Notes: generated by a model from the sequence alone, not told the origin. A stretch of 59,054 nucleotides of DNA from Candidatus Moraniibacteriota bacterium (GCA_013334245.1 JAAXXZ010000006.1:1-59054), one strand, 5' to 3'; positions 1-59,054 are shown, counted from the stretch's first letter. Numbers and translations: made by a program.

Positions 1-114
1 TCTGTCGCACGTTTGAGAAAAGCGATTCTGGAATATCTCCCGTATTACAACGGGGAACGGATCCATATGGGAATCGGGTACCAAACACCCGAAGAAGTGA
101 TGCAAAGGTATTGA
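1..114 (+). mobile_element. 3' end of an IS481/IS3-type DDE transposase (partial at window edge)
   Basis: Frame +1 reads SVARLRKAILEYLPYYNGERIHMGIGYQTPEEVMQRY*; the YN..R.H..IG..TP motif is typical of the integrase-core C-terminus. Confidence 0.75.
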
Positions 115-177
115 CTAGGAAACGCGACGAATGCCCCATTCGCTCGCATTTAGTTATAGTCAGCAGTCAAGGGCACG

Positions 178-335
178 AGGCAACGGGAGTTTCGTCCTCA
201 GCGCCTGCTAGCGCTTCGTAGTCCAGGGCAGAGCCGAATGTTTCCTATTCGGTCGCATTCATCGACGCTCGAAGACTCGCTTCTGCCCGTCACGTCGCTC
301 GCGAGCGATCGTGACCAGTTCGACTCCCGTTACCC
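178..335. repeat. Structured palindromic element bounded by copies of the tRNA-Gly 3' end
   Basis: 318-335 GTTCGACTCCCGTTACCC is the exact reverse complement of 9617-9634; 179-190 GGCAACGGGAGT is a near-complement of it; internal hairpins GGGCAGA/TCTGCCC and GTCACG/CGTGAC. Confidence 0.7.
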
Positions 336-339
336 ATAA

Positions 340-377
340 GAAAGAAGAAGGGGCTCATATGAGCCCCTTCTTCTTTC
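340..377. terminator. Perfect 38-bp palindrome; likely the tRNA-Gly terminator of the pre-integration site
   Basis: GAAAGAAGAAGGGGCTCAT|ATGAGCCCCTTCTTCTTTC, ending 3 bp before the inferred left junction. Confidence 0.7.
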
Positions 378-478
378 CTTTGAGCTGGCTGGTGCAGAGC
401 GTTAGAACTGAATCAATGTATAAAACCGGGATTTCTACAGTTCAAAAGTAGAAGCCCAATAAATTAAACTCTGCCTCT

Positions 479-3400
479 CTATTCAACGAATTTCATCTGC
501 ATTCTACCTACAATGTTTCTTATTTTATCTACATGATATACCCCATTCATCTCTAGCCTACCAATATAGTCTTCTCTTGCATGAGAGCCTCCTATTAGCT
601 GTTTTTCTCCTAGAATTGTCCAAAATATCTCACATTCATTTTTCTCAAGAAAATCGAGTAATGCCTTTTTGTTAATCAATAAAACTGATGGAAAACTTTC
701 TTCAAAAATACTTGTTGGCATAGCCACTAGGTGATTTTTCCTATCGAAGAATCTTCCGTCAAGAAGTTTATGTTTCAGCCCCATTTTATTTACCAACCAC
801 TTGCAGGGCATTCTAACCGAGACAGCTCCTGTATGCGAGCCATCCATCGTGAACTCTTTTGCATAAGAATCGTCTGGTACGACTACCTTAATTGGTAAAC
901 TACCCTCTTTTATTCCTGTCTTAGTCCAAATGTTATAATTTCCCCTCAAGTTATCAAATGCTAGAGAGTTAGGGTACTCATCCAGAAATACTTCGTGAAA
1001 ATCGTGCGACTCTGGCATTGATCTCCCCATTAACCTTCTACTTTTTACCAACCTATAGAATGTTTTCGCATCTTTCTTCTTTACAATGTAGCTTTTAAGC
1101 TTATACCAAAGACTACGCGATGGCACATCGTATCTTTCATTTTCTGGGGGAACATCTTCCTGCCAATCAATAAATCCGTCTAAGACAAGCCATTCCCTTG
1201 CGCTATCTCCGGTAATTTGAATAACCTCTTCTGGCTTTGGAATATCTTCTTTTGTTTTCATCCAGTTCTTATCTGACTTTCTACTTTTCCAACCATCGTA
1301 TTTCCCTGAGTCAGACAACCATTGAGAAAAACTCTCTGATACTTTTAAATGATTGTCATTTTGAATAATAAGCGAGGGATCAATGTCTCTTATGTGCGGA
1401 TTCCACGGACCGAGATAATCCTCTTTCTTATCGCTACTCCAACTATTGCCTTTGAACTCGAAGTTATCAGAAAGAAGAGCCATAAATTCATGGTATGCAA
1501 TCCACTGGTATTTTTTCCCAATCCTTTCAGTTTTGCTTTCAGATCTGTCGGGGCTTTCATAACGACTCACTGAACTATCAAATTCTCCATGTAGAGCTTG
1601 ACTATACCCGAGTTCAATCACCCTACTAAACATCCACCGCTGAGCTAATTTAAGATCAAAGCGATCGAGAGGGTCGTTTATTTGTCCGTTACTATTCAGA
1701 AATGGTTTGATGTTTCTGTAAAAAAACTTTCTCTTTATAGGGGAGAGGGATTTTTCAAAATCAGCATGAGCTTTACTCATTTCTATTTTCTGCCTTCTAT
1801 CATATTCCTCTGACTTTTTGAGATCGAACTCCTCATCTTTGAAAGAAGATACTTTGATTGATGCGACTATTTTTGATAAATCTATACCGAAAAAAGGATT
1901 AGTTGCTTTACCAAATAGATTTTGTTGTTGTTTAGTTAAGTCTTTTTTAAATTTATCAAATAAGACTTTTCTATTTACTTCATTACCGTTAAGTCTTCTT
2001 CCAGACCAATGGCCGATAGAATAATCTATGCTCTTTTCGAAATCATCCAGTGGCGCAAAATCATGCATGATCGATGACCATATATCAAGAAATCCACGCT
2101 CCTTGGTTTTATTCTGGAAGAAGTCTTCTGGATAATACTTTCTCTTCAATGTCTTTTCAGATGTGATTCTTTTTGGCCACTTACTTTTAAACGGCGGGTT
2201 CAGGTTAGCCTCCACCACACTTAGTTTTACTTTTTCTTGTATTGCAATTTCAATAAGCCCACGCGCATAATCACGAATTAGGACATTGACTGGGGGGTTT
2301 CCAGTCTTAAAAACAACATTATAAATCCATGTAGCCAGTTCACCTAATTCACGCCTATCTTCTCTGGAATGTGCTGCACATCCATAAGCGACAGCATATA
2401 AACGCTCTAGGATATAGGAATCGTTTATATCCCTGAACTGCTTCAGCAAAATTAATACTACACTTAATCTATTTTTTAAGAGCATGACTAATGCTCTGGT
2501 ACTTTTGTCTCTTAAAAATCTATTCGGTGTGGCAAGAAACCAAACAAGTGTCGTACAACAAAGGCGGATTGATTCATTACTTATGTGTTTTTTGTCTTCA
2601 CCCGACCAACCCCATTCGATCAATCTATCAACTGCATCTCTTTCTCCATATTGATAATGCAGAAAGGTTGACCACCACGAATCCCTATCTGGCATCGAAA
2701 ACCCAGATAGATGTTTATGTAAAAAATCCGCATTAAAGGGGTGGGTCGGTACTGATGCTACAGATAAAAAAGCATTTAGTAAGTTGTTGTGACCCGAGTT
2801 AGTTTTTATAACCCTAGTATTTATATAATCCAGAACGCTCTTTAAGTCCTTTGAAAAGGCGCTCGGCCGTCTCCATATTAGACTCCCAATAAATGCATCC
2901 TCAGCAGCATCTGAGTGTTTTAAGTAGGGTGCAACCTCAATTAATTCGTGCCCCTGTAGGTATTCTGGGCATTGGATAGACAGCGCTTCAATAACACCCC
3001 TGTTCCATGATTTCGCGAGAAATCTTCCAAGCTTTCTTCTTTTTGAAAAAAATACCTTTGCGGTCTCTAAACTCTTATTGCCTTTTCCTATTTCAATTTC
3101 ATACTTTTTGAAGATATACCTTGCTATTAAATGATCACTGAACTTTTGAAATGGGAATCGGAAATCAAACCCTTCGTAGCTACCTTTTTCAACCGAGTAT
3201 CTTGGGACTTTAACTAGAAGCAAGTCTCTCTCCAGAGCCTGCGTAAAGGCTACGGGGTCTACTAATGGATAGGCTTTTTTTACAATTTGGAAAACCTGCT
3301 CTTCTGATACTCTGTCATCATTTTTTTCAACCATTGTGGCCGAGATTCTTTTAATCACAGTATCCCAAATCACATACTCGCCATTACCACTCTTTCCTTT

Positions 3401-4660
3401 TGGAAGCCTAAAGTCAGAAGCGATCTTGTCAGCTGCTTGTTTAATGAATGCCTCGAAGATGTGGGTGGCTCCAATATGCCCCTTAAATGGCTTAATGCTT
3501 TTTAATTGAGTCTCTGTTTTGTCTGATAGATCCTTATTCTTTTTTCCAAACGCAGCACAGAATAGAAGAAGAAACAGCGGTTCTTTAAACTCAGGCAACA
3601 AGAGGGGAATCTCTGGTAGGGGTATTGAAAATTCTTTAAAAAACTTATTCGCTGCTTCCCATTCACGAAATTCGAACCCCCGGTGTTTTTCTTGAACAAA
3701 AAACTTGTTCAGTTTTTTTGTTATTATCTCTTCTTCGAACCCCTCCCTTACACTTACAATCAATCCGATATTTGGATATTTTTTAATTTCTTCAACAAGC
3801 TTACCCAAATTTCTCTTCCAAAAAAGCTGTTGCTTTGTTTCATTTAAAGCGTCAATCATAAGAATTGATCGAGCGCCTGAGCGTTTTCCTGCTGTATTTA
3901 GCATTTTTAAAAACTTACTCTTTGAGACCTTTAGCTCAAGCTGTTTAATAGTCTGTTGTATCGGATCATCGGATGTTGAAAAAAACTCGCCAAAAACAAG
4001 AGCTGTTGGAAGTGGCTTTTTCTTTTGTACCCTGTTCTCTGTAAGATCACACAGTAGGTGAGTTTTTCCAGTTCCAGCCACGCCTGTTAAAAGTAAAAAT
4101 GGAGAGTTTGATAGATTCGCCCCAGTACTAAGAGCAAATTTTATAAAGTAATTTAGCTCCTTTTGAACCTCATAAATATAATGAATATCAGAACCAAATC
4201 TTTCAGTACTTGATTGATAACCCCCTTGGTTTTCAGCTACTTTTTCCTTCTCATGCTTACTCTTTTCTTCTCTTAGTCTATCTGAAAGTTTCCACGAAAA
4301 CTCCTCTGCCTTTTGTGCATTCTTATTAATTTTCTCCCAAGGAATGTCAGAGACGTTGTATTCTTTAACTTTTTTTAAAAGCTCTAAAAGACGAGAGATT
4401 TCGTATTTAAAAGTCGAGTACAGTTTCTTGATTTCTTTATCTTCATAATTTGACGAGACCCAACGAAACTCACGCCTCAATGTGCCGTGGTGCTTCCTTA
4501 TTACAGTATAAAAACCTTCAGTTCGACCGAGTCCATCAAAAATCTCCGCGATTGGTAGATCAACGTTTAACTCAGGAGTGTACCTATTACCCGCGTTTTT
4601 TTTAATTTTCTTTAGGTGGTTTTTAAGCCACGCTACTTGTAGAAAAGTATTATTAGACAT
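479..4660 (-). CDS. STAND NTPase, AVAST/Avs2-like anti-phage protein, lacking an N-terminal effector domain
   Basis: 1393 aa; Walker A GVAGTGKT, Walker B ILMIDALNE; downstream motifs RDKSTRAL, NDSYILERLYAVAYG, ERIGKKYQWIA, RDIDPS that I recognise from Avs2-like proteins. Confidence 0.7.
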   Translation of the reverse strand: MSNNTFLQVAWLKNHLKKIKKNAGNRYTPELNVDLPIAEIFDGLGRTEGFYTVIRKHHGTLRREFRWVSSNYEDKEIKKLYSTFKYEISRLLELLKKVKEYNVSDIPWEKINKNAQKAEEFSWKLSDRLREEKSKHEKEKVAENQGGYQSSTERFGSDIHYIYEVQKELNYFIKFALSTGANLSNSPFLLLTGVAGTGKTHLLCDLTENRVQKKKPLPTALVFGEFFSTSDDPIQQTIKQLELKVSKSKFLKMLNTAGKRSGARSILMIDALNETKQQLFWKRNLGKLVEEIKKYPNIGLIVSVREGFEEEIITKKLNKFFVQEKHRGFEFREWEAANKFFKEFSIPLPEIPLLLPEFKEPLFLLLFCAAFGKKNKDLSDKTETQLKSIKPFKGHIGATHIFEAFIKQAADKIASDFRLPKGKSGNGEYVIWDTVIKRISATMVEKNDDRVSEEQVFQIVKKAYPLVDPVAFTQALERDLLLVKVPRYSVEKGSYEGFDFRFPFQKFSDHLIARYIFKKYEIEIGKGNKSLETAKVFFSKRRKLGRFLAKSWNRGVIEALSIQCPEYLQGHELIEVAPYLKHSDAAEDAFIGSLIWRRPSAFSKDLKSVLDYINTRVIKTNSGHNNLLNAFLSVASVPTHPFNADFLHKHLSGFSMPDRDSWWSTFLHYQYGERDAVDRLIEWGWSGEDKKHISNESIRLCCTTLVWFLATPNRFLRDKSTRALVMLLKNRLSVVLILLKQFRDINDSYILERLYAVAYGCAAHSREDRRELGELATWIYNVVFKTGNPPVNVLIRDYARGLIEIAIQEKVKLSVVEANLNPPFKSKWPKRITSEKTLKRKYYPEDFFQNKTKERGFLDIWSSIMHDFAPLDDFEKSIDYSIGHWSGRRLNGNEVNRKVLFDKFKKDLTKQQQNLFGKATNPFFGIDLSKIVASIKVSSFKDEEFDLKKSEEYDRRQKIEMSKAHADFEKSLSPIKRKFFYRNIKPFLNSNGQINDPLDRFDLKLAQRWMFSRVIELGYSQALHGEFDSSVSRYESPDRSESKTERIGKKYQWIAYHEFMALLSDNFEFKGNSWSSDKKEDYLGPWNPHIRDIDPSLIIQNDNHLKVSESFSQWLSDSGKYDGWKSRKSDKNWMKTKEDIPKPEEVIQITGDSAREWLVLDGFIDWQEDVPPENERYDVPSRSLWYKLKSYIVKKKDAKTFYRLVKSRRLMGRSMPESHDFHEVFLDEYPNSLAFDNLRGNYNIWTKTGIKEGSLPIKVVVPDDSYAKEFTMDGSHTGAVSVRMPCKWLVNKMGLKHKLLDGRFFDRKNHLVAMPTSIFEESFPSVLLINKKALLDFLEKNECEIFWTILGEKQLIGGSHAREDYIGRLEMNGVYHVDKIRNIVGRMQMKFVE

Positions 4661-4695
4661 AGTTAAGTTAAAAGTAGAACCAGCACTTGTTTCTC

Positions 4696-4731
4696 AAATA
4701 AAACACCCCGTCTCATGCAAGCGCGGGGTGT
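4696..4731 (-). terminator. Terminator-like hairpin in the leader of the STAND NTPase gene
   Basis: ACACCCCG (4703-4710)/CGGGGTGT (4724-4731), followed on the minus strand by a T-rich run. Confidence 0.5.
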
Positions 4732-4821
4732 GGGATAGTCAGGCGAAGATTCAAAACCTTCGTATAGCTCTTTCCGTACTTTCTTGATTATTTGGGGTAA
4801 TTTTTATCTTGATTTTAAGAA

Positions 4822-4850
4822 AGCATACCACGAACAGACCTCTCTATCAA
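4822..4850 (-). promoter_or_regulatory. Sigma70-type promoter for the STAND NTPase
   Basis: Minus strand TTGATA-17 nt-TATGCT with TG extended -10. Confidence 0.5.
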
Positions 4851-5125
4851 TAAAAATGCACTACGCCCTTTCTTGAGTGCTCCTCAACTCACTCTGGCAT
4901 GGTCGAGGGGTTCGGAATAAGAAAAGTCATAAAAGTATGTATCTACCAAAAAATGGTTCCTCTAGGGTCATTTTTTGATGCCAAAAACTGATTCTTTGAT
5001 TTTTAAATCAGTTTCTAGGAGTTTTTGAAGCAGCAAAATAGCAGTCCTATATAGGTAGCGCCATTTTGCCGATTCACACTAAAGCCGTTCTGGTGTGATA
5101 AATAAAGCATTTTGAACTTGGAATC

Positions 5126-5154
5126 TTGATTTTTTAACCAAATTGGAGCATAAT
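5126..5154 (+). promoter_or_regulatory. Sigma70-type promoter upstream of the structured RNA and nuclease
   Basis: TTGATT-17 nt-CATAAT. Confidence 0.55.
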
Positions 5155-5160
5155 TGAGCC

Positions 5161-5328
5161 ACAATCTGTCCTAACCCTAGAGCTTCAAAACTCTAGGTAT
5201 GGCGTAATAAATCCTAGATGAATAAAAACGGCCTTATGGCTGGCGCTTATTCATCTAGGTCGATGTCTCGAAAGGGATATCGTGCGGCTTCGAAAGGAGC
5301 TGTAGCCATGTCGTAAGGCCCTTTTTGT
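5161..5328 (+). ncRNA. Structured leader or small RNA with two GAAA-tetraloop hairpins
   Basis: Hairpins 5261-5282 and 5283-5304 (GAAA loops, several G-U pairs on + strand); closing stem 5230-5244/5305-5320 then T-run; competing 13-bp helix 5213-5225/5247-5259. Confidence 0.6.
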
Positions 5329-5337
5329 TTGCGCAAT

Positions 5338-5754
5338 ATGTTCCATAGGAACAAGATCGAATACAAGGATTTAAACTCCCGAGCTCAAGAAAACTATAAC
5401 TACCACAAGTTATCGGCTGTTCTGGCTGACTACGGCTATACAACTCTCAGACTTTCAGACGACTGGCAATCAGCAGACTGCATCGCAGTTCATCGGGACG
5501 GTAGCTCTATCAAGATCCAACTCAAAGGAAGATTCGTTCTGAACAAGGACTACATGGGGAAAGACCTCTGGATTGCGTTTATGGACAGAAAGTCTTATAA
5601 TTGGTATCTTTATCCACACGATGAGCTTTTGTCAGAACTGGAACTAGATAAAGAATCCTTCAAGTTTGTGGATTGGTTCAAAAATGCTGGCTCCTATACT
5701 GCTGCGACTCTCTCGAGCTCCCTCTCAAAAATCCTAGGGAAACACAAAATCTAA
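5338..5754 (+). CDS. Small stand-alone PD-(D/E)xK-fold nuclease-like protein
   Basis: E-containing helix then ADCIA...IKIQLKGR pattern; ATG at 5338 preferred over TTG at 5329. Confidence 0.6.
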   Translation: MFHRNKIEYKDLNSRAQENYNYHKLSAVLADYGYTTLRLSDDWQSADCIAVHRDGSSIKIQLKGRFVLNKDYMGKDLWIAFMDRKSYNWYLYPHDELLSELELDKESFKFVDWFKNAGSYTAATLSSSLSKILGKHKI

Positions 5755-5885
5755 TACTTCCGAAAAGCCATAAGTCACGAAATCTAGTAAAAAGGCCTAT
5801 ACTCATAATAGAGGGGCGGACATTCACTACTCATACAACTATGTAATACATCGACAATAAATTTCTCTAAATTCCCCGCTTTTGA

Positions 5886-6040
5886 ATTTCTAGCGACTTA
5901 TTGTGTCCTAGAAATCAGCTACCAATACAATGGAGCTGGCGGTAATATGGCTCATCTTAGCTAATTTTTGCTAAGAAGATATATCTCAAGTATTTGAGTT
6001 ATCTTGAAGCCTTTATTACCTCCTGGCTCCTTTTTGTTTT
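5886..6040 (+). promoter_or_regulatory. Structured leader/attenuator upstream of the helicase module
   Basis: Hairpins 5886-5915 and 5916-5938; long stem 5932-5952/6008-6030 enclosing two hairpins, followed by TTTTTGTTTT. Confidence 0.45.
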
Positions 6041-6063
6041 GTTAACCAGTAACTGCAACTTTC

Positions 6064-6336
6064 ATGTATCCAGTTATCTATGAGAAAGCCCCGGTCGTGC
6101 ATGTTTCGCTCGATGAATTGGTCGGCAAAGAGATTTCCTTAGGCCTGTACCAGGCCAACGACACATGGGAAAAACACCTTTCCTTGGATTTAGAGAGGGT
6201 CTCATCTACTCTCAATCCTACCGAACGGGAGTCTTTCCAGAAGAAGCGTTTGGGATATGCGCTTTCCCCAAAAGAAAGAAAGGCATTTTCTCGAGCGAAA
6301 GACAAGGTTCAGCTTCTGTTAAACATTAACTCCTAA
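6064..6336 (+). CDS. Hypothetical protein, possibly sigma-region-4-like
   Basis: 90 aa; LNPTERE...GY...FSRAKDKV resembles a truncated sigma4 helix pattern; first gene of a tight operon. Confidence 0.45.
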   Translation: MYPVIYEKAPVVHVSLDELVGKEISLGLYQANDTWEKHLSLDLERVSSTLNPTERESFQKKRLGYALSPKERKAFSRAKDKVQLLLNINS

Positions 6337-6339
6337 GTT

Positions 6340-6588
6340 ATGGCTTGCAAGCAATGCGACAAGAAAACGTACTTTGCGGAAGACCTCTACACTGCCGCCC
6401 TGCTGATTCACTTCGGGTTCAAGGTTGTGGAAATCCAGAGAAGCAAAGTCGGTGTGAGCTTGGGTTTCCGCGAAACAGACGACCTGTGGGAACTCATTGA
6501 AACGGATAGACTGACCCAGAAGCTCCGGGTTAAACCGAGTAAGTTTTGGGAATCCGTAGATTTCGCGAAAGAATTGATGTACCGCTAG
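6340..6588 (+). CDS. DUF5659-like small protein
   Basis: 82 aa; DLYTAALLIHFGF...F...LRVKPSKF...KELMY pattern; 3-bp gap from the previous gene. Confidence 0.55.
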   Translation: MACKQCDKKTYFAEDLYTAALLIHFGFKVVEIQRSKVGVSLGFRETDDLWELIETDRLTQKLRVKPSKFWESVDFAKELMYR

Positions 6589-6592
6589 ACCT

Positions 6593-7657
6593 ATGGAATC
6601 GTTCAAACGCCTGGCGGAAGAGAAAGAGCGTAAGAGGCTTGAAAAAATCAGAGAAAAATTAAAATTGATCAGTTGGAAAGATCTCAGTCAAGAGGAGTAT
6701 GGCGCCTGCGAGTGGATTGTGGACAGAGTCGTCCCTATGGAAGGGGTAACGATCATGTCAGGAGCACCGGCCTCCTATAAAACATGGCTTCTCCTCCAAT
6801 TGGCATCAGACATCGTCCAAGGAACTTCGTTCTTGGGTCAGTTCAGGTGCGAGAAAAAACGTGTCCTCATCGTTGATGAGGAGAACCACGCTCGGCTTCT
6901 ACAAAAGCGACTCCACTCGCTTGGAACTCCTACGGATGTAGAAATTCACCTGATGTCCCAAAAAAACTTTCTCGTAACCGACGAAGCGATGCGAGCAGTT
7001 CTTCTTGAACACTGTGAGAAGACTAAGTCGGAAGTAATCATCTTCGATTCACTCATCCGAATAAGCCATGCGGACGAGAATGACGCAAGGAGTATGGATG
7101 ATGTCTTCCGTGGATTGAAAGCCCTATGCGGGGCGCATAAGACCGTGATCGTAACACACCATGAACGAAAGGAAGGGCTGCAGCAGAGATCATCTGCTCA
7201 GAACAGGATGCGTGGTTCATCCAACATTTCCGCTCAAATTGATTCTCATGTAGCCATTTCGCGCGACAAATTCGATCGAAGGTTGATCACAGTCGAACAT
7301 GCGAAAAGCCGAGAAGAGGAAGAACTTCCATCCTTTAAGGTGGCGGTTCGCTCCGAGAACGATCGGGTGTGGTTTGAGTACCTCGGCGAGCACGACGAGG
7401 GAAAAACGAAGAAGGAAACAGCCGCTGAGGTGATTCCATTAATCCTTCAGGATAATCCGGGTGGCTTCACAAAGACCGAAATTACCACCAAGGTTCTTGA
7501 GTTAGTTGACGTAGGCGGCAAGAATGCGCAAAAGGCTTTGGACGAACTCATCACGAAGGGCGTCGTTGGGACGCGGAAAGGAAAAGGAAATACCCAGGTC
7601 TGTTTGCTGTTGTCTTCGGAAGACGAAGTTTCCGACCACCCTGAAATGGTGATCTGA
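6593..7657 (+). CDS. RepA-like SF4 helicase (AAA_25) with probable C-terminal winged helix
   Basis: Walker A GAPASYKT, VDEEN, IIFDSL, VTHHERK, RGSS. Confidence 0.8.
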   Translation: MESFKRLAEEKERKRLEKIREKLKLISWKDLSQEEYGACEWIVDRVVPMEGVTIMSGAPASYKTWLLLQLASDIVQGTSFLGQFRCEKKRVLIVDEENHARLLQKRLHSLGTPTDVEIHLMSQKNFLVTDEAMRAVLLEHCEKTKSEVIIFDSLIRISHADENDARSMDDVFRGLKALCGAHKTVIVTHHERKEGLQQRSSAQNRMRGSSNISAQIDSHVAISRDKFDRRLITVEHAKSREEEELPSFKVAVRSENDRVWFEYLGEHDEGKTKKETAAEVIPLILQDNPGGFTKTEITTKVLELVDVGGKNAQKALDELITKGVVGTRKGKGNTQVCLLLSSEDEVSDHPEMVI

Positions 7658-7717
7658 CTTGGTCTATATACTATCACCGTTTCACCGCTTCAGATCACAA
7701 CAAAGGACCATCTGGTT

Positions 7718-7897
7718 ATGAACGAGACGGACGTAATCAAATTCAAGGAACTCTACGAGGAGGAAACGGGGGATTTCATCTCTCTCGAAGAGTCCTTGAA
7801 GTCCGTCCAAAGCCTGGTCGAGATGGTCCGACTGATCTATAAACCCATAAGAAAAGACTTGTATAAGCGGTGTACAAGAGACGAGGACGCTATATAG
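7718..7897 (+). CDS. 59-aa hypothetical protein upstream of the recombinase (not in ORF track)
   Basis: MNETDVIKFKELYEEETGDFISLEESLKSVQSLVEMVRLIYKPIRKDLYKRCTRDEDAI*; AAAGGA upstream. Confidence 0.65.
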   Translation: MNETDVIKFKELYEEETGDFISLEESLKSVQSLVEMVRLIYKPIRKDLYKRCTRDEDAI

Positions 7898-8002
7898 TGA
7901 ACCCGTTGACCCAACCAGTATGAACGAGCGTCATAGTGAACCCAGAAAGGCAGCCCTACCGATAGTCCGCTCGATTATTGGGTCAACGAGGGCTGTCTTT
8001 TT
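7894..8002 (+). promoter_or_regulatory. Switch-like leader of the recombinase gene
   Basis: Stem 7946-7957/7989-8000; 7904-7914 complementary to 7978-7988; 7925-7930 complementary to 7968-7973; ATAGTGAACCC repeated at 7894 and 7933. Confidence 0.55.
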
Positions 8003-8014
8003 GGCTTTCTGATT

Positions 8015-9622
8015 ATGAAAAACGACATAAAATACCTCGTATATCTGCGGAAATCGACCGACTCGGAGGATCGTCAGATCCAGTCTATCGAGGACCAGAG
8101 AAAGGAGCTGCGGCGTATCGCCGATCAGCTTCATGTCGACATAGTCGGATATTACCAGGAGAACATGTCGGCGAAGCGTCCGGGACGTCCGGAATTCAAC
8201 CGAATGTTGTCCGACATCAGGAAAGGGAAGGCTACTGGTATTCTCTGTTGGAAACTGAACCGACTTGCGAGAAATCCGGTCGACGGAGGTGAAATCATGT
8301 GGCTCGTCCAGGAGGGAATCATACAATCGGTACAAACACCCGGACGGGAATACAAGACTGGGGACAACGTCATCATCATGAGCGTCGAATTGGGTATGGC
8401 GAGTCAGTATGTCCTCGACCTGAGTCGGGACGTAAAAAGAGGCATGCAGTCAAAAGCCGAGAAGGGGTGGCGTCCCGGAAGGGCACCGCTCGGATACCTG
8501 AACGACAAAGGAGGGGAGCAGGGGAACAAAATCATACATGTGGATGAGGAGAAATTTCCACTCGTCCGGAAACTGTGGGACCTCATGCTTTCCGGTGAAT
8601 ACTCGGTTCCCAAGCTGACAGATATCGCAAACGACGACTGGGGACTGAAACGGTCCACCTCCAAGGGTGATAAACGGCTTCATGAGAGCCATATCCACAA
8701 GTTGTTAACTAATCCCTTCTACTACGGTGAGTACACCTGGAACGGAGTTACCCATCAAGGGAAACACCAACCCATGATTTCACAAGACGAGTTCGACCGC
8801 GTGCAATCACTGCTCGGCCTCAAAGCGAAACCTCAGACCAGACACCGCTTCCTTCCATACCGGGGGATCCTTCGTTGCGGGGAATGCGGATGTTATATAA
8901 CAACCGAAAAAAAGACCAAACTAATCAAATCTGAGGGGAAACTTCGTTCCTATATCTATCACCATTGCACCCACAGGAAAGCTGATGCGAATTGCAGACA
9001 AATGCCTGTCAGTCATGAGGAAATAAACTCGCAAATACTTGAAATCTTGAAAAATATATCAATCCCGGAGAGTTTTCTCGCGTTCGCTTTGGACATCCTG
9101 CGACGTGACAATGAAATTCAGACGGAAAACAGGGCGACTATGGAAAAGAACCACCGGAAGACCCTGGCAAGCTGTAATCAGAGGATAGACAACCTGATCA
9201 AGGCATACATCTCACAGGAAAACCAGGATAGGGACCTCATCAGCGATCAGGAGTTCAAGGACCAGAAATCTTCTCTGATTAAGGAAAAGACCACCGTTCA
9301 GACAAGAATCGAGGGTCTCGAACGACAGGCGGAGGAGTGGTTCAACCTGACGGAACAGAGTTTCAGATTCGCGACCCACGCAAGACATGAGTTCGAAACG
9401 GGTGATTTCGAGACGAAAACGCGTATTCTGATGGCTCTCGGTCAGAACTTTGTCCTGAAGGACGGAAAAGTCACTATTCAATTGAAAAAACCATACCAGA
9501 TCATGGAAGAAGGGAGGAAACGGATACAAGCGGAAAACCCAGGGTTAGAACTAGACTCTTTAGCTTTAGATAAAACAAAAACAGCCTCTTTCGAGGCCGT
9601 TTCTGCTACTCTGAGCGGGTAA
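8015..9622 (+). CDS. Large serine recombinase (resolvase + recombinase + Zn ribbon + coiled coil)
   Basis: YLRKST catalytic motif, SAKRPGRPEF, KLNRLARN, APLGY, NPFYYG, CGECG...HC...C. Confidence 0.95.
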   Translation: MKNDIKYLVYLRKSTDSEDRQIQSIEDQRKELRRIADQLHVDIVGYYQENMSAKRPGRPEFNRMLSDIRKGKATGILCWKLNRLARNPVDGGEIMWLVQEGIIQSVQTPGREYKTGDNVIIMSVELGMASQYVLDLSRDVKRGMQSKAEKGWRPGRAPLGYLNDKGGEQGNKIIHVDEEKFPLVRKLWDLMLSGEYSVPKLTDIANDDWGLKRSTSKGDKRLHESHIHKLLTNPFYYGEYTWNGVTHQGKHQPMISQDEFDRVQSLLGLKAKPQTRHRFLPYRGILRCGECGCYITTEKKTKLIKSEGKLRSYIYHHCTHRKADANCRQMPVSHEEINSQILEILKNISIPESFLAFALDILRRDNEIQTENRATMEKNHRKTLASCNQRIDNLIKAYISQENQDRDLISDQEFKDQKSSLIKEKTTVQTRIEGLERQAEEWFNLTEQSFRFATHARHEFETGDFETKTRILMALGQNFVLKDGKVTIQLKKPYQIMEEGRKRIQAENPGLELDSLALDKTKTASFEAVSATLSG

Positions 9623-9685
9623 CGGGAGTCGAACCCGTATTTCGTCCTTGGCAAGGACGCGTAATAGCCGCTATACGATACCCGC
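9614..9685 (-). tRNA. tRNA-Gly(GCC)
   Basis: GCGGGTA acceptor stem, GTCCT-TGCCA-AGGAC anticodon arm, GGTTCGACTCC T arm. Confidence 0.95.
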
Positions 9686-9714
9686 CTTCGCGCTCCGCGC
9701 TTCGGCGTGGCAGG
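9682..9714. repeat. Short REP-like palindrome
   Basis: CCGCCTTCGCGCTCCGCGCTTCGGCGTGG; also a 19-bp direct repeat (1 mismatch) at 9711-9729 and 9769-9787. Confidence 0.4.
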
Positions 9715-9800
9715 CCCGCTTTTCACCGACGCTACGGCTTGGCACATCACTCGAGAGCGATATCGTGACAGGCACGCTTTTCACCGATCTTCACCGCCTG

Positions 9801-9873
9801 TGGGACTGGCTGGATTCGAACCAGCGACCAAGCGGTTATGAGCCGCCTGCTCTAACCGCTGAGCTACAGTCCC
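9801..9873 (-). tRNA. tRNA-Ile2(CAT), lysidine type
   Basis: GGGACTGTAGCTCAGCGGTTAGAGCAGGCGGCTCATAACCGCTTGGTCGCTGGTTCGAATCC...; body resembles ileX rather than Met tRNAs. Confidence 0.85.
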
Positions 9874-9926
9874 GGCCGGAACATGGCTATAAATGGTATT
9901 ATACACCACTTATACACATTTTCCTG

Positions 9927-9998
9927 TGCCTGGGGACAGAATCGAACTGTCGACACGAGGATTTTCAGTCCTCTGCTCTACCACTGAGCTACCCAGGC
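9927..9998 (-). tRNA. tRNA-Phe(GAA)
   Basis: Full cloverleaf; GAGGA-CTGAAAA-TCCTC anticodon arm. Confidence 0.95.
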
Positions 9999-10060
9999 GA
10001 AACACAAATATGAGTGTACAAGACTTTTCCTGACCCGTAAATACCCCGGCCGATTGTCTG

Positions 10061-10134
10061 TGGGCAATGGAGGACTTGAACCTCCGACCCCCTCGGTGTA
10101 AACGAGGTGCTCTAACCAACTGAGCTAATTGCCC
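10061..10134 (-). tRNA. tRNA-Val(TAC)
   Basis: Full cloverleaf; CCTCG-TTTACAC-CGAGG anticodon arm. Confidence 0.95.
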
Positions 10135-10142
10135 ATCAAAAC

Positions 10143-10244
10143 TGGACTCGCCCCGCATCCGCGGGGCGCCCGGCGAATGCCTGGGCGAACCCCCGACCCC
10201 CTCGGTGTAAACGAGGTGCTCTAACCCGCTTGAGCTAAGCGTGC
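10143..10244 (-). pseudogene. Disrupted second tRNA-Val(TAC) copy
   Basis: D and anticodon arms nearly identical to the adjacent tRNA-Val; 37-nt double palindrome (10149-10185) in the T loop; no 3' acceptor strand. Confidence 0.75.
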
Positions 10245-10264
10245 CTTGATTTCCACACCTCTCA

Positions 10265-10292
10265 AGTATAGGGCACGGAATCCAAATGGCAA
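10265..10292 (-). promoter_or_regulatory. Promoter for the Val/Phe tRNA cluster
   Basis: Minus strand TTGCCA-16 nt-TATACT. Confidence 0.55.
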
Positions 10293-10320
10293 GCAAAAGG
10301 AACAGGCCGTCCTGTTCCTT
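10293..10320 (-). terminator. Intrinsic terminator after tRNA-Leu
   Basis: AAGGAACAGG/CCTGTTCCTT stem with T-run on the minus strand. Confidence 0.7.
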
Positions 10321-10330
10321 CGTTCCGTTG

Positions 10331-10414
10331 TGCCCAAGAGAGGACTCGAACCTCCAATCCCTTGCGGGAACTAGCACCTCAAGCTAGCGCGTATACCAAT
10401 TCCGCCACCTGGGC
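10331..10414 (-). tRNA. tRNA-Leu(GAG)
   Basis: CTAGC-TTGAGGT-GCTAG anticodon arm; long variable arm TCCCGCAAGGGA. Confidence 0.95.
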
Positions 10415-10426
10415 AGGTGGGAAGAA

Positions 10427-10921
10427 CTACTTCCCGGACTCCTTACCGCCATCGTCATTCACCTCCTCAACCGAAGTCTCGCTCTCTTCAACCGAGACTT
10501 CTTCCGCTTCTGTCTCGGACGCCTCCAAAGCCAACTCTTCTTCCGGCTTCAGGCCCTTTCCGATCTTCAATCCCACCTCCTTAAGCTTGCGACGAAGCAG
10601 TTTTGCCGACTTCTCACGAACGAAATACAGCTTGGCACGACGCGAACGAGTGCTCTTCAGAACCTCGATCTTCTCGATGTTCGGAGAATATATCGGGACG
10701 ACGATCTCTACGCCTATTCCAAAGGACGTCTTTCGTACGGTAATGGTAGGGGACGAGCTCTGTCCTCCGCGCATGGCGATGACCATGCCCTGGAAAATCT
10801 GTACCCGCTCCTTGCCTCCCTCTACGATTTTTCGATGAATCTTCACAACATCTCCAGCATGAAGCACCGGAACGTCCTTTGTCCTGCGTTCCATGTTGAA
10901 CGCTATGAGGTCTTTGTGCAT
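10427..10921 (-). CDS. rplS: 50S ribosomal protein L19 with acidic C-terminal tail
   Basis: GDVV...EGGKERVQIFQG...TVRK...GVE...RRAKLYF; start moved to MHKDL. Confidence 0.95.
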   Translation of the reverse strand: MHKDLIAFNMERRTKDVPVLHAGDVVKIHRKIVEGGKERVQIFQGMVIAMRGGQSSSPTITVRKTSFGIGVEIVVPIYSPNIEKIEVLKSTRSRRAKLYFVREKSAKLLRRKLKEVGLKIGKGLKPEEELALEASETEAEEVSVEESETSVEEVNDDGGKESGK

Positions 10922-10985
10922 ACGGTTATTTGCCCTATTCCAAGCGGTTTCCGCCACGGAAAATCGGAATGATAGAAAAAAAGAT

Positions 10986-11993
10986 TCAGTCCTCGCGCTT
11001 GCGATTCGAAGCTTCCCCAGGATAACCCGGATTTTCAGCGGCGTCAATACCTGAAATGAAATCCGCGAAGTCCGCAGGCAACGGCGCCTCATAGACACGA
11101 ATGCCGTCCTTAAAAGGGAACGCTATCCGCGAAGCGTGCAGCAGCTGTCTTCTCGGCATGCCCTCCCGTCTCATGCGTCGACCTCCATAGAGACTATCGC
11201 CGAGTACGGGATGTCCGATGGCCGCAAGGTGGATACGTATCTGATGCGTCCGGCCCGTTTTCGGAAAGATCTCCAAAAGGTCATACTCGGCATATCGATG
11301 CTTCAGCCGATATTCCGTCAGCGCCTCTTTCATCTCGCCATCGAACGACTGCGGATCTTTGACGGCCTGTCTCTGCAGCGTTCCCGTGCGTTGCGCGAGC
11401 GGATAGTCGATTTTTCCTTCCTCATCCGGCACATGCCCAACGACGAGCGCGAGATAGGCCTTCTCCGTTTTCCGCTCGCGAAACGCCTCGCGCATCACAT
11501 CACAAGATTCGTCCGTCTTGGCAAGCACGACGACTCCGCTGGTGTTCCGATCCAAACGATGGACGATACCCGGCCGGATCGGGTCGCCTCCCACCATCGC
11601 CATTTCTGGCCTCGTTGCCGCGATCCAGTTCGCTACGGTATAGGTCCGGTCATTTCCCCCCGGATGCATCTGCACTCCGAACGGCTTGGAAAGGATCAAC
11701 AGGTCGTCGTCCTCGAAGATGATCGGAAGTGAGAGATCGGGATTCGCGAACAAACCTTCCTTCGGAGTCGGAGCGATCCTCGACACCACCACGTCCCCGT
11801 ATCGCAGACGTCGAGTCGGGCTCGTTTCGGTCTTACCGTTCAGCGTGACCAATCCAGCCTCGATTCCGGCGCGGGTATCGCTCCGCGAAAGTCCGTCCAT
11901 CCTCGTATATGCCGCCAAAAAGGCGTCCAGCCGCTTTCCGGATGAGATCTGCTGAACCGTCTTTTCTATCACGAATCCGTCTCGCGTCTCCAT
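10986..11993 (-). CDS. RluA/RluD-family pseudouridine synthase
   Basis: S4-like N-terminus, GIVHRLDRNTSG, TGRTHQIR, GDSLYG, LHA. Confidence 0.93.
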   Translation of the reverse strand: METRDGFVIEKTVQQISSGKRLDAFLAAYTRMDGLSRSDTRAGIEAGLVTLNGKTETSPTRRLRYGDVVVSRIAPTPKEGLFANPDLSLPIIFEDDDLLILSKPFGVQMHPGGNDRTYTVANWIAATRPEMAMVGGDPIRPGIVHRLDRNTSGVVVLAKTDESCDVMREAFRERKTEKAYLALVVGHVPDEEGKIDYPLAQRTGTLQRQAVKDPQSFDGEMKEALTEYRLKHRYAEYDLLEIFPKTGRTHQIRIHLAAIGHPVLGDSLYGGRRMRREGMPRRQLLHASRIAFPFKDGIRVYEAPLPADFADFISGIDAAENPGYPGEASNRKRED

Positions 11994-12133
11994 ATGTGGC
12001 TGTAGATGATTCGTTCAATGATAGGCCATTCTTCACGGAACGGCAAGCATCCCTTTGACATTGACCGTGCGAAGACTAGTATGAGAACAGGATTCGCATG
12101 GGTGATTCCGCCTAAGAAAATAACCGACCACAT

Positions 12134-12781
12134 ATGGATTGTTGCGAAAATAGGGTTTCATGCGCATCGGGATGCGATTGCGACTGTGCGGATAATCGGA
12201 ACGGGAACCTTTGTTTCTCGATAATTGGTGAGGAGATCTCGGATTTCGAAGGGCAGGTCTTCCATGAAGAGTCGTTCAAGGACGTGCGTCTTTCGGATTA
12301 TCGTGGCAAATGGCTCATCCTTTTCTTTTATCCCGCCGACTTCTCCTTCGTGTGCCCGACGGAACTTGAGGACCTGGCGGAAAATTACACGGCCTTTCAG
12401 GAACTCGGAGCGGAAATACTTTCCGTGAGCACGGACACGGTATACGTCCATAAGGCATGGCATGACCAGTCTGCCGCCGTTCGAAAAGTGACCTATCCCA
12501 TGTTCGCCGACCCGACCGGCGAACTGTCCCGGATATTCGGCACCTATATCGATGACGAGGGCATATCCCTCCGGGGAACGTTCATCGTCGACCCGGACGG
12601 CGTATTGCAGTCGGTAGAAATGAGCTCGAACGCGATCGGCAGGAATTCCGCCGAACTATTACGAAAAATTCGTGCGGCACAATTCGTTCGCGAACACAGC
12701 GGCGAAGTCTGCCCGGCCAAATGGATGAAATCCGGCGATCCGACCCTTACCCCAGGTGTGGACCTCGTCGGCAAGATCTGA
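12134..12781 (+). CDS. ahpC: 2-Cys peroxiredoxin with Cys-rich N-terminal extension
   Basis: FYPADFSFVCPTE and EVCPAKW. Confidence 0.92.
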   Translation: MDCCENRVSCASGCDCDCADNRNGNLCFSIIGEEISDFEGQVFHEESFKDVRLSDYRGKWLILFFYPADFSFVCPTELEDLAENYTAFQELGAEILSVSTDTVYVHKAWHDQSAAVRKVTYPMFADPTGELSRIFGTYIDDEGISLRGTFIVDPDGVLQSVEMSSNAIGRNSAELLRKIRAAQFVREHSGEVCPAKWMKSGDPTLTPGVDLVGKI

Positions 12782-12818
12782 TCGTTCCCGTCGGCGGTAC
12801 CATTGTCATCTTAAACAT

Positions 12819-13382
12819 ATGTACGAGAAAAGGGATTATTCGGAACTACTGGGAACACCAGGCTTTTCCGATATGCTTCTGACAGACCATTTCACCCTGT
12901 ACGAAGGATACGTGAAGAACGTCAACTCGCTTCTCGGGAAGCTTGCCGAGACCGGCGCGGAAACCCAGGAAGGCGCCGAGCTCAGGCGCCGATTCGGATG
13001 GGAATGGAACGGAATGAGACTTCATGAACTCTATTTCGGGAATATCCGGAGCGGAGCCGAAAAGCTGCACGAAGGAAAACTCAGAGAGCGCCTCATCACG
13101 GAATACGGCAGCGTCGAGACCTGGGAAAACGACTTCCGGTCCGTGGGTGCCATGCGCGGCATAGGCTGGGTCATTCTCACAGAAGATCCCGAGAACGGAG
13201 GGCTGCTCAATACGTGGGTGAACGAACATGATGCCGGTCATCTCGCCGGAGGGAGACCGGTCCTTGTCATGGACGTCTTCGAACATGCGTACCTTCGGGA
13301 TTACGGCATAAAGAGATCGGAATACATCGATGCGTTCATGCGCTCGATCGATTGGAACGTCGCGGAGAAAAGACTCTCCTGA
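12819..13382 (+). CDS. Fe/Mn superoxide dismutase family protein
   Basis: H..LY.GYV, LHELYF, GIGWV, DVFEHAY; start moved to MYEKR. Confidence 0.9.
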   Translation: MYEKRDYSELLGTPGFSDMLLTDHFTLYEGYVKNVNSLLGKLAETGAETQEGAELRRRFGWEWNGMRLHELYFGNIRSGAEKLHEGKLRERLITEYGSVETWENDFRSVGAMRGIGWVILTEDPENGGLLNTWVNEHDAGHLAGGRPVLVMDVFEHAYLRDYGIKRSEYIDAFMRSIDWNVAEKRLS

Positions 13383-13407
13383 ACACGTCACGTTATCCGA
13401 TACGGAC

Positions 13408-13438
13408 GAAGCCCGGACGTCAGTCCGGGTTTTTTGTT
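13408..13438 (+). terminator. Intrinsic terminator
   Basis: GCCCGGAC/GTCCGGGT followed by T-run. Confidence 0.75.
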
Positions 13439-13477
13439 ATCCGATATGTGATATACTGGAGAAAATAATAACATCGT

Positions 13478-14401
13478 ATGCGAATCATAAAACGGAAGTA
13501 TACGTGGATGTTTCTTGTCCCGCTTTTTCTTTTCATCTTCCTCCCGAATCCGTCATTCGCAGCAGACGGATTCACCTACACGCCCCTTGAACCGATTCCA
13601 GGATCGGAAGATGCCGCGAAACTACCGGAATACATCACGGCCATCTACAAGTTCGCATTGTGGGCCGTCGGCATCGCCGCCATGTTCATGATAACCATAG
13701 GCGGCGCCATGTATCTCACGAGCGCCGGGAACACGTCGGCACTCGGAAACGCGAAGGGCGTCATCACCGATGCCATCATCGGCCTCGTGCTCGCTCTCGC
13801 GGCCTGGTTTCTGCTCAATCTCATCAATCCTGACATCCTCAGCGGAGACTTGTCGATATTCAGCATCGTCGGAGGCGACACGCCCTCTACCGCAGGCGGC
13901 GGCACCGGAGCCGGCGCGGGAACGACCGCCCTGACGGCTTCCGGCGGCGCCTGTACCGGGGCGAATTCAGGCTGTTGCAAACCCGGAACGAGATGCGCGG
14001 ACTGCCAAGGATGCGTCCGTTTCACGAACTCGTACGCAAATCTTTGCTATACAGGCGCTATAGGCAACACAGGATGCATGTTGAGCTCGACCTTAGCTGG
14101 GAAGCTCAACGCGGCGAACCTTGACAGCGTCAATGCCGAGGTTTCGGAGGCATGGCCGCCCACTGTTATTCATTCCGCCACTTGCCACGCGAACGGCACG
14201 TGCGCTGACGTCAGGTGCAAGAGCGGCTGCGCGAACGCGAGCGTGGCCAGCATCAAAGCGATTTATGACGCGCTGAAAAATGCCGGGCTGAATCCCGTGT
14301 TCGAAAGCTATGCCGCGAATTGTCCAACGTACACCGCGGCAGGAATTACGTGTATTTCACCGTCGACGATGACGGCGCCGTCGTTTCACGTGAATCCGTA
14401 G
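13478..14401 (+). CDS. TrbC/VirB2-like pilin fused to a Cys-rich domain with a metallopeptidase-like motif
   Basis: Signal peptide; ITIGG..Y.TSAGN...AK..I..AIIGL...INP pilin motif; C-terminal HANGTCAD and FHV; 14 Cys. Confidence 0.75.
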   Translation: MRIIKRKYTWMFLVPLFLFIFLPNPSFAADGFTYTPLEPIPGSEDAAKLPEYITAIYKFALWAVGIAAMFMITIGGAMYLTSAGNTSALGNAKGVITDAIIGLVLALAAWFLLNLINPDILSGDLSIFSIVGGDTPSTAGGGTGAGAGTTALTASGGACTGANSGCCKPGTRCADCQGCVRFTNSYANLCYTGAIGNTGCMLSSTLAGKLNAANLDSVNAEVSEAWPPTVIHSATCHANGTCADVRCKSGCANASVASIKAIYDALKNAGLNPVFESYAANCPTYTAAGITCISPSTMTAPSFHVNP

Positions 14402-14476
14402 ACCCAGTACGGATCGATCGATGTCGTATCCGCAACCCACTCTCACAGGCACGAAGCGCCCGAACGTATCAGCAAC

Positions 14477-15619
14477 ATGAAACGAAACCTACTTATAATC
14501 GGCTCGCTGTTTGTATTCGCCGCTCTTTTCTACGGCGTGTACATCGTCGTCTTCAAGAATAATCCCAGCAACCCTATCGCGGACGAAAAGAAACGTCTCG
14601 AGTCGAAACAAGAGGAAGCGAAACTGTTTTCTCAGAACGCCTCCGGCGAAACGATATCGACGGTCATCGACTCTCCGACCGTCGGCGCCACGATCGTCGA
14701 CGAAAACCACATCGCCTATTTTTCGGATCGGCAACTGAAGCGGACGTCACTCGGCGGCGGAGGAGAGGAGGTCATGCTGAGCGATCTCCCGGGAGATGTC
14801 TTGGACGCGACATGGTCGCCGGATCGGGAGCGCGTCCTTGCACTATTGGAAACCGAGTCGGGAAAAAAATGGTTTCTGGTTGTCCCTTCCGAGAAAACCG
14901 CTACTCCGCTCAAAGCCGGAATCACTTCGCCAGTGTGGTCGAATCTGTCCGAACGGATCTTCTATTCGTATGCCGATCCGAAATCCGGCACAGCGGAACT
15001 TGATTCCGCGAAACCCGACGGCACGGACTGGAAGCGAGTGGCCACGATGGATGAGCCGAGCGCTTTTCTGTCCACGGTCCCTTCTACCGCGATCATCTCG
15101 TATTGGAACAAGCCTTCGGCATTCGAGGCGACATCTCTCTTTACGGTATCCGCCTCCGGCGGCACCCCGAAGAAGATTTTTTCGGAAAAATTCGGCGCCG
15201 ATTACCTCTGGGCTCCTGACGGAACCAAGGTACTGATCAGCAACACGCTCTCAAAGGGGGGAACGGAGACGCGCCTTGGAATCGCGAACCGGGACGGCGG
15301 AGAATTCAAGACCCTGCAGGCGCCGACGATCACATCGAAGGCGGTATGGTCGAAGGACGCGAAAACGGTCTATTACGCGCTGCCCCTGTCCATTCCGGAC
15401 CATGCCGTTCTTCCGAACGACTACTTCGGAAGGCCTATACATACCCAGGACTCCTTCTGGAAAATGGATGTCGCGACCGGGAAAAGCGACCGGATCATAG
15501 AACCGGACCAGATTGATGGAAACTACGACAGTTTTCGGCCATTTCTTGATTCGAATGAACGATACCTCTACTTCACTGACAGGGTCGACAGGAAACTGCA
15601 TCGGATCCCGCTGAAATGA
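14477..15619 (+). CDS. Membrane-anchored TolB-like beta-propeller protein
   Basis: N-terminal TM helix; repeated WSPD/WSN/WAPDG/WSKD. Confidence 0.7.
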   Translation: MKRNLLIIGSLFVFAALFYGVYIVVFKNNPSNPIADEKKRLESKQEEAKLFSQNASGETISTVIDSPTVGATIVDENHIAYFSDRQLKRTSLGGGGEEVMLSDLPGDVLDATWSPDRERVLALLETESGKKWFLVVPSEKTATPLKAGITSPVWSNLSERIFYSYADPKSGTAELDSAKPDGTDWKRVATMDEPSAFLSTVPSTAIISYWNKPSAFEATSLFTVSASGGTPKKIFSEKFGADYLWAPDGTKVLISNTLSKGGTETRLGIANRDGGEFKTLQAPTITSKAVWSKDAKTVYYALPLSIPDHAVLPNDYFGRPIHTQDSFWKMDVATGKSDRIIEPDQIDGNYDSFRPFLDSNERYLYFTDRVDRKLHRIPLK

Positions 15620-15674
15620 CCTCCTCATCGGAACGGCCGCCCCGAGCCGTGGGCGGTTTTTGTTATCTTGTCGA

Positions 15675-16904
15675 TCAAATATCCGACGTACCGGCTTCGT
15701 ACGGGCCAAGGTTCGACAACGAAAGGATCAATCCGTAGACGGCAAAGAATGCCAAAGAAAGGTCGTTCTTGAAAAAGGGCGTGTCCACAAGGCCGTGCAC
15801 GAAAAAAGTGACGAGAAGTGCCAGCATGACGCCTGCCGCGCCGCTCGTCCTCGTCTGCGGACCGAAAGCAAAAATCGACGACCTTTCGACTAATGAATAG
15901 AGTATCATGACAAACCCGGCGAATCCGATCGCTCCGGTCGAAAGCCAAACAGCCAGAATGAGGTTCTGAGGGTGAGGAACCGCCCACTCGAGATATGTCG
16001 GAAATTGAGGCTGCATATCGAGATAGGCCCGTTCGAAATTTCTCAACCCGATACCGAGAATCGGATGATCGGAAAGCAGCTGAACGGATACGTTCCATAT
16101 CATCACGCGCGAGGCAATCGAGCTCCTCACCTGGCCGGTTTCAAGCACACTCCAAGAAGAACCCACGAACACGGCCGGAACGAGAATAGTCAGAAAACAA
16201 AGAGTAGCGAGAGTAATGACCACCCCCCTTTTAAGCCGAAAGTATGAAGCGACCAGAACGACAGACCCGATAAGTGTCGCTATCAGCGCCCCAAGCGAGC
16301 CGGTTCGCAATATCACGACCACGATCAGTAATAACGAGACCGAAACCAATGTGAATAATCCGTCACGCCCCGCCCTCAGCCTTTCCAGAAGGAAAAACAA
16401 GCCGATCGGCACTCCCGCCTCAAGGAAAAGCGCGAGGTGATTCGGCGATGGAAAATATGAGGCGAGTCGCCCGTCATACGTGACATGAACAAACGGCAAT
16501 GGTGCCATTGATATCGCCGCGACCGCCACGATACCGAGATACCAGAACAAGAGGACGCGCCGTCTTTCGGAATCGCTTTGAACGACCTGGAAGAGCAGCG
16601 TGCCGAATATGGCAGGAAACACGATCCAACTTTTTAACGCGCCGAGTTCGGCATGGCTGAAGCCCGAGGAAGCGGATGAAACGAAAGAACCGACAATGAA
16701 TGCCGAAAGAGCGACGGAGACGAGGGCAGGAATCGGACGCCACTTGATCTCCGCGGCGCGCAAACCAAAGATAAATGCCACCATTCCGACAAGAATGAGC
16801 ACCTCCGGGAGATAAAGGGGGACACCGAAGACGGTCACTCCCGTCTGTGAAAGCGGCAGCGACAGCATCGTCAAAATCACGATCTTTTTCGATAAGTCTT
16901 TCAT
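15675..16904 (-). CDS. O-antigen ligase (Wzy_C) family membrane protein
   Basis: Multi-TM; R..S.F.SPN, SR..IW, PILGIG, HPQN, HGLVD. Confidence 0.85.
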   Translation of the reverse strand: MKDLSKKIVILTMLSLPLSQTGVTVFGVPLYLPEVLILVGMVAFIFGLRAAEIKWRPIPALVSVALSAFIVGSFVSSASSGFSHAELGALKSWIVFPAIFGTLLFQVVQSDSERRRVLLFWYLGIVAVAAISMAPLPFVHVTYDGRLASYFPSPNHLALFLEAGVPIGLFFLLERLRAGRDGLFTLVSVSLLLIVVVILRTGSLGALIATLIGSVVLVASYFRLKRGVVITLATLCFLTILVPAVFVGSSWSVLETGQVRSSIASRVMIWNVSVQLLSDHPILGIGLRNFERAYLDMQPQFPTYLEWAVPHPQNLILAVWLSTGAIGFAGFVMILYSLVERSSIFAFGPQTRTSGAAGVMLALLVTFFVHGLVDTPFFKNDLSLAFFAVYGLILSLSNLGPYEAGTSDI

Positions 16905-18223
16905 GTGATCGGACTTTCGGACGAATCGTTCGTCGGGGAGAACCTCACCGTGCCTTCTGCACTATTTGCCGATGGCAACGCGAGAACCATCAGGAGAACG
17001 GGGAGAACATGAACGGAATACATCGGGGTTTCGAAAAGGGAATGACCGAAATATATGGCCAAGGAGACCGCCCCGGCGACAGCCACGCGGGCGCGCGACC
17101 GGGAAAGCCCCATAAAAGCGGTAAAGGTGACGGATAGGAACAATGACGCGCCGATGATCCCGGACTCGGTCGCGATGTCGAGATATTGGTCGTGGGCATA
17201 TATGGGCTCACGGTAATCCGCTGTCGGCTTTACGGCGAGCGGATAATTACCAAGGCCGTACCCGAACGGTCGTTCGGCGATTCGCCGCACCGCCTCGGCA
17301 TAGATTTCAAGTCGCCCCATATTCGATCCTTCCTCGGCCGAAAACGACGACCACGCGCGCTCCCGAACGGGACCCGACGAAAGCGCCGCGGCGAGAACAA
17401 GGCATATGAACGATACCGGCAGGATCGCACTTCTCTCCGAGTCCGATATGCGCCGAAAATATCGCGCAAACAGATACGCAAGTCCGAAACCGAGGCCCAC
17501 GTACCCGCCGCGTGAGAATGTCAGCACGTCGGCCAAAAGTATCATTGCCGTAAGAATAGCATACATGACCCTCTTCCCGACATGATCGGCGTCTATCATC
17601 AAAATGAAGGAAAACGGCAGAGCGAGACCGAAGTAAAACGCTGCCATGTGGGGATCCGGAAAGAAGGCACTTGCACGCAACACCGTCTGGCTCCCTATGC
17701 CGACGAGAAGACTCGGGTATTGCGCGACAGCGGACGAAAAGGACGTTCCGAGAAAAAACGGGAGGATCGTTTCCGTCCAAAATCGGAACACGGTCGGCGC
17801 CCCAAGGACGAATTGGGAAAAGAACTCGAGTACGCCCACAGCGGCAGATATCCCAGCCCCAGCGACGAACGCTCGCATGAGCCTCGCCGCGGCACGTTGA
17901 TATTCGGAGAATATCGAAGAATACACTATGAATAACGGAAAATATCCGGCGATGAAAAACGCACGTCGAACGGCCCATATGCCGTTCTCCGCCCATGAAA
18001 TCGAAAGCAGGGAGACGAATACAAACATCGAAAGAAGAACGGCTTCCCGCGAGACCGGAATCGTGAGCTTCCTTCGCGAAAGACCGACCGCGACAAATAT
18101 CGCGAACAGTACGACGGAAAATACGCGCGAAAACGGCAAGTCAACCCCGGGAACCGGCGAAAGTGCCCACTGAAAGGGGAGCGAAAAGATAAATGCTTCC
18201 GTCAACAGCAGAAGGACATTCAT
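16901..18223 (-). CDS. O-antigen ligase (Wzy_C) family membrane protein
   Basis: Multi-TM; RA..FFPDP, LTFSRGGY, PFGYGLGN, AHD.YL...E.G. Confidence 0.85.
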   Translation of the reverse strand: MNVLLLLTEAFIFSLPFQWALSPVPGVDLPFSRVFSVVLFAIFVAVGLSRRKLTIPVSREAVLLSMFVFVSLLSISWAENGIWAVRRAFFIAGYFPLFIVYSSIFSEYQRAAARLMRAFVAGAGISAAVGVLEFFSQFVLGAPTVFRFWTETILPFFLGTSFSSAVAQYPSLLVGIGSQTVLRASAFFPDPHMAAFYFGLALPFSFILMIDADHVGKRVMYAILTAMILLADVLTFSRGGYVGLGFGLAYLFARYFRRISDSERSAILPVSFICLVLAAALSSGPVRERAWSSFSAEEGSNMGRLEIYAEAVRRIAERPFGYGLGNYPLAVKPTADYREPIYAHDQYLDIATESGIIGASLFLSVTFTAFMGLSRSRARVAVAGAVSLAIYFGHSLFETPMYSVHVLPVLLMVLALPSANSAEGTVRFSPTNDSSESPIT

Positions 18224-19026
18224 ATCTTGAGAAATCGGGAACGGACGATTCGAAACAGGATTCTCTCCCAGCGCGGACGGTGATACGCGAAATACCGGTC
18301 TTGAGAGTCGTGGTAGACCCGTTTCTTTTCCACATCGGAACGGAAACTGGACCCACCGTCATGCCGGAAAACGATTGAGGGCAGGAGAACGGTTCGAAAG
18401 CCAGTTCCACGGGCACGAGTGCAGAGATCCATGTCCTCAAAATACAGAAAGAACCTCTCGTCGAAGCCACCCAACACGTCAAACGTCTCGCGACGCACGA
18501 ACATCGCTCCGCCACTCACCCATCCGACCGCATTCGGACGTCGATACTCCCAGTGACGCTTCGAAAAACGGGGGGCGACGTTGTTACGAATCAGTCGAAA
18601 AAGGGACAGCGGTTGACCCGCGCTCCACGCCTCGATCAAACCCGTGTCCGAAACCAAACGAGCGCCGACGACACCCACCTCCTTATTCGTCTCAAAAAAA
18701 CGCGAAACATAGTCGAAAGACCCGGAAACATACTCCGTATCGGGATTGAGAAAAGCCAGCACTTTACCATTCGCCAGAGCGGCGGCAACGTTCGCCGCGT
18801 TCGCAAACCCCCGATTTTCCGGCAGGAACACCGTCCGGACGTCAACCCGCCGACCGAGCTCCTTGATCCGAGCATACTCCTCCGGATCATTATTTGCGAT
18901 GATTATCTCCGTCGACCCGAGCGCGATTCCCGAATTTCTTACGGAACAAACAGCCCTCTCAAGCGGCTCGGCGCTTCGGTGATTTACGAAAATGAAGGAA
19001 AACTCAGGATGTTCTGAAATCTGCAT
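18220..19026 (-). CDS. Glycosyltransferase family 2
   Basis: NRGF..AAN, FLNPD, VSGGAM, GGFDERFFLYFEDMDLC. Confidence 0.9.
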   Translation of the reverse strand: MQISEHPEFSFIFVNHRSAEPLERAVCSVRNSGIALGSTEIIIANNDPEEYARIKELGRRVDVRTVFLPENRGFANAANVAAALANGKVLAFLNPDTEYVSGSFDYVSRFFETNKEVGVVGARLVSDTGLIEAWSAGQPLSLFRLIRNNVAPRFSKRHWEYRRPNAVGWVSGGAMFVRRETFDVLGGFDERFFLYFEDMDLCTRARGTGFRTVLLPSIVFRHDGGSSFRSDVEKKRVYHDSQDRYFAYHRPRWERILFRIVRSRFLKI

Positions 19027-19873
19027 AGGCCGAGGAAACAGGGAAGGCCTCCTTCTTTCCCCGAAGCTTATCGATACCGTTTTTGACCCGCCTCAGCACT
19101 ATATAGAATGCCACCCAGGGACGCAACGCCAGAGGCGTATGCGACCTGAAAAATCGCAAGCCGGAAATGACCAGCCAGTAGGTCTTTTCCGGATTTTGCG
19201 TGCTTATTTCCGCATGGATGACCGTGGCTTTCGGAACCACGAGCCTTTCGACCCCTTTTCCGGCCGCCCGGACGGAATAATCGGCGTCCTCGTAATAAAG
19301 AAAGTACGCTTCATCGAAAAGACCGACTCTTTCGATTACCTTCCTCGGTATGAACAGGGCACATCCGGAAAGGTATCCCGTCGGATACGGATCGCTTGCC
19401 TTTATCGCATCAACCGATTTGACGTGCAGAGCTCGCATCCGGATATAGTCTATTCGTCCTCCGGCGAACCATTCGACGCCTTCCGGTGTAAGGATCCTGG
19501 GGCTGAAGAGCTCGGGACTTTCAGACGACTGAGCCGCCAAAACAAGCTCCGAAAGGGCATTTCGGTCGCACTCGGTGTCATTGTTCAGTATCCACACGTA
19601 TTCCGCCCCTTTCGAAAGTGCGAATCGGATTCCGACGTTCATTCCCGCCGCGAAACCGATATTTTCCGGATTGAGAACGAAATGAGCCCGCGAAAAAAGA
19701 TTCTTCGCCGCCTCAAGAGAGCCGTCCCTTGACGCGTTATCAACGACGACTACCTCGAAATTGCCGTACGCGAGGGCAAAAACGGAACGAAGGCAGGCGG
19801 CGAGCCTGTCTCCCCCGTTCCAATTGAGGATGACCACGAATACTTTCGGAGAATCACTCATACCGACCATCAT
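19004..19873 (-). CDS. Glycosyltransferase family 2 (start may be 19861)
   Basis: VILNWNG, VVDNAS.D, ILNND, FLYYEDAD. Confidence 0.9.
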   Translation of the reverse strand: MMVGMSDSPKVFVVILNWNGGDRLAACLRSVFALAYGNFEVVVVDNASRDGSLEAAKNLFSRAHFVLNPENIGFAAGMNVGIRFALSKGAEYVWILNNDTECDRNALSELVLAAQSSESPELFSPRILTPEGVEWFAGGRIDYIRMRALHVKSVDAIKASDPYPTGYLSGCALFIPRKVIERVGLFDEAYFLYYEDADYSVRAAGKGVERLVVPKATVIHAEISTQNPEKTYWLVISGLRFFRSHTPLALRPWVAFYIVLRRVKNGIDKLRGKKEAFPVSSAYADFRTS

Positions 19874-19894
19874 ACCATCCCGATGAGCATCTTT

Positions 19895-21346
19895 CTAGAG
19901 CACCTCCTCGACGAACACCGCCTCTTTTTCCGACTGCTTCGAAAAAAGTCCGGCCACCTCGACGCTTGATACCGCTTTGAACAACCAAAGCGCGGCAACA
20001 TACACGACGACCGAGAGAAAACCGGAGATAACGAACGGCAAGGGGCGTGTGAGCCACAACGCGCCACCCATTATGAATGCGGAAAGTGCCACCCGACCGA
20101 TCTTGTCGAACGAAGGACGATATCCCAGAAGCCGGTACGCCAGAAACCCGGTGACGACGGAAACAAGAAATTCCGTCCCGAGCGACGTACCGGCCGCGCC
20201 CAGATAGGAAAATCTCGGGATAAGAAACGAGTTCGCGATGATATTCGCAACGGCGACGAACAGAAGGGTCTTCATCAGCTCTTTCTGATGATTACCGACG
20301 ATGAGAATCATGTTGAAAAAATTCCCGAAGAAAATGAAGGCAAGTGAGACGATAAGGAGTTCGAGTACGGGAACGGACTCCTGAAAGCCGCTTCCCGAGA
20401 CGATCGGAATGATCTGCTTGGAAAAAAAGACTCCACCGAGAACGAGAGGGATCGCTATGATGGCGAATACTCGAAAGGTGGTATCGGCGATGTCCCGAAA
20501 CCGGCTCCGATCGACGGAAAGGGCTTTTGATAAGAGCGGCAGAATCAATCCGGCAAGCAACGCAGGGAAAAAAGTAAGGTTTTCCATGACCTTGTACGCC
20601 ACGCTGTACGTCCCTACGGCCGCACTGCCCTTCATAACCGAGAGGAGGATGGTGTCCATCTTGAAATAAAAGAACGTTATGAGGGCGCTGCCGCCAAGCG
20701 GGAGCGAATCATGCAGGAATCGTTTCCAGAACGGCACATCCGCCACGAAATGGAATTTCGCGAACTTTCTGCTGAGAAAAAACGCGACCAGGGCATTGAA
20801 CGAAAGGGAGATGAGAAGCGTGGACGCGATGCCGAGAAAGCCGAGCTTGAAGTACACGACACCGTACACGGCCGACACCTGAACGATCTTCCCGAGAAAC
20901 TCCGTCATCGCGATGCGGTCCATCGCGATGTTTTTTTGGAAGATTCCGTTCAGAAATATCGAGAAGGTCGAAAAAACAATCGTTCCCGCAGCAATCCAGA
21001 TGCCGATCTTGACCGGCAGTGAGTACGAGAAAAAAGGGAGAAACAGCGGAACGAGAAGAAAAACAACGAGAGAGGAAGCTATCCTGAGGGAAGCCACCCT
21101 TCCAAGTATGCCGCTCTCGTCCGCCCCTTCACGAGAGATTTCGCGTGCCGTTATGGAGCCGATACCCAGATCGGCGACCGCGGAAAAAAAGGCGAAGTAC
21201 GCAAGCACCGTCGCATAATCGCCAAAGCCCTCCTTCCCAAGGTACCCGGTGATAAGCCGTATTGAGACCAAGGAAAGAACCACGGTCGTCACGACCTTCA
21301 TGAGCGAATTGAAGACGATATTGTATGCTATTTTCCGTGTTGACAT
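19895..21346 (-). CDS. Wzx-like flippase
   Basis: Multi-TM; YLG..GFG.Y, DLGI, D.ILLS...G...VG.Y..AY; start moved to MSTRK. Confidence 0.88.
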   Translation of the reverse strand: MSTRKIAYNIVFNSLMKVVTTVVLSLVSIRLITGYLGKEGFGDYATVLAYFAFFSAVADLGIGSITAREISREGADESGILGRVASLRIASSLVVFLLVPLFLPFFSYSLPVKIGIWIAAGTIVFSTFSIFLNGIFQKNIAMDRIAMTEFLGKIVQVSAVYGVVYFKLGFLGIASTLLISLSFNALVAFFLSRKFAKFHFVADVPFWKRFLHDSLPLGGSALITFFYFKMDTILLSVMKGSAAVGTYSVAYKVMENLTFFPALLAGLILPLLSKALSVDRSRFRDIADTTFRVFAIIAIPLVLGGVFFSKQIIPIVSGSGFQESVPVLELLIVSLAFIFFGNFFNMILIVGNHQKELMKTLLFVAVANIIANSFLIPRFSYLGAAGTSLGTEFLVSVVTGFLAYRLLGYRPSFDKIGRVALSAFIMGGALWLTRPLPFVISGFLSVVVYVAALWLFKAVSSVEVAGLFSKQSEKEAVFVEEVL

Positions 21347-21465
21347 AATTTTTCGACGACTGCTCCCAAGCCCTGACATTGTACGGTTCGGCGGAGGAAA
21401 AGGCAAACGAAAATCCCACGCCGGTCGGTAGCGTGGGATAGTGAGGACTCTTCGATGCCTGCCGA

Positions 21466-21954
21466 TCACGAAAAGACGGCCTTTGGCTTCACAACGACCT
21501 TCCGCTCCTCGCCTTTCCCGATGCTCCCCGTCTCGACCCGCTCATTCTCGGCAAGCACCGCATGAACGACCTTCCGTTCATATGGAAGCATCGGTCGCAT
21601 AGCGACGGGACGACCTGTCGCGACCACCTCATGTGCCGCTTCTTCCGCATCGCGTCGCAGATGAGCCCGTTTTTCTTTCCAATAACGGTTCACGTCCACG
21701 GAAAAATCCGTGTGATCGCCGAACTTTCGTCGTGCAATCATCTGGAGAAGATGTTGGAAGGAAAACAGGGCTATACCGTGCTGTCCGATGAGCATCTTGG
21801 AATCCTTCCTGTCGACAGTAATGGAAAACGTGACCGTTTCCCGACCACCTTCCCTTCCGGCAAAAATATCGACTTTCGCTTCATTTATGCCCATTATCGC
21901 CAAAAGCTCGATGATCGTCTCCGACATCACGTTCTGAAACTCTTTTTCTGCCAT
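21466..21954 (-). CDS. jag: Jag/KhpB-like KH + R3H RNA-binding protein
   Basis: LIGQHG..L, PM.PYERKVVH, S.G.GE.R.V; next to yidC. Confidence 0.88.
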   Translation of the reverse strand: MAEKEFQNVMSETIIELLAIMGINEAKVDIFAGREGGRETVTFSITVDRKDSKMLIGQHGIALFSFQHLLQMIARRKFGDHTDFSVDVNRYWKEKRAHLRRDAEEAAHEVVATGRPVAMRPMLPYERKVVHAVLAENERVETGSIGKGEERKVVVKPKAVFS

Positions 21955-21964
21955 ACGGTTTCGA

Positions 21965-22705
21965 TTATTCCTTATTCCCATCGTTTTTTTTCCGATCGAG
22001 TATATACCATTGCTGGACGATGGAAAAGACGGTGGAAACGAGCCAATAAAGAGATAGGGCCGAAGGGAACCTCACGCCGATAAACAGCGTCAGAATCGGC
22101 CCCATGTACAACATCTGCTTGTTCATGATGGTAGCGAAATCAGCCTCTTTTCCATCATCCTGCTTTTTTTCTGCGGGCTTGTCTTGGGACAGCATCTTCA
22201 TCTGATAGAACTGGCCCAATGCCGCCAACACCGCGAAAAGAATGCTCGGCTTCTCTAGATCGGCGATACGGAAGAACTCATGGGAAAGAGTACCTGGATC
22301 GGACACGAACGGGTACAATATTGACGCGTCAACTCCGAACCCGGTCTGCGAAATCCGCATGATTACCTGATAAATCGCGATCAGGAAAACGATCTGCACG
22401 ATAAGCGGCAGACAACCCATGACCGGATTTACCTTGTTCACCTTGTACAGCTCCATCATCGACTTCGACTGCTGTTCCTTGTCATCCTTGTATTTCTCCT
22501 GTATCGCCTTGATTTTCGGTTGGAGATCCTGAAGTTTTTTCTGCGACTCTATCTGCTGTTTGGAAAGCGACACGAACAGCAGTTTGATGACTATGGTCGC
22601 TACGACGATCGCGAGCCCGAAGTTCGCTATCGGAAAGAGATCGGCAAAAAAAATGATAAGGTTGTATACCGGCTGGTAGACGATGGTGGTGAATATCTCG
22701 TTCAT
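21965..22705 (-). CDS. yidC: Membrane protein insertase YidC (short form)
   Basis: LQPKIK.IQEKY, VNP..GCLP, LYW; synteny with rnpA. Confidence 0.93.
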   Translation of the reverse strand: MNEIFTTIVYQPVYNLIIFFADLFPIANFGLAIVVATIVIKLLFVSLSKQQIESQKKLQDLQPKIKAIQEKYKDDKEQQSKSMMELYKVNKVNPVMGCLPLIVQIVFLIAIYQVIMRISQTGFGVDASILYPFVSDPGTLSHEFFRIADLEKPSILFAVLAALGQFYQMKMLSQDKPAEKKQDDGKEADFATIMNKQMLYMGPILTLFIGVRFPSALSLYWLVSTVFSIVQQWYILDRKKNDGNKE

Positions 22706-22713
22706 ACGTGTTT

Positions 22714-23064
22714 TCAGTTTCGGCGCGTTGAGGCGCAAATTGCATTTATAAGACCATCCAGGTCATGTCGGACAGCCCCCATTTCCAAATGTTCAGGCTT
22801 GCTTCTGAAGAATAGCACTATATGGGCATCCTCAGGAAATGACGAGGCTACCGGCGCCACCGCCTCAGAAAGTATCCTTCGGGCCCGGTTCCGCTCGACA
22901 GAGAGACGAAACATTTTTTTTGCCGATAAAAAGCCAAATTTCCGACCGGATTTTGCGGAAAAAACGATTCGGCATCCTACATTCCCGAAGAAAAAGGCCC
23001 TTCCGAAGCGAAAAGCCTTTTGAAACGACAGGGGGTTTTTCAGCCGAAGCGCGCTGGGCAACAT
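22714..23064 (-). CDS. rnpA: Ribonuclease P protein component
   Basis: MLP...RL, SV.RNRARR motif; follows rpmH. Confidence 0.88.
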   Translation of the reverse strand: MLPSALRLKNPLSFQKAFRFGRAFFFGNVGCRIVFSAKSGRKFGFLSAKKMFRLSVERNRARRILSEAVAPVASSFPEDAHIVLFFRSKPEHLEMGAVRHDLDGLINAICASTRRN

Positions 23065-23072
23065 AGCCGAGG

Positions 23073-23207
23073 CTAGACCGAGAGCTTTCTGCGTCCCTTC
23101 TGACGACGGCTGCGAAGAACGCTCCTTCCCCCGGCGGTGCTCATCCGCTCAAGGAAACCATGTCTCCGGGTCCGACGCCTGGTTTTCGGCTGATACGTAC
23201 GCTTCAT
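23073..23207 (-). CDS. rpmH: 50S ribosomal protein L34
   Basis: [24 protein letters not shown]...KGR. Confidence 0.97.
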
Positions 23208-23485
23208 ATTGGTGGAGGAAGAAATACTTAAAACGCACTCCCATGAGTCACTCACTAGGATATGACACCTTCGGACATATGTCAATTCCCATTCGAACCA
23301 AAGGCTCATATCTACGACGCAGGAACCGCAACACCAGGAATCCGAAAACTACAAAATGGGCGATTCTTCAGTTCCGGTAACGTTTTATTGTTTTAAATAT
23401 AGGATAATCTCAGGTTATCCACCGGATGTACACTGCGAGAGATGACCACTGTACGACCTGCGTGATATAATCGGATTTGTCACGT

Positions 23486-24928
23486 ATGGAACATCAGGAA
23501 CTCTGGAAATCGGTACTCGGTCAGATAGAGCTTTCGATATCGAAGGCTAATTTCGTGACGTGGTTTCAGGGAACGGCGATCGTCTCAGTCGAAGACGGTA
23601 CCGCCATAATTAGCGTCCCAAACGGATTCGCAAAAGAATGGCTTGAAAACAAGTACAATCATACGATCATTCAGGCATTGCGAGGCTTCGATGAGACGAT
23701 ACGGTCCATACGATGCATCATTTCCGGCCCTCAACCGATCAAGAAATCGTTCGATGCGGTAGTACAACCCGGAAGTCAGGCGACCATGAAGCCTGATGTC
23801 CAAAGTCAGCAGCGCACGAATTCCAATACGCAGACCACTCGCCCCGCAGGCGGATTCATTCAAACGGCGCCGAAACAGGCCACCGCGATGTTCCATGAAT
23901 CGAATCTCAATCCGCGTTATACCTTCGCGGACTATATCGTTGCCGAAAACAACGAACTCGCCAACGCGGCATGTGTAGCCGTCTCCAGGAACCTTGGACA
24001 GATTTACAACCCTCTCTTCATATACGGAGGAGTGGGGCTCGGTAAGACGCATCTCCTCCAGGCTCTCGGCAACGAGGTGAAACGTGAACATCCGGAGAAA
24101 AACATCAAATATATCACCTCGGAACGTTTCACAAGCGAACTCGTGGACTCGATAAAGAACCAGAGAACGGACAAATTCAAGGAATACTATCAGCAGATGG
24201 ACCTCCTTATCATCGACGACGTACAGTTTCTTTCCGGCAGGGAGAAGACGCAGAACGAATTCTTTCACATCTTTAACGCGCTTTACCAGATCAATAAGCA
24301 GATCGTCATCTCGAGCGATCGGCCGCCTAAGGCGATTCCGACGCTCGAAGACCGACTCCGATCAAGGTTCGAGGGCGGCATGATAACGGATATCAGCCAG
24401 CCGAATGAGGAAACACGACTGGCAATCCTTAGAAAAAAGGTTGCGGAGAAAGGCATCTCCATAGAAGAGGACGCCCTCCGCTTCATAGCGGAGAATATCA
24501 CGCAGAATATCAGGGAAATCGAAGGAGCATTGAATCGCGTGATCGCCTATTCGGAATTCTATAAGACAGCACCATCGATTTCACTCGTGGAAAAAGTGCT
24601 TTCCCAACTCATCATCCAAAACAAAAAGAATATTCAGACGAAAGACATCGTCGCCGCGATCGAGAAACTGTATTCCGTCTCGGAAGAAGACCTCCTGAAA
24701 AAAGGACGCAAGAAGGGGATCTCGAATGCGCGACAAGTCGCTATGTATCTCATGCGCACGGAACTGAATATGCCTTTCTCCTCCATCGGTGACTTTTTCG
24801 GGGGCAGGGATCATACCACCGCTCTCCATGCATTTGAAAAAGTCAGTGGCGAGATCGAGAAGAACCTCCGGCTCAAAGGAGAGCTTTCCACCCTAAAGAA
24901 CGAACTCTATCAATCGAACGGTGCATAA
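23486..24928 (+). CDS. dnaA: Chromosomal replication initiator
   Basis: YNPLFIYGGVGLGKTHL, IDDVQF, RLRSRF, GGRDHTT. Confidence 0.98.
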   Translation: MEHQELWKSVLGQIELSISKANFVTWFQGTAIVSVEDGTAIISVPNGFAKEWLENKYNHTIIQALRGFDETIRSIRCIISGPQPIKKSFDAVVQPGSQATMKPDVQSQQRTNSNTQTTRPAGGFIQTAPKQATAMFHESNLNPRYTFADYIVAENNELANAACVAVSRNLGQIYNPLFIYGGVGLGKTHLLQALGNEVKREHPEKNIKYITSERFTSELVDSIKNQRTDKFKEYYQQMDLLIIDDVQFLSGREKTQNEFFHIFNALYQINKQIVISSDRPPKAIPTLEDRLRSRFEGGMITDISQPNEETRLAILRKKVAEKGISIEEDALRFIAENITQNIREIEGALNRVIAYSEFYKTAPSISLVEKVLSQLIIQNKKNIQTKDIVAAIEKLYSVSEEDLLKKGRKKGISNARQVAMYLMRTELNMPFSSIGDFFGGRDHTTALHAFEKVSGEIEKNLRLKGELSTLKNELYQSNGA

Positions 24929-25215
24929 AGAGTGTATAAGTTCCATTTTTAACCGCATAGATGGTGGAAAAGTCGGGTACTTATCAACGTATGAAATGGG
25001 AGATGTACGTTTTCCACAACACGAAGCGACTCTCCGTATAAGTCGCGACAGATAGAGACAGACATATTTCAGCAACAGAAAAGCTAAAATCCGCCCTATC
25101 CACATTTCCACCACGCTAATAATCATAATAGTATACATAATATATATAATACTATTCATTACAGCACCGAAGACCATGTCGACATCCGAATACTAATCAG
25201 CAGATCGAAATACCT
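24929..25215. other. Replication origin oriC (dnaA-dnaN spacer)
   Basis: DnaA-box-like TTTTCCACA (~25010), CTATCCACA (25096-25104), TTTCCACC, then trio-like TAATAATCATAATAGTA (25117-25133) and AT-rich tract; TTATCCACC at 23415 upstream of dnaA. Confidence 0.8.
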
Positions 25216-26367
25216 ATGAAAGTCACCTGTACTCAAGAAAATCTTTCCAAAGCCCTCTCGTTTTTAGAAAGAGCCACCGGAAAACAGACCGCATTGCCTA
25301 TCCTCAGCAATTTTCTACTCCGGGTCGAAAAGGGAAAACTGAAGCTCTCATCTACGAATCTTGAGATCGGCGTCACCACCTACGTGAACGCGAAGATAGA
25401 GGGTGCGGGGGAGATAGCTGCTCCCGTGAAAATCATTTCCAACTTCGTCGGTAATCTGCCGAGTGGGGAGGTTGTTGTCATAGATGTCCAAGGAAGTGCC
25501 ATATCCCTTGAAAGCGGAGGATATGATATGAAGGTCAGGGGTCTGGATCCGAAGGATTTTCCAATCATACCGGAGAAAAAAGGGGATACGTCGTTTCATC
25601 TTCCCGCACAGGCGTTGAAATCGGCTCTCCAGAGGATATTGCCATGCGTTTCAATGAATGAGAGCCGGCTTGAGCTGACAGGCGTCAATATGCTCTTCTT
25701 AGACGATGAGGTGCATATAGCCGCCACAGACAGCTTCAGGCTCGCGGAACAGGTCCTGAGGCTTCCTGATGGTACTTCCGGCGAAGGCTACGCCTTGTTC
25801 CGGAGTCAGAATTCGTCGCTCATCCTGCCTCACATCACGATGCAGGAATTGGCCCGCATCATTTCGCCCGAAACCGATACCGTCGCCGTGACCTTCGAGG
25901 AAAATCAGGTCTTCTTCGATATCGACGGCGTGTCGGTGGTTTCGCGTATTATCAATGGAAAATATCCCGACTACAAACAGATATTGCCGAAGGAGTTTGC
26001 GTATGCGGCGAAACTGTCCCGGGAGGAGTTGCTTCGGGCTGTCAGGATGGCGGGCGTATTCGCGTCGCAAATGAGCGGAGAGATGCTTGTTTCGGTTTCA
26101 CCGGACGGCGGGGAGGTGTTGGTCGCGGCCCGATCGTCGGAGGTGGGGGAGAATCGGACGGTCATTCATGGTGAGATTTCCGGAGGTGAGCCTGTACAGA
26201 TCCTTTTCAATCCTCGTTATGTTATCGATGGCTTGAATGCGATTTCTACGGATTCCGTCTATTTTCTTCTGAATTCGCCATCCTCGCCGGCCGGATTTCG
26301 AATGATAGGCTCCGATGGGGTTATTGACCAGGATTATCTCTATATCGCCATGCCGATCAGGAAATAG
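25216..26367 (+). CDS. dnaN: DNA polymerase III beta clamp
   Basis: LPILSN, ATDSFRLA, G.YPDYKQI.P, FNPRY, MPI. Confidence 0.97.
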   Translation: MKVTCTQENLSKALSFLERATGKQTALPILSNFLLRVEKGKLKLSSTNLEIGVTTYVNAKIEGAGEIAAPVKIISNFVGNLPSGEVVVIDVQGSAISLESGGYDMKVRGLDPKDFPIIPEKKGDTSFHLPAQALKSALQRILPCVSMNESRLELTGVNMLFLDDEVHIAATDSFRLAEQVLRLPDGTSGEGYALFRSQNSSLILPHITMQELARIISPETDTVAVTFEENQVFFDIDGVSVVSRIINGKYPDYKQILPKEFAYAAKLSREELLRAVRMAGVFASQMSGEMLVSVSPDGGEVLVAARSSEVGENRTVIHGEISGGEPVQILFNPRYVIDGLNAISTDSVYFLLNSPSSPAGFRMIGSDGVIDQDYLYIAMPIRK

Positions 26368-26417
26368 TGGCACGAAATAATTTTTTATCTAGGAGAGATC
26401 ATAAATCGAATCAGCGT

Positions 26418-26720
26418 ATGCGGCGGATCGGTGACATGATGGTAATAATGCCTGTCGCTTCCGAAACGAAGGCAAGGAAGACGGTCGCAGCCGACGAAAA
26501 GACCGTGTTTTTTCTTGCTGAAAAGGCGGTTTCCGAGTTATACGGCGTTCGAGGTCGTGAAAACGTGACGCCGAGGTATTGGAAGAGCGGAAAGCTGTTC
26601 CTTTCCTGCCGGAGTCCTCTCTGGGCGAATGAGTTGTGGATAACCCGTGATACTTTGCGGAGTCGCATCAATAATGAGCTTGGTTATGAGGGCGTGAAGG
26701 AGATTAAGACGTCGGAATAG
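26418..26720 (+). CDS. DUF721/DciA-like protein
   Basis: G.L.L.C.SPLWANEL...L...IN pattern; after dnaN. Confidence 0.65.
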   Translation: MRRIGDMMVIMPVASETKARKTVAADEKTVFFLAEKAVSELYGVRGRENVTPRYWKSGKLFLSCRSPLWANELWITRDTLRSRINNELGYEGVKEIKTSE

Positions 26721-26734
26721 GAAAAAAGGTGGGT

Positions 26735-27412
26735 ATGGCTGATTTCAAGACCCATATTTCCTTCGGAATCGCGCTCGGCATACTCGGAATGATAGGAATC
26801 GTTTCCGTTTCACTCTCGAGCGACCCCGGGTTATTATTGGCGGCATTCGTGGCGGCAACCCTAGGATCGGTATTGCCTGATATCGACAGCGATTCCGGCG
26901 TTCCATACCACGTGACGTTCGGTTCGCTTGCGCTTGTGGCGGGAGCGCTCGCGTTTGCGGAATACTCCAGATATGGAGTGGTGGATTGGAGGTTGTTTCT
27001 GTATTATGCCGTCGGGACGGCGCTTTTCGTGTGGGTCGTCGTCGGGACCGTTTTCAAGCACTTCACAAGACATCGGGGAATGGCACACTCTATCCCTGCC
27101 GCGATCCTTACGGGATTATGCGCATTTATGCTCTGTTCCCGATGTGCATTCGACGACCCGGAATCATTTCTTATCGGTTCGGCCGCGTCGGTCGGATATC
27201 TCATCCATCTCGTTCTTGACGAGGTATATGCCGCGGCTAATTTCAACGGGATCATATTCTCTCCGAGCCGTTCTTTGGGGAGCGCCCTCAAGATGTTCTC
27301 ACATTCCCTGTTCATGAATGTCGTCATGTATGGAACGATCGTCTTTCTCTGCGTAGTCAATCTTCTTCGGCTGCGAACACTCTTCACGTTTTTCGTGGGG
27401 CGTTTTGACTAG
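26735..27412 (+). CDS. YdjM-like membrane metal-dependent hydrolase
   Basis: KTH, LPDID, HRG.AHS, HLVLD. Confidence 0.85.
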   Translation: MADFKTHISFGIALGILGMIGIVSVSLSSDPGLLLAAFVAATLGSVLPDIDSDSGVPYHVTFGSLALVAGALAFAEYSRYGVVDWRLFLYYAVGTALFVWVVVGTVFKHFTRHRGMAHSIPAAILTGLCAFMLCSRCAFDDPESFLIGSAASVGYLIHLVLDEVYAAANFNGIIFSPSRSLGSALKMFSHSLFMNVVMYGTIVFLCVVNLLRLRTLFTFFVGRFD

Positions 27413-27553
27413 GCTGGGACCCGGTATCTCGGAACACCGAAGCGGAATCGATCCATCCCTGAAAAATGAACGCAACGAGGCTGCCGCGCGGATTTTCCGT
27501 GGGAAGAAAAACGGCCATGACCCGAAGTCATGACCGTTATTTGAAAAACTGAC

Positions 27554-30115
27554 TTACCAACTAACCGATACGCTTTTCTCGCCACCAGCCGTATTCCCAT
27601 TCTTATCCTTGACGAGAGCTTGGATATGTATCGAAGAACCGTTCCTTTCGCTCGGGACCGCGTAGGAGGTTTCGAGAGAGTTGTTGCCCGTAGACGCGAC
27701 CTCATTCCCGTCGACGAGTATTTTCAGTGAATCCACACCGTAGGGCGCGTCGGCCTTTACCTGAATCGTTACGGACGGACCGGAACCGTCGGAAGAGACC
27801 GAAACATCCGGTCGGTAGCTCGAAAAATCGCTCTCTTTGCACTCGTCGGTCGGTGCGTCGGCGTTGACGTCACCCTTTCCTTTGTTTTTCTTGTACCAGT
27901 CTTTTACTCCCTCCTCCCACTTTTTGAATTGAGGATCGTTTTCCGGCTTTTCAGGCGCTTTGCCGAGAGGGTCGGAGCGATCAACATAGAAAAGGATGTC
28001 ATGAACGTTCACGAAGTCCTTCTTGTCCGCCTTGCTGTCCGGACAATACTCGTTCGCGAGGCAGTACTTGTTGTTCTTGCCCGGAATCTCACAGACTTTA
28101 AGGTTTTCCTGCTTGTCGAGCTCGCCGTTTAACAGTGGTTTCTTCATCCAATCCTGATCCTTGTTCTCGTCCCGAAGTCGGTTCGCGTCATATTCCGGGA
28201 ATTTCTCGATAGCCTGGTTTTGGAGCGCGAAATCCATGAATTTCCGAAAAATCGGGGCAGCTACGTTGATTCCGTCCGCGCCGGATACCATCGCCGTATT
28301 ATCGTTGTTTCCAGCCCAAACTCCCACGGCGATCTGCGGGGTGAAACCGACGGTCCAGCCGTCACGAAACTCGTTCGTCGTTCCGGTCTTCGCCGCGACC
28401 GGACGATTATCGAACCGCAATGGGTTGTTTGTGCCGAAAACCGGGGCCCGATAGTCGTTGGTCGACATGATGTGATCGAGCATGGCGACATACTTCTCAT
28501 CGACGACGCGCTCGCCGGCCGAATCCTTGAACTCTTCGAGCACGTTTCCTTTCGCGTCCTCGATCTTGAGTATGGCCGTCTTGTCCCGTCGAACGCCACC
28601 TTGTGCCAGGGTTGAGTAGGCATTCACGTGGTCGAGAAGGGTGATTTCTCCTCCTCCAAGAACGAGCGACAATCCGTACCGGTTCTCATCCTGGAGACTC
28701 GTGATGCCGAGGCTTTTCGCGAAAGTGATTGCGTCCTTCACGCCGACGAGGTAGAGCGTCTTTACGGCGGGAATGTTGAGTGACTGCGCGAGTGTCTCCT
28801 TCATCGGCATCGGGCCATTGAACTTCCCGTTGTAATTCTGCGGCTTGTAATCCTTTCCCTCGTCCGTGCTGAAATTCGTTTCTGTGTCGTAGAGGATCGT
28901 CTCCGGGGTATAGCCTTTCGTGAACGCATCGAGATAGACATACGGCTTGAAGGACGAGCCCGGCTGCCGTTCCCGGATAGCGACGTTCACCTGGCCGTCG
29001 ATTGCCCTGTCGAAGTAGTCGCGCGAGCCGACCATGGCGAGTACCTGTCCCGTTTTCGGGTCCATAGCGACAAGAGAGGCGTTCTCCGCCTTCCATTTCC
29101 GCTCGTTCTCTACCGCCTGATCGTGAACGATCCGCTGTGCCTCCTCCTGTTTGTCCCAGTCAAGTGTCGTATAGACCTTGAGACCCATCGACTCCACGGC
29201 GCTCTCGCCGTATTTTTGTGAAAGATAGTCCTTTACGAACATGACGAAGTGGGGAGCCGCGATGATGTCTTTCTGTGTAGCTATCTTGTCGAGCGTCTTC
29301 TCCGCGATGGCGGCATCCGCTTCCTCTTGGGTGATATAACCGAGCTTCGCCATCTGTTGGAGCGCCTTGTCTTTGCGGACGATCAGCCGGTCGACATGGG
29401 AGCCATACGGCGAATAGTAGGTCGGCGCATTCGGAAGCGATGCGAGGACGGCCGATTCATCGAGCGAAAGATCTTTCGCGGGCTTTCCGAAAAATGTCTG
29501 TGCGGCCGCCTCGATCCCGTACGCGTTCGATCCGTAGGGAATCTCGTTCAGATACATGCCGAGAATCTCGTCCTTGCCGAATTTTTGCTCGATTTCAAGC
29601 GAGAGCAGGACCTCCTTCACCTTTCGGACAAGCGTTTTTTCGTTCGTCAGAAGCGAGTTTTTCACGAATTGCTGGGTTATGGTCGATCCTCCCTGGGCGG
29701 CGCCGCCCCGTACGACATCCTTGAAGACGGCACGGAGAATGGAGGACAGTTTGATGCCGTGGTGCGAATAGAAATCCTGATCTTCGAGGACAAGCGTCGC
29801 GACCTGGACGCTTTTCGGGATATCGGCAAACGCGACGATAGTCCTTTTTTCCTCGCCGTGAACGTCATAGAGCAGGTGTTCGCCGGATCGGTCGTAAATC
29901 TTCGTGGATTCCGGTATGACGCGAGAGTTGACTTTCCCAGGGCTCGGCAAATCCTTCGCGACCCATGCGAAGAGCGCAATCGCGATGATGAACACCGTTC
30001 CGGCGCCCCAAAGGGCGATACGCCCGAGGATTTTCGGCCATTCGCGCCTGTCAGCTTCGGACAATCTCCGCCACCTGCCGTCCGATGGCCGGAATCGGTC
30101 AAAAAGTCTTTTCAT
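27554..30115 (-). CDS. Class A penicillin-binding protein (PBP1A family) with C-terminal Ig-like domain
   Basis: EDQDFYSHHG, QGGSTITQQ, RKVKE; SSFK, SLN, KTGT. Confidence 0.95.
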   Translation of the reverse strand: MKRLFDRFRPSDGRWRRLSEADRREWPKILGRIALWGAGTVFIIAIALFAWVAKDLPSPGKVNSRVIPESTKIYDRSGEHLLYDVHGEEKRTIVAFADIPKSVQVATLVLEDQDFYSHHGIKLSSILRAVFKDVVRGGAAQGGSTITQQFVKNSLLTNEKTLVRKVKEVLLSLEIEQKFGKDEILGMYLNEIPYGSNAYGIEAAAQTFFGKPAKDLSLDESAVLASLPNAPTYYSPYGSHVDRLIVRKDKALQQMAKLGYITQEEADAAIAEKTLDKIATQKDIIAAPHFVMFVKDYLSQKYGESAVESMGLKVYTTLDWDKQEEAQRIVHDQAVENERKWKAENASLVAMDPKTGQVLAMVGSRDYFDRAIDGQVNVAIRERQPGSSFKPYVYLDAFTKGYTPETILYDTETNFSTDEGKDYKPQNYNGKFNGPMPMKETLAQSLNIPAVKTLYLVGVKDAITFAKSLGITSLQDENRYGLSLVLGGGEITLLDHVNAYSTLAQGGVRRDKTAILKIEDAKGNVLEEFKDSAGERVVDEKYVAMLDHIMSTNDYRAPVFGTNNPLRFDNRPVAAKTGTTNEFRDGWTVGFTPQIAVGVWAGNNDNTAMVSGADGINVAAPIFRKFMDFALQNQAIEKFPEYDANRLRDENKDQDWMKKPLLNGELDKQENLKVCEIPGKNNKYCLANEYCPDSKADKKDFVNVHDILFYVDRSDPLGKAPEKPENDPQFKKWEEGVKDWYKKNKGKGDVNADAPTDECKESDFSSYRPDVSVSSDGSGPSVTIQVKADAPYGVDSLKILVDGNEVASTGNNSLETSYAVPSERNGSSIHIQALVKDKNGNTAGGEKSVSVSW

Positions 30116-30181
30116 AAGCAAAAATCAGCTTTTGTAGGCTGATTTTACCATGAAACACGACCGAATTCAACGTGCGAAACC

Positions 30182-32050
30182 TCAGTGTTTTCCATCAAGC
30201 GTATAGTTTCCTTTTATCCGATCCCAGATTTCCAAGCTATAAAATTTCGGATCGATAACGTTATCCGGATCGACAAATCCGTTTCCGCAAAGAAAACGTA
30301 GCGCTTCGGAGTTCGCGCTTCCTATATAGAGCAGTTTCTCGATGCCTTGTTCCTTGAATGCCCGAAAAACCTCGGTTTGTTCCAGGTATGCCGTATCCTT
30401 GCTGTGAACAAGGAATGACGACTGCCTGTCAAGGCCCAGTTCGTTCACGAACAGTCGTTTCGCTCTATTGATTGAGCGTTTTAGCGCCGAAACCGCTTCG
30501 TTTCGAAAGCCATCCTTATCCAGTATGCCCGCATCCCGTTTCGCTCGGGACAGGGAAAGCATGCTCTCATAGTGAGCCTCGACGCACTCGAGATATGAGC
30601 CGCCTTCGAGTTTCTTGCTCATGGCGCGCGTATAATGCGGTCCGGGAAGAAAGGATGTGCCGAAGGCGTTTCGTGAAACGAAGTCCTGGTTACGCATCGC
30701 GGCGCATTCCGCGAACGGGGCCCATCTGCCGGCGCCTGAGCGCTTGAATATCCGAAGGGGAAGAAGTTCCTTGTTTGTATGCTGGAGTACATGGCCCTCG
30801 ATTTCATGGGCAAGGGTCGGAAGAACGTCCATGACTGAAAGATCTTTCCTCGGCCCTTTCACTGTTTTTGACTTCGGATCAGTTGAGAATCCGCTCGCAT
30901 CATATCGTTCATGGAGTACAAAACGCCATTTGCCATCGGGTGCTGGCGTTGGATCGTCCGGGTCGAATGTGTCTGAGCCGAACGCGCTAAGTAGTCCGTA
31001 CCGGCTGAGTAGCTCGTCGCCTATCGACTGGGTTTCTCCGAACGTCAGTGACTTGGCGCCAATTCTTTCGGGGTCAAGGCCGAGGTTTTCCAACGAGTCC
31101 TTCTCGTGAAGCGTGGATTTGATGATTTCTTCCTCGATTGAGTCGGCATAACGCGCCAGTTCCTCCCCGACCTGTTTTTGCCAGCCGTTCGAATCGTGCT
31201 CCTCGGAAGCGCCGTGAATGACCTTGTCCATTCGGGAGAGGTCCGTTTCCGGGTTTTCCGTAATGGAAGAAAGCTGCAGAAGCGCTTTTTCCGGATCGCT
31301 CAAGGATTCCTGGCCGAGCAGGGTGCGTTTTTCTTTCAATGACGCCGCAGCCTGGGATGACCCGATAATCATCTCGTTGACTCGTCTCGAATACAGGTCC
31401 AACGTGTCCGATAACACACGTTCCATTTCCTGGCCGAGATGCGGACCGTTCACGAGCTCCGAATGGAATTTTTTCAACGCCCCTTTGAACTGTCTGAGCC
31501 GCTCAGAACGCCGAAGACTTTCTTCCGGCGTGAGAAGGAGATGAATCCTGTCAGGGGCGGTGGCGTTCCGAATGTCTATAGCCGCGTCTTCATCCATGGT
31601 CGCGGAGAGTTCCGAGAACAGGCTCTGCTCGTGATAGTCGTTCGAGCGTCGAAAGAAATTGGTGCGGTCCTTTCCGTTTGCCGAGAGTATCTCCGGAACG
31701 TGCCCGAGAAGGAAGCGCTTCACGGAATCGGAATCATCGCCGTCCACGGATATGCCGAACAGCTTTTCAAATGAGGCCCGACCTTTCTCGGTAAGGAGGT
31801 ATTCCGTATACGCGGTGGCGCTTTTCGGAGAGAGAGAGTATATCTTTTCCAACGTTTCTCCCAGCGCGTTCTCGAATCGGATGAACGCCGCCCTTTCGGA
31901 TTCGCTTAGCGGATGCCTGTCCTGCGCCGCCTCCATCTCGCTCCTGATTTCCTTCGCGTCTTCGCCGACGCGTTCAAACACGCGTGGCTTATAGAGCGGT
32001 TGCTGTTCCTGTTTCCGGGGAATCGATGTCGACAGTTCCGATGGTGTCAT
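30182..32050 (-). CDS. DUF1704/MATCAP-like metallo-carboxypeptidase-domain protein (start uncertain)
   Basis: LAHEIEGHVLQHTN (HExxxH), downstream AECAA and KD.AYLE. Confidence 0.6.
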   Translation of the reverse strand: MTPSELSTSIPRKQEQQPLYKPRVFERVGEDAKEIRSEMEAAQDRHPLSESERAAFIRFENALGETLEKIYSLSPKSATAYTEYLLTEKGRASFEKLFGISVDGDDSDSVKRFLLGHVPEILSANGKDRTNFFRRSNDYHEQSLFSELSATMDEDAAIDIRNATAPDRIHLLLTPEESLRRSERLRQFKGALKKFHSELVNGPHLGQEMERVLSDTLDLYSRRVNEMIIGSSQAAASLKEKRTLLGQESLSDPEKALLQLSSITENPETDLSRMDKVIHGASEEHDSNGWQKQVGEELARYADSIEEEIIKSTLHEKDSLENLGLDPERIGAKSLTFGETQSIGDELLSRYGLLSAFGSDTFDPDDPTPAPDGKWRFVLHERYDASGFSTDPKSKTVKGPRKDLSVMDVLPTLAHEIEGHVLQHTNKELLPLRIFKRSGAGRWAPFAECAAMRNQDFVSRNAFGTSFLPGPHYTRAMSKKLEGGSYLECVEAHYESMLSLSRAKRDAGILDKDGFRNEAVSALKRSINRAKRLFVNELGLDRQSSFLVHSKDTAYLEQTEVFRAFKEQGIEKLLYIGSANSEALRFLCGNGFVDPDNVIDPKFYSLEIWDRIKGNYTLDGKH

Positions 32051-33080
32051 GGCGTTTCGTGTCGTTGCGGAGGCTGGGAAAAATTTCCTCAAGAAGGATC
32101 GATGAGACATCGGTATCGCCGCCTTCGACGAGTGGGGCCTCGTGCATATTGTAATACGGATTGCAGTTCACTTCGAGGACGACGTAATTTCCCGGCTCGG
32201 CTTCGGCCGAGATGTCCTTTACGAGGAAATCGATTCCGGCGAAATCGAGCCCGGCTATTTCCATGGACCGGATACAGATATCGCGAAACGAGGGGTGCAT
32301 CAGATGGAGTGAATTTATGGCGCGACCTCCGTCCGTCATGTTCATGTTGTTTCGGAGTCGGACCGTCCGTCCGGCCTCGACGACCGAATCCGTCGTCAGT
32401 CGTTCGCGTTTCAGGGTATCCATCGCGACCTCGTCGAGACGAAGCTTGTATCCTGCCGGCCTCGAATCATTGAAGGCCTCGATGAGCTCGCGGACGGTCG
32501 AAACGCCGGTTCCCGTCACCGATGCGGGGGTCTTTTCCGTGCACGCGATGACGGATCCCTTGAAGACGAGCAAACGATACTCCCGTCCGACGAACATCTC
32601 CTCGACCAGGAACGTATCCCGCTTGAAGTCATGTTCCCGTTTCGCGGAGCGGAAATCGCGGATCGCCTGCCGGAGTTCGGAGGCGTTCCGTATATCCCAG
32701 CTTACCCCGCGAGACATCGAACCGTGGGTCGGCTTGAGAATGACCGGGTATCGGAGTACTCCCTCCCTCATCGCGCGGAGCGCGCTTTCCGTGGAGTCGG
32801 CTACGAATCCCTTCGGGACTTCCACGCCGACTTCGTTCAAGATGAGCTTGGTCATTTCCTTGTCTCTCGTGAGGTTGGTCATGAGCTTCCACGCGGGAGC
32901 ATTCGCTCCGTTCATGAAAAAAGACTTTCCGCCGTGCCGCATGCGTATAAGCGCCTTCTCTCCCTCCTCCGACAAAAGCGCGACCTCGATGCCATATCGG
33001 ACGGCTCTCTTCAGCAGGGATCGGAATCCTCCATGACGTATCTTTTTCTGCACCGCCTCCTCGTCGAGTATCGTTATCAT
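31989..33080 (-). CDS. ATP-grasp ligase, cyanophycin synthetase/GshF C-terminal-like
   Basis: DKEMTK..L, YPVILKP..GS.SRGV, VEE...G.EYR, PASVTG.G, AGID, LEVN. Confidence 0.85.
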   Translation of the reverse strand: MITILDEEAVQKKIRHGGFRSLLKRAVRYGIEVALLSEEGEKALIRMRHGGKSFFMNGANAPAWKLMTNLTRDKEMTKLILNEVGVEVPKGFVADSTESALRAMREGVLRYPVILKPTHGSMSRGVSWDIRNASELRQAIRDFRSAKREHDFKRDTFLVEEMFVGREYRLLVFKGSVIACTEKTPASVTGTGVSTVRELIEAFNDSRPAGYKLRLDEVAMDTLKRERLTTDSVVEAGRTVRLRNNMNMTDGGRAINSLHLMHPSFRDICIRSMEIAGLDFAGIDFLVKDISAEAEPGNYVVLEVNCNPYYNMHEAPLVEGGDTDVSSILLEEIFPSLRNDTKRHDTIGTVDIDSPETGTATAL

Positions 33081-33092
33081 GACGTGGTTCGA

Positions 33093-34520
33093 TTACCGTT
33101 TAGCGGGACTGCTGCCCGTGTTTGTGCGTTTCGTGACGTCGACCAAAAAACGGGCAAGGCTTTTTCTTCCTATAATCATCGGATATTCGAGACCCGATCG
33201 GTCGATGATGGTTGCCCGGGCCGGAATCCGTAGCCCGTCAACCTCGATTTCCGTGCGGATGGCGACTCGGTATGTCGTGCCGCTGGCGGACTTGATCGGG
33301 ATGGTCGCGACGACGTCTTGGATGTGTTCGAACATCTTCCAACGTTCCGTACGCGTGAGTTCCGATATCTCGTCCCAGTCCTTGGCGGCCTCGAGGTATC
33401 CGTCGACCGTCTTTCCGTATCCGAGATCGCGAGCCAGGTCGATATCTATCGACGTCGAGTCGGCTCCCGTGTCTATCTTGGCCTCGACGACTATTTCCTT
33501 TCCGTCCTTTCCGAAGAGGCGAACCTTTTCTACGGACCCGATGACACGCTTTCCGGAGAGCTCCTCGATTTCCTCCTCGATCTCTCCGCCGAAGAGGTTC
33601 TTCCCGAGGAGGATGCCTCGCTCGGTCGTCTTCACCTTGAGGCCCTTCACCCTATCCAGCCGACCCTTGAGTCCCGTGAGATTGGCGATCTGTATGGAGA
33701 GGCCAGGACGGGCGTTGAGTTCGAGAAGCACCGGGCCGCGATCGCGATCGATGGCGATATCCGCCCCGAGAAAGCCGAGTCCGGAAACGGATTGTGACTC
33801 GACCGCTATCCGCAGAATCTCGTTCCAGTAGGGGATCCGGATTCCGGAGAGAGCGAGCCGTGTTTTCGGAACGTATTCGATGATGAACGATTTTCCAACG
33901 ACGGCACTTGTCGTGGTTCCGGTCGCGAGGTCGATGCCGAGTCCTATCGCGCCCTGTTGCAGGTTCGCCTTGCCGTCGGATTCCCGTGTGGGGAGACGGA
34001 GCATGGCCATGACGGGAACCTTGTTAAAAACGATGACGCGGATGTCGGGGATTCCCTTGTATGCGTACGGCTTGAACAGCTTGAGCAGCTTCAGACGTTC
34101 CTCGAAGAACGCGATATCCGGCGTGTTCGTAAGCGAATACGATCCGTCGAGAATGTTGCGAATGTGCGCCTTGAGATCGTCGACGGTCACGACGGACCCG
34201 TTCGCCTTGACCCAGGCGTCGGTTCGACCGCGCCTCCGTCCGTAAACGATGAGTATACCTTCTCCGCCGAAGCCCCGATTCGGTTTGAGCGCGAAGCTTC
34301 CCGGTAGCGAATCCCAGTCGAAGGTATCGAGCTCCGCATGGTTTCTGATGCGCGCGACAAGGCCCGGAACGGGAAGTCCGTTCTTTCGGAGCAACCGTTT
34401 CGCGAGAAGTTTGTTGTCGGCGAACTCTCGGCTGCGGCGCCGGTTCAACGGACGCACGTAGTCGAGATTTCGTGCGTTCATGCCGAGGACCTCGCGGCTG
34501 TTTCGAAGCAGTTCGAACAT
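33093..34520 (-). CDS. ATP-grasp ligase (alpha-L-glutamate ligase-like/ATPgrasp_ST) fused to a retropepsin-like protease domain
   Basis: LGMNARN, GIPDIR, AMLRLPT..S.GKANL.QG, LELNARPGL.IQ.AN; C-terminal AKIDTGA and PMIIGR. Confidence 0.88.
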   Translation of the reverse strand: MFELLRNSREVLGMNARNLDYVRPLNRRRSREFADNKLLAKRLLRKNGLPVPGLVARIRNHAELDTFDWDSLPGSFALKPNRGFGGEGILIVYGRRRGRTDAWVKANGSVVTVDDLKAHIRNILDGSYSLTNTPDIAFFEERLKLLKLFKPYAYKGIPDIRVIVFNKVPVMAMLRLPTRESDGKANLQQGAIGLGIDLATGTTTSAVVGKSFIIEYVPKTRLALSGIRIPYWNEILRIAVESQSVSGLGFLGADIAIDRDRGPVLLELNARPGLSIQIANLTGLKGRLDRVKGLKVKTTERGILLGKNLFGGEIEEEIEELSGKRVIGSVEKVRLFGKDGKEIVVEAKIDTGADSTSIDIDLARDLGYGKTVDGYLEAAKDWDEISELTRTERWKMFEHIQDVVATIPIKSASGTTYRVAIRTEIEVDGLRIPARATIIDRSGLEYPMIIGRKSLARFLVDVTKRTNTGSSPAKR

Positions 34521-34524
34521 ACGA

Positions 34525-35181
34525 CTATTTCTGTCTCAAAACGTTCAGGAACCGTACGTACTCCGTCAGTCGAAGCCCGGTCCACTTGCCAAGAAGCACG
34601 TTGAGCGGAATCGTGAGTAGGACGGTCCACGGATAGGCGAGGATGAACAATACGAACGACGGCCATGAGATGAGCGCGTACCCGACCAGGGAGATGCCGA
34701 GCGTCTCGGCTGCCAAGAGAAGCGCGGCCTGAGTTCCCTTTTCAAGCTGTAAGGCGACGAATTTCTCGGTGATCGTGATCATGATGAGTAACGGGAATAT
34801 CGACACGCCCGCCAGGCCGGTCCGGTGATATGCGCCTCCAATGACGAGAATGCCTAGCATGGAGAACGAGATGACCGAGAGCGTTATGGCTACACGAGGG
34901 AGATACAGCAGACGGAAACGACGAAGGACGTACCGGGTCACCATTCCGATTACGATGACGCTCGCAAAAATCGCGATGCCGTATTTGAGGCCGTTCGGAT
35001 CGAAGGCGAGGAGGGCGAACGTGATTATGGAGGGCGTATATATGCCGAACGCTTTTATGCCGACGACCTGTCGGAAAAATGACGCGAGCGTCGCGACGAC
35101 CGGCAGAAGCAGAAGAAGCGCCATCGTCTGCGCCGGAACGTTCTGGTCGACGATGAATTGCGTGATCGGACTGAATTCCAT
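34525..35181 (-). CDS. 7TM domain protein (7TM_transglut-like), no transglutaminase domain
   Basis: LP....RQVVGIKAFGIY.P, LLYLPR, FP.LI..IT.E, LGKW.GLRL.E..RF. Confidence 0.85.
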   Translation of the reverse strand: MEFSPITQFIVDQNVPAQTMALLLLLPVVATLASFFRQVVGIKAFGIYTPSIITFALLAFDPNGLKYGIAIFASVIVIGMVTRYVLRRFRLLYLPRVAITLSVISFSMLGILVIGGAYHRTGLAGVSIFPLLIMITITEKFVALQLEKGTQAALLLAAETLGISLVGYALISWPSFVLFILAYPWTVLLTIPLNVLLGKWTGLRLTEYVRFLNVLRQK

Positions 35182-35247
35182 AGTGGCGACGTAACAATGA
35201 TTCGTACCTTGTATCTCGGCGGGATGCGAGATCGCGATATCCCGCGC

Positions 35248-35742
35248 CTATCGGTTCCCGTACACGCTCCGTGCCTTTCGGGAGAATGCGTGGCATACCG
35301 CTACCGCGATCGCGTCGGCCGTATCGTCCGGTTTCGGAATCTCCGGGAGTCGGAGAATATTCTTTGTCATCATCTGTACCTGGCGCTTGTCCGCGGAGCC
35401 GTAGCCCGTGACCGACTGTTTGACTTGATTCGGAGTATAACCAGCGATAATAACACCGAAGCGTCTCAATGTCAAGAGGATAACTCCGCGTGCCTGGGCG
35501 ACTGAAATGGCGGTTTTTGCGTTCGTGGAGAAGAAGAGTTCTTCGACGGATGCTTCTTGTGGTTCATGGAGGCGGAGTACCGACTCGAGTTCGTCCGCGA
35601 GCGCGCAGAGTCGGTCCGCCGGATCAAGGCCTTTCTCCGTGACGATGTGTCCGTAGGCGATGGGCGTAAGGTTCCCGCCGTTTTCATCAATGACGCCCCA
35701 GCCGATGATCGCCGTTCCGGGATCGATGCCGATGATTCTCAT
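35248..35742 (-). CDS. ruvC: Holliday junction resolvase
   Basis: IIGIDPG, QARG, VTGYG.ADK.QV, DD.ADA.A. Confidence 0.97.
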   Translation of the reverse strand: MRIIGIDPGTAIIGWGVIDENGGNLTPIAYGHIVTEKGLDPADRLCALADELESVLRLHEPQEASVEELFFSTNAKTAISVAQARGVILLTLRRFGVIIAGYTPNQVKQSVTGYGSADKRQVQMMTKNILRLPEIPKPDDTADAIAVAVCHAFSRKARSVYGNR

Positions 35743-35821
35743 ATATCAGTCGACAATTAACAGATGACGATCGATCCGTCGCTCATTATGCGTATGCCGC
35801 AAAATGATCCAGGGCTCCTGC

Positions 35822-36547
35822 TCACTGCTGATTGTCGAGATTGTCCCAGACGGTTTGGACATCCTGATGATCTTCGAGCGCTTCCAGAAGCCTGTCGAGT
35901 TCCGCCGCGCTCCCGGCAGGTAATGATGTTTTCTGAGTCGGAAGGTAGGACAGTCCCGCGGAGAGGACCTCGAAGCCGTTACGTTCGAGAGACTCTTTCA
36001 CCGATTGGAGATCCTCCTGTCGGGAATAGACGTACAGCGTATCCGCATCGCGGGTGACGTCCTCGGCGCCGGCCTCTATGGCGGACAACTCTGCCTCGTC
36101 CGGATCGCGCTGTCCGAGCGAGCAGGATATCTCACCGACCGGCCGGAACAGGTATGCCACCGAGCCTTCGGGAACGATCTTGCCGCCGTTCTTCGTAAGC
36201 AGGGTACGGATCTCTCCGAACGTGCGATTCCGATTGTCGGTCGCCGTGCCGATCAACAGCGCCACCTGTCCCGGTCCATAGGCCTCGTACACGAGCTCCT
36301 CGAACAGCGCTCCGTCCTTCAACTCACCCGTTCCGCGTTTGATAGCCTTCTCGATGCGGTCTTTCGGCATATTCGCGGCGCGTGCCGTGTCGATGGCGAG
36401 ACGGAGACGGAAGTTCATATCGGGGTCGCCGCCATGGCGGGCAGCTATGGTGACCATGTTTCCGAGCTTCGTGAAAACGGACGCCCGCTTCGCGTCCGTC
36501 AGCGCTTTCTTATGGCGGATACCGGCCCAGTGGGAATGTCCCGACAT
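35822..36547 (-). CDS. yebC: YebC/PmpR family protein
   Basis: MSGHSHW..I.HKK, N.RLR.A, YEAYGP. Confidence 0.93.
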   Translation of the reverse strand: MSGHSHWAGIRHKKALTDAKRASVFTKLGNMVTIAARHGGDPDMNFRLRLAIDTARAANMPKDRIEKAIKRGTGELKDGALFEELVYEAYGPGQVALLIGTATDNRNRTFGEIRTLLTKNGGKIVPEGSVAYLFRPVGEISCSLGQRDPDEAELSAIEAGAEDVTRDADTLYVYSRQEDLQSVKESLERNGFEVLSAGLSYLPTQKTSLPAGSAAELDRLLEALEDHQDVQTVWDNLDNQQ

Positions 36548-36602
36548 ACTCGATCGATAATCAACGATAGACAATCCAGTATAACGCGATCCTTCGGTGA
36601 GT

Positions 36603-37172
36603 TCAAGCTGCCGGAGCGTCCGATTCCGGGGTGGTTCCGGCATGTCTCCGCCCACGTTCGGCGAGCTTCATGATCGTGTCTTTCACTCCGACGGGATTCG
36701 GAATGTTGTGAAAAATGAACCGGGGACTCTCACCGGCTGTCTGTACGAGAACATCGCCGAAATCGAGTATGCTCGGCAGTATGCCGTTCACCTCGCTTGT
36801 CACGTCCTGGATCGTGTGGAAACGGAGTTCGCTCACCCTGCGTGTGAAGAGATCTTTCTGTTCGATATTCACGATGCGTTCGTTCGTGATGATCCAGACA
36901 TCGAAATATACGTCGATCCAGATAAGAAAAAGGGATACCCAGAGGAACAGCAGGAAAGAGTTTTGCAGAAAAAAGAAGAACGACACATTCGGACTCTCCG
37001 TGATTCCTGGGAACAGGCCGGGAAGGATGAGGAATCCTCCGAGCAGTATGACCGATAGGAACACGGATAGGAACAGGTGCGAGAAAATGTCGAACCAATG
37101 CCGATGATACACCGCGATCACCCGCTCCTCCTCGTGCTTGCCCGGAAAACGGACGAAGGAAAGATTTCTCAT
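36603..37172 (-). CDS. Membrane protein with bacterial PH domain
   Basis: Two TMs; IITNERIV.IEQ..LF.R, IQDV, FGDV.VQTAG. Confidence 0.8.
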   Translation of the reverse strand: MRNLSFVRFPGKHEEERVIAVYHRHWFDIFSHLFLSVFLSVILLGGFLILPGLFPGITESPNVSFFFFLQNSFLLFLWVSLFLIWIDVYFDVWIITNERIVNIEQKDLFTRRVSELRFHTIQDVTSEVNGILPSILDFGDVLVQTAGESPRFIFHNIPNPVGVKDTIMKLAERGRRHAGTTPESDAPAA

Positions 37173-37176
37173 ATGT

Positions 37177-37431
37177 TTAGAAACTGGAGTAGGTTGAAGG
37201 GAACGAGGAGAACGAACTTGAACTCTTCAGCAAGGCGGTCCAATCGATGCGGAAGAACGTTATGGCGTTCGTGGCGAGGAAGAACAGGAACACGGTCGCG
37301 AAAACGAACACGGTCGCGAACGCGGCCCCTTTGGACAGCGAATAGCGAAGGATGTGGTAACAGACGTACATGCCTACCGTCGTTAATCCGAGAAAGAGTA
37401 TGAGATACAGGAGATTGATGATGCCGATCAT
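37177..37431 (-). CDS. Small two-TM hypothetical protein
   Basis: 84 aa; 4-bp overlap with ruvB. Confidence 0.65.
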
Positions 37432-38441
37432 AGGAGTTTTGTTTGTTGATCTTCGGGAACAGGGAGTCCGACATGGAGGAAGCCGTCCGGCGTCACGACG
37501 CGCCCCCGCGGGGTGCGGACCAGAAAACCGAGCTGTATGAGATAGGGTTCGTAGACGTCTTCTATGGTTTCCGTTTCTTCGCCGGTGACTGCCGCGATCG
37601 CCTGGATGCCGGCGGGGCCGCCTTTGAATTTTTTCGCGATGGCGGTGATGATGTTCCGATCCGTCGGCTCGAGCCCGATCTCGTCGACCTCGAAGAGCGA
37701 GAGCGCCTCGCGAGCGACGTCTCTGGATACGTTGTCCCGGCCATGGATCTCGGCGAAATCGCGAACCCGTTTGAGAAGGCGGTTCGCTACCCGTGGAGTC
37801 TGACGGCTTGCCGCGGCGATGGCGTCCGCGCCGCCATCGTCGATCGGAACGCCGAGAATCCGCGCGGAGCGTGTGATTATTTTCCGCATCTCGTCATGCT
37901 CATAGAACTCAAGCCGGTTTGTCGAGCCGAAACGGTTCCGAAGCGGATTCGATATGGACCCGAGTCGGGTCGTCGCCCCGACGAGGGTGAATCTCGGGAG
38001 ATCGAGTTGGATCGTCCGCGCCGACGGACCCTTCCCGATGATGATGTCCAGCTTGTAATCCTCCATGGCCGGATACAGGACCTCTTCGATGGTCTTGTTC
38101 AGTCGATGGATCTCGTCAATAAAGAGAACGTCACCTTCTTCCAGGTTCGTCAATATTGATCCCAGGTCCCCGACCCGTTCGATGGCCGGCCCCGAAGTGA
38201 TGCGGATATTGACGCCCATCTCTTTGGCGATGATGTTCGCGAGCGTGGTTTTTCCGAGTCCGGCCGGCCCGTACAACAGGACGTGGTCGACGCTTTCCTT
38301 GCGTCTCTTCGCGGCCTCGATGAATATCCCGAGGTTTCTTTTTATCTTTTCCTGTCCCACATACTCACCGAAAGAGCCCGGCCGCAGGGTGGTTTCGAGC
38401 ACGACGTCATCCGACTCGATCTTTTCGGGAGCGGTAAGCAT
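37428..38441 (-). CDS. ruvB: Holliday junction branch migration helicase
   Basis: LRP....[29 protein letters not shown]. Confidence 0.98.
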
Positions 38442-38506
38442 GTGGTTCGGTCTTTGATGGCTTGCCGGAGCGGCTCTACGGTGATTCTGACTAATTCTAG
38501 CACTTC

Positions 38507-38535
38507 TTGACAGGAATACAAACCTATGCTAGGAT
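38507..38535 (+). promoter_or_regulatory. Strong sigma70-type promoter
   Basis: TTGACA-17 nt-TAGGAT with TG extended -10. Confidence 0.7.
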
Positions 38536-38568
38536 GGAAGGTCCCGCTGAAAAAACGGACGACATTTT

Positions 38569-38788
38569 GAGGGCACATTCACCTGCAGGCAAATTGGGGA
38601 TTTCTATCTTTTATCCTCAAGACAGGGGGCTTACCCTCGCGCTTACCGTTTCTCACGGATTCCGTCGGAAACGGCAAGCGCGAGATGTCCAGACATGGGT
38701 TGGGTGGTTTCGGCTGCGCTCCTCCTCGACACTGTCCCTTCCCGAGATGTCCTTGACGTCTCGGATTGCCTGCAGCTGAATGATCCTC
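38569..38788 (+). ncRNA. ssrS: Probable 6S RNA with enlarged apical domain
   Basis: Closing stem 38569-38592/38766-38788; hairpins 38594-38620 and 38742-38764; inner stem GACAG/CTGTC; own promoter and terminator. Confidence 0.6.
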
Positions 38789-38795
38789 CAAGCGG

Positions 38796-38822
38796 AGACT
38801 CCCGTCATCGGAGTCTTTTCTT
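38796..38822 (+). terminator. Intrinsic terminator
   Basis: AGACTCC/GGAGTCT followed by TTTCTT. Confidence 0.7.
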
Positions 38823-38869
38823 ATATCCGAAAGCGGAGTATCATGGAGCCTCATCCAAAGGAAAAGACC

Positions 38870-39313
38870 ATGAGTTACAGCGAGAAAAACCGTGCGGTCC
38901 GTGCTTCAAGCAATGCGTCACAAGGAGTCGTGGTCCGTCGGTCGTCCGCCGGGCTGGGACTGTTCGCCGCGAAGGATTTCGCCAAAGGGGAGACGGTTAT
39001 CGAGTACGTGGGGAATAGGATAGCGGCTTCGGAAGCTGAGAGTCGGCCGAACCGATACCTTTTCCGGGTGAGCACGAAGCAAGATATCGACGGCAGCCCC
39101 CGGTGGAATACCGCAAGATACGCGAACCATTCCTGCAAACCGAATTGCGAAGCTGAGAACCGGGGGGGAAGGATATACCTGGTGACGCGTCGAAAGGTGA
39201 GCGCCGGCGAGGAAATATGTTATGATTACGGGCGCGAATACGTCGACGAGTTCATTCGCCCTTCGGGTTGCCGTTGTAGGAAATGCATCGACATGAAAAA
39301 AGACCCCGTCTGA
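38870..39313 (+). CDS. SET-domain methyltransferase with post-SET Cys motif
   Basis: GLGLFA, IEYVG, ANHSCKPNC, EICYDYG, CRCRKC. Confidence 0.92.
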   Translation: MSYSEKNRAVRASSNASQGVVVRRSSAGLGLFAAKDFAKGETVIEYVGNRIAASEAESRPNRYLFRVSTKQDIDGSPRWNTARYANHSCKPNCEAENRGGRIYLVTRRKVSAGEEICYDYGREYVDEFIRPSGCRCRKCIDMKKDPV

Positions 39314-39328
39314 CGACGGGGTCTTTTC
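39297..39328. terminator. Bidirectional terminator
   Basis: AAAAGACCCCGTC/GACGGGGTCTTTT between convergent genes. Confidence 0.8.
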
Positions 39329-39339
39329 GTTCCCTCGTT

Positions 39340-42300
39340 CTATTCGTCGGTGACGCGTCGCACCTCGTCGATCGTCGTACGGCCTTCAAAAACAGCCAAG
39401 AGACCGTCCGCGGAGAGCGGGAGCATCCCGTTCTTCAGCGCCGCATCCTCTATCTCCGATGTCAACGCGTTTTCGGAGATGAGTTTCTCGATGTCCCTGT
39501 CTTTTTCCAGGACTTCCGAGAGTACGATCTGTCCCGAATAACCGACCCCGTTACATTCCGGGCATCCGACGGCGCGATAGACCATATCGGTACGAAGCGT
39601 ATCGGGATGCAACTTCTCCGGAATCATCGCGCTGATGCGACCGATCATTTCCGCCTCGTCGGCGGTAGGCCGGTCTTCCTTCCTGCAGTGCGGGCACAGT
39701 TTCCGCACGAGCCTTTGCGAAATGAGGCAGTTTGCGGCGTTCGCGAGGTCGTCGGTCGATATGCCCATCCCGAGAATGCGGGCGATCGCACCGGCCGCGC
39801 TGTTCGCATGGACCGTCGAAAGCACGAGGTGTCCGGTAACGGCTGCCTGCACGGCTATTTTCGCCGTCTCTTCGTCCCGGATCTCCCCGAGCATGAGGAT
39901 GTCCGGGTTTTGTCGGAGCAGTACCGAAAGCGCTTCCGGGAACGAGTATCCCTCTTCCGCATTCACCTGCGTCTGCAGGATTCCGGGAAGCTGGTATTCG
40001 ATCGGATCCTCGACCGTGATGATCTTCACTTCGGGCGTGTTGAGTTTCGCGAGCATGCTATACAGAGTGGTCGTTTTCCCGGATCCGGTCGGTCCGACGT
40101 TCACGATGATCCCGTTCGGCCGTTTGATGGCCGCCTCGATGCGCTCAAGGTTTTCCTTCCGGAAGGCGAGTGCGTCGAGAGAAAGTTCGACTTCCGATCC
40201 GCCGAGGACGCGCATGACGGCCGTTTCGCCGTATCCGCCAAGAATGATCGAGAGGCGGACATCCGTGCGTCCCGCTTTGACGGTATCGAACGGTGTAAGG
40301 ACGGAAAGTGAGAAGCGACCGTCGACGACGCCGGAGCGTTCACCCGTCTTCAGGCCGCTCCACAACTTGATCTCGCCGAGTACGGAAGGATAGGTATTTT
40401 TCGGAAATGACAGGACGGTCTGCAGTATGCCGTCTATCCGGAACCTGACGAGGATGGTATCGTCCGTCGGTTCGAAGTGGACATCCCCGGCGTGCAGCAG
40501 AAGGGCGGCGGCGAAGATCGCGCGGAGAAGGGCGTTCTCGTCGAGTGTGGCCGCATAGGTACGGAAATCCTCGAACGAAGAAAGGCGCTCTTTCGCATCC
40601 GCAAGGGCTGACGCCGAAATGACCGACGCGCGCGAAAGCAGGCTCGGCATAAGGTCCTCGTAAATCTCCTGGAGCGTATCCCGCTGCCCGGTAGCCCGCC
40701 ACACTTCTTCGAGCGTCGTTATTCCGCGAAGGGCCTTGATCATGCCGTCCTGGATCATCGTTACCATGCCGTCCTCGACCGCCGCCCGTGTGATTTCACG
40801 CTCGGTTCCAAGATTCAAAATGAGCTCCTCGATCGACTTCGTTATCGTGAACGCCTCGAAGATGCCGATCCGTCCGCGGTATCCCGTGAGTCCGCACTTC
40901 TGACAGCCGACCGATTTCCACAATTTCTTCGTTTCGTGCGGAATGGAAATCTTCGCTTTGGGAGAGATGATGGAGAGAATCTGTTCGATGCCGTCGAGCG
41001 TCTCTTTCGCCGGATCATACGACTCCTTGCAGTCGTCGCAGAGAACGCGCACGAGGCGCTGTCCGATGATGATGTTCGTCGCCGAGGCGATGAGCGACGG
41101 CTTCACTCCGAGTTCGACGAAACGGCCTACGGCGCCCGGAGCGGTGTTTGCGTGGATGGTCGAGAATAGGAGGTGACCGGTGAGCGCCGCGTTCACGGCG
41201 ACCTCGGCGGTCTCTTCGTCGCGGATTTCGCCGACGAGGATGACGTCAGGGTCCTGTCGGACGATGGCTCGGAGCGCGGCGGCGAACGTATAGGAACGGT
41301 CCTTGGAGACCTCGGTCTGCACGATTCCGGGTAGTTGGTATTCCACCGGGTCCTCGACGGTGATGATCTTCACCTCCGACTTGTTGATGGAGTGCAACAG
41401 GCTATAGAGCGTGGTCGTTTTTCCGGATCCGGTCGGACCGGTGTTCAGGATCATGCCATGTGGGAGGTTGATCGCGTGTCGTACTTTTTCGAGGGTTTCC
41501 CCTTCGAGGCCGAGCGTCGGCATATCGAGCAGGACGCTTTCCGCGTTCAGGATCCGGAGATTGATGCTTTCCCCGTGATTGCCCGGGATGACGCTTGCTC
41601 GGAGATCCGTCTTCTTGCCGTCGACGGTCATTTCGAAGTGCCCGTCTTGGGAACGGTCGCGGATGTTTATCTTCATCTTCGAGAGCATCTTGACCCGCGA
41701 GAGCGTGAGCCGATAGATGTCCTTGGGGATGTTGCCGACGTCCTGAAGGACGCCGTCGATCCGATACCGGAGTCGGACGGAGTCAGCCTCGGGTTCGATA
41801 TGGATGTCACTTGCGCGGAGCTTGTTCGCGCCGGCCAGAATGATTTCGACCGTCTGTGAGATCGAAACCGTCGTGGCGTTTTTCAGGCTGAGCAGCTCGT
41901 CGAAATTTTCCTCGAATTTTCGAAGATCCTCTCCCGAAAGAGAAATCCGCAGCAGGTCGAGACTTCGCAGGATCGGCGCGGACTTGTACGTCCCCCAGAC
42001 CTTTTCGAGCGATTGAGTGGAAACGACGAACGGTTCGATGGACCATCGGTTCGCTTTGGCGAACTCGGTAACGAACGCCTCGGCCTCGGCATTTTCGGGG
42101 TTCGCGAAAGCCACCCGGATGGTATCGCCCGTCTTGTCGAACGCGGCGATTCCGAGTCTTCGGGCGTCTTCTTCGGCGATGAGGGTCACGTCCTCGGAAT
42201 TGGCGGGAAAGATATGAAGATCGAGATAGGGAAGGCCGAGCGCCGACGCTCGTCGCGCCGCCTCCTGCTCCATCGATTCTCCCTGGAGCTCCTGGAGCAG

Positions 42301-42366
42301 CTTCGCGGTCTTGGCCGCCTTACTGTCCTTCCAGCCCTGCCCGGACTTCTGGATGACGTGGACCAT
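39340..42366 (-). CDS. PilB/GspE ATPase with two tandem ATPase modules
   Basis: GPTGSGKTTTLY, ITVEDP.EY, RQ.PD...GEIRD, TGHL..ST.HAN and CxxC pairs all occur twice in 1008 aa. Confidence 0.93.
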   Translation of the reverse strand: MVHVIQKSGQGWKDSKAAKTAKLLQELQGESMEQEAARRASALGLPYLDLHIFPANSEDVTLIAEEDARRLGIAAFDKTGDTIRVAFANPENAEAEAFVTEFAKANRWSIEPFVVSTQSLEKVWGTYKSAPILRSLDLLRISLSGEDLRKFEENFDELLSLKNATTVSISQTVEIILAGANKLRASDIHIEPEADSVRLRYRIDGVLQDVGNIPKDIYRLTLSRVKMLSKMKINIRDRSQDGHFEMTVDGKKTDLRASVIPGNHGESINLRILNAESVLLDMPTLGLEGETLEKVRHAINLPHGMILNTGPTGSGKTTTLYSLLHSINKSEVKIITVEDPVEYQLPGIVQTEVSKDRSYTFAAALRAIVRQDPDVILVGEIRDEETAEVAVNAALTGHLLFSTIHANTAPGAVGRFVELGVKPSLIASATNIIIGQRLVRVLCDDCKESYDPAKETLDGIEQILSIISPKAKISIPHETKKLWKSVGCQKCGLTGYRGRIGIFEAFTITKSIEELILNLGTEREITRAAVEDGMVTMIQDGMIKALRGITTLEEVWRATGQRDTLQEIYEDLMPSLLSRASVISASALADAKERLSSFEDFRTYAATLDENALLRAIFAAALLLHAGDVHFEPTDDTILVRFRIDGILQTVLSFPKNTYPSVLGEIKLWSGLKTGERSGVVDGRFSLSVLTPFDTVKAGRTDVRLSIILGGYGETAVMRVLGGSEVELSLDALAFRKENLERIEAAIKRPNGIIVNVGPTGSGKTTTLYSMLAKLNTPEVKIITVEDPIEYQLPGILQTQVNAEEGYSFPEALSVLLRQNPDILMLGEIRDEETAKIAVQAAVTGHLVLSTVHANSAAGAIARILGMGISTDDLANAANCLISQRLVRKLCPHCRKEDRPTADEAEMIGRISAMIPEKLHPDTLRTDMVYRAVGCPECNGVGYSGQIVLSEVLEKDRDIEKLISENALTSEIEDAALKNGMLPLSADGLLAVFEGRTTIDEVRRVTDE

Positions 42367-42490
42367 ATCGTTTTTCGTTTATTTCGTGTCGGAACCGGTA
42401 ATGCCCGTAAACGCAAAATTCCGCTTCCACACACCTGTTCACAGTACATTGTACCGGAAAAGGGGTGAAAGCGGAACGGGTTTCGCATGA

Positions 42491-43090
42491 TCATGTGGTA
42501 GGCGATTTCCGTCGCCTCCTTGTCGGGGCGAGCGCCTCAAGTATCGCATCGAAGAACAATTGCCCGTAGTCGGGTAATTGAGGCTTTCTCAGGCTGCGGC
42601 GTTCCAAGATGTCTTCCTTCGGTATTTCCTCGAAAAACTTCGGAACCTGCTCAAAAAAAGCGCTGAGCTTGTTTTCCAGCCATTGTCCTTTGTATCGAAA
42701 GGTGATTTGCTTGGCGCCGATAATGACGAGTACTTCGTTAAGGGAGTCAAAGTCTTTCAACATTCTCAAGACGTCATCGGCATTGTCTGAGCCCTTTGGG
42801 CACGGTATCAAGATCAGCGCAAAGCTTCTGATCTCATCCGGACAAAGCTGTTCGCCGGGAACTGCGATCCAGGATTTCTGATTGACTGTCACCTGGAGGA
42901 ATTTTTTAAAAACGAATCCGGATGTCGCTTCGGGCTCGGAGCTGAAATCAATCCTGAATGACCAGCGTCCCAATCCAGTCTCGCTTTTGCTTGGAGTTTT
43001 TCTTCCCTCCCTTCTTTTCATTAACTGGTAGGCTGTTCTGGCGAGGTTTTTGCCGGGAATAGGGAATTGTTGGAACGTGTGAATGTTCAT
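42491..43090 (-). CDS. Hypothetical protein
   Basis: 199-aa ORF filling the gap; no recognisable motif; lower GC than neighbours. Confidence 0.55.
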   Translation of the reverse strand: MNIHTFQQFPIPGKNLARTAYQLMKRREGRKTPSKSETGLGRWSFRIDFSSEPEATSGFVFKKFLQVTVNQKSWIAVPGEQLCPDEIRSFALILIPCPKGSDNADDVLRMLKDFDSLNEVLVIIGAKQITFRYKGQWLENKLSAFFEQVPKFFEEIPKEDILERRSLRKPQLPDYGQLFFDAILEALAPTRRRRKSPTT

Positions 43091-43192
43091 GGGGCAGGGT
43101 TGTTAAGGTGTTGCTTCAAATACAAAAAAGCCTGCAACAGGCTTTTCCCAAGGGTAGAGGAATCTTACGGTTCGGTCAAGGTCCCGGGCTGA

Positions 43193-44338
43193 TCAGGCCG
43201 TTTCCGAGGCACGTCGTATCGTGTCGAGCAGTCCTGCTTCGGCGTCCGCGCCGGTCGGGTACGGCAAGGCGAAAGACAACATATCGCCCCGGAGATTCGC
43301 TCCGGGAATACGTGCCGCGAGGGCGGTGGCGATGGCGGTCTCGGACGTGCGGACGACAATCGCCGAAACGACCGGCGTTTCCGGATAGATGGCGGCGAAC
43401 AGCGTCCCGGACGAGAAGTTTGCCCGGACCTTGTCGAGGATTTCCGGGAGGTCTTCCGGACGGGTACGGCTCTGGATGAAATCATCGAGCGAAAGCGTGG
43501 CATAGGCGAGGCGGAGGCCTTCGTCCCACTTCAGGGCGGACATGAACCGGCCCCACAACTTGAGGACGCCGAACGGCTGGGTCTTGTAGAGCGCCAGGAC
43601 GATCTTCTCGCGGTCCGCGCCGAGCTCAATGAGGCGGGAAGCTGCTTGGAGCGCTTTCGGGGTCGTGTTTTTTCTCTGAAAACTGTCGGTCGCGGCGATA
43701 ATGCCGGTCAGGAGGCTTTCGGCTACCGAGTCGCTGATCCGAGTCGGATCTACGGAGAGCAGCGATTCGAAAAGGATTTCGGAAACCGAGGACGCGGTCA
43801 TGTCTACGAGATTCACCTGCCCGAAACGCTCGTTTCCGGCGGACGTATCGATATCCGCAATCGGAATCTCATAAAAAATATCCGGGTTTTCGACATATAT
43901 CGACCCAAGCGATTCCTTGTCGGCCGACCCGATCACGAACGCGACGTCATATTGGAGTCTGGCGGGGATGAACGAAAAATCTCGCGGATCGATGGTGCCG
44001 CGCTCCGGTGTGATATGGATGCGGAATTCGTTTCCGTCCTGCTCACTTCGTATGCCGAGGATGCGGTTTCGGTCCGTATTGAACGACAGGACGAACTCAC
44101 GGGTCCCGGAGAGCGAATCCAAGATGTCGGCCGGCAGACCGAGGAATGCGAGCTCCTGGATATGTGCGGACAAGCCTTCCCCGACGACGGTCGCGGCTTT
44201 TCCTGATGCCGAGATGAAACGTTCGAGGGCGAGCGCGGACGCGAGCGCGTCTTTCGACGGATGGGCTGGAAGAAGAATGAGCGGGTGTTCGCTCTTTCGT
44301 ACGAGTTCGGCAAACTGTTCGACCGGGGAGAGGGACAT
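43193..44338 (-). CDS. DHH-family phosphoesterase-like protein with degenerate motifs
   Basis: N..FGQVNLVD..ASSVSEI and LLTGII..T.SF retained; HPSKDA and DIDTS replace the DxD and DHH motifs. Confidence 0.75.
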   Translation of the reverse strand: MSLSPVEQFAELVRKSEHPLILLPAHPSKDALASALALERFISASGKAATVVGEGLSAHIQELAFLGLPADILDSLSGTREFVLSFNTDRNRILGIRSEQDGNEFRIHITPERGTIDPRDFSFIPARLQYDVAFVIGSADKESLGSIYVENPDIFYEIPIADIDTSAGNERFGQVNLVDMTASSVSEILFESLLSVDPTRISDSVAESLLTGIIAATDSFQRKNTTPKALQAASRLIELGADREKIVLALYKTQPFGVLKLWGRFMSALKWDEGLRLAYATLSLDDFIQSRTRPEDLPEILDKVRANFSSGTLFAAIYPETPVVSAIVVRTSETAIATALAARIPGANLRGDMLSFALPYPTGADAEAGLLDTIRRASETA

Positions 44339-44644
44339 AGGCGGGGGTAGGTCAGAGAGAGGTTCGGTCGTGTTCTCGCAGAGCTTCCGGGAGTCGGTCT
44401 GTCCATGTGCCGGAATACGCCTGTGAAGGGGTAAAATAGCAGGGAAAAACAGTCATGTCAAATGTCCGTTCCCGGTTGGAAGTCGAAAGCGAAAAGTGAA
44501 AAGCGCGTCGCGAAAAAAGCGCGCCTGAATGAGCTGTCGAAAGTCTTTTTCGCGCGGGCTCGAGGAGGTCGCACTTCAGGCGATCACGATGACAAGAGTG
44601 GAGATATGGGCTATGCTTCTGGAACCGACCAATAGCACCGACGT

Positions 44645-45115
44645 ATGGACACCGTTTCGCATTCCGAGGAAGAGACGAAAATAATCGCGCGTGATTTCAC
44701 GAAAAAGATACCTGCCGCGAGCGTCGTCGCGCTTCGCGGTGATCTCGGCGCCGGAAAGACGTCGTTCTCGGCTGGCGTTTTGGCGGCCCTTGGCGCCGTT
44801 GGGCCTTTCCAAAGCCCCACGTTCGTTATCATGCACCGCTACGATCTGCCTCGGTCATCCGTACAGGGTATCCGGCGCGTGTATCACGTCGACGCGTACC
44901 GCATCAACGCTCCGGAAGAACTCGCCCGGCTCGGATTTGACGAGTGGGTCTCCGATCCCGAAGGGCTGGTGCTTATCGAGTGGCCTGAGCGCGTGGAGAC
45001 GTTGTTGCCGGCGTCTGTGACTTCCGTTTCACTTGAGGCGCTTTCGGATACCGAGCGACGTATTTCATGGGAGAGTCTGTCGGTTGGCGGGCTCATGCGC
45101 GGAGCGGGTGAATGA
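44645..45115 (+). CDS. tsaE: t6A biosynthesis ATPase
   Basis: GDLGAGKT, SPTF, HVDAYR, IEW. Confidence 0.95.
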   Translation: MDTVSHSEEETKIIARDFTKKIPAASVVALRGDLGAGKTSFSAGVLAALGAVGPFQSPTFVIMHRYDLPRSSVQGIRRVYHVDAYRINAPEELARLGFDEWVSDPEGLVLIEWPERVETLLPASVTSVSLEALSDTERRISWESLSVGGLMRGAGE

Positions 45116-45265
45116 CGGAAACGGGCGGCATCGCATGGCGGAGCGGAAGCTGGTTGGCCTGGGACGTTTACATTTTCCCTCAGAGGGGATGTAATAGGAA
45201 AGTCGAAAGTGAAAAGTCAAAAGTCAAAAAAAGAGAAAGGCGAATCGCCAACAATCCGATACACT

Positions 45266-47977
45266 ATGGCGAAGAAATCCGACGAAAAAATACTGGTGTT
45301 GCTCGATGGGAACGCGCTTATTCATCGCGCGTATCACGCGTTGCCGCCATTGACGAATAAGGCCGGGCAGACGGTCGGGGCGGTGTATGGCGTAGCGATG
45401 ACGCTCATGTCGGTACTCGAGAAATTTCATCCGGAATATATCGCGGCGTCTTTCGACCTGGCAGCGCCGACGTTTCGGCATGAGAAATACGAGGAGTATA
45501 AGGCGACCCGGGTGAAGGCGCCGGACGACCTGTATGAACAGATTCCGCTCGTGAAGGACCTGGTGCACGCATTCAATATCCCCATTTATGAGAAGGAGGG
45601 GTTCGAAGCTGATGATTGCGTTGGCACCTTGGCTCGGCAGGCGTCGGAGCGGGGCATACCGACGGTCATCGTGACGGGCGACAACGATGCCTTGCAGCTC
45701 GTGACTCCCCTGGTGAAGGTCTTCGCGCTTCGCAAGGGAGTGAAGGATATCGTGCTCTATGATGAAGCGGCCGTGCGGGAGAAGTACGGATTCCCCCCGT
45801 CCGCGATTCCCGACTATAAAGGGCTTGCGGGAGACAGTTCGGACAATATCCCCGGGGTTGCCGGAATCGGCGCGAAGACCGCGACGGATTTGCTCCGGGA
45901 ATTCGGGTCTCTCGAAAAAGTTTACGACTCCCTGGACGAGGTGAAGGAATCGGTTCGGAAAAAGCTGTCCGTGGACAAGGAGATGGCATTCTTTTCGAAG
46001 GAACTCGGAACGATCGACACGGCGGCGCCGGTCACATTCGACCCGCAGGCATGCGTGGCCCGGGATTTCGACTTGGCGGCCGTTTCCGAATTCTTCAAGT
46101 CGATGGGATTTTACAGTCTGTTGAAGAGGATACCGGAGAACAAACTCACAACTCACAACTCACAACTCACAACCGGGAACGACGGTCAGATAACAGGGGT
46201 ATTGGGAGAAGGGAGAAGTGAGAAGTCGGAAGCGAGGAGGGGGGGAATCGAAAAAAGAAGGACTGGAAAGAATGTCCGAGTACGCCTATTGAAGACGGCG
46301 GCGGAGGTGGAGGCGTTCTTCAAGGGGGCGAAGGATAAGCCGGTCGCGGTGCGTATCGTCGTAGGCGAAGCGTCGCTTTTTGGGAGTGCCGGTATTGCGA
46401 TGGTCGAGCTTGCGCATGAGACCGGGGCGGTCGTTGTGGAATGGAGTGAGGAAACGAAGCCCCCTATGAAGGCGTTTTTTTCCGATGTGACCGCCTCAAA
46501 GATATTCCACGACGCGAAGGCTGCATGGCACGAGCTTCGACGCGAGGGTATCGTTCTTGCGGGTATCGCTTCGGATACGATGATTGCGGGGTATCTGTTA
46601 CAGGCCGGCGCGCGGATCGAACTCGAGCACCTGTTGCATGAGGAATTCGGAGACAGGTCGTTCGGGACCGTCGCCGAAGGGATTTATTGGCTTGCGGCGC
46701 GGCTTCGTGAAAAGATGGAGACGGTATCGGGGGAGCAGGTCGGACCATGGACACTCGGGCGTCTGTTCACGGATGTCGAGATGCCGCTCATTCCGATCCT
46801 TGCGGAAATGGAGGTGACGGGCATACGGCTCAACACGGGGAAATTCCGTGAGCTCTCGGACGAGCTTGGCGGGGAGATACGGCGGATCGAAAAAAAAATT
46901 TACGATCTTGCCGGAAAAGAATTCAATATCAATTCGACGAAGCAGCTTGCCGAGGTGCTCTTTACCGACCTTCATATCCCGACGGCCGGACTGAAGCGGA
47001 CGAAGACCGGCATTTCCACGGCATCTCCCGAGCTGGCAAAACTCAAGGAATACCCTATCGTCGGCCTCGTAGAGGAGGAGCGTGAGCTGTTCAAGCTGAA
47101 AACGACGTATCTCGATGCGTTTCCCTCGCTCGTGGACGCGCAGTCCCGGATCCACACGACGTATCAGCAGGCGGTGACGGCCACGGGACGGCTTTCTTCG
47201 ACAGACCCGAACCTGCAGAATATTCCCGCCCGGGAGAAGTGGAGCCGGGGCATTCGCGGGGCATTCGAAGCGGAGCCCGGACGAGTGCTCGTCGGCGCCG
47301 ATTATTCGCAAATCGAGCTCCGGGTCATGGCACATGTGAGCGGGGACGAAGCGCTCGTGTCCGCGTTCGCGATCGGTGAGGATATCCACAGCACCACGGC
47401 GTCCGCCGTGTACGGGGTCCCGGTCGCCGATGTGACCAGCGACATGCGTCGGCAGGCGAAGGTATTCAACTTCGGACTCATGTACGGGATGAGTGCGTAC
47501 GGACTCTCGCAAAGTCTTGGTATCACGCCGGCCGAAGCCGCGGAATTCATCGACACCTATTTCAAGAAGTTTCCGGGCGTGACGCGCTACATGGAAGGAA
47601 TGAAGGAGAGCGCCCGAGAGAAAGGGTTCGTCGAGACGGAACTCGGTCGCAGGAGATACGTGCCGGAAATATTGAGCCAGAACCGCAACCTTTCACAGGC
47701 AGGCGAGCGTATGGCGATCAATATGCCGATACAGGGCCTTGCCGCGGATATCATGAAGCTCGCGATGCTTCGCGTCGCGGACACGCTTCCGGAATACGGC
47801 GATTCCGTCCGGATGCTGCTTCAGGTACATGACGAACTGATTTTCGAGGCGGAGGAAAGCATCGCGCCCGAATTCGCGATGCTCATCAAACGGAGCATGG
47901 AGTCCGCGTACGCGCTTCGTGTGCCGCTCATCGCCGAGACGGCCGTCGGAAAGGACTGGGGCGAATTGAAGGGGTAG
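45266..47977 (+). CDS. polA: DNA polymerase I
   Basis: LLDGNAL.HRAYHA, GDSSDNIPGV, TGRLSS.DPNLQNIP, ADYSQIELR, QVHDEL. Confidence 0.97.
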   Translation: MAKKSDEKILVLLDGNALIHRAYHALPPLTNKAGQTVGAVYGVAMTLMSVLEKFHPEYIAASFDLAAPTFRHEKYEEYKATRVKAPDDLYEQIPLVKDLVHAFNIPIYEKEGFEADDCVGTLARQASERGIPTVIVTGDNDALQLVTPLVKVFALRKGVKDIVLYDEAAVREKYGFPPSAIPDYKGLAGDSSDNIPGVAGIGAKTATDLLREFGSLEKVYDSLDEVKESVRKKLSVDKEMAFFSKELGTIDTAAPVTFDPQACVARDFDLAAVSEFFKSMGFYSLLKRIPENKLTTHNSQLTTGNDGQITGVLGEGRSEKSEARRGGIEKRRTGKNVRVRLLKTAAEVEAFFKGAKDKPVAVRIVVGEASLFGSAGIAMVELAHETGAVVVEWSEETKPPMKAFFSDVTASKIFHDAKAAWHELRREGIVLAGIASDTMIAGYLLQAGARIELEHLLHEEFGDRSFGTVAEGIYWLAARLREKMETVSGEQVGPWTLGRLFTDVEMPLIPILAEMEVTGIRLNTGKFRELSDELGGEIRRIEKKIYDLAGKEFNINSTKQLAEVLFTDLHIPTAGLKRTKTGISTASPELAKLKEYPIVGLVEEERELFKLKTTYLDAFPSLVDAQSRIHTTYQQAVTATGRLSSTDPNLQNIPAREKWSRGIRGAFEAEPGRVLVGADYSQIELRVMAHVSGDEALVSAFAIGEDIHSTTASAVYGVPVADVTSDMRRQAKVFNFGLMYGMSAYGLSQSLGITPAEAAEFIDTYFKKFPGVTRYMEGMKESAREKGFVETELGRRRYVPEILSQNRNLSQAGERMAINMPIQGLAADIMKLAMLRVADTLPEYGDSVRMLLQVHDELIFEAEESIAPEFAMLIKRSMESAYALRVPLIAETAVGKDWGELKG
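46143..46239 (+). repeat. Heptamer repeats inside the polA linker
   Basis: (AACTCAC)x4 at 46143-46170; five GGAGAAG-like units at 46205-46239. Confidence 0.85.
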
Positions 47978-48049
47978 GTCGGAATCCGCGCCTCTTTTTT
48001 CTTTTTGAGTCATGGTATACTGGTGGCGTCGTAATACGTAGCTTATCGT

Positions 48050-49243
48050 ATGGATAAAAAACAGAAGGTCATCGTCGCCATCGTCGCGATTGTCGCCGCG
48101 CTCGGGGTGCTGTATTTCACGGTCGGCCGGGACGCGTTTCGGAAATCGCGGGTGGATCGGATAAAGATGGAGAACGAGGCGGCGCAGGTTTCGTCGGGCC
48201 CTATCAACGAGGGGAATGTAAGTCCGATTTCCGGACTCGCATGCGATAACTGGAACCGTCGGCCGTTCGCGTTCATGCAGCCGGTGGACAAACAGGCGCG
48301 CCCGGTGGCCGGCTTCTCACAGGCCGACATGGTCTTCGAGATGCCGAATCCCGCGGCCGGCATTTTCGTCACTCGTCTCATGGGTGTGTACCTGTGCAAC
48401 ATACCGAATGAGATCGGTGCCCTGCGGAGCGCGCGACACGACTACATCAACATCGCGAAGGGGCTGGATGCGGTATTCGTCGGGTGGGGCGGATCGGCAT
48501 TCGCGGTGAAGAAACTCAACGACGGAGTCATCGACAATATCGACTGCAACGGCGAAGGCGGGAAGAAGGCTCCTCAGTGCTGCTTCCGCAAAGAGCGGAC
48601 CGGGCTCATGAGAGCCGAAGATACCGGATTCGCGAAGGGCGAGTCGATACTGTCCTGCGCGAAGGAGTTCGGCTATCGGTCCGAGAACAAATTCGTCGGG
48701 TATCCGCACCAGGCCGAGACGGCCGAGGCCGATCGCCCGGCAGGAGGGCATCTCCGCGTCGGATATCCGGGCATGATGGAGGCGGAGTATGATTACGACA
48801 AAGCGACGAACTCGTATCCTCGCACCTGGGGAAACGAGCCTGATACGGACCGGAACAACGGGCAGCGCATCGCGCCGAAGAATATCGTCGTCGTGACGGC
48901 CGAGAACGAGCAGATCATGGCAAACGTCGATTATACCGCCAGAGGTGTGCAGGATCCCTGGGCGGGCCTCCCAGAGGCGGAAAAGACCGGTCCGACGAAT
49001 ATTTCCGGCCGGTACAACAACCTTCAGCTCGGCGATCCATGGTTCGATACGAAGGAGGGCGGTTCCGCGCGGTTCTTCATGAACGGCCAGGAAATCAAAG
49101 GCACGTGGAAGAAATCCAAGGCGAGTTCCGATTCCAAGCTGTTTTTCTACGATGCGAACGGCCAGGAGATCAAATTCGTTCCGGGGCAGATTTGGGTCGA
49201 GGTGGTCATTCCGGAACAGGAGGTCGAATGGAAACAGCTCTAG
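48050..49243 (+). CDS. DUF3048 (YerB-like) membrane-anchored protein
   Basis: SPISGL, ARP..G.SQAD.V.E, TR, RSAR, GQ.IKGTW.K, PGQIWVEV. Confidence 0.85.
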   Translation: MDKKQKVIVAIVAIVAALGVLYFTVGRDAFRKSRVDRIKMENEAAQVSSGPINEGNVSPISGLACDNWNRRPFAFMQPVDKQARPVAGFSQADMVFEMPNPAAGIFVTRLMGVYLCNIPNEIGALRSARHDYINIAKGLDAVFVGWGGSAFAVKKLNDGVIDNIDCNGEGGKKAPQCCFRKERTGLMRAEDTGFAKGESILSCAKEFGYRSENKFVGYPHQAETAEADRPAGGHLRVGYPGMMEAEYDYDKATNSYPRTWGNEPDTDRNNGQRIAPKNIVVVTAENEQIMANVDYTARGVQDPWAGLPEAEKTGPTNISGRYNNLQLGDPWFDTKEGGSARFFMNGQEIKGTWKKSKASSDSKLFFYDANGQEIKFVPGQIWVEVVIPEQEVEWKQL

Positions 49244-49407
49244 CTTCATTCCGGCTCGTTTTCCGAGTCTGATATACTGGGAGGGTCATCCGACTCTCCC
49301 TTTCCGTATCTACCGCCCAAGCGCGGCAAAATCGAATTTCGAAGGAAATCAGAAATTTGAATGATGAAAATCCGAAACGAAGTCGAATATCAGAATCTGA
49401 ATACTCT

Positions 49408-50361
49408 ATGATCGTTCTCCTCACCGGCAAGGACCGGTTCCGGCTCGTGAGACGACGCACGGAATTGAAGAAGGGATTTCTCGCGAAATATCCGTCGGGA
49501 AGCATCATCATCATCGACGCTTCCACGGATCCCGCTTCGGTTTCACGGAAAATGCTTGAAGCCGGTTCGGCGGACCTGTTTTCTTCGGAATGTCTGCTCG
49601 ATGTGCGTGAAGCGCTTTCGCTTCCCGACGACGATGCGAGAGCGATCAGTGATGCGATCAAACGGCTCGGGGAAAATGCCTCCATGGTGTTTTCACAGAC
49701 CGATGTGCCGAAGGCGAAGGACAAACTGTTCGGATATCTCAAAAAACATGCGGGCAAGGTCGAGCTCTTCGAGCCGCTTTCTTCCCGCGAGGCGGAGTCG
49801 TTCGTGATCGCCGAAGCGAAGGCGGTCGTTCCCGGTATTACGTTTTCGCGGTCCGCCCTGGCGAAAATCATATCCGTATGTGGAACCGATTCCGCCAGGC
49901 TCTCGTCGGAAGCCAAGAAAATCGCCCAGTTCAGGGGCGAGGGAGAAGTGTCGGTGCAAGACGTGGACCTGTTCCTTCGGGAGGACTCGCACGAGAAGGT
50001 GTTCGTCGCGCTCGACGCACTCGTATCCGGCAATCGGGCGCGTGCGCTCGAGCTGTTGCTGCATGAGGCGCGGTCGGATTCGGGAGGCATTCACAAACTG
50101 TTCGGGCTGCTCGCGTGGCAGATCCGCGAACTATTCAAGGTCCGGGGCGAATATGACCGCGGAAACATGCGGGCCGACGATATCGCGCGCGCGACCGGCA
50201 TGAAACCGTTCGTCGTGGGAAAACTGCTTTCGAGAATGGGTGTCTTTTCGCTTTCCCGTCTCAAGTCGGGACTGTCCCTTCTCGCCGACCTCGATGCCGA
50301 TATGAAAATCGGAAAGATCGAACCCGAACTCGCGTTGACTTTGTTCGTAGAGAAACTGTGA
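49408..50361 (+). CDS. holA: DNA polymerase III delta subunit
   Basis: MI.LL.G.D.F start, DLF, F.A.DA, PFVV.K, D..MK.G; near rpsT. Confidence 0.85.
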   Translation: MIVLLTGKDRFRLVRRRTELKKGFLAKYPSGSIIIIDASTDPASVSRKMLEAGSADLFSSECLLDVREALSLPDDDARAISDAIKRLGENASMVFSQTDVPKAKDKLFGYLKKHAGKVELFEPLSSREAESFVIAEAKAVVPGITFSRSALAKIISVCGTDSARLSSEAKKIAQFRGEGEVSVQDVDLFLREDSHEKVFVALDALVSGNRARALELLLHEARSDSGGIHKLFGLLAWQIRELFKVRGEYDRGNMRADDIARATGMKPFVVGKLLSRMGVFSLSRLKSGLSLLADLDADMKIGKIEPELALTLFVEKL

Positions 50362-50427
50362 TTCTTGTAATAAGATTTAGGCTTTGTTGAAATCCCCTCG
50401 CGGGGTCAATTTTTGCTTTGCTGAAAA

Positions 50428-50462
50428 ATGCTAATTATAGTATGTAGAACTAAAATTAGCAT
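50428..50462. promoter_or_regulatory. Inverted repeat upstream of the controller gene (candidate operator)
   Basis: ATGCTAATT-A-TAGT...ACTA-A-AATTAGCAT. Confidence 0.45.
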
Positions 50463-50499
50463 TCTCATATACTACTGTCAGTTTATAGATCACGGAAAT

Positions 50500-50715
50500 A
50501 TGAGTAAAAAGACATTGGAAAAATTTGGAACGAAAGTCAGAGAAGAACGACAGAAGAGAGGTCTTTCTCAGGAGGAGCTAGCTGTTAGGGCAGGAGTGCA
50601 TCGAACCTATATAGGGATGATTGAGCGAGCTGAGAAGAACATAACCTTGGATAATATAGAAAAAATTGCCGGCGCATTAGAAATGAAGCTAGCTGAAATA
50701 TTTGGTGATTTATGA
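50500..50715 (+). CDS. XRE-family HTH, R-M controller (C) protein
   Basis: GLSQEELA..AGVHRTYIG.IER.E.N.TL; 4-bp overlap with the next gene. Confidence 0.88.
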   Translation: MSKKTLEKFGTKVREERQKRGLSQEELAVRAGVHRTYIGMIERAEKNITLDNIEKIAGALEMKLAEIFGDL

Positions 50716-51512
50716 GTATGAATATACAGCCGATTTTGTGTCAAATCAAAAACGATTTTGAACGCACAATAACAACGTCGACATTTAATGGAAAAAGATA
50801 TGCAAATGGAAATAAGGCGAAAGAGGCATTAATTCGCTCTCAAAAGATCATCAATCTGATTCATGAGTTCATCAAAGAGGATTTCATTAGCTGTGGAATA
50901 CCAGATAACTTCGTGTACCCACCAGTAGGTTCTTCCAAGCCAGAAATCAAAGTGAAAGGGTTCTTAAAGTCGAAAAATCAAGATGTAACAATCGTTCCTA
51001 ATCCGGGATTGTTGGAATCATCAAATCAGAATGACCAACTGAATGAGAAAATCCTTTGCGTGAATATTAGGAGTCAATTAAGTAGCTTGAGCAAGAACAT
51101 CGATACTCTTTATGAAAGGACTTTTGCAGAAGCATTAAATCTTCATTTAAGTTACCCTAAACAATGTTTAGGTGAGGTCTATCTGATACCCACGCATGAA
51201 TATGATGATAAAGCTATGCTGTATGGCAGAGTAAGTTTTAAGTCTGCTTCAAAAATAGAGGATTATATACGGATGTTTCAAGCGATAAATAATCGGCGAA
51301 ATACAACCGAAGATGGATATAAATATGAAAGAGTGTGTCTATTGATCGTGGATTTTCGTCCGGCGAATCCAAAAATGTATGGAACAATATCCGAATTGAA
51401 AAAAGATGGTTTGCTGCCGGTTAGTTCTACGGCAAGTCTCGAAAAATTGACAACAAAAAACTTCGCCAAAGATCTGCTGGCAGTCTATACTAAGCGATTT
51501 GGCGCGTTTTGA
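50712..51512 (+). CDS. Probable type II restriction endonuclease
   Basis: K.QDV...NIRSQLSS..KN.DT..ER..AEA.NLH; lies between C gene and methyltransferase. Confidence 0.7.
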   Translation: MSMNIQPILCQIKNDFERTITTSTFNGKRYANGNKAKEALIRSQKIINLIHEFIKEDFISCGIPDNFVYPPVGSSKPEIKVKGFLKSKNQDVTIVPNPGLLESSNQNDQLNEKILCVNIRSQLSSLSKNIDTLYERTFAEALNLHLSYPKQCLGEVYLIPTHEYDDKAMLYGRVSFKSASKIEDYIRMFQAINNRRNTTEDGYKYERVCLLIVDFRPANPKMYGTISELKKDGLLPVSSTASLEKLTTKNFAKDLLAVYTKRFGAF

Positions 51513-51516
51513 GCAA

Positions 51517-53361
51517 TTAGAAGACAAGACCATATTTTTTTATCAAGAAATTATCGATTTTCAATTGGTCCGTTTCCGCTCTGAGGAATTCGAGATCGTT
51601 TCTTGAAAAAGAAGGGACGCCGAACAGCTCAATAAAATTTTTTTGGTAGCACGGATAGCCGCCGTCTATTGAGACGCTGGTAGTTTTTATGTAATACCCC
51701 ATTACTTTTGAGTTCAAAATTTTTCCAAGCACATGTAGATCCAACTCGCATTCTGTATCGGAAAATAAATTTTTCCTATTGATAAGGTATACCGCATAGC
51801 CATTGCAAAATAATGAGTCATCATCTTCTTCCAATAAGAATCGTGGTTTTGCACTAAATGTGGGGGTAAGCAGCTTTTTTCCCTTGAAATTTAGGCCTTG
51901 CGTTCTTGCGTAAGAATACCACTCTGGATAATCAACTTTCCCCTTATCTCTGGTGAGTAGCTCGGTTTTTGCCGCAGAAAGATAGTTAAAGCAATAAGGG
52001 TAGTTTTCTTTAAGTTCAGATTCGCTGAGTACTTGCATTTTTCCGGCTCGCTTAACGTATGGGAAAATAATCCTTCTTTGATTAGATGACAAGCTATCTT
52101 GATCATTAAAGTCAGAAATTTTAGCGATTGGCTTAGTAATTGCTTGCTCGACTTTGTAATCGATATTCTGATACGTTTTGATATAGTATCCGTCAACTAA
52201 CTTATTTCCATCTATAAAGTAAACCGAATCTTTACATGTCGCGATTCCGACTCGTATATCAACAATATTACCGAGCTTGTCGCCTGCTGATTCAATTTTT
52301 GAGACGTTTTCCTTATCGATTTGTCTAAGAAGTCTCCATTTTTTTTTATTCAGTTCCCTGAATAAGATTTTTGTATATCGTCGCTCGCTTAGCGTTTTTA
52401 GAGCGTTATAGTCGTCTATTTTTTCGTACTCAAAAAAATCCTCCTCGTTCCATTTGAGGAACGTAATGCAGGTATATGTTTGGGCTTCAAATACTTTGAG
52501 ATGATTAAAATCTAGTATTCTTTCCAAAAGCTTGTTTGACTCAAAGTAGTCTCGGAGAGGGATGGCTGCTAATGATGTGAAATAATTATTCGGCGTAATA
52601 AAACAAAGCCTCCCGGACTTTTTCATTATGCTGGCGCCTAGTTCAAAAAAGGCAAAATATAGGTTAAAGCTCCCAGTATTGAGTGTTTGCCAATTCGTAT
52701 TTAATTTCACCCTAAGTGATCTATCCAAATCTTGAAATTTTACATAGGGTGGATTGCCTATTACTAAGTCAAACTTTTCAGAAAACAATTCTTTCCAGTC
52801 CGCTGACAAACTGTCAGCAGTTTTCAGATTAAAATGAATATTTGCGACATCCTCGCCATGCTGCAACGCAAATAGCGTCAATAAAGTCATCGTTCTTTTT
52901 ACGCTATAATCGGCAATGTCTACGCCGTAAAGATTTTGTTCGATTGTATCTACGACAGGTTTTCCGAAATATTCAAAAAAGTGTTCTGCTGAGGCAATAA
53001 GGAACGCTCCGCAGCCACAGCTTGGGTCACAAATCCTATCGTCTGGAGATTCAATTGTTTGTTTGACGATGTAATCCGTGATTAGTTTTGGGGTAAAAAA
53101 GGCACCGTTTATTTTTTTGTCATTTTGTGGAACTAATAACTCAAAAATGTTTACAAAATCAGTTATATCATTTGATAAAAAATCATTTCGAAAAAAGTTT
53201 TTCGCATCTAAAACGGCAGGAGAATTATCCGCGGCCATTCCCTTTATGAGTACGTTTTGACTTACTTTGATATCGTTTAGCTCAATAAACAATTGAACCA
53301 GGGCAGTCTCAATTACCTGTACGTCAAATTTTTCTAATGCTTTAGTGAGAATTTTTTTCAT
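51517..53361 (-). CDS. N6-adenine DNA methyltransferase, gamma class (TaqI/Eco57I-like)
   Basis: GAFFTP, DPSCGCGAF, IGNPPY in gamma order; C-terminal TRD with LNS. Confidence 0.92.
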   Translation of the reverse strand: MKKILTKALEKFDVQVIETALVQLFIELNDIKVSQNVLIKGMAADNSPAVLDAKNFFRNDFLSNDITDFVNIFELLVPQNDKKINGAFFTPKLITDYIVKQTIESPDDRICDPSCGCGAFLIASAEHFFEYFGKPVVDTIEQNLYGVDIADYSVKRTMTLLTLFALQHGEDVANIHFNLKTADSLSADWKELFSEKFDLVIGNPPYVKFQDLDRSLRVKLNTNWQTLNTGSFNLYFAFFELGASIMKKSGRLCFITPNNYFTSLAAIPLRDYFESNKLLERILDFNHLKVFEAQTYTCITFLKWNEEDFFEYEKIDDYNALKTLSERRYTKILFRELNKKKWRLLRQIDKENVSKIESAGDKLGNIVDIRVGIATCKDSVYFIDGNKLVDGYYIKTYQNIDYKVEQAITKPIAKISDFNDQDSLSSNQRRIIFPYVKRAGKMQVLSESELKENYPYCFNYLSAAKTELLTRDKGKVDYPEWYSYARTQGLNFKGKKLLTPTFSAKPRFLLEEDDDSLFCNGYAVYLINRKNLFSDTECELDLHVLGKILNSKVMGYYIKTTSVSIDGGYPCYQKNFIELFGVPSFSRNDLEFLRAETDQLKIDNFLIKKYGLVF

Positions 53362-53441
53362 GTTGCCGATAGCTAATTGCTAACTTTAGTATACACATTT
53401 TTAAGCTAGCCTACAAGTACGTTCAGTCTGAGATGCTATCG

Positions 53442-53469
53442 AAAACCCCGCCGGAATGACGGGGTTTTT
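53442..53469. terminator. Terminator downstream of rpsT
   Basis: AAAACCCCG/CGGGGTTTT. Confidence 0.75.
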
Positions 53470-53490
53470 ACTGTCTGAAATCGGTGGGGA

Positions 53491-53760
53491 CTACTTCGTC
53501 GCGGCTTTCTTGATGGCGGCGTTGAGGCGGGACTTCTTGCGGGCGGCGGTGTTTTTCTTGAGTACGCCCTTCGCGACGGCCTTGTCGATGGCCTTCTGAG
53601 CCTTCTTGAACGCTTCTTTGGCGGCATCCAGCTTCTCGGTAGCGACCGCCTCACGGGTGGCCTTGATGGCGCTCTTGAACACGCCTTTCACGACCTTGTT
53701 TTGGGCCGTCTTGTGGTCGGTCACGCGCATGTACTTCTTGGCGTTCTTCTTGATCGGCAT
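53491..53760 (-). CDS. rpsT: 30S ribosomal protein S20
   Basis: MPIKKNAKK...IDKA..KG.LKKN.AARKKSRL. Confidence 0.97.
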   Translation of the reverse strand: MPIKKNAKKYMRVTDHKTAQNKVVKGVFKSAIKATREAVATEKLDAAKEAFKKAQKAIDKAVAKGVLKKNTAARKKSRLNAAIKKAATK

Positions 53761-54124
53761 AGCGGTTGTCTTGATGATGAAAAAACGACCCGATTAAGGT
53801 CTCCTCTTTTGTATCATGTTGGGTGGATTCTGGCAAGTCTCGTCGCTCGCGACCGACGTGACTTGCCTATATTATTTTCGCGAAGGGCGGGGCGAGTCTG
53901 ACTGCTCGCGATCGATGCACTGGGACCCGGATTCTTTCAAATGTCAGTATTCATTGCTGGAAAGAATATCAAAAAGGAGTTAAAATCCCTCCCCTCGAAG
54001 ACTCGGTACTCCCTTTTTTGAAAAGGGAGAAACGACAATTGATTATGGTTGAAAATATAGTTTTGTGGCGGGTTTTAGGGAATTCCGGTATTATATAGGG
54101 GATTTCACCAGTCAGATCGAACGT

Positions 54125-54700
54125 ATGATCGCATGGATTACGGGGAAAAATCTGGGTATCCGCGGCGGAGCCGTCATCGTGGACGTGGCCGGAATCGGAT
54201 ACAGGGTACAGACGTCGGCATATGTCCTCGGAAAGGTCGCCGGTTCCGAAAACGTATCTTTTCATATCCATACGCATGTCCGTGAAGACGTGCTCGCGCT
54301 CTACGGCTTTCTCTCCGAGGAAGAGTTATCCATGTTCGAATCGCTGATTTCTGTGTCCGGCATCGGTCCGAAGGCGGCGCTCGGAATACTTTCCATCGCG
54401 GATACGGACACCATTCGAACCGCCATCGTACAGAAAGACCCGTCGCTTCTCACTCAGGTTTCGGGCGTCGGGAAGAAGACCGCAGAACGAGTCATCGTGG
54501 AACTGCAGAACAAGGTGACCGCGCCGACCGGCAAGGGTGCCGGCGTGGTGACAGCCGACGGCGAGGCGATCGAAGCGCTCCTGTCGCTCGGGTACAAGGT
54601 CAGCGAGGCGCGCGATGCGTTGAAAGCGGTTCCTGCCGATACGAAGGACGTCGGCGAGAAAGTACGCGCGGCTCTCAGATTGTTGGGGAAGAAGAAATAA
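54125..54700 (+). CDS. ruvA: Holliday junction branch migration protein
   Basis: V.GIGY, VRED..LYGF, VSGIGPK.AL, GVGKKTAER, ALLSLGY. Confidence 0.97.
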   Translation: MIAWITGKNLGIRGGAVIVDVAGIGYRVQTSAYVLGKVAGSENVSFHIHTHVREDVLALYGFLSEEELSMFESLISVSGIGPKAALGILSIADTDTIRTAIVQKDPSLLTQVSGVGKKTAERVIVELQNKVTAPTGKGAGVVTADGEAIEALLSLGYKVSEARDALKAVPADTKDVGEKVRAALRLLGKKK

Positions 54701-54889
54701 AAATAAGTCACAAGTCGAAAGTCTAGAGTGCCAACAACTTACAACTGACAACGGAGACGCGCAGTGATGATGCGGAGTATGTGAAAGGTTGTATCGTTGA
54801 CAGTATAAAGTCTATAAGGTCGAAACGGAGGCAATTTCGAATCAATATCGAATGAATTCAATTCTGCAATCTGAAAATCGGAAAAACGC

Positions 54890-55891
54890 ATGAATATGAC
54901 GGACGAGTTGCTCCAGTCGGAGGAGTGGATGCGGTTTCAGGAGGCGGCCGGAAGGCGCGTCGTGCGTCTTTGCGGTAAGTATTGGAGTGCGAACGGAGTT
55001 GTGCACCGGTTGCCGATCGTGGGGGAATACCTGTATGTTCCACGCGGACCACGCGTGGAAAGCACAAAGCCCAAAATACAAATACCAAACGAAACACAAA
55101 ACCCGGATCACAAAACCCGGATAGAACCTGTAATGGAAGCGTTACGAGCGAAAGCGAAGGAACTGAGTGTCGGATGGATACGGATCGAACCGGAGACGGA
55201 TACGGCGCTTTCGGAGATTCGCGAAGCGACGAAGGGAGCGAAGATCACGAAGGCGCCGCATGACATGCAGCCGCGCGAGACGTTCGTAGTCGACCTTGCG
55301 CCGACCGAAGAGGAACTGCTTGCACAGATGAAACCCAAAGCAAGGTACAATATCGGCGTCGCGAAAAAACGTGGCGTGAACGTGGTGATGTCGTCCGATG
55401 CGAAATATGTGGAGGCGTTCATCCGGTTGGTGATGGGAACCGCAGACCGCAAGGGGATCGTTCCGCATCCGAAGGGCTACTATGAAGCGATGTGTGCGTC
55501 GCTTCTCGATGAGAACGGAAAAATCTTTGCAGCGGAAAAAGATGGTGAGATCATCGCCGCGAACGTGGTCATTTTCCATGGGAACACGGCGACGTATCTG
55601 CACGGCGGATCCGATGAGGCATTCCGGGCGGATATGGCACCGTTTCTTCTGCAGTGGGAGGCGATGCGCGAAGCGAAGCGGCACGGATGTTCGCGGTATG
55701 ATTTTGGTGGAGTTTCCATGGCGGAGCTTGAGGCGGGTACGGGAAAGTGGCTCGGCATCACCCGGTTCAAGACCGGTTTTTCTCCCACGACTTCCGCGAC
55801 CGTATTTCCGGGCGCGTATGATGTCGTCCTTTCTCCGGTGCGGTACTGGGCGTATAAGATGATACAGAGAGTGAAGAGGGTTGTCAGGTGA
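54890..55891 (+). CDS. FemAB/FemX-like peptidoglycan peptidyltransferase
   Basis: LQS.EW..F, Y.PRGP, K.RYNI..A.K.GV, YLHGGS, YDFGG, FK.GF. Confidence 0.9.
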   Translation: MNMTDELLQSEEWMRFQEAAGRRVVRLCGKYWSANGVVHRLPIVGEYLYVPRGPRVESTKPKIQIPNETQNPDHKTRIEPVMEALRAKAKELSVGWIRIEPETDTALSEIREATKGAKITKAPHDMQPRETFVVDLAPTEEELLAQMKPKARYNIGVAKKRGVNVVMSSDAKYVEAFIRLVMGTADRKGIVPHPKGYYEAMCASLLDENGKIFAAEKDGEIIAANVVIFHGNTATYLHGGSDEAFRADMAPFLLQWEAMREAKRHGCSRYDFGGVSMAELEAGTGKWLGITRFKTGFSPTTSATVFPGAYDVVLSPVRYWAYKMIQRVKRVVR

Positions 55892-55912
55892 TTCAAAATA
55901 ATAAATCTTCTC

Positions 55913-56031
55913 CGTTGTCATTCCGACCGAGTCCGCAAGTGGAGGAATCTGCCTTACAACACGATTCACCTCCGTTTATTGCAGATCCCTCGACTCCTCC
56001 GGCATGCGCCGGACTTCGGCTCGGGATGACA
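55913..56031. repeat. Inverted pair of REP-like palindromes upstream of the GIY-YIG gene
   Basis: A-type 55913-55951 TGTCATTCCGACC...GGAGGAATCTG; B-type 55981-56031 CAGATCCCTCGACT...GCTCGGGATGACA. Confidence 0.85.
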
Positions 56032-56048
56032 GACTATGTTGTGAATGT

Positions 56049-56330
56049 ATGAAGGCATACTGCGTTTACATTCTCGCGAGTATCAATAAAACGCTCTATA
56101 TCGGGGTGACAAGTGATTTGAAGCGGCGTATTTGGGAACATAAAAACAAGGTTGTGCCGGGATTCACGGAACGGTACAATGTCGACAGGCTGGTGTATTA
56201 TGAACAGACGGAGAATGTCTATTCGGCACTGGAACGCGAGAAACAGCTAAAGAAGTGGCGAAGGGATAAGAAGATATCCCTGATCGAGAAAGAGAATCCG
56301 CTGTGGGAGGATTTGTATCCGACATTGTGA
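56049..56330 (+). CDS. Small stand-alone GIY-YIG endonuclease
   Basis: VYIL...TLYIGVT.DL.RR..EH, LVYYE, A..REKQLK.WRR..K..LIE..NP.W.DL. Confidence 0.93.
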   Translation: MKAYCVYILASINKTLYIGVTSDLKRRIWEHKNKVVPGFTERYNVDRLVYYEQTENVYSALEREKQLKKWRRDKKISLIEKENPLWEDLYPTL

Positions 56331-56350
56331 GCGACGGCGTGTCAATTGCT

Positions 56351-56574
56351 GGTCCCTCGACTATTCCGGCATGCGCCGGATTTCGGCTCGGGACGACAAA
56401 CAAAAAGAATTGAGTATAGTCGTTGTCATTCCGACCGAGTCGGCGAGTGGAGGAATCTGAATGGAACGAAGGAATTGATCTTGTTTGTAGCAGATCCCTC
56501 GACTACGCTCGGGATGACAACATTAGGTCCCTCGACTATTCCAGCATGAGTCAGATTTCGGCTCGGGATGACAA
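56351..56574. repeat. Four REP-like palindromes downstream of the GIY-YIG gene
   Basis: B 56351-56399, A 56421-56459, B 56490-56520, B 56526-56574. Confidence 0.85.
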
Positions 56575-56592
56575 TATTAGAAAGTATTTCCT

Positions 56593-57870
56593 ATGAAATC
56601 CTTCAAACGACTCGTCTCGAAAATCGTGCCACAACGATCCAAGAATGTCGCACATGGCGCGGAGGCATGGCTGTCCGCCGCACTGTTCGGATTCCCAGCG
56701 AAGGGGATGACGATTGCGGGGGTCACGGGGACGGACGGCAAGACGACGACGGCGAATTTCCTCGCGAACATGCTCGAGGCCGGCGGGAAGCGCGTCGCGC
56801 TCGCGTCGACGGTATCGTTTAAGGTCGCTGGCAGCGTACGGGTGAACGCGTCGAAATACACCACGCTCGGCGGATACCATCTTCAGAAGTTCCTGCGCGA
56901 TGCGAAAAAAGCGGGATGCACGCATGTCGTGCTCGAAGCGTCCTCTCACGCACTCGATCAGGGGCGACTGTCGGGCGTCCGTTTTGCGGTCGCCGTCATC
57001 ACGAACGTGACCCGCGAACACCTCGATTATCACAAGACGATGGAAGAATACCGTCGGGCGAAGCGTCGTCTGTTCGATCACGCGGATGCGGCGGTCGTGA
57101 ATCTCGACATGTGGGAGCCGGAGTTTTTCCTGCGTCGGGCGAAGCGGAAGTCGACCTATTCCACGATCGAATCCTCGGCGGACCTCCTTGCCGAAAACCT
57201 GACACTTTCGCTCGACGGATCGAAATTCTCGATCGGTGAGACCGACTTCGAACTTCGCCTCCCAGGCAAATTCAATGTAGAGAACGTGCTCGCCGCGGCG
57301 GCGGCCGCGTCGCTTCTCGGCATTCCGATGGACGTGATCGCGCAGGCCGCATCGGAGCTCGTGCTGGTGCCGGGGCGCATGGAATCCGTGAAAAACGGAC
57401 TCGGCGCGACGATCATCATCGACTATGCGGTGACACCGGACGCACTCGGCAAGCTCTACGAACTCGTTTCGTCGATGCGGACCGTCGGGACGAAGATCGT
57501 TTCCGTGTTCGGGGCCTGCGGGGACCGCGATCGGGGCAAGCGACCGATCATGGGAGAGATCGTCTCATCGAATGCGGACATCATAATCCTGACCGATGAA
57601 GACCCGTATTACGAAAATCCGGAGCGCATCCTTGACGAAATCCAGGAAGGTATCCGCAACAAGGAAATCGGAGAATCGTTTTTCCGCATACGTGACCGAC
57701 GAACGGCGATACGAAAAGGACTTTCACTGCTCTCTCCGGGCGACATCATGCTCGTGACCGGCAAGGGCGCCGAGGAGGTCATGCTCGTCGGCGACGAACG
57801 CATCCCGTGGAACGATAAGAAAGTCATTGCCGAGGAGTTGGAATCGCTTTCTGAAATATCGCGTAGCTGA
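56593..57870 (+). CDS. murE: UDP-MurNAc-tripeptide synthetase
   Basis: GVTGTDGKTTT, EASSHAL.QGR, EHLDYH, PGRME, G.RD.GKRP.MG, GKG. Confidence 0.93.
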   Translation: MKSFKRLVSKIVPQRSKNVAHGAEAWLSAALFGFPAKGMTIAGVTGTDGKTTTANFLANMLEAGGKRVALASTVSFKVAGSVRVNASKYTTLGGYHLQKFLRDAKKAGCTHVVLEASSHALDQGRLSGVRFAVAVITNVTREHLDYHKTMEEYRRAKRRLFDHADAAVVNLDMWEPEFFLRRAKRKSTYSTIESSADLLAENLTLSLDGSKFSIGETDFELRLPGKFNVENVLAAAAAASLLGIPMDVIAQAASELVLVPGRMESVKNGLGATIIIDYAVTPDALGKLYELVSSMRTVGTKIVSVFGACGDRDRGKRPIMGEIVSSNADIIILTDEDPYYENPERILDEIQEGIRNKEIGESFFRIRDRRTAIRKGLSLLSPGDIMLVTGKGAEEVMLVGDERIPWNDKKVIAEELESLSEISRS

Positions 57871-57920
57871 CGAAGATTTTTTCGCGTGATATACTTTCTT
57901 ATAAACGGTAAAGGAACGAC

Positions 57921-58697
57921 ATGACACCAAAGGAATGGAAAATCGATAAGAAGACGGGCTTTCTGATGAATCCGGATGTACCGGATGATCGTGACGATAT
58001 GCCGATTCCGAGCTTGAAAGCCGATGACGAGGTGAAGGCCGGAAGCGGAATCGACGATGTCACGAGTGTCGATGAGCTCCGTGGTGGAGGATATGACGCG
58101 AAAACGCTTCGTGATTTCAATAGAAGAAAGGAGGCGGAGCGGCAGAAGAAAGAAGGAAGTGTCTATGAATCCCCGGAAGAGCTTGAACGGACGTATGCCG
58201 AGCTGAAAGGAAAGCTCGACGAGGTCGCGCCGCGGATGGAGAGTGCACTGAGGAAGCTCTGCGGGTGTGCCGGAATCGAATTGGGAGAAGATATTTCCGA
58301 TACTCAGCCCGAAAGTCCGAAGGAGGAGGCGCTCATGGAAGAAATCCGTTCGCTGATCACGGCCGCGTACGCCAAGGAAGTCGCCGGAAACGGGCCTGAA
58401 ACGAAACTGAGCTTCGAACAGGCGAACGAGGCGTTCGATGCATACAAGGAATATGGGCCGGTCCGGAAGGAATACAGTGCTTTGGACGACGAGCTTTTCC
58501 CGGTCATATCGAGAATGCGGCGCGGAGGACTTCTTCCGGAAGATCCGGCGGTGATTGCGGAGAGGGAAAGGCGTGAGCAGGAGCGTGTCCAGAAGCAGGA
58601 AGAGCAGAAACGGCTTGCCGAACAGGCGGATCATGAGGCATCGGAAAAAATCAGAAAAGGATTACTGGACTTTTTTTCAAAAAAGAAAGGGGATTAG
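57921..58697 (+). CDS. Hypothetical charged, helical protein
   Basis: 258 aa; AAGGA RBS upstream. Confidence 0.7.
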   Translation: MTPKEWKIDKKTGFLMNPDVPDDRDDMPIPSLKADDEVKAGSGIDDVTSVDELRGGGYDAKTLRDFNRRKEAERQKKEGSVYESPEELERTYAELKGKLDEVAPRMESALRKLCGCAGIELGEDISDTQPESPKEEALMEEIRSLITAAYAKEVAGNGPETKLSFEQANEAFDAYKEYGPVRKEYSALDDELFPVISRMRRGGLLPEDPAVIAERERREQERVQKQEEQKRLAEQADHEASEKIRKGLLDFFSKKKGD

Positions 58698-58836
58698 CAG
58701 TATCTCGTCTTTCCCCTTTACTTTCGGCTTGAAAAGGTGTATACTGGTCTTGTAGTGAAAACGGGTGCCCCAGCCGGGGAACCCGTATTTCGTTTGAAGA
58801 ACTACAAAAGTCGGTGTTAAGCCGTAACACAAACCT

Positions 58837-59010
58837 ATGGAAAACAACTCCATGGTTGAGTCGGGTCAGGTGCACAGCGCGAACGAAGGTTCGAAGACAT
58901 GCGCCTCGTGTCGACGGGCACAGGAGGCAGAGGAAATGGCATTCGCTTTTCTTCTGGCCCTGATGCCGGTCATCACGTTGACCCTCTTCGGGAACATGGG
59001 ACTGGTGTGA
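58837..59010 (+). CDS. 57-aa protein with CxxC and C-terminal TM helix (not in ORF track)
   Basis: MENNSMVESGQVHSANEGSKTCASCRRAQEAEEMAFAFLLALMPVITLTLFGNMGLV*; promoter TTTACT-17-TATACT at 58717-58745. Confidence 0.65.
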   Translation: MENNSMVESGQVHSANEGSKTCASCRRAQEAEEMAFAFLLALMPVITLTLFGNMGLV

Positions 59011-59032
59011 ATGTGTCCCTGAGTTTCCAAAA

Positions 59033-59054
59033 AACCGCCCGATATCGGGCGGTT
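59033..59054. terminator. Palindromic terminator at window end
   Basis: AACCGCCCGAT|ATCGGGCGGTT. Confidence 0.6.

Follow-up and report, generated by a model that had tools for sequence, protein, structure and literature searches.

We found a 9,231-bp island (positions 386-9616) in the window, that is, in the whole 59,054-nt stretch of DNA analysed here, whose host belongs to the small-genome Patescibacteria (Moranbacteria-like). The island is flanked by a host terminator on one side and by the 3' end of a tRNA-Gly(GCC) gene on the other. It is very probably an integrative element that lies between this tRNA gene end and its native terminator, with the reading frame of its own recombinase cut by the crossover core. 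The recombination site is located within the integrase gene that the island carries, and for this reason the enzyme encoded by the inserted copy lacks a conserved tail, which only the free circle would restore. Comparison with related sequences shows that this tail is an ancestral coding segment; the 21 codons that once followed in the gene are now separated from it by 9.2 kb, at the far end of the island.

Boundaries, empty sites and cargo of the island

The 5-mer TGAGC is present on the plus strand at both junctions, at 381-385 on the left and at 9612-9616 on the right, where it overlaps positions 71-73 of the tRNA and the Ser534 codon of the recombinase. An earlier note on this DNA had taken TGAGC as the core. 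This holds for both junctions of the window, but across the family only GAGC (4 bp; 382-385 and 9613-9616) is common to attL and attR. On the plus strand of positions 1-9700 TGAGC occurs 10 times, and at least 21 open codons also follow two of the eight other copies. As the 5-mer by itself is not significant as boundary evidence, the boundary rests on independent evidence instead.

Two genomes of the same genus (G006, locus L008, and G001, locus L009) have an empty site, ...CCCCTTCTTCTTTCCTTT followed directly by GAGCGGGTAACGGGAGTCGAAC, which equals the window up to 385 fused to 9617 and onwards, with the left 66 nt identical and the tRNA on the right. The left boundary in these island-free relatives is exactly the one that the earlier note had predicted, and their empty site consists, as it had also proposed, of the tRNA plus the terminator. 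The corresponding junction, which the note had suggested should be sought in reads, was observed in a Logan contig of run X2 (probably from the source study) that passes from 380 to 9612, skipping 9231 nt, with five letters that fit both sides. The depth of this joint was 55.5 vs ~18 for the island; its shorter side is only 25 nt, and it could also come from a strain that was never occupied. GC content falls from 0.53 to 0.34 at ~390 and goes back up at ~9600. The paralogous tRNA-Gly(TCC) locus of the same genome shows the order terminator-GTGAGC-tRNA and is island-free.

Over window positions 1-10000, no go-back joint of the kind expected for the circle junction was found in the Logan contigs of runs X1, X2, X3 and X5; since these contigs drop rare variants, its absence says nothing either way about excision of the present copy. 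A joint from 270 to 9612, with 20 nt on the shorter side and no letters in common, was seen in run X1. The depth in this run was 1135-1337 for the island vs 1025 for the flank, a comparison too crude to argue for extra island copies. A direct repeat was also considered as the attachment site and rejected: the only long repeat that touches the ends is inverted, a perfect 18-nt match of 318-335 (plus strand) with 9617-9634. The 318-335 segment is a host-owned inverted copy of the 3' part of tRNA-Gly (T-loop to acceptor), which lies outside the island and is present at the empty sites of relatives as well.

The island carries an Avs2-type STAND NTPase gene of anti-phage defence (479-4660, minus strand, 1393 aa; PADLOC PDLC02164, E=0, profile positions 167-1496 of 1504), so that anti-phage defences travel among very small genomes on elements of this kind. 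This gene sits in a low-GC segment, and the low-GC cargo looks separately acquired. The plus strand contains a 141-aa ORF (5329-5754), two small ORFs (6064-6336, 90 aa, and 6340-6588, 82 aa, the latter with a weak DUF5659 match under the Pfam cut-off), an AAA_25 (RepA/DnaB-like) ATPase gene (6593-7657) and, directly 5' of the recombinase, a 59-aa ORF (7718-7897). In PHROGs, the AAA_25 protein gives matches to the ATPase parts of primase/helicase families; it is likely the replication module of the free form, and the 59-aa ORF is a candidate accessory or directionality factor. No match was obtained in Pfam, PADLOC or PHROGs for the ORFs at 5329-5754, 6064-6336 and 7718-7897.

The recombinase and its detached C-terminal segment

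The recombinase gene (8015-9622, plus strand) encodes, in its integrated form, a large serine recombinase (LSR) of 535 aa. Members of this class recombine attP with attB through a 2-bp staggered cut. As judged from its sequence, the window enzyme has the resolvase-type catalytic domain, the DBD1 and the four-Cys zinc-ribbon DBD2 of an LSR. The Pfam domains Resolvase (PF00239, E=4.4e-20, residues 9-151), Recombinase (PF07508, E=1.5e-11) and Zn_ribbon_recom (PF13408, E=8.8e-6) were identified, and the catalytic residues R12, S14, R58, R83 and R86 as well as the zinc residues C288, C291, C318 and C327 are invariant in a 31-sequence alignment (A1). The DBD2 coiled-coil and a fold similar to that of LSR-DNA complexes were found in an AF2 model of P0040, a 59%-identical attP-form homolog and not the window protein itself. 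This model has helices at 352-399 and 411-462, its best match is 9y66_A (Z 18.0, 462 residues aligned, the high rmsd reflecting domain placement), and it also matches Bxb1, PhiC31 and 4kis_A (Z 13.6).

The gene ends in ACT CTG AGC GGG TAA. Its stop (9620-9622) falls within tRNA-Gly(GCC) (9613-9685, minus strand), whose antisense GGG TAA gives Gly535 and the stop. From the empty site and the two junctions, the crossover core maps within the LSR reading frame, to the codon of Ser534. Positions 386-451 (plus strand), at the opposite end of the island, serve both as the P' arm of attL and as the 3' part that has been separated from the recombinase ORF; they hold 21 codons and a stop (WLVQSVRTESMYKTGISTVQK and the stop), in frame with ..AGC only once the element is circularised. 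The C-terminus is ..LSG (535 aa) in the integrated form vs ..LS+WLVQSVRT.. (555 aa) in the predicted circle form. What the note had described at this level, namely the end of the gene, the stop in the antisense tRNA-Gly, the TGAGC at 381-385 and the continuation of the frame through 386-451, is all correct on the window sequence. Its proposal that integrated and excised forms encode different C-termini is supported by natural relatives, whose contiguous C-termini match the restored frame.

A similar split was observed among relatives. All 15 non-self loci at 48-68% identity end in ..SG, a 16th (L035, 48%) ends in ..SK, and the stop is at the same position of the antisense tRNA-Gly in 16 of 16 loci; the ..SG end is also present in 94 of the best 120 database homologs. 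Distal ends could be found for 14 of the 17 related islands fetched, each with terminator-GAGC/xLVxxVRTxF.. in frame, and the same distal junction occurs in L079 and L067. A circular permutation was considered for L067 and rejected, as its ends do not overlap; it is a further integrated copy, whose attL stands at the start of the contig. L063, L064 (of which only 5.3 kb could be searched) and L065 yielded no distal end, L065 having only an off-frame look-alike with a GATC core; nor was any found within 10 kb for nine of 17 ..SG loci from the genome-contig search. Six P' arms were first found by a peptide regular expression and are thus biased towards the motif.

The tail is contiguous with the enzyme in three database proteins (P0008, P0040 and P0068) and in eight distant unsplit relatives (L084, L087, L089, L092, L093, L101, L117 and L139). 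The same split recurs in a second subfamily, where L117 is unsplit and reads ..SPTLLR/MLNDVRTYLL.., and L104, L110 and L123 have ..SPTLLR and then antisense tRNA. Occurrence in frame at distal ends, together with contiguity in unsplit genes, shows that the tail is an ancestral coding segment. ORFs in the attP form are rare (three of the best 120 database homologs), and a database search with the tail region of P0040 (residues 471-550) gave 23 matches in which the tail was covered by the query alone, with no further tail-bearing protein. For annotation, the split explains hundreds of 'recombinase family proteins' that end in antisense-tRNA residues (..SG or ..GSDSNRRPID before the stop), and the far boundary of such islands can be found as terminator-GAGC-xLVxxVRT.

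Attachment-site arms and possible roles of the tail

The B arm of attL is the palindromic host terminator (335-382), which at the empty site serves tRNA-Gly as its native terminator and folds with -40 kcal/mol as minus-strand RNA. The intact tRNA-Gly(GCC) gene represents the B' arm, with its T-loop antisense AGTCGAAC at 9627-9634. The P arm of attR (9574-9611, minus strand) encodes the recombinase residues ..KTKTASFEAVSATL and folds with -27.4 kcal/mol on the minus strand vs -15.7 kcal/mol on the plus strand. Since the last 15 in-island codons double as a hairpin and U-run on the opposite strand, tRNA-Gly still has an intrinsic (replacement) terminator after insertion.

The P' arm contains a T-loop-like motif, GTTAGAAC (401-408), a second copy of which lies inside the recombinase gene (9544-9551, plus strand) and is read there in another frame (G-TTA-GAA-C, conserved residues ..LEL..). 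In P' the motif GTT(A/C)GAAC ends 23 bp from the core, a spacing without indels in 19 P' arms, and in B' the real tRNA T-loop ends 18 bp from the core. In LSRs the distance between the centre and the motif for DBD2, the zinc-ribbon domain, is 4-5 bp greater in attP than in attB (bioRxiv 10.1101/2025.01.03.631226). The 5-bp difference between P' and B' fits this offset model, but the fit holds for the right-hand half-sites only; in the left half-sites (B and P arms), the symmetric DBD2 motif expected by the standard LSR model was not seen. A symmetric attB, a perfect 18-GAGC-18 palindrome in the genus of the host, would result from looping out the 46-nt terminator palindrome. This candidate was rejected, as other hosts have no inverted tRNA copy at attL and it fails for attP, where the P-arm hairpin is only ~34 nt by hand pairing of 9574-9607.

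Circularisation would rejoin the gene and yield a 555-aa enzyme with a complete C-terminal helix. This long form would carry out attP x attB integration, and the truncated 535-aa form would be the one present when the element is integrated. The note had raised a built-in directionality or stability switch as a possibility. By analogy with Mx8 IntP/IntX, the tail swap may change activity, direction or stability, a reading that holds roughly a third of our confidence. With regard to stability, the extreme ends of the tails (..TVQK, ..TLYK, ..KSFV, ..KYLI, ..EIRM, ..FTTC, ..KSPV and ..PDFS) are unconserved and include no ssrA-like degron (-AA end), other degrons being possible. More specifically, the tail might be a cis-acting direction determinant: the full-length, circle-only enzyme would perform attP x attB, and integration would take away half of the C-terminal helix and leave a form locked or biased towards attL x attR. 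We regard this as unlikely. If it were true, a clade of tRNA-targeting serine integrases, spanning small-genome bacteria and other uncultivated phyla, would set directionality by its own gene topology, instead of or besides a separate RDF, and the same few dozen bp would be protein code, recombinase binding site and tRNA terminator. Serine integrases are prized for genome engineering for their strict direction, which depends on a separate factor. A natural clade whose enzyme gene is cut and rejoined by its own reaction would have another, self-contained means to sense whether the element is integrated or free.

Alternatively, the tail would be required for no other reason than the chance position of the P' site in coding sequence. 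There is nearly an even chance that the split, though real, is without significance for regulation, with a tail kept mainly as a P' half-site (a T-loop mimic) that is translated in the circle, and with equivalent isoforms. The VRT codons are nearly always GTT (A/C)GA AC(T/C) in 19 close and nine distant sequences, GC-richer relatives included. Within the gene, where the motif is read in another frame, 14 of 17 close relatives have TTA GAA C and three have GTC GAA C. The W....VRT tail that the note had expected at distal ends was recovered for 14 of the 17 related islands fetched and is contiguous in unsplit genes, but its conservation is partly at the DNA level (a T-loop-like site) and not a protein constraint alone. 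In the close subfamily the tails are 11-23 aa long, a length that chance open frames also reach in AT-rich DNA, and vary in sequence after ~residue 11. Moreover, the matches of the P0040 model to LSRs in the PDB stop near model residue 500, which places the whole last ~50 residues outside the canonical fold. However, a frame-specific constraint was detected outside the motif, which argues against equivalent isoforms: over 19 P' arms and non-motif codons only, pN/pS was 0.62 in frame vs 1.59 and 1.87 in shifted frames, and four of 1000 column shuffles were as extreme. In a first, weaker frame test, the observed value was reached in 21 of 2000 column shuffles with 16 arms, in 88 of 2000 with the 11 arms not picked by peptide and in 117 of 2000 for codons 2-8. 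The Leu and Val of the tail vary synonymously, as does the downstream F-Y-[VI]-P-x-F-E motif (45-60 nt past the DNA motif), and this motif, Leu at -4 and W/F/M after VRT are kept through synonymous changes at ~40% identity. Also against this explanation, a single helix (524-546; pLDDT ~81 for 531-540) spans the junction in the P0040 model.

Two further explanations concern the state of the elements. It is quite unlikely that the island is a fixed remnant which has lost excision, leaving the 535-aa protein as the sole form in the lineage (domesticated or decaying) and the distal tail as a fossil. Such a remnant would fit the lack of a circle joint in the contigs of four runs and the seemingly separate acquisition of the low-GC cargo. 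The window tail would fit as well, since it has Ser where relatives have Phe (VRTES vs VRT[GE]F; tail position 10) and is without the longer FYVPxFE end, and may therefore be degenerating. However, the LSR ORF is unbroken and retains every invariant catalytic and zinc residue, two same-genus genomes are island-free with a scarless site, the island-free joint coexists in run X2 at about three times the island depth, and a 98%-identical LSR is present in another assembly (P0001). Rather doubtful, too, is the possibility that the long-isoform ORFs of P0008, P0040 and P0068 come from tandem or nested chromosomal arrays, reading into the P' arm of the next element, and not from free circles: their longest contigs are 9.9-14.7 kb, near the size of an element. 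Arrays would nevertheless account for the second P'-like sites, each after a terminator and GAGC, near the islands of G133, G128 and G044 and for the resemblance of some B arms (L057, L059 and L062) to decayed P arms, and the same possibility was raised for DsiB (McMurdie et al. 2011, PMC3146451).

Comparison with known systems

Literature searches for the same design in Patescibacteria found nothing beyond the analogues named here. The primary papers on Mx8 IntP/IntX are reportedly Tojo 1996 and Magrini 1999, as named in a review. In this system attP lies inside int and integration gives a new 3' end; the altered enzyme is active with changed properties, which was read as a switch (PMC6070905). 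The present element is similar in that the att core is inside the integrase gene, so that the C-terminus differs between the integrated and free forms. However, Mx8 is a Myxococcus phage with a tyrosine recombinase, a long core identity and a much larger part replaced, whereas here we observed a serine recombinase, a 4-bp core and a stop donated by antisense tRNA. SSV1-type integrases are archaeal tyrosine recombinases whose gene is cut into two large pieces, which is not the loss of a short tail. The gene of these fusellovirus integrases lies across attP and is partitioned on integration into a tRNA gene; the Islander paper mentions them alongside Mx8 (PMC4383910). According to the same paper, serine integrases were not known in 2015 to target tRNA genes (PMC4383910). 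Our results show that they do so at large scale in Patescibacteria and other uncultivated phyla, and that the elements preserve the tRNA and even supply a replacement terminator.

DsiB of the ssrA islands of Dehalococcoides is a serine recombinase of ~540 aa whose 3' end always extends over the att junction, with the stop outside the island in antisense tmRNA, and its authors speculated that full function is attained only on the circle (McMurdie et al. 2011, PMC3146451). It differs in its target (ssrA), in that both boundaries carry the 3' end of ssrA as a direct repeat, and in the presence of a second small recombinase, DsiA (PMC3146451). In addition, the overlapping part of DsiB was found to be divergent, with no conserved restored tail reported (PMC3146451), whereas here the tail is conserved across many elements and is contiguous in unsplit relatives. 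In BPs, Brujita and Mycobacterium abscessus prophages, attP is located in the 3' end of a gene, and integration removes a C-terminal degradation tag, with a stop at attL, which creates a stability switch (PMC8092301, PMC4557955). The split gene of that immunity switch is, however, the repressor, the integrase is a tyrosine recombinase, and its degron is unlike the tails found here, which have no ssrA-like -AA end.

Canonical LSRs (SPbeta, PhiC31, Bxb1 and Listeria LI/A118) share with the window enzyme the domain order, the fold, the short core and the 5-bp attP/attB offset of DBD2. They differ in having roughly symmetric att sites that are not part of the integrase ORF and a separate RDF that sets direction, whereas the elements described here target the 3' end of a tRNA gene, have terminator hairpins without a DBD2 motif as left half-sites and carry P' in coding sequence.

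Boundaries and content of the island

The genome that holds the window comprises 1.12 Mb in 34 contigs, and the window lies at a contig start; the closest relatives of its recombinase bear names that indicate Candidatus Moranbacteria / Patescibacteria. The recombinase ORF (8015-9622, + strand) encodes a protein of 535 aa with Resolvase, Recombinase and Zn_ribbon_recom domains, and its stop codon TAA (9620-9622) falls inside an antisense tRNA-Gly(GCC) gene (9613-9685, - strand). The pentamer TGAGC is found at 381-385 and 9612-9616, and positions 386-451, in the frame continuing from ..AGC, translate as WLVQSVRTESMYKTGISTVQK followed by a stop. An earlier note had proposed that circularization at TGAGC would exchange the C-terminus of the enzyme; its statements about the ORF end, the stop within the antisense tRNA-Gly, the TGAGC copies and the in-frame segment were all correct. 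As TGAGC occurs 10 times on the + strand within 9.7 kb, which is not beyond chance, the boundary was checked by independent evidence. G006 and G001, both of the genus to which the window belongs, carry the tRNA-Gly locus without the island. There, ...CCCCTTCTTCTTTCCTTT runs directly into GAGCGGGTAACGGGAGTCGAAC, so that window position 385 adjoins 9617, precisely as the note predicted for the empty site and its left boundary. The same arrangement (terminator-TTTT, then GAGC and the tRNA) could be identified in five more genomes of the genus. A contig of sequencing run X2, which probably belongs to the source study, joins window position 380 to 9612, skipping 9,231 nt, with five letters compatible with both sides; the depth of this joint was 55.5 versus ∼18 for the island, and its shorter side measures only 25 nt. 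GC content steps from 0.53 to 0.34 near position 390 and back up near 9600. Because the empty sites, the X2 joint and the GC steps agree, the island is 386-9616, equivalently 381-9611. No circle junction was seen in the assembled contigs of the runs, the material compared being contigs only.

Positions 318-335 form a perfect 18-nt inverted repeat with 9617-9634, and looping out the 46-nt terminator palindrome (336-381) would make the empty site a perfectly symmetric 18-GAGC-18 site. No inverted tRNA copy was found at attL (the left junction) of other hosts, so this repeat is probably not required for integration.

The cargo of the island includes an Avs2-type STAND defence NTPase (479-4660, - strand; 1393 aa; PADLOC E=0), whose match begins at profile position 167 of 1504, leaving the first ∼166 positions, the usual N-terminal part, uncovered. 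The much lower GC content of this segment (0.33-0.40 versus 0.47-0.50 in the recombinase/replication module) suggests that it was acquired separately. An AAA_25 ATPase matches phage primase/helicase families (PHROGs) over their ATPase portions, and a 59-aa ORF precedes the recombinase. No firm family match was obtained for a 141-aa ORF and two small ORFs, and neither a second integrase nor virion-type families could be detected in the island, in which PHROGs matched the ATPase and the recombinase only. The island looks like a small integrative element with a defence gene, and it is probably replicative.

Several other structures were observed in the window and the genome. The same small structure lies beside three tRNA genes, Gly-GCC, Gly-TCC and Glu (window 185-385; 1470-1680 and 1440-1700 of L003 and L002). 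It combines a direct but truncated copy of the tRNA 3'-end, a ∼130-bp repeat, an inverted T-loop-to-acceptor copy of that tRNA and, next to the tRNA itself, a palindromic terminator. The structure also occurs at the empty tRNA-Gly sites of genomes in this genus; a miniature element or template switching could account for it. Part of tRNA-Val(TAC) is duplicated over 40 nt at 10187-10226 (98% identity to 10078-10117), 109 nt away from the gene, possibly as the scar of a further integration. At positions 1-334, the contig opens on the open end of an ORF, a 72-aa fragment without a Pfam match, which we take to resemble the C-terminus of an IS3-type transposase. In run X1, contig depth over this segment relative to the island is roughly sixfold, which fits a multicopy repeat at which the assembly broke.

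The recombinase family and its distal tail

Recombinase homologs (E<=1e-30) were identified in 170 of the 301 sampled genomes of the order. The 15 loci of 48-68% identity other than the window's own all terminate in ..KTKTAxxxAV[SF]xx[LWMV]SG, and a sixteenth (L035, 48% identity) terminates in ..SK; the stop codon (TAA, TAG or TGA) lies at the identical position of an antisense tRNA-Gly in all 16. The ending ..SG was shared by 94 of the 120 best database homologs. The codons for ..KTKTA...AV.. are antisense to a hairpin and U-run, which folds better as minus-strand RNA (-27.4 versus -15.7 kcal/mol for the plus strand), a plus-strand A.C mismatch corresponding to a minus-strand G.U pair. Thus, the element supplies the tRNA with a replacement terminator encoded within the last 15 codons of the recombinase.

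Conservation of the in-frame tail at the distal ends of related elements, which the note had named as a test, was confirmed. For 17 homologs, up to 20 kb upstream was searched, first by peptide pattern and later by DNA profile; the junction of host terminator-GAGC with P' (the right-hand half-site of attP) was located in 14 of them, and in the same form in two more contigs (L079 and L067). In frame with ..AGC, these distal ends read, for example, WLVHAVRTRLKQEIRM, WLVNTVRTGFMNKSFV, YLVNAVRTGFMERSAGFNL and RTVEEVRTFFMFNSNFFYIPNLS, each followed by a stop. Family-wide, left and right junctions have GAGC alone in common. In the window's own tail, Ser replaces the Phe of relatives, and the long end motif is missing.

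The tail is contiguous with the enzyme in three database proteins: P0008 (..ATWS/WMIDVARTLYK, the slash marking the crossover), P0040 (..ESMS/SLVNTVRTGFMGKSFV) and P0068. Eight relatives from other phyla (∼36-45% identity) have unsplit genes ending in ..SP[MI]L..L..[VI]RT[WYC][FI]M....FY[VI]PxFE. A second subfamily is split likewise, at other tRNAs: L117 is unsplit (..SPTLLR/MLNDVRTYLL..), and L104, L110 and L123 enter the antisense tRNA after ..SPTLLR. From these contiguous tails and unsplit relatives, the distal tail is the ancestral end of the protein, detached by integration. Only a few ORFs (3 of 120) are long isoforms in the attP form, and these could themselves derive from tandem arrays; second P'-like sites beside three islands indicate that such arrays or remnants exist. 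Extra P'-like sites (terminator plus GAGC or GATC plus xLVxxVRT..) were observed in or beside related islands (L049 ∼12370, L056 ∼3036, a second site in L077 and L065 ∼10800, where the P-arm/P' junction is off-frame), and resemble the relics of previous or tandem insertions.

In the wider recombinase clade (L036-L048 and L086-L145), ORFs terminate in the antisense of many different tRNAs (..GSDSNRRPID or ..WRESNPHHQFGKLT, then a stop), and the named hosts span several phyla, DPANN archaea among them. The design is thus not confined to tRNA-Gly or Patescibacteria.

Constraint on the tail and structure of the C-terminus

Conservation of the tail reflects both protein-level and DNA-level constraint. 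The VRT codons are nearly always GTT (A/C)GA AC(T/C), even in distant relatives, and the DNA, GTT(C/A)GAAC, resembles a tRNA T-loop. The distance from the core to the end of this motif is 23 nt in P', compared with 18 nt to the end of the real T-loop in B' (the corresponding attB half-site). In a structural study of large serine recombinases (LSRs), the motif bound by the zinc-ribbon domain DBD2 is displaced 4-5 bp outward in attP (bioRxiv 10.1101/2025.01.03.631226). The offset fits this shift; hence VRT conservation would largely reflect the enzyme's own predicted binding site. No symmetric DBD2 motif was present in the left half-sites, which are terminator hairpins. The attP region contains two direct copies of the T-loop-like 8-mer GTTAGAAC, at 401-408 (VRT frame) and at 9544-9551, where the 8-mer is read in another frame (G-TTA-GAA-C) within the conserved ..LEL... 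The in-gene copy seems to be under DNA-level selection because its codon choice is invariant in relatives (TTA GAA in 14 of 17 close relatives, GTC GAA in 3); a role as an accessory binding site is possible.

Outside the motif, the tail still behaves as coding sequence. For codons 2-5 and 9-11 of 19 arms, the two shifted frames gave pN/pS of 1.59 and 1.87 and the true frame 0.62, a value reached by only 4 of 1000 column shuffles. An earlier frame test, with the motif included, gave a weaker signal (21/2000, 88/2000 and 117/2000 shuffles). It should be noted that six arms were originally selected by the peptide pattern and form a biased sample; the 88/2000 test omits five of them, the sixth being the window's own arm, retained as reference. 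Synonymous variation was also evident, with Val3 in all four GTN codons and Leu as CTN and TTA, and extended to the far F-Y-[VI]-P-x-F-E motif.

The AF2 model of P0040 (mean pLDDT 86) resembles solved LSR complexes over residues 1 to ∼500 (9y66_A, Z 18.0; 4kis_A, Z 13.6), and its final 50 residues fall outside the known LSR fold. A helix at 524-546 spans the crossover point (pLDDT ∼81 over 531-540), and integration would halve a helix of this type.

The predicted C-terminal exchange and known systems

At this locus, the core lies within the ORF, the empty site is scarless, the tRNA remains intact with a new terminator and donates the recombinase stop, and the detached tail is conserved. The circle would encode a 555-aa enzyme, which would perform integration, and the integrated copy would encode the 535-aa form.

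The LSR family and an attP within a gene are each already known. The searched literature contains none of three features seen here: a large LSR clade that targets tRNA genes and has a conserved tail detachable by integration, a P' site that mimics the T-loop within coding sequence, and a tRNA terminator embedded in the recombinase gene. According to the 2015 Islander paper, tRNA-gene targeting by serine integrases was not known (PMC4383910). In integration-dependent immunity, tail removal by integration can serve as a stability switch (PMC8092301); no ..AA-type tag was seen on the tails here. Mx8 IntP/IntX, of the tyrosine family, is an experimentally studied precedent (reviewed in PMC6070905). 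DsiB is a serine recombinase with the same layout, as noted by McMurdie et al. (2011), who speculated that it might be fully functional only on the circle (PMC3146451).
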